DNA of 64,000 nt, taken from assembly GCA_964304625.1 (NCBI GenBank), contig OZ199838.1, positions 14,689,907 through 14,753,906 of the forward strand, in the 5' to 3' direction. This document shows, in pieces, positions 1 to 64,000 of this stretch. This DNA comes from Kudoa neothunni. Taxonomy: Eukaryota > Animalia > Cnidaria. The number at the start of each line of letters is the position of its first letter. The stretch's first letter is position 1. The notes under the pieces were generated by a model. That model did not search any database. It was not told where the DNA came from and saw only the letters and a program-made list of their open reading frames with translations. The translations under genes and the position numbers were made by a program.

Positions 1-28
1 AAACCCCGCATGGTCCCGGGAGGGTTAA
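1..28. mobile_element. Probable terminus of a piggyBac-like element truncated by the window edge
   Basis: Ends ...cccgggaggg|TTAA, the same GGG|TTAA terminal signature as the other piggyBac elements in the window. Confidence 0.35.
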
Positions 29-469
29 CTAAACCGTCAGATTGCAAAAATAATGACAAGCTTTAAAATGCAACAATTAAAACAGAAAAATAAAATCTAC
101 AGAGTTTAACGTGCTAATTAGATTAAATCTTACGTAGAATTTCTCCATTCAAAAATAATAGTTAAAATTCTCCATCACATAATATCATAATACCAGGAAA
201 AGCTGAGCATTAGCGCTAATGTAATAAATATAAATTTAAAGCGAATCTCATATCATAAATAAATTTCAGGATTCACAATCATGTATTATATCCATCAAAG
301 TAATTGTGAAAAAAATATTCTATTCAAATCATAATCATCTCAACCATCACTCCAATAGTTGCTAAGAAAAAACTCAAACATAAATTAGGTAATCATCAAC
401 ATGATTCTAATATACAAATATTGATGACTATATTAATAGAAAACTGCAAACAATCGGATGTAACTACGT

Positions 470-1149
470 TTATTCAGCATTTTCGTTTACAACGACGTGA
501 TGATGTAGTTGTGATTTTACAAAAAATGAGCTACTACTTCTTGGATACAACTAATCCAATCTCAAAAATTGGTTCACATGTACAAAAATACCAGAAACAA
601 AACTTTGGAAACTATAAGATTGTATGGAATTTGGCCAAATGAGCGCGAATCTTTACTTTGTTGGGCGTTGTCCCCTAATAACCAAACATGACCTTTCGCT
701 ATCTATACCAATCGTTTTCAAAGTCAAATTTGAATCAGGCATCAATATGAAATACATATTCGGTTTTATATCGGCCTTGGTAATAGTAACGTATTTCATT
801 GGTAGGCATCCCAGATATTCGTTTACATATACAATATCGAGAATCTTGCGGTTGTTTTGCAATTATTACATCCCCTCTATTGGGAAAATAGTCGTTAGAA
901 ATGGTAAACTATACCATTTTTATCACAATTTTAGACGGTTAAAACGTGGTGATAGCTTGTCCACTAAAATCCATGAATAATCTGATGTATCATTGAAGGT
1001 CGGTTGCATTGACGCTCCATGAATCTATTCGAAGCTGATTTAATTGTTAGAAAAAATCTTTATACTATTTCTAGGTCAATTATATTATTTCTTATCACAC
1101 TGGTCACAACACAAAATGATGCAACGCTTTTGAGCGCCTTGAAGGCCAT
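470..1149 (-). CDS. IMMP1L: Mitochondrial inner membrane peptidase subunit 1 (S26 family), 5 exons
   Basis: Manual splicing gives MAFKALKSVASFCVV...|IHGASMQPTFND...|GDVIIAKQPQDSRYCICKRISG...|IAKGHVWLLGDNAQQSKDSRSFGQIPYNLIVSKV. The catalytic Ser (GASM), Lys (KRI) and GDN..S.DSR.FG motifs are intact, and the GT-AG introns are ~40-53 nt. IMP1 versus IMP2 was assigned by motif resemblance. Confidence 0.85.
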
Positions 1150-2172
1150 ACGCTACTTCAAATAATGCGTGAGACCTTTATTTTAAAAGTTTTGGAGTTT
1201 TCTCGAGAAATTAAACTCAAATTGACAGCAATTTTCGTAGTCAAACTTCACCGAGGGATCTGATATGACTAAGTTCGGAGATGTCCGGAAAGAGTGTAAA
1301 TCATGCGAATAGATGCTAGATTATTGTTTAACAAATAAATGTCGATGTGTAAAAGTCACATAAAATTTTGTAATCTTAATGCTAATTTTTGATAAATAGG
1401 TCAGTCCCGAGAGAATTAATGACTGATGTTGAATCATTTTGAGTCATGGATTCACCTGGAGAAATAGTGAAAATTTTAGTTGTCACTAAATATTCCACAA
1501 TCCCATCTTTTTAGTTCACTGATTCCGGTCATGGGAATAATAAATTACCCCTATTTTATTTGGTGATAATTATAAAGCTTATGACACTTGGAAAACACCC
1601 TTTTCTCATTTTTTACGGCTGCTAAATTGCCTATTACAGCAATCCAATTTTTAGTGACAATGTTAGAAATTGTAAATCTACGATAGTTTATTTCGAATGA
1701 AAGATAGGCGTGATTAGGTAAAATTTCGTTAATTTATGTTTGACTGTCAACTATCATACATGATTTATATGAACCAACCCGTTCAATTTTTTAAACCAAC
1801 CTAAAATTTATGTACTGCTAGGATATTGTAATATAATTGCTAACTTTAAATAAACTTTCCAAGTAATAATTATTTACCGAGAAAATTTAATTAAACCAGA
1901 GTCCGAACGTGAACAATAACGTTTAATGAGTTTTTATTTTTTTAAATAATAATTTTCGTATTATTTTCCCAAAGACAAATTCTCTACAGATGGTTTGGAT
2001 TTATTGTTTTCAAATTTTCTTAGAATGAAATAACAACAGTTGAAATTTTTGAAAAGTTTATCTTTCATTATATGCAATTAATACTCCACAATTGCCATTA
2101 ATTACGACGTGCAAAAATAATTTAACGGCAAACATCAAAATATATCATTAAAACTGAATAAAGCAATTTTGG

Positions 2173-3049
2173 TTAGGAATCCAATATTTCGCAAGCACAG
2201 GCAATCGCTTCCACTTCGACGAGACCGTTCTAAAAATAATTCATAATTAATAACTAAATAATCATAATTATTAACTTTAGTGAAAAAATACTTCCAAATT
2301 AATCACAAAAAAATTATAAAATAATCACAAAACTAGCTCACCTTTGGAAGGTTAGAAACTTCGAACGCAATTCTAGCAGGATAGGGTTCAACCACATCTA
2401 CAGACAAAATTACAACATACGCGCTAATTTACCATAAAAAATTACATTGTTGATAAACTTTATTGAAATTTTCAAAATCTTTAATATCGACAAGTAAAAC
2501 GGTGCATTTTACCACTAAAGGGGCATAACAAACTTTGTGTCTCATGCGAACAAACAGGACATCAATATTACAATAAAAACCTACAATTTTTTGCGGACAA
2601 TCCACACTCTTCCAATATAGCCAAAATATTTTTCATCGTCTTCAGTCGACAAAAAATACAATTATAACTTCTTTATATCAAAGCACACATACTTGATGAC
2701 TTTGAGAAGTTATATCAGCACCAGAAAATTTATTGACCTACAAAAATAGGAATTAAAACTCAACTTGCTTTAAGTTATGCGCAATTGATATAAATGTGAA
2801 GCTTAATTATTGTTAACTTACTGTTGGATCGATTCCTAATTGACCCGAAATATATAAAGTAGATCCAATCTTCACAGCTTGACTACACGGCATACATTAA
2901 AAGTAACCTATAAAACTGTACTTATATGGGCCTATAGGTTGAGGAGCTTTTGAACTGCGGATTATAGTTCTATGAATTTTAGTGTCGCTCATCTCTCTGT
3001 GTATAAGTCGAGTAGCGCCGAATTTGCGAGGAAATAAACGGTACATCAT
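2173..3049 (-). CDS. RIDA: RidA/YjgF/UK114 reactive-intermediate deaminase, 7 exons, with a putative mitochondrial presequence
   Basis: Spliced product contains [28 protein letters not shown]...VVKCTVLLVDIKDFENFNKVY...PYPARIAFEVSNLPKNGLVEVEAIA. The catalytic Arg in PAR is present. Confidence 0.92.
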
Positions 3050-3326
3050 ATTTTGAAGGAGTCTATTGAATTGGTATAATTAACTAACCACTAAGAATTG
3101 ATCTATTCCTATGAAAACACATTCTCTACTCGTTAAAAACTACGAAACAATGTTTCCATGATGAACGCAATATTTATAAAATATTATATTTACAAAAAAG
3201 TGAAACTTTTAAAATTTCAAAAATAATATTAGAGGCTGAAAAAATGTTTCACCACAACTCCAACGCTCTCAAAAAGTTACCAAATTTATAGAGTTCAACA
3301 AGCGCACGCAATTTCAATCCATAGTC
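3050..3326. promoter_or_regulatory. Compact divergent (bidirectional) promoter region between RIDA and CCT4
   Basis: The head-to-head start codons are separated by only 277 bp. Confidence 0.55.
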
Positions 3327-5327
3327 ATGTCTGCCACTAGTGTCGCATCACATGTGTCCTCTGAGGCTGGTGTAAAAAAAGAGAAGCCTAAACAAGTTCG
3401 AGAAAGTAACATACTAGCAGCGAAAGGTAATCATGCCATTTGTGGTGACGGATGACCATTATTTATTCTGATAGCATTAGGAGATTGCATCCGATCAAGT
3501 TTAGGACCAAAAGGAATGGATAAAATGGTACTATTAATTATCTACCATAACAAACCGAAAATTCAATCGATTTAGATCATTGATAAGAATAAAAATGTCA
3601 CCATTTCCAATGATGGTGCCACTATTCTTGAACACATGTTTGTAGTGCATCCTATTGCACAAATGGTAACTGATCTATTTGAGTGTACTGATGGTGAATT
3701 TTCTGTGCCGTTTTTTAGTTAGTAGATGTTTCCAAGGCTCAAGATATTGAAGCTGGTGATGGTACCACATCAGTTGTCATTATAGCTTGTAGTTTATTGG
3801 ATGCTACATCCAGACTGTTGGAGAAAGGTGATTTCACATTTTTAACACCTTTTTGTATATCATACATTTCAGGTATTCATCCAACAGCCATCTCAGAAGG
3901 ATATCAAATCGCTTGCAACAAAGCATTGGCCATTCTGAGAGGAATGGGTCACAAAATCGACCTCAAAGATAGAGAAACTCTGCTGAAAAGTGCTTGCACA
4001 TCTTTGTCATCAAAAGTAACTATAGCAACATTTTGGGAGTGAGTAAAATAAGTAAAACGGTGTGTTCTAGGTGGTATCCGAATATTCGGACATACTTGCT
4101 CCAATTAGTGTGGATGCGGTGTTGGGATTGATACCACCTTCCGACTTGGAAAAAGAAAATATATCGGTGGATCTTAAAGATATCCGAGTAGTGCACAAAC
4201 TTGGAGGAACTATTGAAGATACTGAGATGGTTGTGGATGGATTTGTGTTGTCGAAAAACTTTTCGAATAATCCCTCCAAGACTTCAATCCGACTCGAAAA
4301 AGCCAAAGTTGCAGTTGTACAATTTTGCATTTCGCCTCCTAAAACCGATGTATATTAGCGTATTAGTTATTAGGTTTTGGTTGCACAGTTTGATGTTTTG
4401 ATCCTCCAACTCATTCATATTTTTAGATGGATAGCAACGTGATTGTCACCGATTACACTCAAATGGATCGCATACTCAAAGAGGAGCGCCAATACATTCT
4501 GAAAATGTGCAAAACCATTCAAAAATCCGGTTGCAATGTAGTGCTTCTACAAAAATCTATTTTAAGGTAGCGATTTATGCTGTGTTTCAAGAGTTGTCAA
4601 CTAGTTCGTATTTGATCGATTTAGAGATGCGATCACCGATATTGGACTACATTATCTCACCAAAATGGGCATTTATTTGATTAAAAATGTGGAACGTGAT
4701 GAGGTCGAATACATTTGTAAAAATCTTGGTTGTCGACCCATCGCAAGTTTGGATCATTTCACTGCAGAATCCCTTGCCACCGTGGATCTCATCGAGGAGA
4801 TTTCCACCGGCTGTGATAAGTATGTCAAATTCTCGGGTTGTAAATGCGATCAAAAAACTGCCAGTATTATTGTTCGTGGATCCAACCAATTGGTAATAGA
4901 TGAAGCCGATCGATCTTTGCATGACGCACTTTGTGTGGTGCGATCACTAGTGAAGAGTCGTCATCTATTACCTGGCGGCGGTGCGCCTGAAACCGAAATG
5001 TCCATTGGATTGCTTTCGTACGCTCAAACTCTTAGTGGAACCGATGCAATCTGTGTGAGAACTTTCGCTGAAGCTCTCGAAGTTATTCCTACCACCCTCG
5101 CCGAGAATGCCGGTCTCGATGCTGTCTCCATTGTTTCCGAGCTGAGAAAAATGCATGGGGAAGGCGTTAAAAATGCTGGTATTAATGTGCATAAAGGGAA
5201 AGTTGAAGATGTGTACGCTGCCAATGTTGTACAACCACTTCTGGTATCCACTAGTGCACTCTCACTCGCCACCGAAGCTGTTCGTTGTGTTCTCAAAATT
5301 GATGACATGATTCAAGCAGTTCGTTGA
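3327..5327 (+). CDS. CCT4: T-complex protein 1 subunit delta (CCT/TRiC chaperonin), multi-exon
   Basis: Contains [74 protein letters not shown] and [13 protein letters not shown]. The N-terminal and QFC.SPPKTDM motifs are characteristic of the delta subunit. Confidence 0.95.
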
Positions 5328-5631
5328 TACTCAATATTCATTCCAATCCAACAACGTTCACTCATCCATCCCGTTAATTTAACGTTGGTTATAGGTCTCA
5401 GCAATTATATTGACTGTTTAGTTATTTTTATTGCTTTGCTAGTTACACTTGTTTAAAAAAATAATTATCTATTTTACCTAGTTGAAGTTGTCGTGATACT
5501 TTTTTAATTCGAGTTAATTTAAAAAATATTAATTCGAGAATTATATAATTATAAATGATTATTTTTCGTCCATATATCATATAATTTCTGCGCGAGAAGT
5601 AATTAGACTACAATGAGGAAATACTTTATGT

Positions 5632-6242
5632 CAAAGGTTCTCCAACCGGGAATAGACTAAGTAACATCTAAATTGGATACGACAATTATTACGGAATGAG
5701 GTTCTTGAGGTACCTAAGAATTTCTAAGGAATTATATAGTTCAGAGCCATTAAACTCAATAGGAGTTGACAGATATCCTTTAAATGTTTTTAGGAATAAG
5801 TATTTAACAAATACATATAAAACTATAAACATTCTCTTTTTTTATGACTCATTTATTGTTTAGTGATATAGCCTAATAATAAGGCTTAAAGTGACTATTT
5901 TCATGATAAATAATATTTAGGTGTTACTAGTTTTGACTACTTCTAATTATTTCTCATCCCTAAAAGGGAAGGAAGGAACAGAGATAATTTAATGCAGAAA
6001 AATAGAACAAATTTTAATTTGTACACACATTGTGAGTTAGAGTTGATGAGATTAAAAATTTCCATTACACAAGCTTAAACGCCACTTTGGATTGGAATTT
6101 ACTTTGTGAATAGCCCCTGTCATAGCTAAAACAATATGTAACCTTAAATTAAATTTGAATTTGGTTTCAAAGGTAAGGGTGTAAATTTGGGCTACTCATC
6201 AGGCTGAGGGGTTAAATTTAAAAATACGGTTGAGTGCCCCTG
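5632..6242. mobile_element. Degenerate hAT-type MITE
   Basis: Ends caaaggttctccaacc / ggttgagtgcccctg, with 8-bp flanks ctttatgt / cttgaagt (6/8). Confidence 0.4.
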
Positions 6243-6734
6243 CTTGAAGTTAATGTCTAAATTTCTATATTATTTTGATATTTGCGACTAAAAGATGATT
6301 GGTTATGTAAAAAATAAATAATATAGGTATTTGTAATTTTTTAAAAATACTTGTGTCATGTATATTACATATTCCTTTTCGAGATAAAAGCTGGTATAAA
6401 TGTGTTAATTCGCGCAAAATACATTCTAATATAAATATTGATAATAAAACTAAATTTTATTATAATTAAATAAATCGTTAGATATGTTAAATCAATTTAA
6501 AAAAAAATTCCACAGTGTTTAAAGTTAAAACCTCACGAATCTATATGCTATAAGACAAGGATTTTTAGACTTTAATTGATTATAAACGATTCTTAAATAA
6601 AAGCAACGATTTAGACACTTTACTAATTTACAAATAATAAAATATAAAATCAATTATTATAGCCACTACTATTTTGGTCAATTTAAAGATTTTATCTATT
6701 TATAAACAAACATTTCAATCTTATTATTGTTGTA

Positions 6735-7110
6735 ACGTATTTCTTCGAAAACAAGACCCTGTCATATTAATTTAACACAAGAACTAGCTACTTTTTTCGA
6801 AGTAGGTCTTATATTTCTGCCCCAAAACCCAAAGGATTATATTCCTATGGGATTTTCTAAAAGTAACGTGGATTAAATTTTTTATAGAAAAAAATTGTTA
6901 CAATCTTCATAAAAAACGTAATTATTCATTATTGTTAAAGCTAAAGCCTACTAATCAAGTACTTGTTGAATAATCACTACCAAAATAGTCTGAAACAATG
7001 CCAGGTCTTATTTAACTTTTTGTGGCACTCTTGGTTTTCTGTACGCAATAACTCGTATTTTACAATATATACTGCTTCAAGGTCATATGTATTATATTTT
7101 GGGGTATTTA
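6735..7110. mobile_element. Possible Tc1/mariner-superfamily MITE remnant
   Basis: Starts cgtatttcttcgaaaacaagacc and has recurring internal ggtcttat motifs. The right end is degraded. Confidence 0.3.
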
Positions 7111-7344
7111 ATAATATACAGTAGGCAATCGATTTTCCGTACTTTTTAACTTTTTGTTGCTCGTTTACTCTGAAAGTTTCTGTAAAAGTAAAGATTCAAT
7201 ATTAGAATATCATATTAAAATTAAATTTAAGAAAGTTTACAAATAAAGAAAAAATGCTGAAAATACGAAAAATCCATCGCTAGGGATTTTACGTACTTTT
7301 TCTGGAATTTTTCGAGGGAACTTGCGGGGTTTTCGTAGTTTTTA

Positions 7345-8546
7345 GATGGCAGAAAATAATTAAAAATGCATAACAATTAAGGAAGAATTTGAAATAATCG
7401 AATTTTTTAACACTTGCATAAGAAGGGAGCGGAGAATGCTACCTTTCGATATTTTAAACTTCATACAATTTCAATATTGGATGGCATTCTTAATAAAAAA
7501 GGAGAAATATTGAAATCCCATGAATATGGGATAGCTTCACCGAAAAAAATTTGAAATATAGTACCAACAAAGAGCGTGATTCTGAGAAGTTTGAGTGGAT
7601 TAATTTGATGCGCTCAAAAAAATATAGATAACTTCTATCGATATAATTAATAAAATGAGAGAATTGCGCTCAAATTATTCGTGTGTGGATTCATTCATAA
7701 CCGACGGTTTAATCAATATTCAACCCAAAATGGCAAAATTATCATGATGATTTTTGTATCGTTGACAGCGAAACAATTAAAAATGGATTCCAATGTTATT
7801 AGATATAATAAAGAACTGCTCACCCGACTTTGTTTTTGAAATTGACGAAACTGCGCTATTCTATTAGCAACACGAACTAAAATTTTTGTTTGTATATGTT
7901 TGTATAATTCTAGGAAAGAACTATGTTACAACTAGGGAAAATGTCTATAATCGAATAAAAAAGAGGAAAAAAGAATAACAATCCTCTTTTGTGCTTTCAA
8001 ATCTAGAAAAAAACTCGATCCTTTGATTATTTGGCATTCTGCTAAAACGAGATGCTCCAAAAATGTGAAAAACCTACTAAAGTATGAGTGCCGCGAAAAA
8101 ACATGAATGACTAATCATTTGCTTATAGAATATATAACTGGTTTAAATAAGTTTCTTGAATAGATCCCAGTAAAATTGTTTTATATTCGACAATGCAATT
8201 TCTAAATTTCACAATGATTTAAGCCATAAAAAAATGGTTTTTCTTCATCAAAATACGATAAGCGTTTTGCGACCTTTAGATCAGGGTATTATCCATTCGT
8301 TCAAAGTGGCATATAAAAGAGAAATTATAAAAAAGTTTTTTGCATTCACATAAGCTGGCTCTCTCCCAACTTCCTCAGGTTATCTGGAATCTATATTTTT
8401 AACTAAAGGAGCGTGAGAGTCTGCTAGCAATAAGACCATATTAAATTGTTTTAAAGCTAGATTTTCACCTGCTAACGATGAAGATATAAATAATGAAATT
8501 AGGCTCCATGAACTAATAGAAATTGATTTGGAAATTGACAAGATGA
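7345..8546 (+). pseudogene. Decayed Tigger/CENP-B-type (DDE_1) transposase
   Basis: Fragments DETALFY, RITILFCA, KLDPLII, FDNA, NTISVLRPLDQGIIHSFKVAYKR and TILNCFKA, separated by stops and frameshifts. Confidence 0.85.
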
Positions 8547-8586
8547 TTCTAGAGCAGTGGCGGGAAAAGTGCGACCCGCGTAAGAG
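8507..8586 (+). repeat. 80-bp direct repeat, copy 1
   Basis: catgaactaatagaaattgatttggaaattgacaagatgattctagagcagtggcgggaaaagtgcgacccgcgtaagag, 79/80 identical to 13245-13324. Confidence 0.95.
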
Positions 8587-11500
8587 GGGACGGCCAAGTT
8601 TCGCCGGAGCCAGGTTTTGCCGGAATCGCGCACGCCCGTTTTCTCGTATATAATCGGCGACGCGCAGATGTCGGCGCGCGTATAAAATCATGAACCAAGA
8701 AATTAGTGCTGATTTTATTATTACCAAGACAAAAAAAAATAATGACAAGCTTTTTTATAATGGTTTTTTTTATAATAAAGATTATAAAACAAAAGTTTGT
8801 CAGTATTGGAGGTGTGAAAAACGAGGATGTAAAGGTAGGCTAAGAACATTTCCGGCAGAACAGATAGAGAGGTTGGATACGCTAGGCTTTCATAGTCACT
8901 TAGTATCCGAGGAAGAAAAAAACAAGCAATTTTTCAAGGATAAAATCAAGCATATCGCAGAAAATACTGTATATCCAACTAATAAAGTGTATGATATCGC
9001 AACTAATCAAGAAGATGTCCAAAGATTGCCAAATATTCCAAAAAAGTCCGTTTATCAGGTGATTCGAGATATACGAAAACGAAAGAGTATTGATGTAAAT
9101 CCTGAGACAAATCTTTGTGGATCGATAATGACCTTAAGGAACAAAAATTTTTGTATATACGATTCTGGATCCGAGGATAGCAATAGAATTATTATTTTTA
9201 CAACAGAAGAAAATCTTTCGCACCTAAAACATTCCAAATTCTGGGTTTGCGACGGAACGTTCAAGGTTGTTCCAAGAACGTTCTCCCAAATGTACACCAT
9301 TCATGGTCACGTTTTTAACAAAATATTACCGTTGGTGTTTATTTTAATGACAGATAGGTCGGAGAGCAGCTATGACCGTATTATTCAAATTATAAGAGAG
9401 AAAGGAAACCTGGAACTTCCCAACATTATCATAGATTTTGAGGTTGCTGCGTATAATGCATTTAAAAAAGAAACAAAACGTAATGTGTTCTTCTGCTTGT
9501 TCCATCTTGGCCAATGCGTTAATCGAAGATTGCATAAATTTGGTCTATCAAAGTTTTATCAGGAAGATAGTGAGTTTAAACTTTTTGTCAAGTGCGTTAC
9601 TTCGTTAGCCTTTGTACCGAAAGATTGCGTGAAGATAGAATTTGAAAAATTACTTCTACAAGCCAAGAAAATTGAAATAAAGAATTTGAATCTATTCCTA
9701 AGTTATTTTGAGAAGAACTTCATTAATAGTAACAAATACCCTGTTGAATCATAGAATGCTCATTCTCGAACCCTTAATGACATACCTCTAACCTCCAATA
9801 ATGCAGAAAGTTTCCATCGACATTTTTATGCTAGGTTTGATCAAGCACATTCAGGTCTACTAACTTTTATTAAAAATTTACAAGAGAGACAAAGCTCAGT
9901 TGAACAAGAAGCCATGTTTTATTTATGCAATCCTAATAATGATCCTCGGAGTAAAGATGTTAAATTAAAAATGGATAAGTTGAAATCTTTATGTGAGAGT
10001 TACCATCGATATTACGATACATTCTTCGTTCAGGCTATTTCCAAAGAATATAACTGGTATATAGAGTAACCCCAATTTCCCCTACCTGCATTTCGCTTTA
10101 TAATATCTTAGTTTTTCTAATTCGTATGCTGTCGCTGATAATGAGTACAGGAAAAAATTGCTATTAAATAGAAGTTCCAGGTTATCGATATTGAAAAATG
10201 TGTGATCATATGTGTCATTTCCATGTATTCGCAGATCACTTGAAAAGCATCATTTTGTTTCCCTTAGATTATTTTTTAATTCTCGTTATCACTCAATATA
10301 TATTTTTCGAACATAAATTCAAACCTTTCCATGTAACAAATTTTCCTTCCTTTTTAGCATTAAGTATTGCATTTTCTATGTAAAAATATTTTCTCCGCCT
10401 TCGCATCAATTAATACTACATTTAGATTTTTAGAACAAGAATTAGTCATAGAAATAGCCAATAACTGCAGGTATTTTTATAGCAACTTTTGATTACGTTT
10501 AGATTTTCCGGATACATGTCAGACCTTTCGCCAATCTTGTGACAACAATTTATTCTTACCTAGTTACTCTTGTTTTTTTTTGTAAATTTAATCGATTTTT
10601 TATTTATTAAGAATATAACAGCGTTTATTTCCGATATTAATTATTTTATAATTCCAAATGTTTTCACCGACCTATTATTTAATTATTTAAGTTATTACAA
10701 AATGGAATAATATAATATGAAAGATATTTATAAATTACTATAGTTATGATGTTTAAGAAAGGATAAGAATGTTTTTAACTAACTATCTTACCTATTCCAT
10801 ACAAAACATCTTATCTTTGACAAATTCGTTAATATCGCATGCGCCTTTAGCCACCCATGGGTTTATATTAGGGGTTTTTTACTTTTAGCGTACGTATATA
10901 AATCTGTATTCTTGTAGTTGCAATGAAATAATTTTATTTTAGTTAATAAATTTTTTATATGGCCATTATATTAGCTTCCTGTGTTTTATTTCAGGATAAT
11001 ACTTTAATCATCTATCTACAAATTGAATTTTACAAACAACTATACATACACATAGATATTATTTTAAGTATTTGTAGGGTTAATATAAATACCTTAAGCA
11101 TGATCAAAATTAATTACATGTCAAACAAATAAATTTATAATTACCCAAAAAACTCAATTTTTGTCTTTAAACTATATGCAACATTCAATTTAAAAAACAA
11201 TATAACCGCTAATTCGTGCATATACATACATATTTATTAATTGATCTGGCATATTTTTATATATTCTATATGTTAGGAAATGGAAACGAATATATAAATT
11301 AAAATTATCGATGGAATGATAGACCTTTGTTAAAATTTACAGATCAGAAGTGTAGATTCTGCTTCAATTCCTTTATTTTCCATTCCCATGCATTTTTTTG
11401 ACTGCTGTATTGAGAAAGATAGAAGATATAATTGTATCTTATAAAATTGGCTTGCCGTTATAAAATAGAAATAATCACCTAAAAGGTTCATCAAAAAAAT

Positions 11501-13244
11501 GACTATTCCCATAAATGGTAAGGTTAGCAAATTGTAAACTTAAAGCTTAGCTTTCTGGACAATGCTTTAGCATAACAAAAATTTGATGGGAATGTTAAAC
11601 TTAATTTATTCGTAAAAATGATTTTTTTTCCAGGTTTTAAATTTCGATTTATCTTTTTAACTCAAAACAAATAATATTTGATTCATTATCAATTTTTTGG
11701 TGTTAACCATAACATAAATAATTTATAACTAATATGTAATCAAGCAACTTTTTTGACTCAAATGATGAAAATATTTAGCTTCTAAAGAATGTGTTAATAT
11801 AGTTGATTAAATTAGAAAAAATATAAGTTTAAGAAATAATGAATTTTTCTTTGAAAATTTCTAAATTATTCAACAGGATTTGGTAATAACTAAGTTAAGT
11901 AGTTTCCATAAATTTGTGCCGAGGATTAATATATTAACTCCATTTAATAAATTGTTGACAGAAATTAAAGACGATGAGTTGATGGAAGATGGCATCAAAT
12001 GGCATATTCAATGGTTTAACAGGTTATAAATCCGCCCTAGAGATTGATACTGTCTTTTTAAATAAAATAATGAATCTATTAGATACAATCACAAATATTA
12101 CATTTCAAATGTTTAATAAAGTTAAAAAACGTAATTTTTTAACAAATAGTTGGATATAAATTTCAAAAAAGTATCACACATTATATATTCTTAAAGCGTT
12201 CATAAAATTACAAAAATTGATCCGCGTTGCATTTTAAGTATTTTTGGACAAAGGTATAACAGGAACTCGGTTACATACTGTTCTAACCCATATAATTCAC
12301 TTTATGGGGGGATAGTCAAGAATTTATTCAAAAATTGTACCCCATAAAAATTAATAAATCTCATCGCTGGTAAATGTAGAATTCAAACTGCAGTCTAATG
12401 ATTAGAAATAATTAACAAATTATAACATTGTTACGTGCGGAGGAATTTTACTTATTAATTGTACTTGGTACGGTTTATATAAACTTAAATAATAACATAA
12501 GAAATATAGGAAACATTCCAAAAATGCATGTATGTTACTATCGTATTTTTATTAGGTGCAAACAGAATAGATCGAAAAATTGTGGTATTGATTTTATTTT
12601 ATTCTAATCATATTATTTATTATCGTTAATCATTTGTTAATGCTTACATCATATTAAATATACAATATATATTGTATATAACTTTTATTCCTTAACATCT
12701 TTCGTATATTATTATTAAATCTTAAGACTCAGGATAAAATTAAATTCACCCTCTCATATATATAATACTAAATGCCAAAAAAATAAAACTAAAAACTTTA
12801 TAAGATCGATTTTTAATGTTTATGTTTCTATTATGGTGAGTAAGTTGGATTTAAATATTATATAAAAGAACTAAATGATGCCGGCTTATAAGCGATAGTT
12901 TTAGCCATCAGTGTTTATATGCCACCAAAAATAAGTGACAATATTTACATACTTTCCATCAGTTTTTAAGCATTAACATGATAACCGATTTAAATACTAA
13001 TTATACAATAGGATTATGAATTTTATTTTATATTGAAAACACACAAAAGCAAATAGCAACGCATTTCATTGAGAAAAGAAAAGGTATGCATACGTGCCAA
13101 CTGATCTATTATAATACACCAATTATATTTTAAAAATAAGAATATCTATAATACAATTGATTGATATACGTAGTTATTGCATAACTATAATTTAAACCTA
13201 CAAAAAGACTAAATAAAAAGAAACTTCAGTGCGCATGCGCCGGT
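8587..13244 (+). mobile_element. Mutator-like (FLYWCH-MULE) segment with ~3.2 kb of unexplained downstream cargo
   Basis: GC-rich left end gggacggccaagtttcgccggagccaggttttgccgg followed by the transposase. The segment is delimited by the 80-bp direct repeat, and no complete right TIR was found. Confidence 0.65.
8690..10069 (+). pseudogene. FLYWCH-MULE DDE transposase with a single premature stop (TAG at 9752-9754)
   Basis: Contains YWRCEKRGCKGR..HSH (FLYWCH), WVCDGTFK..FSQMYTIHG, IIDFEVAAYNA and CLFHLGQ. The frame continues past the TAG as (W)NAHSRTLNDIPLTSNNAESFHR to TAA at 10069. Confidence 0.92.
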
Positions 13245-13324
13245 CATGAACTAACAGAAATTGATTTGGAAATTGACAAGATGATTCTAGAGCAGTGGCG
13301 GGAAAAGTGCGACCCGCGTAAGAG
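13245..13324 (+). repeat. 80-bp direct repeat, copy 2
   Basis: 79/80 identical to 8507-8586. Confidence 0.95.
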
Positions 13325-16300
13325 TTTATAAGGCTGGAAGATCACGCGAGTGTATACGTGTTTTCAAAATCTAGTAACGCCAAGGCAGCATTTCTCTTCC
13401 ATTAACAAATAAATAAACAACATTTTGATGAATATTATGGATTTTTAAACGTTAATTTTAACGCGATTTTTTATCTGATTTGATGTTTTACCTATGCTTG
13501 CACCGTACCTATGATTATCATGTGTAAATGTGAATGAGGTGATATCTAATACGCGCTTAAAACAAGATAACATACCGTCAATTTTGGAAAATACTGCTAC
13601 AAGAGATTCAATTTACAACAAAACGAATCTAAAAATAACTAAATAATAGAAAACATATGAGCATGCGATACTAATACATAAATTAGGTTTGACGCAATAA
13701 GAACTATATCCTTACTTTCCATTATGTTCGTTGCATATACAAAAATCTCATTTATTACTACATTTGAAAAGGGATAAAATCTATGTAATCGGTATATTTT
13801 TTTAGATATCCTAAGGTTTTAAACTATAATTGTTTATAATAGAGATGTATCATAATTTATCAGTTTGATGTAGGAATAGTTTTTTATTCGTTTACTTACT
13901 TTTCTCCAGTGATAACTCGCCCAAACTTCCCTTATTAATTGTAATTTGTCGACTCTACGTGTGTGGAATTAAACAAACATGCCCCCCCCCCCCCCGAAAA
14001 CGTACAGTTGTTGATGAAAACCGTAATTTTAATGATGATTAGACTCAACAATATTTCCCCACTCACTTGATCAAAAATGTGGTGTATTTTCGCTATCTTG
14101 AATTAATTGCTGTATTAAAGGAATATAATTTGAAGTGGCGTCACCAAACGAAACATAAGGAATTCAGTGAGAAAATCAACGATAACAATAAAGAATAATC
14201 GATCTTAAAGTACCTTGAAAGTTAAAAAACAACCCCAATCAATTAGGAATTGGAGTCCTATGATTAATATTTCTTTTATTTATCGATATAATTAAGTGAA
14301 ATAAAAAAATAATTTCATGTAACAAGAAATAATTTATGATAATCTTTTGGGGGGATTTTTACTCTAAAGAATCATTTTACAAAACTTTAAAAAATATGAA
14401 TATTACATTGATAATTACCAAGAATTACGGTTTTCGTAATTTCAAGTTATTTAGATCATATTTTGGAATTGAAATACTTCGTAATAAATTTTAAGAAAAT
14501 TACTTCTATTCGTTGGTGATATTCAAGTCACAAAAAATCTGTTGTAATCGTAAATATCATAAATGTAATTTTTTGGCTAACTTTATTGTATTCATATTAT
14601 AACTTAAACCTCTTATAGAGTGTAATATGTTATATTGAATAATATGTTTAAAACAAATATGAAATAATTCTATCAGAATCTGTGTTTAAATATTTTATAT
14701 CTACTTAATGAGTAATATTAGCTTTTCATAATTTCAGATAAACTAAAAATTTATTAAGTACAAGTCCGATTATCTTATTCGTCACATACAATATTATGAC
14801 AATCGCACAATTTCTGTATTTAAAAAAATCTATGATTCCTTATTAAGTTAATCTAGCTGGAGGCTATTTTTTAATTAATTTATATACATACTTTTTTATG
14901 GTGCCAAAAATGTTAGAAAAGCCACTAATAAGTATTAAAGTTCTCAATAAAACGCGTAGTAAACAATGCGGTCCTCCAGGCTTCTGTAATGCGCTACTAT
15001 GACCCGCACCTCCACAAATCGCGCCCACAACTGCAGTAGGTAGCCGATTTTCCGTAGTTTTGATGCGTGCGCGACCAATTAAAAATATTATGTATTGAGA
15101 TAATATAATAAAGTTCACAATTATTAATTTTTAGAAATATTTTTAACACAACTTGAAAAAAAATCTGGTAGTTGTGTATTTAGATTGTTAACATATGCAA
15201 TGATGAGGGTTTTAAAACAAATACTTTTGTAGTTGGGCTTTGAAAAATAAATTATTCGTTTATTGAGAGAGTAGTTAACTTTCTGAAGTTTTTTAATGAT
15301 ACGACAATGATGTTATGTAATTTATTTTAATGATTAAAAGTTGGACTACAGAAATATACGTACAAATTGTTAACAGCACCTTTGAATTTACTATTTTAAA
15401 GAATCTGGTATATTTTAAATGTTTCATCATCATCCTAGCTTTCTTATTTTTCTCAAATTGAACGAGTAAATTTTTATAGTCGTTACAAAATTGTTAATTT
15501 TTGTGATGACAAATCAAAGGAAGGTCTGAACAGCTCCTAAAAACAGAAGTATAAAATTAGCTCATAAATCATTTTTGATCTCATTTTAGATGTGAATTGG
15601 ATTTTAGATGTAAATCAAAGCTTGCTCTAGAAAATTTGTACATATTACAACAATTAAACATTGTTTTATTGATTGGATAGTATAGTTTTATATACATTGA
15701 AAAAACAGCAAGCAATTTGTTCTACTAATTATGGTAACACTTTTGAGTGTATAAATGGACATCCAAGAAAATTGACCATTTTTTAATTAAGGAGCGACCT
15801 ATAATTATAAAGTCTCTTAACGTAATAAATTCCATTGAATTGAACTCTTTCATTAATTTTATTACATATTTAACCGTCTATAATAAATCGGGTTTCTTGA
15901 TTCTATTGCCTTTAATCAATTATAAACTATAGCATAAAAAATATTGTTTGAGTTTTTTTCAGGATATTGCGTTGGAATAAATCCAAACTTACTTTGCATG
16001 AGGAAATCAATTAGACATTATTGTTTCAATAATTTTTAAAGCAGAAATAAGTACGAGATCAACATCGCGAAATATAAAAGATTTAGCGGTTTTCATTTAC
16101 AAATTTTTAAAAAATGGGATGATAATAATAAACTTTTTTGGGGGCTAAATTATTTACAATATTATCGTGGATGTAATTGATTAAACCAAAGGATTTAGAA
16201 AATTATGGTTGTAGCCGAAAAACTACGTAAAATCGATAATCCCTATTTTATACATAAAAATTTCTTTATAAATTACTTTTTTGTAATTATTATTTTCAAA

Positions 16301-18661
16301 TACATAAAATTAACTGTCTGAAGTTATAAAAATAGTTTTTGCTCTGATAGTGATGTATACGAGAAGGAAAAGTAAAAGTACGGAAAATTGATTACCTACT
16401 GTATTAAAGTTCAGCCCAATAAAATGATATATTAGATTAAGAATCAATTTTAACATACAAAAATAAATGATATATATCCACTCACCAAATATAATAAAAA
16501 AGCCAAAAACCTGCAATTTATGTTCAAACAATATTTTCAGACAACATTAAAACATTATATGTGATAATTTCTTATAAGAAAATAATGTACACATGTTTAT
16601 GCATTCATTAGAACATTTCTCAATGGGTTCCATTGGCTCCCATACGTGAAGTTACGTAAAGTTTTTCGTGCGTGCCAAAAAGGATTAAGTTATGGTTGTT
16701 GGATAGAATTGAATCTCTATGGAAGATTACTATCTATAAAAGGCATTTAATTTTTCAACAAATGTTTTACTGAAATGGTCTGGTGGTTTTCATTATATTC
16801 AGCATTAAAACTCGAAGGTGATTAAAGAGGCTGCACTGAGATATATATTGGGTTGTATCATCTGCATATTTTAAAAATTGGGATAATTTAATTGATATGT
16901 ATAATTATTATTATTATTATTATTCTAAATCTATATAAAATTACCATCGGATTTAACGAAAAATTAACCAATTATTGTACCAATGGGACAATGGGGATGG
17001 CAGGGTCAACCTAACTCTTTCGTGTCATATACGAAGTGTTAGTTTTATAAGAGTGCTTATAACCAAACACCACCACGTATATCAATTATTTAATACAATC
17101 AACGAGAAAATATTATTTCTTAACAATTTAAACAAGATTATAGAGGTGTACACATGCCAGATCGAATATTTATTTTCGATCTAATTCATATAATGGTAAA
17201 AGAATATTTTAATATATAATCAATTATATATTTAATATAAAATTTCAGTATGTTTAAAAAAAGGAAGAAATATAATAAAAATTAACACCAACATTAAACA
17301 AATCATTACCAAAAATAATTCTTAAAATATTATTTTTGGAATGGTTATGCCATCACACAAATTTTACATCCACTGCAGATACAGCATTCTAAAATCGACA
17401 CATATAAAGTTGATAACAGGGACATAATATCTCATCGAATCTATAGAAATAGAGGCAATTAACTGTATAAAATGTGATTGATAAGAGTTTGACAATCCTA
17501 ACCAATTATATAACAGCACCACTAAAAATACAGTTTATAGTTGATTTTGGAATAATAACGGTGGATAGTTGAGGACGCCACAACTGCAGCCCAGTCGAAG
17601 CCGTATAATCACCCACGCATAAATCCTCTTTCGGGTGAGATCGTCCCAATCAAAATTATACTATAAAGAAGGATTATAATAAATTTAAGAAAACCGGTAT
17701 AACGGCCCCATATATAAATTCTGAAAACGTTCACAATCAACTGTCCCAATCAATCCTACAATTGCTGATAAATTTGATAAAGTGAACGGAAACAGGTATT
17801 TATTGCGATAAACTAATCAGAGGCGATTAAACTAATATTTGAGATTGTTTTTCTTGGTTTAATTGAGTGGTCGAGTTAAGGAATTTATAACTTGATCGAA
17901 TGTGTCTGTAGGTGGGTTTTCCAAAGAAACCCGCTGTTAATCGGTAGAGTAGATAATTCATTGAGATATTTTCATCTCCATCCCACACACTCCTCATACA
18001 CATTTGGAGTAATAGATAAAAATGAGTTTTAATTGAACGTTAATGAGTGATATGGTGAATGGTGCCGATAAAATTCTTGGGGGAAACAGCAACTTTTTGT
18101 GTACAGCTAGGAGTATTGATTACTTGGTTAATTGATTGGTTGCGACAACAAAAATTCTCTAATGGATTCGAAACGCTGGTTAGAATATCTAAACGGATTC
18201 AACCAACCCAACTCTTCAGTGACTTGATGCGGTTCGCTTACGTGAGGCAGGATTTGTAGCATATTTCTATCAAGTTCATCTGCCAACTGATTACCAAACT
18301 GTGTGAAACAATCGTAAAAATCCCACAGGAGATTAGCCATAAGGTGTTAAGCATATGTGAACAAGTTAAGTTGGCGCATATACTTAAGGAAAATTTAAGT
18401 CGAAGGTCGGGCTTGTGAACAGATTAGTCGTTTTCAGCTACTCTTTCTTTCTGTACCACCAGTGCAATTGATGTCCTATGAAAGTGGTAACAGTAAACTA
18501 ATGTAGGTGTTATGGAAAAAATGTGATTGTTAGTTTTTTGCGTGCTTTTGTGGGTGGGGGATTATCTTTTCTCTCATTAGAATCTTTTAATTTTTGATCT
18601 TAGATTTATAAATATACCTAAATCGATACTGAAACACATTTCTACTGATAATCATCTGAAG

Positions 18662-21600
18662 ATGGCCCCAAAAAAAGACATTAATGTAAAAATGAGCACT
18701 AAAGTATGAAAAATTCACATATTGAATTTTTGGTGATGAGGGATTATTTTTGGTGGCATATGTTTGTGGTTTTACTTATTCACATACATAGTGCAACACA
18801 AATGACCTTATTATACCGAAAACCGTTTGTGTTAGCGGCGCTCGTGTTGTTTATTCCAATAAAAACATCAACACAAAACTTCTCTCCAATTACAACATTC
18901 TGAAAACGATCGGCAAAGGAAATTTTGCCAAAGTTAAATTGGCCCGGCATAAATTAACCAAAAAAAAGGTTACTCTTAATTCATGCTGAATCAACTGACA
19001 TTTGGGACCGATTGAATATATTATGTGGGTTTAGGTGGCAATCAAAATAGTGGACAAAACTAGAGTCAGTCCAGAAAATCTTGTCAAAGTAACCATGAGC
19101 TGATAACTATTCTTTTTTGATGATTATCATTATAATCATCGATCTTTTTAGTTGTTTCGAGAGGTCAAAATTATGAAAATGTTAGACCATCCTAATATAG
19201 GTAAGTTTGTCTTTATTTTAAATTTTAATTTGACGAAAAAATCACATTATTCTAGTAAAATTGTACGAAGTGCTCCAAACAGAAACAACACTTTTTCTGG
19301 TGATGGAGTACGTAAGCGGGGGCGAGCTGTTTGATTATTTGGTTGATAACGGAAAAATGAAGGAATCTCATGCTAGAGAAAAATTTCGCCAGGTAATTTT
19401 TAACGATATTATTCTCGAATGTGTATATGTTCAATTCTTAAATTGATACAATTTTTATTTCCTCCATTAGATCGTTTCAGCCATCCAATATTGTCATTCG
19501 AAAGGAGTGGTGCATCGTGATTTGAAAGTATGATTAGTTGAAGTGCTGTTTTCCTCAATTTTTCTATTTCATTATTACCAATTATATCACAGGCTGAAAA
19601 CCTTCTTTTGGATGAATTCAATAACGTGAAAATTGTTGATTTTGGCTTCAGTAATGAGTTCTCTATGGACAACAAATTGGACACATTCTGCGGAAGTCCA
19701 CCCTATGCTGCCCCAGAATTGTTTCTAGGGCGCAGTTATGTTGGCCCAGAAGTTGATGTATGGTCACTTGGGGTCATTTTGTACACTATTGTCACTGGAT
19801 CGTTACCTTTTGATGGACGAACACTAAAAGAACTCAAACACAATGTGCTTGCGTGTCATTTGAGAGTTCCTTTCTATCTAACTTCGGAGTGTGATATTTT
19901 ACTGCGAAAAATGATTGTGCGCGACCCCAGAAAACGAAAACCTCTTGAATTTATTATGAAAGATAAATGGCTCAATCTCGACTACGATAAAAGTCTTCAA
20001 TTGAGACCGTTCCAATGCGTGAATGAAAATTATGATGATATCGATCGAATCAGTAATTATGAATTAGTTGCCATAATTCGAAATTTTCGGTGTGCTGTCA
20101 CATTAGATAAAATGGTCAAAATGGGCATTAGTCGCGATTTCATTACCAACACTCTTGAAACTAATGAATACAACCATGTTATGGCTACCTATCTTATACT
20201 AAACAATGATAGAGTAAATTTTGCGATTTTCAATCAATCTTCGAATTACATTAATGTGTATTTGTGTTTAGTTTGATTCTAATTTTGTAAACACTACGTC
20301 TGAAAGCGATGAACTGTTGTGGAAAATGAACAGAAAGTTTGGATTGAGCTCAACTGAAACCAGAGAAAAGTAATATATATTGGGATGTAATATACTCTCC
20401 TTCTGATGGAATTTTTCATTCAGAGTTCCACCCAAACATGCAATATCTTTGGGCGCAAAATGTGATGGACCCAAAAGTCGTGGCGCCATCAGCACATCAT
20501 CCGATAAATTATCCACAGAAATTTCTACAACTGCTACACGTATTTATGTTTTTATTGCTTAGTCTATTTAGTTGATATTTCATTAGCTAAAAAACAAAAT
20601 ACATCCAACAGGAGCTTCTTTGCTTCCAAATTCAAAAATCGTGGCCGTTCCAAAACTGTAGATACACCCGTCGAAAATGACTCCAAGGATACCAACTTTT
20701 CTGCCGACAGTAATTTTGCTGGTAGTAACACAATTAACAATGCGGATATCGATAAAATAACCACAAATGGAAGGTATTGCGTTATTGGCTGCATACGGTC
20801 AGATTTGACTGTAACTAAAGCATGTCGTTTTCGATTAAACGTCTAACTAATAGGGCCGATGCCTCTGGGGGAGTATACGGCTCATGTTAATTAATTGATG
20901 GTTTTTTGGAGAATAAGATCATTTCGCTTTTAACTATTAGCCTTAGTTTAGGGTAGTGGTGCACAAACTTTTGGAGCCTCGGGCCAAATTTTAATCTTCG
21001 AAAACTTCCAGGGCCAGAGAATTTACAACTAAGGATATAGCTCACACTTTGAATAAGTTTACTAATTTCGAAACGCCATATTCAAAATAATTCATAAGTA
21101 ATAAGTTTATTAAATTTTTTAAATTGAATAACGACTGACATTGGAAACAAATAATATTCGTCCCCTATTGAGTAAAATATTTTTATATCCAGGCGTCATT
21201 AAATTTTCTGTTCTCATCATAAACCTTTTTTCGAATTCCAGTTATTTTAACTTGGAAATAAAATAAAAATAAGCTGAATTAAATATGAGATATATCTTGG
21301 GCGAGCAAAATGGTTGTATGCTCATATGTGAAGTGCAGTTGAAATTGCCCATAGTTATGTGCTTATTATCGGCTTTAACAGATGTTTGTCCCTTGTGTCA
21401 ATTTTTCTTTTACGTTTTATTTATTATTCTTACAGAAACTTTTCGAAAACTTTGATTTTTTAGCACAATATAAATACCCTATTATTTCGCATCGTTTATA
21501 AAACGTGCTTTAATTATTAACCTTGTTTTAACTGAACATAAACTTCGGGTCAGCACTGTCAAGCGAATTTTGAAATCATAAATCCCCCTAGTACCAGTAT

Positions 21601-24600
21601 GATTTTCTTCTCCTCCATACAGATTCAAGAAGAAATAATAAAAATTAATATATGGATTTCGCTTAAGAAAACATTTTTTCCATATCACATGGTGAAGTGA
21701 CTAAAAGCAATAAATCTTTTTGCTTATTTAGAGAGTTTTTTGATGTTTCGTTCTTAATGGTTCGTATATAATAAAAACCAATTGAAGTTAAATAATCTAA
21801 TGCTTTTTTAATTTAATTTAAAAGTATACCTTTAATCCGAACTTTATTAGGGTTCACCGCGGGCAACGAAGAAGCTCATTGAGGGCCGGGGTTTGTGCAC
21901 CCCTGATTTAGGAGGTCTTCTTCTGATTATTTTCTTTATAAATGTGCGGAAAATTTCAAACGTTAAATCAATTAAAATTAATTTCGTAACATTATTTTTC
22001 CTGCCAAGTGTTTATTTTTAAATTTAAATGAACTAGAGAAAAATATTGCATCCCCATGGTGCTCTATTTTGAATAATTTTATTGACTTTAATACTAAAAT
22101 AGATATTTAAAAATTTGAAAATTAACTTAACATAGTCATACAGGGATCATTGTTGTGTATTATCTGATCAATAATTATTGTCATTATTTGTAATTGTATA
22201 TCAACTTCAGGAATAAATAAATATATATATATATATATATACTAAAATTCAGTCTAGTGTATTTCATTTGGAAATATCCGGTGTTACAGAATTGTAAATA
22301 TAGATTAATTAAAAAATGCAAATTAATGTTTGTGATCATGCGCGGAAATTGATTGATATACGTAGATTGTTTATATCATTTTATTTTATTTACAGCTCAG
22401 GTACAAAATAAATTTTCAATGTATTTTAAAAACTAGGGAAAATTTATTTGTGGTTATAATACTGACAAAGTTTTTCAAAATTTTAGTTTTTGAAATCATT
22501 ATAAACTAACTATTTTACGTATTATGTTATCTTAAGCCCGCAAACAAAAAATTCTAAAAAATTTGTAAATTTTTTGAGTGTGACATCCGAATTTTAGAAT
22601 AACTGTTTGGTAATATATTAGATTAATCATCAAACATTAGATTCCATATTTTTCGACCTTCTTCGCATTTATTTGTAATACTCATATGCCAGATGTAATC
22701 ATGCTTCTCTTTACGTAGAGACATTCCTGATAACCGACGTGGGTTAGTTACCACATAGATTACAGTTTGCAGTCAATTTTGATCACATGGTTATTGTGCT
22801 AAATTATGGTTTCAAGCGAAACCCTCGGTTATCTTCACCTGAATTCGAAGAAACAAAATAAATTGATAAAAACCATGTTAATATTGGTAAATTTCATTTA
22901 ATATATTTATTTAATTTGAAATGTATTTTTGACGAATAGTTCATTTACATGATATTCGACTAAATGTAATCTCATCATCTCAGAATTTTCATATGTAATG
23001 TAGCGTAATTTTCGCTTGAATGCACACCAAATGGCTTCGGCGCTATTTTTCGCAAAAAATTAGTTTTTAAAAATTCAATATTATCATTAACAGTATCGTG
23101 TTCATAATCCAATTCTTTCAGCTTGTTTTAAGCCGACTAATTTTTTATCGGACCACATAATTGTTCAGCTCACTGCATATTCGAAAACTATGTGTTTGCA
23201 GTATTAATTTTATTTCCGTTTTCAATTGTTACTAAGGATATCAATTATCCATCAAAGTTTATAAATATTGTATCCATTTTTCGTATATAAATGTGTTTTT
23301 TAATACAGACTTAATTAATAGCCATTGCTTGATTTACAAATAGTAAAATAAAGTTACGATATCAAATAAATTTGTAACGATTGAATTTTGATTAAAAGGA
23401 CTTTTATTTTGATCGTATTTAATTAAATCGAAAGCAGTGATGATTACTGAGATGAAATGATAAACGTAGAATTCTAAAAAAATCAATTTGTGACCTTCAT
23501 TAAGTCACAAGTAAATAATTTATCATTATTGTGTTAAAATATTATTTGAAACAATAAATTCCGGTTTAGTCATATCAATATAATCTAATGTTTTTGAAAA
23601 TAATATTATTCGGATTTTATATTTTTGGAATAATGTATCCTTAATGTTAAAATTAATCATAGCAATCATTATTTTAATATTCAATCATTGAATATTAATT
23701 TTCCGTAAGTGTGTGATTGAGTCACTTGTTTTTGCATTATACATCATTTTTATCGTATGATCACGATATTATATAAATTATTATAATGATATTTGATTGA
23801 AGCTATTATATTTTTTCGAGAATATCCATTTGATTATTAATTGATTTTAATGTGATAAGCAGAAGTGTTAGAATAAATTTCCGGCAAGCACGGTAATAAA
23901 TGTTTCGTCGTTTATTTCTAGATATAAAATCGAGAACTTCACGCTGTAGCTTCTGCTTTTGTGCATCTAACTCATATTTTTTAGTTGGACCGTTTCTGAT
24001 ATTCCTTGCAACAGTGCCAAACAATTAAATACCACCACCGATGGTATATGACAATAACTTGATCAGTTTTATACGTTTTTTGTTAAGAACCACACGTCCA
24101 ACTTGTTAATAATTCAGTTGAAACCACTACTACCGCCACTGCTGCAAATCCATTGAGTTGTCATCAACATCGTAACACTGCTGACGATGTTTTCGATGAA
24201 ATGGAACAACCAAAACGACGTTTCAGTTTATTGTATTATTTTATTGTCTAGTCTATTGTTGATAGATATTAATGTGTGTTTGTATATATTTTAGTCGTAA
24301 CGTCAGAAATCCCTTCAGGTCATTTAGGAATGATTCGTTTGATCATCAACCCAGTTGTGAAGAAATTGAAACCAAAACTAGAGGTATTTCACATACCGCT
24401 GCCTACAATCACGTCAACCGTATGAGTATTGACGAGGCATACGATTCGGTTATCAACCACGATCTCATCGCATCAACCAAACCTCCAAGAATAGCTTCCA
24501 ACACCAAACTTTCGTAAAATTATCACCAAAGATATCACAGAATCTTTTGTTAAACTGTCTGATCTGCTTATTAAGTTAAATGTCAAGTTCAAACATCAAC

Positions 24601-24989
24601 AACCTTACAAATTGATGGCTTGTGTAAATTGGAAAGATTTTATCACAGCTATCGCTAATTTGGAAAGTGAATCAAAACAGCACGACGCACACTCAAATCT
24701 TGTCAACTATAGCGAATCTGATACTTTTGTTCTCTTTGAGATCGAAGTCAATCGTGTTATATTCAATAATTTTTATACTATACGATTAAAACGTCTCAAC
24801 GGGGGCGCTATTTATTATAAAGAAAGTGGCTTCGAATATTCTGAATTTTCTCGATTTTGTAGTTGCTAAAAAAAAATAATTCAAAACTCAACTGTATCTG
24901 CTACTAGTCAAATTTATCAAAACTTTCCCAACACGTCTATAGTTGCTGAGTCCTGTGGAAACTTGATGTATCTAGTTTGTCAACACTAA
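18662..24989 (+). CDS. MARK: MARK/PAR-1 serine/threonine kinase (kinase, UBA, spacer and KA1 domains), multi-exon with a ~3.3 kb TE-containing intron
   Basis: Contains [93 protein letters not shown]-like [11 protein letters not shown] and KA1-like [14 protein letters not shown]. The start codon is uncertain, and two apparent indels lie in the 3' exons. Confidence 0.9.
20954..21905. mobile_element. hAT-type non-autonomous element in the MARK intron
   Basis: TIRs tagtggtgcacaaac / gtttgtgcacccctg, with 8-bp flanks gtttaggg / atttagga (6/8). Confidence 0.75.
22990..23180 (-). pseudogene. Possible Tc1-like transposase remnant in the MARK intron
   Basis: Minus-strand fragments IMWSDKK and [11 protein letters not shown] resemble the Tc1 WSDE and ENLW..LKR motifs. 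TIRs were not found. Confidence 0.3.
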
Positions 24990-27357
24990 ATTATTTAAGT
25001 CCAAATTTCTTATATATTCCTGTCCAACGGCAGCTTATTAGAATTTTATATGTTATGTTTATTGTTTGTGATATTTTTGGGACTCAAAATAGTGCCATAG
25101 CGTATTCTTTTTACGATTAGATTCCATAAGGGGATTAGAAAATTGAGCGGTCGCTGCCCGCATCTGATACTTTAACTTAGGATCTCCAAATTACGTCATG
25201 ATGCATTATTTTTATACTTTCGTTAATTATTCTTTTCAATTTCTACTGGTAGTTAGAAATATCAAGGGTATAAGGTCATAATTTCAAATAGACTTCTATT
25301 TAGAAAATCGCTCTCAACTTATCTATGGATTTAGATCATTGGTCGTTAAATGTTTAGAAATACGTGTATCTAGGTTACTCGATATTGGAAAATATCTAAA
25401 ATTGGTCACTGACTGTACAAACTAGCCCCAACTTGTAAGCTACATCAGGGATTGGGAAATTTCTGGGTTGAAAACTCTCTTAAAGCGATTCAAAATGCCA
25501 AAATAATAAAATATGGTCAAAAAAGGGATATTTAAATATTATTTACCATACAAATAGTCATTTTCTTCAACAAACTCGATAATCCTTTAAATATATATAC
25601 ATCCCTAAAATTGTGCTTCAATACATAATAGTCGTATGTCACTATATTACTAATTACCTATTTTTAACGCACCTCTTTATTGGATGAAATTTGCTTTATA
25701 AAAAAAGAATACATAAAAAATAATTGACGACGATTTTTTTTTGACAATTATAAAATGTATTGAAGTCAGAGGATTTTGTATATAATCAATTTTAAAATGT
25801 TGTAAACAAAATTTAGTGATAAGATCACGATGCCTTTTTGTTAAATATAAATAAATTAGCTAAAAAAATATATAAACTAAAAAATGTCTTATTTAATCAT
25901 AACATTACTTTAAAAAGTTAAGTCACGTTTTATAAAAATGATAGAGAAAATAATTTACAATAAGATGGGTAAAGCTTATTTTAATAGCTAAAACATATAA
26001 TTTTGAAAATAAATCATTATTAAAAATTATCATATTATATATAATTAACTTTAAAGTTAAAATATCGACAACTGAGTGGTGTTTTATTGATTTTTGGAAC
26101 TTAAACGACTATCTCACGTGCGTAATTGATGTTATAATCGGGATTTAGTGACAAAATTTGTTCTCAGCATTCTTTTAATTAATTATGAGCAATTATGAAG
26201 GCACAAACGAAAGAGCGATGGAAAAAGACGTTTTTAGGTACCCAATCCAACTATGTAACCTGATCTAGAACTCATTTTCTTAAAATCTTAAGAGACGTTC
26301 TCCGATTGAAATTTCCCTAACTTTAAAAATTAACATATTTTTATATAATTAAATTAATGTATTTATTAAAAACAAGGTATAGAAATTGTCAACGTAATTT
26401 CGCGCATTACTTCGATCCTGTGACCTAATACAGTCAACCATGGACCATCTGACAATGTTTGAACCGAGCCCTTTCCTTTCGGACACTGAATTTATTTAAA
26501 ACTGAAGTTCGACGTGTGCGCATTTACAAAATTAAAAAATTGGTGGGTTGGCCACAATTTTTATTTTTCAAGATCCTACGTTCGTTTTATATTAAGAAAC
26601 CACATTTATCATATATAAACTATAATAGTGAATTAAAAATGGAAATATTTTAAAATGCAGTACTTTGTGACCCAAAGTAAGCGGGATGGGAATCTTAATG
26701 CGTTATCTTAGAATGAAACTTTCTAGATTATAAAAAATGAGTTATTATTATTACATTAATAATTTATTCCGTATTCAGATATTATAAGTCATACGAATAA
26801 GGATGGTATGAATAATTGAGGTACAAATGAAGGATAGTTTCTCTGAGTTTTTCATAACGATCTTTAGTATTTCTTCTTTATTTAATATAGGTCTTATTCT
26901 TTAATTTACTACCGCTTGGTGAAAATTATCTCTCCATAAGGTTTTAAAAGTGGTGATGTTATAAAAAATACAATAATGTGGATTGTCTAATAGAGTCAGC
27001 TTCATAGATACATTAATCTTATGAAGTCACTGATATTTTTCGATTAAATAATTCCAATTATTTATTATATTAAATTACTCATTAAAATGTAAAAGATAAT
27101 TTGTCTTCCCCAACATCTATTTGCTCTCAATCAACATGGTTGCATTTCTTAAAATCCTATCCTATTTGCATCTATTCGTATCAATTTGTTTCTATTAATC
27201 AAATCTTTTTAAATTAAGAATATACATCAATTTCAATTAAATGTTAAATAATCGTTCGGATAAGGCAATTTCCAGTTAATCTTATACAGATTAGGTTTAA
27301 TGAAAAACAACGCAGTAATAAAGCGAGGAAAATCGAATCCAACAACAATAATAATAT

Positions 27358-29581
27358 TCAAAGACTCAACAACATAGTTCTGGGATCTTCAAGAGATTGT
27401 TTGATTTTCCTCAAAAAAGTGACAGCTTCTCTACCATCAATCAAACGATGGTCATATGTTAGTGCTAGATACATCATAGGACGTATAACAATCTAGATGT
27501 AACCAAAATAGATTAGAACCCTAATAATCGCAGTTTAGCTTTACATTTCCATTAACAACAACTGGCCTCTCATTGATCGCATGCATTCCAAGAATAGAAG
27601 ATTGTGGAGGGTTGATAATAGGAGTACCCATAAGAGATCCAAAAACACCACCATTACTTATGGTAAATGTCCCGCCATCCATGTCTTCTGCTTTGAGCTT
27701 TCCAGATCTCGACTACAAACAAGTAAAGTGATATTTTGTAGGGCTATATAAAATTAGCATTGAACGTTAGAAATACCTCCTCAGCGTAGTTGGAAAGAGT
27801 CTTTTCAATATCAGCAAAATTGAGTTTTTGGACATCTCTAATAACCGGCACAACAAGACCCTACACAGTACATCAGTAAAAGTCACCGAATTATACAATA
27901 ATTTATGAGCAAGTTACTTTAGGACTTGCAACCGCAACACTTATATCGACGTAATTATGGTAAATAATCTCATCACCAGCAATGTCTAGTTAAGCTCAAA
28001 AGCACAATTTCAAAGTTAACAAATCAACATACATGCATTAACTGTGGGAATCTGCTGTAACGCATAACAAGATGACTTAATAAACGCGGACATAAAACCC
28101 AATTTAACATTATGTTTTTTCTCAAATGAATCCTTGTATGTTTTCCTCATTTCAATAAGATTACTAGTAATATAGTTCGCTCTAATAAAGTAACACCAGC
28201 TAGCAACAACCTCATATCAACTTCATTAAAAGTGGTCAACATTGCACAACTATTTTGAGCATGTTTCAGACGTTTGGCTATTGTCTGACGAATTCTAGTC
28301 ATTTTAACCTGGATAAAAGTTTCACAAAACTACTACAATATTTAAACACCCACTCTAGTGGTTTCTCTTTCGTTAGATACTGTCGCTATATCAACAGCAG
28401 AAGGAACCTGGTGCACAATTTTCGGTTTGTCACCAACAGAAACCTTTGTAGCGTTAGGAGGTGATATCGGAGTGGTTTCTTTAGTCTCCACACTACTCTC
28501 CACTTTGAAAGAACCCTCTTTCGGCTCAACATTTTTTTGGATAATAGAAGCCAATTTAGAATTAACTGGAGCTTTTTCTCCAGATTGAATCAAAAATTTA
28601 GATATAACACCATCGCAAGGACTCACCACTTCAATCGTGGTCTAAATAAATATATCTATAGGAGCTATTGTCAGTGTTAGCATTATTCACCTTGTCTGTT
28701 TCAATCTCTCCAATAACCTCATCCAACAATATAACATCTCCGAGATCTAATAAATAAATGAATGGTGGCGGAACAATAGAAAACGACTTTTATGCCATCG
28801 TAGATCCCCTTCAATGATAGATTCTGGATAGGCTGGTGCATTTAACAAGATTTCTTCACCAGATACTAAACAATATTATTTTTTCCAGTAGAAAAATTGA
28901 AAATACCATCTTCCTGGGATGTACTACTACTACTATTACTACTTTCGGGTTCGTTTGATAAGGGAGTGATATCACAGACAACTTGGTTTGGAGTAATTTT
29001 ATCGTTATCCTTAAAAAGCAATGCTTTGATAACACCATCACATGGAGACAGTATTTGTAGAGCAGTCTAAATTCGATACATAGATTTATTATTCGCTAGC
29101 ATTATTCACCTTATCAGTTTCAAGTTCTCCAATAACATCATCAGTGGAAACCTTATCCCCCTCAGCTTTGTGAGATATAACGAACGTCACTCAAAAAACA
29201 ACGTACATTTCAACCATCTTATTTCTGCTTGCGATACTGACTCTGGAAACGCAGGCACTTTCACATCAATAACTAAGAAATGTTGCACATATTTAGCCAA
29301 TTAAAATTATGACAATTTACGATTTTTAGATGTAGTTGTAAAGAAACGAGAGCTTCTATTAAAATCGGAATCAGAATGTGTTTTACTAAGGATAAGCGAT
29401 AAAAATACTTGTAAATAGAACCGAAGTAACCAGCATTGTTATCACATGCTAAGCCACTAATTTTAAAAAATCTTTCGCATCGCATCTAATTAAATAACCA
29501 CTAGAGCTGTTGGGTAGTTAAAATATCTACCGGCCGTATTCTAACCAACTCATGTAGTCGACACAGCCGAGACATATTCAT
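27358..29581 (-). CDS. DLST: Dihydrolipoyl succinyltransferase (E2 of 2-oxoglutarate dehydrogenase) with two lipoyl domains
   Basis: Arg-rich presequence followed by two lipoyl domains (ELETDK, EIETDK). Catalytic-domain motifs [68 protein letters not shown] and [18 protein letters not shown] are present. Confidence 0.95.
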
Positions 29582-30369
29582 GTGCGATTTTATTGATAAA
29601 ACAAATCCAAAACCGTTCCTAGGACAAACCGAAAGTTTCGGCGATGCTTAATCTGGTGCGGATTAGATAGTTACATAAAATCCCTCTTTTGATTATTCAT
29701 TTCCGCGTGATTGAATGAGTGTAATAATTTGAATTTATTTATTAAGTTAAATTTTACTGAATTGAAAATTGTGATATTAATTAAAGTATAATTAAATGGC
29801 ACCACTCATCATTGGGAAGTTGCATTATTGCTGTGGGTCATTCCCTCTTAATTTTTATTGTGTAAGTTGCTGTGGCATTTTATTTCTTCAATTAATATTT
29901 TACACTACCTTATGTATAATCAGGTTGAATGCTTTTTGAATGACACTGCTGTAGGAGCTGGCTACTCATCAAACAATTATAACAATGTGCCCATTGTAGA
30001 AAATAAATTGCGTCAAAATAACGCCATCAAATCGAATGTATAATTAAAATTATTTAATACATGGAAGGAATTTACATATTTTATAGTTTTCAATATATAT
30101 CTATTTTTATTAGCACCAACAACTTTGAAATAATTTTAATCCTTTTTATTATGTGGAATAAAAAATAATCTATAACAACTTACAGCGAATTATTTATGAA
30201 TAAAACGTGATAGAATTACATGGAAATTCGGTTTCACAAAAATAAAATCAGTTCCTCTCGATATTTTTAATTAAAATGTAACAATAGATTATGTAATTAA
30301 ATATTTATTTATAACTTCTCATAAACTGTATGAATAAAATATAATTAAAAAAAAGTGTATTTGATAAAT

Positions 30370-31074
30370 CAGGGGTCACCAAAGTATGGCCCGCCAATTC
30401 ATTCAAATCGGCAAGCGGTATCCCTTCTAAAACTCTACTGCGCATGTACACGCGTAATTGTATCAGTTCGTTTGAAAACTATCAGTACATCACTTTAGTA
30501 GATGAGTGTTGATTAAAACTTCTCATTTAATTCATTTTAGTGTTTTTTTTAATTTTAATTGAAACGAACTGAGAAACGACGCACTAATATAGCAAAATTC
30601 CTAGAATAAAACACACGAATCGATAAGATACACACTTCTTGTAGTTTAAAATTTTTTATTATTTAAATTTACAAATTAAATTAATTGAATTGATTAACTC
30701 TAATTTTTAATCAGATTGAGTATGGTTAGATTAATAAACTATGAATTTTGTGATCGAAAAAATTTTAATTCATAATCACAACCAAAAGGATAATCAACAT
30801 CGCGATTTTTTTGAATTATACAGTAGACAAAAGGTCGTAATTAATCCCACTGGGGCCTCAGAAGTGAAATATACTAAATCCTGCCACAGGAATCTGTCGT
30901 CAGTTAAAAAACTTCCTGCGTTGCTTATGACCGAAACTACTCATTGGTACCAAGGTGAGGTAAATCTTTATAGGACAAAAATCAGTTTCATTTCTATAAT
31001 TGTTTTTTAGAAAAAAGCAATTTTTTTGAACCAGCCCCAAAGCTTTTGAAAATCAAGACTTTTGATGACCCCTG
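30370..31074. mobile_element. hAT-type MITE
   Basis: TIRs caggggtcaccaaag / ttttgatgacccctg. The right flank is atctagaa (nTCTAGAn) and the left TSD is degenerate. Confidence 0.7.
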
Positions 31075-31847
31075 ATCTAGAAGCGTCAACGCAATTGCGA
31101 GGCTCCGTATTAATTTAATTTTAATTTTAAATGAACTAGAAAATATATAAATTCAGTTTATACACCTTTATCTACCAAATGATCAATTTAGTAAATTTAT
31201 AAATTAGTTTGATGGCCGAAACCCCATTGAAATTGTTGCTAAGTTGAAAAATATAAACTCAATAAGGAATAGTTTTAATTATTGTTCGAGAGTTGCAATT
31301 ATAACTGTTTTTCAAGTTATGGTATGAAAATTTTTTATAATAAATTAATTTTTCATCTATTCGTATTTATCTAAATGATGTTAGAGCGATTATTTGATTT
31401 AATATACATATATTCAAATATAAAAATTTATTTTTTTATTAGGATAAATAAAGAAAAAAGAGTTAGATTAATTATTAGAATTTCCCAAGTATTGAGGCAC
31501 ATAGATTCACGCACCTCGGACATAACCGAATGCTCTATTGTCTAGTAGAAAGCTTGCTTAAATAGTAACATTAGGTTGGAATTTATCTCGCTCTCGTAAG
31601 AAGATTAATAATTGAGACTAATCTGGGAACGTTTTATCCCTCTAAAAAAATCCTCTTCTTGTAATATCACAAATTTGGACACAAAGTGTAATAACGTATA
31701 TTTTTTGGAAAATAGGACTAGATTTTTTTTATATAGATACATGTGATATTATTAAAAAGAGAGAGTGACGGTGTGTTTAAATAAATGAAATAAACCAATT
31801 TAATAACGAAAGAAAATATGAATGAATAAAATGTAAACAAAAATATT

Positions 31848-32820
31848 TCAAACACGATGAGGTAGAAAAAAGTGTCTCGCGTAATACATGGTTTTATGTT
31901 TGAGCCAGTTGAGTTTGTTCTTGGTAGGACGTTTGGGTTTTCTAGAAAAATGGCGCTTTCGTCCAATCACTCCACCAGGTCGTTTATTCATGCGGCGAGA
32001 CTGACCTGCTTTATACAGCTTACGATGATGATGGATAGAATTGGAAACTGTGCCGTAGCAAGCCAAACATTCACCATCAACTGTTTTTATTTTTGGTCTT
32101 TTTTGTTTTCTTTCAAACAATTCCACCAAAATTTTTCCATCTTGTTCGTAAATTCGATGAATTGTCATAAACATGCCTGCGGCTCGAGCATATACACCAC
32201 CAACTCCTACTTCCTCTTCTATGTTGTAAACCTAATAGAATTGAAGTCACTCCTTTAACAATCAATGAACGACTAAAAACCTGTGAACCAACCGGGAAAT
32301 ATTTCACTGGGAATGTATCACCAACTTGAAAAGCTTTCATAGCGATTGGAGGTCCCCTTGATATTTGGTAGGTGTGGCCGGGTTGCATACCTTCAGCAGC
32401 CAGAACCAACTTGTATTTATCGTGCATATCACCAATAACTAATGCTATGTGTGCAGTTCGATTGGGGTCATAACAAACATTTACCACCTCCTCGGTGTAA
32501 ATGTGGTTGTTTTTGTAGGCCTCATCTTTTTTGTAGAGAGGCATACGCATATGATCTATTTTTCGGTAGTTTCTGACTGCACCACCACCAACGTGATGTT
32601 GGATAATTTGTCCTAAAGGTCCACGACCACCCTTGGCAAAGCATCGTGTTATCTCTCTATCGATCAAATACTCTGGTAATTTGACGTTAGGGATTTTTTT
32701 GGGAATTCTCTCAAAAACTGGTATTACACGACCCATTAAACTAGTTGTTGTGCAAAAATTTGAAACTAAATTAACGGGGGACGGACTTTTAACTGACCCC
32801 AAAATGCTAAAGACTCGCAT
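31848..32820 (-). CDS. MRPL2: Mitochondrial ribosomal protein uL2m, 2 exons (intron ~32233-32281)
   Basis: Contains GGRGPLGQIIQHHVGGGAVRNYRKID, YDPNRTAHIALV, YNIEEEVGVGGVYARAAG, CLACYGTVSN and KAGQSRRMNKRP. The N-terminal extension is presequence-like. Confidence 0.9.
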
Positions 32821-34466
32821 GTAGGGAACAATTTTTCAAAAATTGTCACGTGGCAACGGGAAATAAGATTTGTTGTCACAACTTGGATTTTGACTTTAGA
32901 ATCAATTATTATATTTTATTTTAATACAAATCGAATTATTTTTTAGTTCTCAGTATGTTTAGTATTATTGTTCCCGTCATGTATAATAAATAATAACAAT
33001 CATATTGTGATTCCAAGCCGAGACATAAATATAATGTTGTATACTTCTATTTCAATATTTGAAATATAATAATACGAAAGTTAGAACAGGAAATTCCATT
33101 AATCTATGACAACAAACTCTCTCTAGGAGACGAGCCTGAGCTTACAAGTTCAAAGCTAGTGAAGCCTTACTAACGGATTGATTGTCCAACACATGTGATA
33201 GGTCGATGTAATCTTAATAATTCATATTTTGTAAAATATAATATACGACAATGTTTATTCAGGATGTTACGAGAATAAAATAAAAACTCAAAAACGGCGC
33301 GCGCAATCAAAAATATTAACTTTTGGATGGTATTTATGTTGAATTACATCTCATTGATTCCAATTAGGACTCAAATATTTTCCCATTAGATAAAGATAAT
33401 GGTATATTTTCCCAAATCCTCCTACCCAGTGTCATAAACGATGATCTGGAATCCAGTAGTTTGTGGTTGTTAACAGTAGAATAATTTATTTAGTTGTAAT
33501 TGTACCCGAGAAAAATGATTATCAACAGATAATTGAAAAAGGTAGCTTGGGGCATCTATAATTTATATTATTCTTCTTTTAGATTTACCTGGTGAGGAGA
33601 AAGACATTTTCGAATATCTTCATTTTTATTTCTAGCATAAAACTATTTATTATGTTATTGTATTAAACTTACTACGTATAATGGTTTTATTTTCGAATTC
33701 GGCATTGTATGAGATGCACCAAAATTGAAAACAAAAATTTAATAGATGGTGGCACTCATGAAATTCATTCCTAAAAATTTTATTTGTTTAACCCTAGAAA
33801 GCTCGCAAAAAATAATTACACAGAGTCCCGGTGAGCCCCTTTTTGTTCCAATTTAGATTAGTCGAATAAAATCATTAGATTGTTGTAAAGTATCACTTTA
33901 GTTTAGTAAGCTAAATTAATTTGGAGCAAAAAATTAAGAGATTCCCCGTACAGCTAAATACTAAATATTAAGAGAATAATTCTTAAAGGATATTTTTCGT
34001 TGGTAAATTCTTGAGTTAAGAGTAACAAATGTTTTTTATCTCTTTTAGTTGAATGAACTAAAAGAATACTTTACAATAATTTAATGATTTTATTCGACTA
34101 ATTTATGCGTGAACCTAAAAAATTGCTAACTACCATGTCATGATGTTAAAAGATAATTCGTCATATTTTTGTCTTAAAAAAATCGGTTACCTGCTGTATT
34201 ATATACGTAATAACTGTGAAATAAATTTTGAATTTAATCCGTCTGAATATAATGAATTCAAACAAATTAATTCCTATGGTCAATGAACCATACGTCGTAA
34301 AATAGAGACTTTACATTAATAAAAACGATTAACTCAAGCCGAAAATAAGATTTATTCCAACATACGTAAGATAATACGTTATGTTTATGACATCTCTAAA
34401 AAAATAATCTGTATGATATGTAAACATGCGTGTATTAATTGTGGAGATGCTATATTTCATGTAGAG

Positions 34467-35086
34467 CAGTGTTTCCCAACCTTTGATCCATTGCGTCACA
34501 CTTATTTTTTAACTTAAATCACTATCAACTTTGAATGTAGCTCCCTATTACATTAAAATTTCAAAGCGATTAATATATACTTTTTTTCTCATTAAAATTA
34601 AAATGTATCCTATCATATCATATCTAATTTAATTTATTGATAGACCTTAAAAATTAACATCTTTAGTTTTTTACTCTGTCAAAAACAGTGTCAAGTGGAA
34701 CTGGTTCTAATCCAACCCCCAATAGACAAGACTTTCGTGTGTAGGGGGTATATAAACCTAAAATAAATAAATAAAGTAGAAAATTAATCAATATTATATT
34801 TGATTAAATCAAAAACAGAGGAGATCACAATTATAAATATGACAAGATTGGATTTAAAATCATTCTGATTCTATTGGAGTAAAGACAGTATTAAATGTTA
34901 TTATTTATTTTAATATAAGTAGTCATTTCTTTTTTTATTATTTATGATATTAATCGTCATTTAAAAATAAGCGAAATCGACTTCAAAGTATATCATACTG
35001 CCCAATTATCTCACCATTATCTATGCCACATCAATACTCATGATTATGCATGTCCCACCAAAGTTTTTCCAAGTTGGGAAACACTG
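34467..35086. mobile_element. hAT-type MITE
   Basis: TIRs cagtgtttcccaac / gttgggaaacactg (14 bp, perfect), TSD atgtagag / atatagag (7/8). Confidence 0.85.
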
Positions 35087-35198
35087 ATATAGAGTTAAAT
35101 TCGTGATTAAAATCCAAATAAAAAATATATTTCAAAAGATTATACGATAACAAAAATAAACAAATTTTTTATAAGATGACAAAATAACAAAAAATCTA

Positions 35199-38100
35199 TT
35201 AAAAAACACTACAAACTACATATTTAGCGATGATCACCAGGGCGCTGGTAAAGGAGCGTATATCATTAAAAGAACCATGTGTTTTTGAGTTAACTGAGGT
35301 TAAACTGAGTAGAAATTCAATATTTTCCATGATATGTTTAGGTAAGGGTGCAGAATTTTTAGATAGGGTTTGATTCACATGATCGATGAAATTTGCTTTG
35401 ATTGTTTTACTAAGTACAAACAATCTGTAAATGAAAGTGCCGACTTGTGAGGACAGCTCTGAGATTAGTAAATGGGACCAAAGGCGTTCAAAAACAATCT
35501 AACAACAACCATTCAACAAAATACTAAAATATGACAATTAATTACAGGTAAAAGTTCTTCTACTTTTTCATTAACAGACAATTGTATTGTGTTACTGATG
35601 GGACAATCTTGGGTGTTGTTGGTCACAGCTTCAGCTAATGCATCGACAATATCGGTACAAATATAGTAAGTTTGAATAAGAATGTCATCATTGAAATGTT
35701 GCAGGCCGAATTTCAAGTAATAAAACATAAGAGCTATATATTTTGTTTCGACATTGAGTAAGCATACAGGGTAGGATTTTGAGTAGAAACACAAAAAGTT
35801 CAGAACATTCGAGATTAGACTATCCTAAAAACATCAATTATATTTACGCAAAAAAAAAACAACTACAAAAAATCTCTTAATAAGATGATAATGTTTTTCT
35901 TAATTTAATAACTCTGTTTAATATAAAAATATTTTACCACATCATTAATATTGATTAGGATAATTCTAAGTCCATAGTTGATTGTATGGACTATGTCGCT
36001 ATCGAGTGAATTAATATTGAAATCCTCTATAAAACAAATGGGATGTAATTCCACTTACAAATATAACACAATCATTACTACTAGCACAAATATATTCGGT
36101 GAATTTGATCACAGTGAAAAATAACATGGATAACGTTTTAAAATAAAGTTCAGCGTCACGTTTTTTCCAAGTGGTCGAGTATTCTAGATAGGAAAGATAA
36201 CGGAAATAACTTTGCTAGATGGTGAGTACCTTCGACTGATTCTGAGAAGTCGTTAAGAAAACTGATAAAGTTGGAATTGAATTTTCTCGAAAGATTAGCT
36301 GTGTGTGAAATTGGTGACTTTTTGAGTAGTATCAAATGGGAGAATGCTCGTTGGTAATGTTTGTTGATGTGGTAAGCCAACTTGAGATATTTAGGGAAAA
36401 TATGTAGTGCGATTCCACCGAGTTGAAGGAAAAAAGTGTTAGTGAGATCTTCGGCGAGCTTGGCAAACAAATGGTAATCGTTTTCAGCTGACACGATACT
36501 GAAATTGATGGGCAATAAAGTGTGTAATAGTTTGCAAGTGTGGCTTTTTTGTATTTGAAGGTAGTTTTTTAGGAAATCATCATTCAAATCATAAATTTGT
36601 CGAATAAACGAGTTCAACGGATCAAAAAAATTGAATTTAACACAACACTCATACAATTTGTTCAGCAGCTCAGTGAGAACGTTATCTTGGAACGGGCAAC
36701 CTTTTGCGATTATCAAATTGATATAATCAAAAGCATATTGGCCCGAAAAATACAACACATCATTTGTGGCTAAATTCAATTTTAGAGATTCGATTAACAA
36801 CTCAAGAAAAAATGAGATATCCGCATGAGTAATTGAGTTGGATTGATATTGGTGATCGACTGATGTATGTAAGTTGGATTCAACATCGTTATCATACAAA
36901 AACAGTTTATACGCAATAACAACGATATATTTGTTGACCAAGCACACATATCTGTAGTTGTTTCTCTTTAGAAATCCACTTAACAATGAGAGAGATGGGG
37001 TGGGATTGATTGATGTATTCTGAAGATGGTCGACGAGGTAACCAAGTGTCTTAAGAAAATATCTACAGAAATGCAACCAACAAGATTCCATCTGTCTTAG
37101 ATGTTTATCACAAATGGCGTAGTAGGTTTCGAACTTAATCACCAATAGAAAGATTCCAAATTCCAAAATACACACAACCAACCTCAACTTGTTAGGTATG
37201 TTGGCTGAGATGGTGGGATCATCCTCGAATTGACTCATATCGGTATTTATAGATTTGGAGAAATTTTTCAACAGATAAGCTATTGTGTTTAATTTCTTCT
37301 CAAAGTACACGGTTATGTATTCCACATAATTGTCGGTGTTGGTGGGTCTACCAATTTGTGTCAGACCTAATTCGTAGCTACAGTTCAACAAAATGGCTGT
37401 ATAGTTGGAATGGGAATTGGATGCCGATTCGTTATCTGCAATCAAAACCAACTCAGAAATCAAAATGATCAATCTGCTCAACTGATGAGACGACAGTAGG
37501 AATGTGTCCAACAAATTGGGGTCAGCTTCGTGCTTGTACTCTTTGAGAATGGGGAGAAATGACGCGTACGAATTCAGGAACATTTCAGACAACTTTCTCA
37601 TAACCAACTCATAGTTAACTCTGGTCACAACAGAGAGATCTCGTATATCTAGGTGGTCAATTTGAGTGGCTTTGTCTTTGGAAATGTTTCCAATGGTGAC
37701 AGAATGTAAATAGTTGTTTCTATCGAATGTCTCAACGGGAATCGACCCTACTGGAGCGTATAACAAACTTTGAATAGTTAAAAGACTGAATCCATTGATT
37801 ATATTGTTGACATGGGGGATATTTTCGAGTCTGAAAGGTGGGGGTGAACTGTCTGCGTCCAATCTTGTGCAGATATGAATAAGAGCTGACAAAATATTAT
37901 CCACTGAATCACTGAATATAATCGAATCGGATGATTTGTCAGTTGGATATTGTGGTTTATCGCTACCGCCTATCGAGTTGAAGGAATTGCATAAATGAAA
38001 CTCCCTCACTCGAGCACCTGCAACCTGCTGATACACATTAACAAATATTTCCGATAAATAGGCCATATCGATCTGGATTTTGGTTTTTCGAAAAATTTGT

Positions 38101-39615
38101 GAGGTAATAATTTTGTAAAACAATTCCGACAAACCCCACACAACATAAGGTATATTGTAATCGAACCTGTTGTGAAAATACATAAACGTGTTTAACACTG
38201 AGAGCAATACGGAATCAGCACATGATTGAAATAGACTCAATGGTCCACCCAAAAAACACAATAAACCCACACAAGATATACACATATGGAATATCTCACA
38301 ATCTTGCATATATTTTATTAGGCACTATATAACAGTGATTAGGAAATTAATATAAATGGTCTCTTCAAATTACCTTAAAAAGTACCACTACTACAGCTTG
38401 TGATAAGATAATATCAGCCCATGCGATAGGAGGAGAAAATTCCAAAATCATCGTTGCAGGATTAATGTAACACATTTTATTGGTACATCGTTTGAAATTC
38501 CAATTAAACACACCATACAAATTATTGAACACAAGTATAATGGCGTTTCTGTGGAGATTAGGCAGATCGATACTTTTCATAGCAGCAACAAAAATACTCA
38601 ATAGATAATCGTTCTAATATAATATTTTTATTATAAAATCTAGAAATTAGAAAGAACGAATGATAATCTACCTGAATATATTCAAAAAAACGAAGGTCAT
38701 TCTCATCTATATACTCAGTCTTATTGAGATAGTTGGAATAGTCGCTGAGAATGGCTCCAAAGAATCTCAACCCCAATATCTTTTCTTGAATTGTCTCAGT
38801 CGTTATAGATGCCATCATTGGTTGAAGTATCATCAGATCCAAATAATCGGTTGTTAGGGCGTCCCAATGACACCTCATAACACATCCCACATTTTCAATT
38901 AGTGGATCCATCACTGGCATATGCTCACTGTAACTATATTCAATTAAGATTATACTTAGTTGTTAACTGTGAACAAAACTTACGTTGAAATTTCAAGAAG
39001 CGTTTTCATTAAAATGTGCAATAAATGTTTGATAAATTCGAGAGGGAACAGCTTTTTTTGTTTGGTCACGGTTTTCTTTAATATGTTTAGGCAAGAAAGG
39101 AGGATAAAATTGTTTCTGTATTTTTCTATATACAATTGAATTTTAAGAAAATAAAATCAGAGGTATTTGAGGATAATTTGATCTTAAAATAATCGATTTA
39201 ACTCTGAATAATTAATTTATCAAATTATTATATTTATCATTTATTATTATTATTAATTATTATAATTAGGGTTGGAAAGATTGAAAAAACAAAGCATTAA
39301 GCCTCATCATTAACGACCTAAAAGTCGAATAGGCAGAACTATTTACCCAAAATAAACGCACAAATATGTATATTCTTCGAGGATCTGTACCATTTCTCAC
39401 ACAAATTCTCAAAATTCTTCATATCGATATCATTTCTCTAATATTTTCATTAAAACATCAACAATATAATATATAATAATAAGTCGTTCTGAAACTTACC
39501 ATCACAATGAGATCACACGTCTCCAATAAAGAGTCTAATAATTCTCTGTCAGGCATGGCTACATTCATGAAATGAATGACTATTATTGGTAATAATACTA
39601 AGGGATCAACTTCAT
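35199..39615 (-). CDS. Large HEAT/ARM-repeat karyopherin-beta-like protein, probably a divergent exportin-4
   Basis: A multi-exon, helical, Leu-rich protein including a 717-aa ORF. The N-terminal YRSSKNIHICAFILEKYRNNFILLSCLNIL and C-terminal FLCFYSKSYPVCLLNVETKYIALMFYYLKFGL...GTFIYRLFVL segments resemble exportin-4 from recall. The first exon needs a 1-nt correction. Confidence 0.55.
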
Positions 39616-40455
39616 GCGCACGACAAAAGCACAAAATACACCCTTACGGGAAGTTTAATCCCAAATGAAGGTTAACGCTTGCGCATTAAAAATGTTGATC
39701 AAAACAACTATTATTTATAGCAGATATATGCAGCTAATTTTTTTTGAGTCTACTACATTTTATTATTTTTAACGAGACGAACATAATTACAGGTTCGAAA
39801 TAATTAAATCGGGTAAAAAATAATTTTTATTTTGCGTTATTGTGGCAAGAATAATCATTTCTCTATGACAAAATAGCAAACCTAATTTAAGGTAAGCTTT
39901 TACTTGAATGCTTTAACGTGCAGAATCAGCGTTACATACGAATCGCCCACGTGCGTTCTCGGCCGTTTCTTTAATGCGGGTGGGTGATGATGCAGTGAAC
40001 GCATAGTAATATCAGAGATATTGTGTTGCCTTCATAGTTACTCTGACACTAAATGTAGTATTAGTTTGATCATTTTTATAAAATAAAATGGTTGATCATG
40101 CACTAGTTGCTCTGTGTAATGATACTGTTGTCGTTGCAATCAACGATCAACCAATAATAATAATAATAATTTGACAGTGAAGTCAGCTCCTTTGTTGTAA
40201 AAGAAGCGTTAAACTTGTCAAATATTCGCGTTTAAATCAGTATTAACGAGTTCTTGTTGAGGGTGAAATTAAGTTGAGCTTGTTTGCGTATTTACAAGGT
40301 ATAATAACAATCCAGTATTGCTTTTCTTGTGGTGAGCGATGTAATCGAATGCTTTATTTCTTATTGTTATATAGACAAATTTGTCGTCAATTTTGATATT
40401 TCTGATGGCGTGGGAAAACGTCGGCTCGTGCCGCTTAACACGGCATCATGTAATA

Positions 40456-40735
40456 CAGGGATGGCCAAACTTGATTGAAATGAAAGCCACATTTGATGGC
40501 ATTCGGTTTTTTACAGCCGCAAGGCGTAAAAATTATACTTATGGGTTTTTATTATGTTTGTATTTTGTCTAAAATTCTTAATTAATACTGAATTAATGCT
40601 TAATTCATGAGTTCTTATTTGTGATATCTGCATTATCCTAACTTTCAACATACTCAGCTTAGCTTTATACGAAAAATTCAATGAAACAATAAGCTAAGTC
40701 TAAATTTTTCGCGAACCTTAATTTGGCCACCTCTC
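40456..40735. mobile_element. Small degenerate hAT-type MITE
   Basis: Ends cagggatggccaaac / atttggccacctctc. Confidence 0.45.
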
Positions 40736-41776
40736 ATAATAAATACGGTAGATGACGATTAATCGAATTCTTTTACTTTTCGCACGTATTGTACAGATTC
40801 GGATCGTTTATATGCATTGAATTAATAAATAAAACCTTGGAAAATTGTTAAATTTTTCATTCTGTCGAAGTATGCTGATTAAACGGAATTATGATACATC
40901 GTGAAATCCGCTAATTTTTTACGCAGTTGCATTGAAGTTTGGCGTCGTTTTCAGCCTCCTTTGTAATATACGCGTAAAAATTCCCATTAACACCTTACGT
41001 TGAACGAAGCATATAATTGAACAAAGTATTTTGAAGATCAACCACTTCAGAAAGGAAAAAAAGTCATTTCGTCAAACATTTGGATCTAAAATTTATATCT
41101 ATTTTAAACAGTCTTTTATCAAATAAAGATGAAATCAAGAAGGATGTTGAAAGTTGAATGGAAGAAAAGTCGAATTACATTCAAGCATGACTTAAAGAAA
41201 TGTACCAAAAGGTCCATAAGTGCATTTCTTAGACGAGGATGAGAAATATTGAGTTGTCTTTAGGGGAAATCATTGTAAAGCAAAATGAGATAAAACGGAA
41301 AATTAGTAAAGATATATAAGATTTTAACTAAGGTTGGCTCCTTATTTTCAATGAGCTATTAAATTTACATCGATTATATTTTTACGGGGAATCAAACATT
41401 ATTGAAATGTAAACTGTCGATGATTAGAAATTGTAGCTGAAAGAAATCTGAAAAATTTATAAAGTTGAACAGGCTTATTATTTCGACGAAACTTTTTTAT
41501 TTATCAGAAACACCCAAGTATGATTAATGTGACCAAAGTCTACCAGGATGCATCACTTTGTTAAATTCTTCATTTAAAAAGTAGTTATGACCTTATTTAG
41601 ACCATAGGGAGGATCCATTTTGCACATAAAACACACCAATGACAGAACAATACTCTAATTAAACTGTTTGTTTATATAGATACGGAGACATCTTGTAACG
41701 CATAATGACGTCACGTTTATAAAACAACATATTTACGGTGTATTAACTTACAAGTAATATATATGAAAATTAGTAA

Positions 41777-42217
41777 CCCTTTCATGCCTATTGTATGGTA
41801 TACTGAACATTAACTTCTTCCCCGTTTAAAATGAACATTTAACTATTGCTTCGCATTTGGTACAAACATATAATTTTAACTCAAATAGATGTATAAAAAT
41901 CGTTAATATTATATTTTTTAAGAAAATTGATATGTAGTAAATTTCATGAACAGTGTTCAATTCTCCATACCACATTCGTCCTTAAAGTGATGTATTAATT
42001 TATAAACCGAATTATATTATTTTTTTAAACAAAAATTATTACAATTACCATACGTTGTTGCTAATTAAATTTGCCTATTTAAATATTAAGAAACTTATTA
42101 TTATCTGAAATAATACGATTTTAAGTCTTGCCAGTACATTGAACAAAATTTATAACTTAAAATTATTAGGTCAACAAATTTTTTTCAGGAATAAACAAAA
42201 ATTCAGGCAAGAAAGGA
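41777..42217. mobile_element. piggyBac-like MITE
   Basis: gtaa|ccctttcatgcct ... aggcaagaaagga|ttaa (11/13 TIR). Confidence 0.55.
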
Positions 42218-42230
42218 TTAACAATATTAA

Positions 42231-42306
42231 CCCTCTAAATAAAAGTGGGGTAGAAATCTACCCCACTTTTATTTAGAGGGTGTAAATCTTTCAGTTACTT
42301 AAAAGG
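42231..42306. mobile_element. 76-bp minimal piggyBac derivative containing a perfect hairpin
   Basis: TTAA on both sides. Positions 42230-42254 and 42257-42281 are perfect 25-bp inverted arms with a 2-nt loop. Confidence 0.8.
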
Positions 42307-42839
42307 TTAATTAACAATCACTAACCTCACAAAACTTTCTAACAATACAATTGCCAAATTCTCCAGATTCTCAAAAAAGAGTTGCATTTTTATTAGGTTT
42401 ACCCATGTTTGGTGAAAAACTTGAGCCCGCTGTAATTGGCCATTATGGTAATCCAAGAATAATTTAAAAATTAATGCAAACGCCGGTCACAAATTTTGTA
42501 GAAAAGAAAACATGGATTACTTCTGATATATTGACCAATTATTTAACCCTTAACTTAGAAGCCAAATCCATATTTACTTTAATATTATATGGTGGTTTAA
42601 CGAAGGCAGAGGCTATTTGCATGGTAAATTCTAATCCAAAAAGGCATGTCCGCCTGCGTGATGACTATTTTTAATCCCAGCGACTCTTATTCACAAGTTG
42701 TCTACAGATTTCACTTTTAGACTTGGCTTAATTAAATTATTTTTGGCTTAGTCCTTCACTCTTAGTGATAAAAAATAATTTAAAATAGTAAACATTAGTG
42801 GCGTCGGAATATTATTTACTATGCAAGTAGCCATTTTAA

Positions 42840-44728
42840 CCCTCTAAGGTTTTTGGGGTGTATTACACCCCAGAGCGACTTTAAAATAAGCATATCTCTC
42901 TTTGCAAATACCTGACCAACTGATAACTCACGTTATTCTTGTAAAAACACCTATAATATAGGATAAAATATGAAAATTAAAAATTTATTGAAGGTATACA
43001 TTTTTATCGGAAGATTATCTTCTAAGGTTTTTGGGGTGTATTTAACCCCAGATTTTTTTGTGTTTAAAAAAACAAGTATATTATTTTAAACATAAATTAA
43101 AAGTTTTAGTTGTTTTAAACAGGTAGATGATTACAAAAATCACGCCTGAAATTGAAGTAGTTTGAGCGCGCATGCGCGACACGGGTTGTTGAGCATTTAG
43201 CGTGAGTGATTTCGGCGACTTCAGTGATGAATGTGGTTCATATGATAGCGAATATGACGATTTTATTATCGAACATTTTGAAAACGATGAAGAGAGTATT
43301 GGAAAGAATATTGTCCATAGTAATATTTTAATAAGTAAAAGCGGTATCACATGGAGCGATACAAAGCCACCTGCGACATAAACCATTGCCGCAAACATTA
43401 TGGAATCTGCACCTGGTCCTACTTCATATGCGTTTTTTAAGATAAAAACAATTGTCGACTGTTTTTTGCTGTTTTTCAATGATGAAGTATGCTCAACAAT
43501 AATAAAATACATCAACGCGTTCGGTACAAAACATTTCAAAGAAGAGTGGTTTGAAGTAGACATTGTTGAATTTAACGGTTACTTGGGCCTCCTTATACTG
43601 ATGGGAATGCATAAGGATCGACAAGAGCTTTTATGTGAACTTTTCAGTGTCAAGGAAAGCGAAGAAATATGGCTTGAAATTTTTCATGTTGGCTGATCCG
43701 ATCTCGAACTATATCTTAAATATCAATATCTATTTGGGGAAGAACAATTCCGACAACACAAGACAATGTAACCTTGGTGAAAGCGTAGTTCTCTCTTGGT
43801 CAATACCTCTTTTTTATTCTGACCGAAAGGTGTTGGCTGACAATTTTTTTTTGTCATTTTCGCTCGTCGAAAAATTGATGGATAAAAATCGAAGGCTGTC
43901 ATTCTTTTGACAAGTGGCACTACAGATGACTCTGTATCGGATAAAGAGTTTAAATTCAAACCCAACGCTATATTGAATTACAACCAAATTAGAGGTGGTG
44001 TTGATAACATTGATAGAATGCTTGCATCTGTTTCAGTTCGCAGGTTTGCGAGGAAATGTCCCATGATAATGTTTTTTAATATGGTCGACCTCTCCTCAGT
44101 TAATGCGTTTGCGTTATATAGAGATATTTTCAATGATTCAAAGAGGAACAGGCGTGCCTTTCTGAAAGGAATTGCTCAATGTGTTTAGGATCCTCTTCTT
44201 TCTAGAAATATGCCAAGCAGAATCATAAAGAATGTACCAAAAGGTGATCGTTTTCCGAAAAAAGCACCTCCCATTGGTCTGAAATAATGTAGATGTGAAT
44301 ATTGCGAAAGAAAAAAAGACCGTAAAACATCGCAATTGTGCAAATCTTGTTTCAAATATTACTGCTCGCATCATTCATCTAACACTTAATTTAAATGTGA
44401 AAAATAGCGTCTATTATCATTAAATATATTTCTTTTCTCTTGCGATTCATTTATAATTGGCCAGTACTCTTAGAACAACAAATTAATGTTATATCTCAAC
44501 CAACGAGTATATATACGAGTAGTGCGTATAAGTGTACTAAATAAGATTGGGGTGTGATTAATGCGCATATATCGTTATGTATTTATAGGGTTTCCTCCCA
44601 ATAGATTTGCTTTATAATTTACAAATAATGTTTTTGTAATTTTTTGCATATATTCCACAAATAAAAATTCGGGGTTGATTACACTCCAAAAACCTTAGTG
44701 AGGTATCGAATTTTTGATTGTTAGAGGG
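42840..44728 (+). mobile_element. piggyBac element with a decayed, internally deleted transposase
   Basis: TTAA|ccctctaa...ttagaggg|TTAA with subterminal repeats taaggtttttggggtgta. Protein fragments include GYLGLLILMG, KAKKYGLKFFMLAD, DNFF, YNQIRGGVDNIDRM and a Cys-rich tail. Confidence 0.92.
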
Positions 44729-44732
44729 TTAA

Positions 44733-44950
44733 CTATCATAAAATAAAAATTTGGGGTCAATAGAAAGACCCCAAAATCGTAGGAACGTAACTTATTGTTC
44801 TATTGTGAATTTATTTTCAAAAGTTAAGAATTTGTAAGTATTGAAAATTAACAATAATAACATAAACTTCAAGTATTTCGAAATAACATGTAAGATATTA
44901 TCAGTTTAAAAATCATTTAGGCGTCTAAAAGACCCAAGTTCGTCAGAAGA
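44733..44950. mobile_element. Possible degenerate piggyBac-like MITE abutting the previous element
   Basis: TTAA-bounded, with ggggtc..gacccc subterminal palindromes. Confidence 0.35.
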
Positions 44951-45036
44951 TTAAATATCTTTCAAATTTATGAGGCTATAAAGTTTTATTCGAATAAAGT
45001 TTAAACACTTGGCATTATTTATAATTTAATTTATAA

Positions 45037-45338
45037 CAGGGTAGGCAAACGTTTATATCCGAGGGCCGCATGGAGATAATATGTCAAAACAAGGGAACAC
45101 AACATTGCAAAAATAGCCGTTTATATTAACGTTAGAATACAAATAGAACAATAAATTTTTGTTTCGAATTAATCCATTTCGAATTGAATAGCTGAAATCA
45201 CTTGAAAATATGTTTCTCACGCATTTGAGAAAAAAACATAGTGAATATCTAGTAATATAAAATTTCGCTGAGATTCATAACGAAAGAGTTCGCGGGTAGC
45301 ACCGAGACTTCTCATGAACCGCAGTTATCCCATCCAAG
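45037..45338. mobile_element. Degenerate hAT-type MITE
   Basis: Left end cagggtaggcaaac...gagggccgca is clear. The right end ccgcagttatcccatcc is degraded. Confidence 0.4.
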
Positions 45339-45709
45339 ATCCGTCATGATTTAAAATCTATAAAATGAACAAAACACACATTAATAGGATGACATGTTCT
45401 GGCGGGAAATACTTTTTCTATCTCTGGAAACATCGCCCATTTGTAAATGAAATTAAAATAACTAATAATATTTTATAATTTTTAACTAAAGATTAAACAC
45501 CAATATTAAAAAGCCACAAACAATAATTACGAATTAGAAAAATAAATAAGCATATTTCCCTCATTAATAATGATCACCACAAATTTTCATGAACATCTGA
45601 AGCTAAACGACTAACAAACATTGTTGTTATTACGCAAATAAGAAAAAAATATAAATAAATAGTTCCTGTAAAAAAGTTGTTATTGCAAAATAACTAGAAA
45701 GGCACCTAA

Positions 45710-48102
45710 TCATAAAGTTTCCTGACCATGAGACGAGATCTCTTCTAAGAAACTAGAAAATACCTCAAATTTAAATAAAAACAAATTTGTAGCCAACCTT
45801 TTTGAGTTGTGTACTGTGGTACCTCCTAGGTAGAATTTAGGAGTACTCATGGTCTTATTCAACTGATTTACAAGGCAGATTTCTTCGTAGGCGATTCCGC
45901 CAATGATAAATACAATTAGCTCATCGACTCTAATTGTCAAAATGAACGAAATATTAGACAAATCTTTGGATTAAAGAGTATACTTTGTAAATTCGATTTG
46001 TTTATGATCATACCAATAAGGAAAATCTACAGTTGATAGTTTGCCTTGAAGAAGTAGACCAATAATTTTTGAAAGCAGAGGTTTGTGTTGTGTGTAAATA
46101 TTTTCAATTCCCTGAAAAACGTAAAAATCAATATAAGCATAAGCAATCGTAAAAAGTTTCACCTTTATATCCTTAAAAAAACGAGAAGCTTTTAGTTTGT
46201 TTGTGATATTTTTTCTATCCAATTCATTTTCAAACAGTTCAATTTTACGAGTGTGTATCCCACAATAGTTTTCAATCACATCAAACAACTACACAGACAC
46301 AAATTGTAACTTTGAGCAAAAATAGACTGGCTGTAATAATAGCTCAACCAGTGACTATTGGATATACTCGAATAAGATGAGGTTCCAAGCCTCGATCGCT
46401 TAGCAACGTTTTAAACTTGGAAACATAGTTTTTGGAATCCGAACAACCACATCTGATACAAAACAATAGCGCCAGTCGAAAGACATCATATCGATCAAAT
46501 GTGGGGTCGTTTATTTTAGCAATAATTTCCTTCATATAACAGATAACATTTCATCTAAAGCACAACTATAATATTCAACTTTGTAATGCTGTTTCTCATT
46601 TATATCTCCAATAATATTTTGTTCCATTTCTGAAATTTCCAATAGTTTTCTCTGTTGGATAACATCCGAAATTTCGCTAACCAAAGTAACATGTTTGGCG
46701 ATGTTGTTAGAGGTTTTTCTAAAGATTGGATAGTTTTCGACAAAATCCTACAAAAAAATTATATATTGAAAATCAAAAACAAAACACCTTAATATCATTG
46801 ATTGATTCAAGTTGAGCGTTGCTTTGAACAGAATTTTTATATACATCGATTAGGTTTTTCATATTCATCGCGAATTCGCCATAATTTAAAAATGCGTTTT
46901 GAGCGTAGATTTGATCGTTTTCGAGTGAGAGAGTGATCTCTTTGGCATCTTTTTTAAATTTTTCGTCTTTTAAACTGTCCAACGAGATGCTATTATTCTT
47001 TATGGTGAAAAGCTCGTGCAACATTGCTTGATAGGTCCACTGAGTGAGAAGTGGGGTGATGGGATCGAAGTTCCGATGTAGTATTAACAGCATTGTTTTT
47101 TTTCTATTTCCACCAAAGAAAACATCACTATTAATGTCGATGTTGGTTTCAACTAGATGGTTGTTTAGTGTTTCGACTCGATCTTGTAACAAATTCTAAA
47201 ACCACTCTATTCAAAGCAGGCATTCCAATAATAAAATATACCACAAGATCACTACACAATGTTGCAGCAATCGTTGAATTCTTCGAATAACGTATTATTG
47301 GGGTGGATCTCAGTGATAACAATAATGACACCAAACCTTCCATTACACGATTTCGCGCTGATTGTACCCATATATTACCCTTAAATTGTGCAATGTTGTA
47401 ATTTTGGTGATAAAAAATATTGGTTATTGTACTCGATATGAAATCGGTTGATTGAATGAGAAAACCTGAGAACTGATAGGATAGTAATCTGCGTATATTT
47501 CCTACAAAATTGCCAAAATGAATTATTCAACTTCTAAGAGCTTTATTGTTCTACCTTCACATCCTTAACAACCTCATATTGATCCATTCGCGCTAACTTT
47601 TTCAAATCAATATCACTCAGAAATCCGGTAAAATCTATATTCATTTGTCAACTCGAATGTACTGGGTGAAATCACATAGATAATATGAACCAAATCTTGG
47701 ATTGGCTAATTCATTCTCTATGCTTTCAATATTGTTCTACGAAGAGAGTATTTGAATAGAAATGATTTATCCAATTTCACCATGTAAAACCTAGCATTTA
47801 CTTTTGTTGGGCGTAAAAATAGCATAGCTTTTAAAAAGTTTGATTTTTCTATTAATCCATCGTTTGATGATTTTGGAGGGCCGTCCTCAAATCGTTCAAA
47901 TAGATAAATATTATTTTGAAGCAATTCGGTTTGTGTAAACGCTAACGTCACAATTCCAATCTATTGCACGCTTACTATTACTGAGCCACAGCGAATTCAA
48001 AATTACAGTTTCTTTATCCATTATTAATGCTTTCATATCATCTTTTCCAGTGTTATTTACAATTTCATGAATATACAAGCGGATTGACGTCACTAAACTC
48101 AT
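45710..48102 (-). CDS. VPS45: Vacuolar protein sorting 45 (Sec1/Munc18 family), multi-exon
   Basis: Contains MKALIMDKET, FTQTELLQNNIYLFER, FLRPT, LLILHRNFDPITPLLTQWTYQAMLHEL, GIENIYTQHKP and IVFIIGGIAYEE..LGGTTVHNS. Confidence 0.95.
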
Positions 48103-48365
48103 TCCAAGCATGCGCGAACGATGAAACAACACATTTCCATATATAACATGCATTTGAATTAAAATTTATTAAAATTCGTTGAGTAGCAGAATTGTTTAAA
48201 GATCTTATAATTATCAAATTTTTATATTAGAAATAAATTTTTTTGTAGTAATTATATTAAATTTACCTAATGTGTTTTTGATTATAATATATTACAATAA
48301 ATCCGAAAAATTATTTAAAAAAAATATGGATAAAATTTAAGTATTTAAGATAAAAACATTATTAA

Positions 48366-50385
48366 CCTTCCAAGCTTATCAAAGAAGACTATACACCAAC
48401 CAGTTTTGGGGTCCAGGAGGACCCCGGATTTTTATTGCCTATTTTGACCCACAATATTATGAAATATGATTATATTCTTTAAAAAAGTTTTTTATCAGAG
48501 CGATAACGAAATAATCATAATTTACTTGTGTGTCGATTGCAGTCGATATCCTCCGAGTAGATATTTATTAATTTTACATGTTTAAATATTAATGAATTTA
48601 TATTTTAATATACCATATGAACTTTAAACAACATTATCTAGATATTAAAAGGATAGTCGAATTTTCGAAAATTCTAATAATATCTGAAAATACAATATTA
48701 CCTAATTGATATTAATAAAAAAATTAGGCACATCTACCGTTGCGAGCTCACCTAGAGACCAATCATTCATAATAAAATATGGATTAATAATTAATGATCG
48801 AATAATTAATATATTTCTTAACTAAGCTAAAAAGCCTAAAATATTATTAATTAAAAATATATGTAACTAAAGAAATTTTAATAGCCATTTTTTGTTTCCG
48901 TTTCTAACAAATAATTCTCGGATGTTTGTTGCAATAATGTTCGGAGCAATAACAACATTTGTTCTTTATTTTTATATCTGAGAATTAAGCGTATAGAATA
49001 CACTTCTTTTCATCGTGGATGAAATACTATCTACCATATCCATGCAAACTTAGTTTTGTCATAATCGACGATAATTTGGGAATTTTTGTCTGATCACGGC
49101 ATAAATTAACATTGTTTAAGGACGTAGCCAATAAAATGATCGCGTTGTCCCTTTTAAGAAAATTGAACTAAAAACTCCCTCTATTTCTTGATTTTAAGAA
49201 TTAATGAGATATCCCGTTTATTATGCCGGATAGTCTCCTGAACGGTTAAGCTTAGGTTAAGAAGTTTGTTTGCCAACGGAACCGAAGGGGAAAAATTATC
49301 GCAAAAAATGTTTCTACTGGCCTTTTCAAGTGCGATAAGAGCTCTACAACCTTTTCACCAACATATTTAGTGATCTGGTCATTGTTTCTTCCAAGACAAA
49401 CGAAAATATTACATGTATAATTTGTAGGAGGGGCAGTTAAAAGAAAAAAAATTTAATGCCATAAAGTGTATGTTTGGGGGAATATACTGCGCAAAAGGAT
49501 ACCAGACTCTCAATGAGACTAATTGTTCATCAACAATAAGACGAGCAGAGGGAATTAGCCACATCGGCAAAGTACTTTTCCACCTGTTGAAAGCATCGGT
49601 TACATGGAAAAACTTATCGACTTCCCACCGTAAACTCTTGTCTCGCAGTCATCAAAGTGGACACTTCCGTTTATATGGGTGAACCTATTCAGCAGCATGA
49701 TTCTGTGAAGTATATCATGCCCTTTATTCAAGCTCCATAATTGCTTAAGAGATTCCATTTTAGATTTAAAAATTGACATATATACCAGAATTCCTATATA
49801 TGCTTTAAATTGCATTACATTCAGATTTTTCTAATTAATTCCGTAACGAAAAGGAGAAAATTTATTAGTGTAGGTAATGGCAGAATTGAGAAATTCATCA
49901 TCAAAAAAATAGAAAAACTGTTCTGTAAATTGTAAATCCAGGATATTACAAATGTAGTCAGACCTAGAGGTTTGTTTAAGGTGTTTTCTTTCTTAATTTT
50001 TGTATTTGAAGGCACAACTGAAGACCATAACACATTGTTTTTGTCCCTACACGTGTTAGTGATGCCATAATCATCTGAACTATCATAATGATATGAAGAG
50101 AAATATTCTTCAATAATATCTTCAATTTCATCGCAATCAGAATCATAACTTGTTAGAAAACCGTCATATAACTCTGTCATTTCTAACGGCCGGCAAGAAT
50201 CAATATCGTTCGATCAATATCGGAAACACAAACCTTGATTTTTCTCAATATTTAATGGATGTAACCTTTCTAGATTAAAATATTTTATTTTATATAATTT
50301 TATAAATGTTATTATGAAATAAAAACAGGATCTTTTGGACCCCAATTATACTTGGAGGGTGTAAATTTTCATGTGACTTAGAAGG
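48366..50385 (-). mobile_element. piggyBac element with a decayed transposase on the minus strand
   Basis: TTAA|ccttccaag ... cttagaagg|TTAA. Acidic N-terminus (49821-50180), fragment FKAYIGILVYM..LNRF..HFDD, and a Cys/His tail near 48930. Confidence 0.88.
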
Positions 50386-51541
50386 TTAATTAAAAATCTT
50401 ATTCTTATGTATTATAACCACGTAAAAATTATAATCTGTCTTTAAAATGCGTTGAGATTTATTTTTTATCCGATTTTTTAACGAACGCTCAATATAATCA
50501 ATATGTTTCCATCAATTTTTTGTGCATGCGCGCCCATTTTGAAACTACTCATTTTTAAATCTATTCCACATCTAAAAATTGTAAAAGCTGAAACTTTTAA
50601 AAAGAGACATAAGAGATTAAGTTTTAATATATATATTTGCCTTGAACTAGATATGTTATATAACTATAAATAATGATTCGGTAGATAATACATTACAGTA
50701 ATCCCTAAGTAACTTCAAAAAAAATTTCAAATATTTATATGAATATTTTAAAACTATGAAAAATTCTATTTTAACAATTCATTATCGAACATATTACAAT
50801 TATGCATACAAATAGATTGCATGGTATAAACGGCGCCGTTTCAAATATTTGAATAAGTATTCTAATGTTATGATTAATCAAAATTAATTTGATTCTAAAT
50901 AAATAAAAATTACTATAACATTTGCAAACTGTTTTGGAGAAAACATTAAAAATAGATCTTCATGGAGGTGCGAATTTCATTGTTATTCATTTAAATGAAC
51001 ATTGGGCACTTAAGGATTAATCGATTGGTTATAGCTTACACGGCCATTTCATCATTATATAGCAAATATGAAATTTCTGTTGTATATAAATTCACTAATA
51101 TAACTTTCAAAGTGTACGTATCGAACTGAATACATTAACAAGTCCCTGCAGAAGGATCGTATTTGCATGCGCCCCCAAATGGACACACCTGATTGATATA
51201 CACAGATAGATGACACTGTTAAATTAACTTCTGATTAGATCATATTGGAGAGAATGTCGGATTCAACTGATTATCACATTGAAATACGCTCGATTTCAAT
51301 CTTTTTCTTGGAATCGTTTAATCCTTAAAAAATCTTAAAACTGAAGAAATCAATGTTTTCCAAATATTCTTTAGCTTTTAGAAGTGTAGAAAAAGCTTAA
51401 TGGATTTTTACAACAACATAAATTATTAAAAGTTTTCTAAATATCTGCTTATGCTTATAAAGGGATGAATTTTTGCCGCGCGTGCATACTCGCTTACACA
51501 CAGTCTTGCAAGCATTCCTTTTTATACATATAAAAGATATA

Positions 51542-53266
51542 CAGTATTTCAACATCAAATTGCAATTGATGCATTCGCTAACATAATTTGCTAAATGGAG
51601 CCGAACTCTTTCAGATTATAATAGGTATTATTTAATTAAATAAACATAGTTTGATCTAAAAATATGTAGTTAATTTTATAAATTTGCTTTAATATTCAAA
51701 AAAAGAGAAAACCTGGATATTTTAGTTTTCGGTCTTTATTTTAGCATAATATCATTATTTCAAAATAAACAAAATATTACGTAGTTTTATGCACCGAAAA
51801 CAGTTCTTCTCGAGGTATCTTTAATTTATTGTTAAATATCTTTATTTAGGTTTACATTAACTATGTAAAATCACATATCGAAATTGTGATGGAAGAAATC
51901 ATTTATTGATAAATATATATTTTAAGATAATTAATATCTCGCATCAAATTCCTACCATTTATAAAAGTTTATTTTTCTTTTCTGTATTTGACGCGATTTA
52001 ATCCATTAGTTTAATACAATACAAAAAGCTGTCCAAAGGAGAAATTTATTCCCAAAATGACAAAAAATAATATATGATGGTGAATTTTCTATAATTTCGG
52101 TATTAAGGCATCTAATGAAGTATGTCTCTGCACACTTAAAATAATTTGAGCATTGCTGAGATGTTTCTTGGGATGAGTTATTCTACTGCTGTAATCAAAT
52201 CATGTGGAATTCGTGGATTTTTACTCCTAACAATAGATTTAAGTTGATAAAATAACTCCTTAGTGGGATTTAAGAAAGGTAAACATGTTGGAAGAAAGAG
52301 AACTTTGTTTCTAATCGTATTAATAATGTTCACGACAGTATCAGTTATATGAAACTCCAAATTGCCTATTATTATTAATGAATTTGGAACTTTATTTTCA
52401 TCAAATTCCGAGGAAAGCTGATTAACACAATCCAAAAAAACTGTCGAGTTCATTGATCCTTCACATAATTACATAATTTGCTGGTCCAAAGTTTGGTGTA
52501 GGCAATAGATGCAATCAAAGCGATATTCTTTGATCGGATAGAACTAACCATTAGGTGTGATCTAGTTCCAACTGATGATCGACCAAAGGTTCTTCGCATT
52601 GACAGTGAAAATCCAGATTCATCGATGAACCTAATATGGGGTAACTCTGGCCTTAAGTTAAGATATTGTAAAACATAACTAAAAAAATTTGGATTAGAAC
52701 TAAATTAGCAACAACTTTTTTCTTTAATTATGTTTTCGGGTTACATGGATTAGTGATATTTTATTAAGGAGTAATGGAAACTCCTCAAAACATTGCTTAT
52801 GGTTTGCCTCGAAAGGTTTAGTTGGTATTTGGGTTTTAATGCATCTGCAAATGATTTAAGGTGATAGTTCAATCGAAATTGACACATTCAAGTATATATT
52901 TTTTTGTTCAAGGCTTAAAACAGATCGTTTATTTCCATCTGTCCTTTTTTAAAAACGTTAAATTTGGCGTCAAACTGTTTTATTATTAGACCAACAGTAT
53001 TAGGGTGGTATTTGACGACACCAGCAATCTGTTGCTTTGTATTTCCCTCTTTTAAAACAAAATTTAATATAATTTCAAATTCGCACAATCAAACATCGTA
53101 AAATTTAACAATAGCCGTTCTTATGATTGAAACAATCCTTGAATATAGTTATCAATATGGGACTTCAATTGTAAAGATTGAAAACTCTGAGCCGCTTGAA
53201 TAGTGGTCTGACATCTTTTTCTGGCGCGAGCGCCGATTGCAAATTTATGTTGATGTTGAAATATTG
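51542..53266 (-). mobile_element. Tc1/IS630-like element with a decayed transposase (~52100-53100)
   Basis: TA|cagtatttcaacatcaa ... ttgatgttgaaatattg|TA (16/17). Protein fragments RFIDESGFSLSMRRTFGRS, GSMNSTVF and VLFLPTCLPFLNPTKELFYQLK. Confidence 0.88.
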
Positions 53267-54004
53267 TAGTAGATGATTGTTATAATGCAAGGATTTTATT
53301 TCACCTCGTAAAACATTTAAATCTTATGGATTTGAAACTTACTATAGTCCACGTGGACTTACTTTATCAGGGAATACATTCAAAAAAGGGAGTATTTAAT
53401 AATTATTCGAGAAGCAATCATCCCATAAAAAATCTATATTTTTTTAACCGAAAGATACATAAACAATATTACTCCAAGATTGTGCATAGTTTCCGTGAAA
53501 ATTGCATTAAACTTAGGATTAATCTCGTTCGGTATGTTTCGAGTAACTCATCGTTTTGTTTTAGTTTTAATCTGTTTGTTATTGTTTTTAAATTCTCTAG
53601 GATCATAAATTATATAAAAAACTTCAAATTTTTGACAATATGAAATATCGAGTTAGGATATACTAAAAGGTATACTCATAAGGTATTCACAAATATTTAC
53701 CATTATTAGAATTTTACGATTTTAGGGATTACATGCTAGAAATTCGAAAATTATGACAAAACTATAAATGTTACAAACGAACCGCCGAATCTTTGATGTT
53801 TTATAAACGTCTGGAATGTTACGTCTGATTGTTAATCATTAAAGGTTAACTTTGTCTCTGGCCGGCTCGATAGTAAACTCGATATTAATGTTTATTTTAA
53901 CAATGAGCAAATGCAAGCGCAAAAAACAACTGAAACCGACAAAGGAGAAATTTCTCCATTCGTCAAATATAAATGTAAAAATATAGTAGTGTTGAGTGAG
54001 AACA

Positions 54005-55159
54005 TTATTTACGCCAGTTGAACTTTTTATATGCTACCTTTGAGGTCCTATAAACATTGTAAAACCTTCGATAATTCCAGTAGAGAGCGAGGGTTATTGG
54101 AACCATGGTCAACATTCCCTAAAATCATCTTGATTCATAATAAGAACCATTTACATCATACTTTCACGTATAACAATTCTTTATCTTCCCAGTAGACAGC
54201 TAAATTGCATCGACGACAAAATCAGATCGAATGAAAACACACACACACACAACTCACTTGCAGTGTAGCGCAAAAATACCGCCAGATCTTTAGCCATCTG
54301 AGAAACTGTAGCAGGTGTACCATCCTCATATTCCACTTGGCCATCCACCAATGGAGGAGCCATTCCAATAATGTTACCAGGAAAATATAGATTATAGTAT
54401 TGACCATCTTTTAGAGTGATATCCTCAGGAGTGTCGACGTATCCCAACAATAATGAGAACACATAGTCCTATAGCAACGATATTTGAACGCATAATCGAA
54501 TACTGTAGTCAATTAGTTGTTACCTCCTTGTGTTCCCTGCAATTCACTATTTTGGAGAGATCAGTCGGGTTAGCGCCACCATTCATGTACATGGCTTGAT
54601 TCTCATTTTCAAAGGGTGCAGGGAATCCATCTAATAACTACAAAAGCCATTAATAACTGTTACTCATCAAGTGCAGATTACGTTTCGAGGTCTCTTATGC
54701 ACTTCACCAGTATCGTCTGGCTCATCATCAATATCATATTCGCTGGCTATCGCTTTCAATTCTTCCTCGGTGTGAGATATATTCACAAAATCGTGAAACA
54801 CCAACAGTTTCATGGTATGACAACTGGCACACACCTCCTTATATACTTGAAAACCACGCCTAATACTAACAACAAAAATAAAGTTGTCATATGACAGAAT
54901 AAAAATAATGGTCAACCTTGCGTGATCTAAACTACGAAAGCGATGAGTGTGGTACCAATCTAATTTCGGAGGATGAAAATATGACACGGTCGCTTTCACC
55001 GTTTCTGGCACACATCCCAAAACTATAGGGAATCCTATTAGACCAGCTGCTCCAGCAATCACATAATTTCTGTTTATCTTGATTTAAATCAAAACAATTT
55101 TCTTGAATTAATTTAGCAATTACTTTTGACAATAGTGAGGAAAACAGGCTAATCGTCAT
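54005..55159 (-). CDS. CYC1: Cytochrome c1, heme protein of complex III, multi-exon
   Basis: Contains SLDHA|[19 protein letters not shown] (CxxCH heme motif), [32 protein letters not shown] and [17 protein letters not shown], with a C-terminal TM helix and basic tail. Confidence 0.96.
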
Positions 55160-56620
55160 ACCACTTTGCTAACCTCGAAGGTGTGCGATTCGCAACGATA
55201 TTTAAATTTAAGTTTCCGTTGAGTTTCCGATTTGCGAAAATTGAGTTTAGTATGTGTCATTGATGTTTATAAATTGCTGAATAAGTTGCATTTAATTAAA
55301 AATAAGATGTTATTGCTGGTTGGTGTGGTTACGACTCAATAAGTAACCGCGTGGAAACATTCAACTATCCGATGATTTAAGCGGGATTTCGAAATATATT
55401 AAGATTAATCCTATTAATCATGCATTTAAAAACTAAGAAAGGTAATTAATATTACAAAATTAAATAATCGGAAATAAATTATGAATTGATGAAAATATAT
55501 TTGAGCTTATAGATTTAAATTATTAATCCGGTAAAGATTTATAATTCTTTCGTGAGACACTCTAAACCTACAAAATAACTAGACCAAACGTGTTTTCAAT
55601 AAATAATTTTTGTTTAATTGTTATTTAACCTTGAATGTAGTAATTTTTTAATAGTTAAAGAGATAAAATTCATTGTATATACTTGTAGTAGGTATACCAT
55701 TGTTGATGGAAAGATAACTGTCATTGTTTTTAGATGTATAATTAATATTTCGAGAGATTCATGAGAAGTTGATTTAAATCTGTAAAAAATATTATATTTT
55801 GAGATTTTAAATTTTAAAGAATTAATATAAGATTTCTTAATCAACTAGAATTAATTAAATAATGTTGGGCATTAGAAATTATCTGGGCTTGTTTATTTAC
55901 ATAAAATATTTATTTACTAATATTACGGTAACTAATTATTCGTTATATATTTAATTTTGAAATTGTAAAAAATAATGAATATAATATTAATGAATACTTA
56001 ACTTGAGCATTAATAATGATAGATTACAAATAGTCGCGAAATCATTGCTCAAAATGTAACTTCTAGATGCTTCGTATAATTCATGAGTTCATGTTTAGAC
56101 AGAATTATGAGTAAAAAGAACCATATTCATTAAATCAAATTAAACGAGGCGATAACTATAAATCATATTATGGATTAGATTGCAGGACCATTATTCTGAG
56201 ATGATTATGTTTATCTGTTGTAACTAAGTTACTCCTAGGATGACTGTGAAGTTACCTTCATGTATATGAGAAAAAATTTAATAAATATAAAACAGCAAAT
56301 TAGAAATTCTAAAGTTGAAAGATGAAATATTTCAAAACATTGTGACATTTGATTCGAATTGGGAAAATGCTTTAGAGAAAAAACATCATATTACATCATA
56401 TTAATGTATTTATGGTTATTTAAGAAAAGTGTGAGTTAATATTTTGATGGCTATTACTTCATGAGGCTAACAAATATCAATTTTGGTAGTAATGGAGATA
56501 TACGAACTGTTTTATTTTAGGTTTTGTGAGTACGTCCTATGCGAAGAAAGATTGAAAGGCTGATTTTTGATTGTAGATTAACTTATATATTTAATGGAAT
56601 CGATATAATTGCAGTAATTA

Positions 56621-57463
56621 CAGTCGTGCCTCGATATTGCGTAATATCTTGGGGCGAGGGAAAAATTACGCAATATCGAAACATCTGCGAACGCACAATA
56701 ACTTCTAATTTAACATGATCTACAAAATAACTCATCTACTACATAATTTTTCGATTTATTTACTAATAAATTTTCGTACAACGTCTTTAACTTGACGTAC
56801 GGTAAATGATTTATTAGAACTCTTAAATGCATACGCTTTTGCGCAGATTTATAAGATTTTTTACTTGAAACGTTGTAATGATTTAGTCGTTGTGTATGAG
56901 ATCAGGATCCTCACTCCAAAAAGAATATTTACTTTGATCATCTTAATTTAATTGTATAACTTCATTTTCTCAAAACAAAATAATATCATTACACATTATT
57001 ATCTACACATATGAATATTAAAATTTTCCTATTAATTTATAATACTATTTCATTATCGTATTACTCTAAGGATTTATCTTTTTATTTTTTAATAAATATG
57101 AAATAACATAAATTATTTTTTCCTGAAAATAGGCGACTTATTAACGCAATTATTAATTTTTGACCTGTAAACACTCCCCGAGGCAATTTTTAAGTAATCA
57201 ATAACGTCATATTTAAATATTCCTGGGTCTTCCTCTACGAATAACATATTTCTTAATAATATTTTTCTCTAATTGGCTTTTAAGCGATGAATTATTCCCA
57301 GATCAATTGGTCGCATCACACAAGCAGTGTTTTTGAAAGATATAAAAGCTGGATGTTTTTGAAATAATCCATTGATTAAGGACGATATGAGCGATGTTCT
57401 AGTAAAATTAAAATCTTTCTGTTACCTTTAATGAACCTCTAGTTCATATTTTATATGATCTGG

Positions 57464-57503
<40 letters not shown>

Positions 57504-58485
57504 GAAGATAATCACCTATTCATTCGATAATGAAATTAAATTGAAATTTCTTTAATTCCCGTAAAACAACTAGTTTTCCTAAAATTTTCTTAATACTTTT
57601 GAATGAAATTTTTATGAGGTCATCGAAGCAGTGACGAAAACCGTAACGCGCTCTTGAATCGTTTTACACCCTTACATTGTGTTAATTTTTAACAATGGTC
57701 GTACAGTGTATCAGCTGTTCATAAAAATGAGCCGTCTCATCCAAATTTAATATGTATTCCGGATTGTATCTTGACAGAATCTCGGGAAAATTTCCCATCA
57801 GTTAATAAATATATTTACAATCAGCGTTCTCCTCCGTGCAATTCGAATTTTTCGGACCGTAACGCCTTCTGCAATTATTAAACTAACCCTCGCTCCCATT
57901 AAAATCTTTCATTCAAATATCTTTGACAATTATACACGATTACTCAATCATTAAAAAACTAGATAATAGTTTTTTTCTCGCATTCCAACCGCCCAATAGT
58001 AAAAATTATTTTAATACCTTTATATTTTCTGGGTTTAAATATTTTTCAAGATTTTGAAATGTTAGAGTCCATGGTTTTGTCTTGTTTAGAAAAAGTTCTA
58101 AAAAGATTTAAATAACCTAATTTAAATTATCGAACATTATTGAAGTTAATATAATTTGGTTAACCGAAACGTTTTACAGTATTATCATTAGCACCACGTA
58201 TAAACTTAAAAAATCATAATAATAAATTATTTTTATTATGTTCACTTTAGTTATTTGAGAACTTAAAATGCTTTTTATAATTCATCCATCAGATTAAAAC
58301 AAAAAATGAATTACGCAGTTGCGAGACACAAGGTTTTTCCTAATTTATTTGATATCGGCTTCTTAAAAACTTCTTTTTAATAATTATCCATTGAAGAATA
58401 TTTAAAATGATTATTTCGTTTTGTTTAGTGAATTACAGCACATAATGCTAATAAAGTAGAATTACACAATATCGAGGCACAACTG
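56621..58485 (-). mobile_element. Tigger/pogo-like element with a decayed transposase
   Basis: TA|cagtcgtgcctcgatattgcgtaat ... attacacaatatcgaggcacaactg|TA (23/25). Minus-strand fragments NLDETAHFY and NTACVMRPIDLGII. Confidence 0.88.
57465..57496. repeat. (TA)n microsatellite
   Basis: About 16 TA units, lying inside the Tigger element. Confidence 0.9.
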
Positions 58486-60193
58486 TATAATTAGGCACCA
58501 ATGTACTGTTTTGAGAGAGATATTATGGATTCATCCGTATTAAAAAATTTTTTAATGTTTATTTATTTTTTTAAATTTAATAAAAAAAATTCGTTCCTTA
58601 TTTAAGAATCTAGTGTTATTAGCGTAATTAAAAGGTGGGGTATAATAAACTTTTATTTCACATCTCAACAAATAAACAATAACCACGTGGTCATATTTCC
58701 GGAAATATTTTTAAATCTATAAAGAAAAATGACAGAGAAATGAGAGTTAATGAAATGAATAAAAATCCTAAATTTTGGGCTCATTTTATTTAGGAAATTA
58801 TTATTGGCGCGGTTAATAATATTCAGGAGTCATTTAGTTTTGATTATATTTAATAATCCCCGGTCTACCGCTTCGTTTTTAGGTACTAGAAATAATTTAA
58901 TATAACTGATAATGGCTAAAAGGTGTTCCTAATTTATTTAGCGTTATTAGATATAAATATGCTTTAACAATATTTTAAACTGATAGTTTCACCAGTAACG
59001 AATTATTTAATTGCTTATTAATATCAAAAATATGTAAGACAAACAATAACAAATGTAACGACGCATGATTCATGATATATCCTAAGTTCTCAATATCATC
59101 GGGATTTTATATTTTAAATCTATTAGAACACCATAAATACATTTTGTTATAGAATTCAATATATCTCCAGCATGAATGATTGTATTTTTTAAATTTCTCT
59201 CTGAGTCTTTAAATTTGTTACTTTCTTAGATTATTCGGTGTGACGTGGTCATCTTAGGGTCCAGGAAGTAATATGGTAGTATATTCACTCGTAATTTTAA
59301 TCAAATTAATTTAATAACGCCTTTTAGGTGATAAAGGGGCTGGTTAATTTTTCTGATTAAATACCAAAAAATCCATAAATTTTATTTGTTAATCGTCTAA
59401 ATTATTTCTTAGGAAACCATTTCTAAGCAAGAATAACACTGTCTTTCATAGCTTTCGTGTATTTTGTGATATGTAAATTATATTTTACCTGTTAATAGTT
59501 CACCTTATGTAATTAAAAGTACATCATCAATTCAATTATTTAAATAATCTCGCATTTCACTTTATAATAAATAATAAATATTTTCCATTCGTTCTATACT
59601 AAAAGGATTAAATTATTACATTTCTTACTAATAATTTTTTTTTAAATTTACTAACTCGGAATTAAGATAAAGTTTTTGTTGGTATGACTAAAATGACGAC
59701 AAGAATTATCTACTCGTTTTTATTTGGCTTTCCTAATCACAAAACTTGGCAACCGAAGAATCCGATTGATAATAAATTGAGTCATGAAATGTCACCGAAT
59801 AAGAGTTAAATATATTTTTTGCAATAAATTCGTTTTAATTCTTTTGAAACTTTTTTATTTTTGGCGTTAATTAATAATTTTTATAATCTATATAATACAT
59901 ATGGAAAAATAATCTACGCTATAAATCGATCCTGAAACTTGAAATGATTTATAATATGTATATTACATTTATTTTATTCAAAAGCTAAGCTGAACAAGTT
60001 TTTCAAATGTATTAACGAATACTCGTAACGCAATTTTCAAAACGGGTAGTATCTAAGTTTTATCTTACTAAAATCCACTTCGTCCAATATATTGAATCAA
60101 TTCATAAAAGAATTTTATCTCAAATGTCAATAAACACTTAATCTCGTCCAAGTACCAATTTTTTTTAATTACCGAATTTCATTATTCAATATA

Positions 60194-61803
60194 ATGTTTA
60201 CGCTATTATTTTTACACACTTTCTTAACAATTGTTTCGCTCGGTAATGTTAAATTTTATAATTGTCATGATTTCGTAATAGAAAGAGCCTTAGATTCATA
60301 TGACTTGGACGTGGGCGAATCCCCTTCATGGATGGACGAAAAACAAAAAGCCGCAGCCGTAGTTGATAGGTGGTACGCGGACAAAAACTCTGCCAAATGC
60401 AAGCCATTCAAATATCTAGGTTCTCTTGGAAATTTTAACAACTTTGTTTCCGAAGCTGTTTGCAAATATCACTGTAAATATATTTCACCGTATAGTTTAT
60501 TTATATGAAGTATAGTAATATTTACACCAGAAGAAAAATCGAACGCATGCCTGCAACCTATGTCACCAGGAATCTGTACGGTTTCGGAACAAAACCAACA
60601 AGAACGATGGTATTATTCGAAAGAATCTGTTAAAGGTAGTGCTGAAAATTCATGCCATATGTTTAAATACACTGGGTGTGGTGGAAACGCTAATAACTTT
60701 GCGACGGAAACTGAGTGCAAAAACGCTTGCCATAGTACTACAATTTTTCAAACGCGAAATTATTATTATTTCGATCGTAAATTTAAGATAAAGAAAATAG
60801 CCAAGTGACCGGCAATATATCGGAAGATGCGCTCACCAAAGTGCCAAATGAATTTGACTGCCTTTTTGCAGCAGAAGTAGACGACGACAGACCAAAAATG
60901 GGAATTGTTCTTCACAAAGATAAAAAAAGATGTGTTTATGCAGCGGTAGGAAGGGAATCCAAAAGAGGTCATTTTAAAGAACTTCCTACTTGTGTAAAAA
61001 CATGCATAAGTATCAGGCTTTTTGTGATTTATTTAACTTTAATAGCTGAATATGTCGCTGCTTGCAACTCTACCGGCCCATTCCAATAACACCTGACGTC
61101 ACTGTGGAATCCGAAGACGGTCTAAATGAATACTTTTATTTTGATAAAAATAAACAAGCTTGTTTACGATTTATTTCTCAAGCTCCTAGAGATCCAATTA
61201 GAGTAGACGATGGCCAAGAGAATATCTTTAGTTCAGTAGAACTATGTGCAAGTTTTTGTCCCGCAAGTATTTCATGATACTTACATTTCCTCATATTTTT
61301 TAAAAAACTCAGCTAGTCATCTTGATGATATTAAAGCTGTAAAAGCCTGTGAACAAAAAGAAGTAGGAGTGGCAGCAGACGGTGATAAATACAAATTACC
61401 TAGATATCATTATACAGCAACTGGAGAAAATGAAGGAAATTGTGTTGAATTCAAATTTAATGGAAAAGTTATGAACCTGAATAACTTTAAAGACAAGACT
61501 GCCTGTGAAAATATATGCAAAACACCTCTAACATCTGCTTCTGCCATTTCTGTTGTTCCCAGTGCATCTAATGGTGCTGTGGTTAATCCTGACAATGGTG
61601 ATAATCTTCAAGGAACAACACAAGAAGGAAGTATACAAGTTCTCACTAGCGATGTTTCTAGAGAAACAAGTGGTAAGCAAGGTGATGCTACGTCTGGTGT
61701 CACTAGGGATAATCCTCCAATTACTGACCAAGAGGGACTTAATCAAAATCAAAGTGGTGGTGGGGCAGCAAGTGAAGTCAATGGGAAAAGTGTTGGTTCT
61801 TAG
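60194..61803 (+). CDS. Secreted protein with five Kunitz/BPTI-like domains and a Ser/Thr/Gly/Asn-rich tail
   Basis: A hydrophobic signal-peptide exon followed by five domain exons: RWY..C.PFKYLGSLGNFNNF..C; RWYY..CHMFKYTGCGGNANNF..C...C; two degenerate domains; RYHY..CVEFKFNG..NLNNF..C...C. A 1-nt frameshift lies near 61078. Confidence 0.88.
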
Positions 61804-64000
61804 GGTTATGGAGATAATCTTTACGTAATTGGTTTATCTTTATGTGAAAAATTGAATAAATTATCTCGAAACACTTCAAAGAATTTATATATCTAACAAA
61901 CTAAAGAAAATATTCCATTAATAATAATGTGGTTAATTTTTTTACTGCATTTTTTTGCGTTAATTCATTTTGTTTCAATAAACGGATATTAATCCTCCGA
62001 GCCCAATAGAACTTGTCAGTTTGCACCGCAAACAAAATTGTAGTGCATTTTTCTCAAAAGTTCGAAATCCAACTAAGTTGAAACCTTTAATGTTGATCTA
62101 TTATATATTAATGTATTCCGATTGTGTGTTAAAATATTTATTAATAATTTCAATAAATTTTTACATTTAGAACACCTTCCCGGTAAAAAGGAGTCAATTA
62201 TGACCCCTTATTTTTTAATATTTGAAAGAGTTTGAAATGCTATCTTCTTTTTTAAAATGGAAGTAAAATTGGATATTAAAAACTTCTCAAATTTAATTAG
62301 CGATTCTTACATACACGTACTAGAACAGAGAAATCTTTCTTTGCTATGGCGAATATAGATTTTATGAAATATTGATAGCATTGACACTAATAACGGTTAC
62401 ATGCCAGATCCTTGTATCTGAAGGAATATAAATATTATTATTATAAAAATAATACAGAACTTATTGATTATGATGATTTACATAATGGTAATTGTAAAAA
62501 TGAGTGTAGTTTTGACTAGACCAAAAAAATAGACACCTAATGAAAATATGATTAATTTTCGTCATGGCGTACGTGTCACGGTACATTAAGACTTAAAGAT
62601 GAATTCCATTTCTTCGGCTGTTTTTTCATTGTATTTCTACTTCCAATATATTTAATGTTAATATAACACATTTTACTCTGATTTTGATGTTAAATATATT
62701 AATATAATATCGACTATTTTAAGCAAAGTTATATAAATTCACAATTAGAGAGTATTCCTAAAATAATATTTTATCCTTTTGAATAATAAAATGATGAATA
62801 TTTGAAATGTGGTGAGAATTGTGAATTATTGATTTTTTTCTAGAATAGACTATTTTAAAATATTTATTTCGATTTATTTTTAGCCGGTTCTTCAAAATAA
62901 CAAATTATAATATATATTAGAAAATATAATACCCCTTTTTGATTCTATCTTAGCTAACAATATTATATATATATGTGAAAGTAGGTGAATGAAGCCTTAA
63001 GTTGGTATTGTGCACTTGCATGATTGCTTCCAAAATAATTTAACGCGCAATTAATGATAAAGTTGTTTTGCTTTACATTTTAGATTTCTAAAAGAGATAG
63101 AAAAATTCTTTCTTATTAAAAAAGTTACATAAAACCGTGTGGCCCAAATAAATTTTATTTCACTCGGAAAATGTCCTATTTGGATGTACTTTGAATGTTC
63201 AGGAAAATATTTAACCTTAGAAGGAATGAAATTTGAATCGAAAAATATTTTTCACCTAGAGACGTAATGGTTGAACAACTTTAACTAATTTTATAGGTAA
63301 AATTTTGAATGATATGCCCATAATCAGATTTTACAGATTATCACAATTTTGTTTATGATTTATAAATAAATTCTTGACTGAGACAAAAAAAATTAGGGCT
63401 TAACTTATAACAAACAATATCTAATCAGACGTAAATATTTTCTCAGCCTAGATGAAAAATTTAAATATTTTGTATGTTAATTGTTTTTGATTTAAAGATA
63501 TAATGTACCAACAAATTAGGCAGTAAATAAGGAATAATTAAAGTGGCAGAGCACATAAACGATTTCATCCGAATGTTGAAATCTTGAAAAAATATTCCCT
63601 TTTATTTTAAAATAATATATTTTAACCCAACCATTTTAATATTCCAATTTTACAAATAGATAATTTCGAATGTAATTTTCTTTGTTGAGTAGGCTTTTTT
63701 GTATTGGCTTTATTTTAGTACCAACCTTCATCTTTTTTAATTTCAACTCAACATCTTATTTGACAAAAATCAAAATGAAGATATTTAGTAATTCCTTCTA
63801 TTTGAGATCAGCTTTATTTCGTCATTTTTATTTTAATAACGTAAAATTAAATAATTTTCCATTAACTATATTTATTATTATAAAATAATTTAAAAATTCC
63901 ATCTTTGATTATTTTTAAAATTTTTTAAATCAATTAAAAGTATGATCATTTAGACACTTATTTTTAATTCACATCGAAATATTATTCTTTGTGTTATTTT

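Follow-up and report, generated by a model that had tools for sequence, protein, structure and literature searches.

The gene question

In a 64,000-nucleotide stretch of the Kudoa neothunni genome (contig OZ199838.1, positions 14,689,907 to 14,753,906, hereafter the window), the minus strand raised the question of whether a DLST enzyme can carry two lipoyl domains, where the second one would have come from, and what it might do. E2o, the DLST-type E2, has been described with a single lipoyl domain (PMC8146983), and multiple lipoyl domains are typical of E2p (PMC6270654). The original prediction, made from the sequence alone, was that duplication of a three-exon module had given this gene two tandem lipoyl domains joined by a Ser-rich linker, that the copies had diverged and stayed intact, and that the additional domain might serve several E1 enzymes.

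A 14-exon gene model

Positions 29485-27358 of the minus strand yielded a 14-exon DLST gene model with a 1500-nt reading frame (499 codons plus TGA; Table 1). The boundaries were checked by script with the exons left unjoined, and all 13 introns were of the GT-AG type and 41 to 64 nt long. Across the 14 exons, the phases were consistent, the split codons encoded ordinary residues, and no in-frame stops were found. The K. neothunni genome paper gives a median intron length of 49 bp and a genomic GC content of 30.41% (PMC12239612); the GC content of the window was about 30%. The protein of about 499 residues predicted from it would consist of a presequence, two lipoyl domains, and a succinyltransferase core, with a linker of 25 residues between the lipoyl domains and one of 63 residues between lipoyl domain 2 and the core.

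The weakest part of the model was its 5' end. The ATG at position 29485 opened exon 1, which was followed by a 53-nt intron, and a candidate exon further upstream could be spliced to position 29485 in frame. A GT...AG pair inside the first intron (29386-29408, minus strand) spanned only 23 nt, which was judged too little for an intron, and the model kept the 53-nt version. The RFF.TT-like motif in exon 2 resembles the sequence just ahead of the human DLST lipoyl domain. At the other end of the lipoyl region, the third exon of module 2, whose end had been left open in the original prediction, stopped at a GTGGGT donor at position 28353.

Table 1. Coordinates of the DLST exons and of the other features discussed in the text
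Feature	Location	Strand	Description
Candidate further upstream exon	window 29581-29546	-	In-frame splicing to 29485 possible
Exon 1	window 29409..29485	-	ATG and start of presequence; placed by phase bookkeeping and GT-AG; 5' end uncertain
Exon 2	window 29321..29355	-	End of presequence; RFF.TT-like motif just ahead of lipoyl domain 1
Module 1 exon a (exon 3)	window 29207..29272	-	First strands of lipoyl domain 1; PAFPES..RW.K
Module 1 exon b (exon 4)	window 29110..29165	-	56 nt; ends in lipoyl-lysine motif ETDK
Intron b-c, module 1	window 29067..29109	-	First 13 bases GTGAATAATGCTA, the same as the start of the module 2 counterpart (28690-28642)
Module 1 exon c (exon 5)	window 28907..29066	-	C-terminal half of lipoyl domain 1 and Ser/Glu-rich linker
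Module 2 exon a (exon 6)	window 28788..28865	-	End of linker and first strands of lipoyl domain 2; PAYPES..RW.K
Module 2 exon b (exon 7)	window 28691..28746	-	56 nt; ends in ETDK
Module 2 exon c (exon 8)	window 28354..28641	-	C-terminal half of lipoyl domain 2 and linker of about 63 residues to core
Six catalytic 2-oxoacid_dh exons	window 28308-28211, 28163-28033, 27985-27918, 27860-27777, 27712-27545, 27492-27358	-	Last exon includes TGA
MARK/SIK-like kinase	window 18788-24830	+	Pkinase, UBA, KA1; convergent to DLST
MARK/SIK-like kinase, related species	L027:1176-3800		Pkinase, UBA, KA1; convergent to DLST
FLYWCH/MULE open reading frame	window 8690-9754	+	Intact, 354 residues
Longest open reading frame of window	window 36156-38309	-	717 residues, ATG-initiated
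DLAT-like gene	C1:5385971-5388313 (exon layout: C1:5386604-5389813, L003)		Two lipoyl domains, E3_binding stretch, core
DBT-like gene	C3:10015768-10017114		One lipoyl domain, E3_binding, core; best match branched-chain E2 chain 2ihw
Lipoyl synthase	C2:2727196		LIAS_N
Isolated E3_binding match	C1:1659143-1659247		29 bits
Large DLST exon, unrelated eukaryote	L031:9158-10249		271 residues

The catalytic exons identify a succinyltransferase

The catalytic exons supported the assignment of the gene to DLST (E2o). Five of them had Pfam PF00198 matches, which lay between positions 9 and 232 of the 232-position model, and the active-site motif in the last exon, DHRLIDG, had the required DHRxxDG form. 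For the four catalytic exons that were tested, the best family was NCBIfam TIGR01347 (sucB), with scores of 103, 77.5, 57.6, and 53 bits, and any acetyltransferase model scored at most 60 bits on the same exons. These four of the six catalytic exons summed to about 291 bits against TIGR01347, for which the curated cut-off of 378.65 bits refers to the whole protein. In the case of the most conserved catalytic exon, c5, the eight best solved chains were all succinyltransferases (79 to 87 bits), and E2p and E2b chains reached no more than 51 bits.

Two lipoyl modules with a common exon architecture

Ahead of the core, the model contained two adjoining three-exon modules, each of which encoded one 73-residue lipoyl domain. 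Translation of the exons reproduced the peptides on which the claim of two tandem lipoyl domains had been based, and the gene model closed around them. Both modules started in phase 1, were interrupted by introns in phase 1 after RW.K and in phase 0 immediately behind ETDK, and contained a 56-nt middle exon and a 41-nt intron between exons a and b. The intron positions, phases, middle exons, and ETDK motif common to the two modules bore out the idea of a duplicated three-exon unit, and the linker between the modules, which had been predicted to be Ser-rich, proved to be about 25 residues long and rich in both Ser and Glu.

The module cores, compared over whole codons only, aligned without gaps and were identical at 32 of 72 residues (44%) and similar at 48 of 72. 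Eleven of 18 residues were identical in exon b, the third exons matched each other with a BLASTP E value of 6e-08, and the DNA identity of the aligned codons was 54%. The values of pS and pN were 0.68 and 0.39, respectively, with synonymous sites near saturation, so dN/dS for this comparison rests on saturated sites. The chance that 94 random codons of the same composition would stay open was about 5e-4. Because both frames were open and pS was higher than pN, both copies appeared to be under selection, in agreement with the prediction that they had diverged and yet stayed intact.

The equivalent introns of the two modules had also diverged, except at the start of the intron between exons b and c, where the first 13 bases were identical. 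This short identity could represent a gene-conversion tract or a conserved splicing element.

It was also important to consider whether the second domain is an artefact of collapsed or expanded haplotypes, since the published assembly was derived from low-coverage contaminant reads of a fish genome project (PMC12239612). The DNA-level divergence of the copies and of their introns is beyond any assembler error; together with the near-saturation of synonymous sites, it indicated that the duplication is old and not created by assembly. Thus, the module comparisons supported an origin by internal tandem duplication, after which both copies diverged and stayed intact.

Both lipoyl domains are of the E2o type

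In both domains, ETDK, the GD turn, and SPCDGVI were retained, and the loop beside the lipoyl-lysine was of the E2o type (PxxPES..RW.K). The PA(F/Y)PES..RW.K sequence of both exons a aligned with PAFAES..RWEK in 9rca, a solved DLST chain. The solved-structure matches of module 1 exon a were E2o lipoyl domains only (best match 9rca, E = 0.005). For module 2 exon a, the top five matches were all E2o lipoyl domains (9rca, E = 0.004), and two weaker designed proteins ranked below them. The natural solved matches of the two exons a were the DLST chains 9rca, 8x02, 7uol, and 6h05 and the Azotobacter chain 1ghj.

The remaining lipoyl exons were less uniform. Exon b of module 1 matched the lipoyl domains of both E2p and E2o structures, and exon b of module 2 gave weak matches to E2 lipoyl domains. 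The best solved-structure match of module 1 exon c was the lipoyl domain of DLST chain 9rca; module 2 exon c matched generic biotinyl or lipoyl folds only. In Pfam scans performed exon by exon, no single exon exceeded the PF00364 (Biotin_lipoyl) cut-off of 22.1 bits, as each domain is spread across three exons: the two exons c scored 15.3 bits each (model positions 42/44-73), and module 1 exon b scored 20.5 bits in the six-frame genome scan. The exon-by-exon Pfam scan found no E3_binding match on module 2 exon c and its linker.

BLOSUM scores summed over exons were 185 for the modules against each other, compared to 81 to 102 for the modules against the lipoyl domains of DLAT in the same genome; against a bacterial E2, the modules scored 136 to 154. 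These scores and the types of structural matches argued that both lipoyl domains are E2o-type domains derived from one another and that neither was captured from DLAT. A capture by exon shuffling also fits poorly with the loop next to the lipoyl-lysine, as the modules were without the one-residue-longer PSLSPTM loop of DLAT lipoyl domains, which we take to be the E2p type. Such a capture, or the assembly artefact considered above, would be an extremely improbable source of the second domain.

Other E2 and lipoylation genes in the genome

The K. neothunni assembly comprises 40.2 Mb in three chromosome scaffolds and a circular mitochondrial genome (PMC12239612). Neither SL1 nor cuticle-collagen domains were detected, which goes against a nematode of the Strongyloides family as the source; the collagen result is weak, since its controls gave no matches either. 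Six-frame scans of the whole genome (40,260,978 bases, 4 contigs) identified three E2 genes, namely DLST, a DLAT-like gene, and a DBT-like gene. The best solved-structure matches of the DLAT-like gene were DLAT chains, and each of its lipoyl domains was located within a single exon, in contrast to the three exons used for each lipoyl domain of DLST. The OGDH-type E1 C-terminal domain had one match only in the genome. Lipoyl synthase was present, as were two lipoyl transferase or ligase genes (LplA-B_cat, LplA/LipB-type) on C1.

These results gave no support to two suggestions about the role of the extra domain. The original prediction had proposed to check whether other E2 genes are absent from the genome; because the DLAT-like gene (with two lipoyl domains of its own) and the DBT-like gene are present, the idea that the extra lipoyl domain replaces lost complexes is not supported. 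Likewise, the idea that it serves several E1 partners is not suggested by a genome with a single OGDH-type E1 match.

The scans also detected an isolated E3_binding match, with no lipoyl or catalytic match anywhere near it, which may belong to a divergent E3-binding protein (PDHX).

Expression and use of the two modules

We propose that an ancient intragenic tandem duplication in the single DLST gene of this genome copied the three lipoyl exons, and that the duplicated segment would have had one end in the intron that precedes exon a and the other in the part of exon c that codes for the linker. The short introns would then be removed one by one, and both modules would reach the mRNA. Both ETDK lysines would be lipoylated by the lipoyl synthase and transferases encoded in the genome, and both arms would shuttle succinyl groups among the single OGDH-type E1, the E2 active site, and E3. 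Two arms would double the carriers per core or extend their reach, as in multi-domain pyruvate dehydrogenase E2 chains. Judged from the gene structure and the retained motifs, it is reasonably probable that the introns are removed individually and that the product has two lipoylated arms on a succinyltransferase core. The broader proposal, that K. neothunni, and perhaps Kudoa or Myxozoa, constitutively makes an E2o with two functional lipoylated arms that selection has kept since the old duplication, would be an evenly balanced one.

The main competing explanation is that the modules are used alternatively. Tandemly duplicated exons are often alternatively spliced in animals, and skipping exons 3-5, 4-6, or 5-7 would in each case remove 282 or 294 nt and preserve the frame because the module phases are identical. 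The resulting single-domain isoforms would carry different or chimeric lipoyl domains and could be made alone or beside the two-domain form, and the 13-base identity at the start of the b-c introns could be a splicing element common to both modules. However, inclusion of both modules keeps the frame as well, unlike the usual case of classic mutually exclusive exons, in which joint inclusion disrupts it. The lengths of the introns also favor their removal one by one, since a module could be skipped only by excising a "super-intron" of about 450 nt, compared with 41 to 64 nt for every intron of the model. For these reasons, we consider alternative use rather unlikely. Among listed sequencing runs, no RNA run contained this stretch, and three raw metatranscriptomic runs labelled as this organism and one contig set gave 0 reads on the gene, a result that carries no weight for or against its expression. 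It agrees with the K. neothunni genome paper, in which transcriptome reads mapping to the parasite were almost absent (PMC12239612).

A different possibility is that both modules are present in the protein and one carrier works, with the other domain being an unlipoylated or poorly recognized spacer that extends the reach of the arm or binds a partner. The third exon of module 2 matched E2o lipoyl domains more weakly than that of module 1, and the copies have diverged to 44% protein identity. Engineered E. coli pyruvate dehydrogenase E2 chains reportedly tolerate unlipoylated, spacer-like domains. Against this, both copies keep every one of the lipoyl-domain motifs listed above, including the loop next to the lipoyl-lysine, and a passive domain is considered very unlikely. 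A chain with two working arms is the reading that we prefer.

Relatives of the gene

An exhaustive protein search with a 98-codon stretch (28348-28641; module 2 exon c and two intron codons) found no eukaryotic relative, and its matches were limited to P0001, a bacterial E2 with two lipoyl domains, and a single long protein that is unrelated. A profile of the two third exons returned no matches in a word search. The catalytic region gave more: the sole word-search match of exon c2 was an open reading frame of contig L027, and exon c5 matched 120 exon-sized open reading frames from many eukaryotes, among which there was one close relative, P0079, on the same contig.

Contig L027 is 4175 nt long with a GC content of 21%, and its exons were 80% identical in protein to the catalytic exons. 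Its sequence starts 64 nt ahead of the first catalytic exon and does not reach the lipoyl exons. Between this species and K. neothunni, pS was 0.65, which is as saturated as the value between the modules, so the order of duplication and speciation is unreadable from it. A MARK/SIK-like kinase gene was located downstream of DLST and convergent to it in both species, and it spanned about 6 kb in K. neothunni versus about 2.6 kb in L027. This indicated that the local gene order has been kept and that introns and spacers differ greatly in size.

A large DLST exon was also observed in an unrelated eukaryote (Logan run SRR33854204). Part of a lipoyl domain, the linker, and one half of the DLST core were encoded by this exon, which had one lipoyl match and was separated from the next exon by a gap of 27 nt; it is uninformative as regards Myxozoa.

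Other features of the window

Two further open reading frames in the window were conspicuous. The plus-strand frame encoded FLYWCH zinc-finger and MULE transposase domains and represents either a DNA transposon or a domesticated transposase. The longest open reading frame of the window, on the minus strand, had no Pfam match at E<=0.001.

Comparison with known E2 chains

The K. neothunni gene resembled E2o chains in its succinyltransferase core with the DHRxxDG motif, in the E2o-type lipoyl domain located directly after the presequence, and in having no recognizable E3_binding domain; E2o chains also gave the top solved-structure matches of catalytic exon c5 and of exon a of each module. It differed from them in carrying two tandem lipoyl modules in place of one, which left the catalytic assignment unaffected. 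DLAT, the E2 of pyruvate dehydrogenase, has two lipoyl domains in mammals and three in E. coli AceF. The arrangement of tandem lipoyl domains on one E2 chain with flexible linkers of 25 to 30 residues is common to DLAT (PMC6270654) and the K. neothunni protein, but DLAT belongs to another catalytic subfamily, has another type of lipoyl loop, and contains an E3_binding domain. In the bacterial protein P0001, too, a 2-oxoacid_dh core is preceded by two tandem lipoyl domains that carry ETDK and APCDG motifs. P0001 is distinguished from the DLST gene by its E3_binding domain, by repeats that are almost identical, and by the lack of introns; it is of bacterial type and no relative of the DLST gene.

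Our literature search found no description of a eukaryotic E2o with two lipoyl domains, and we know of no other eukaryotic E2o with more than one. The predicted two-lipoyl DLST is regarded as a real domain-number variant of a well-known enzyme, and one that is unusual for DLST. It leaves the understanding of the E2 enzyme family unchanged. Pyruvate dehydrogenase E2 chains are a classic example of variation in lipoyl-domain number, and a natural two-domain E2o, if confirmed, would make it possible to test whether extra arms alter the flux, reach, or redox behavior of the 24-mer OGDH core. In addition, such an E2o would offer a clean example of how duplicating an entire exon module adds a domain, here in a genome that is otherwise noted for its massive loss of genes.
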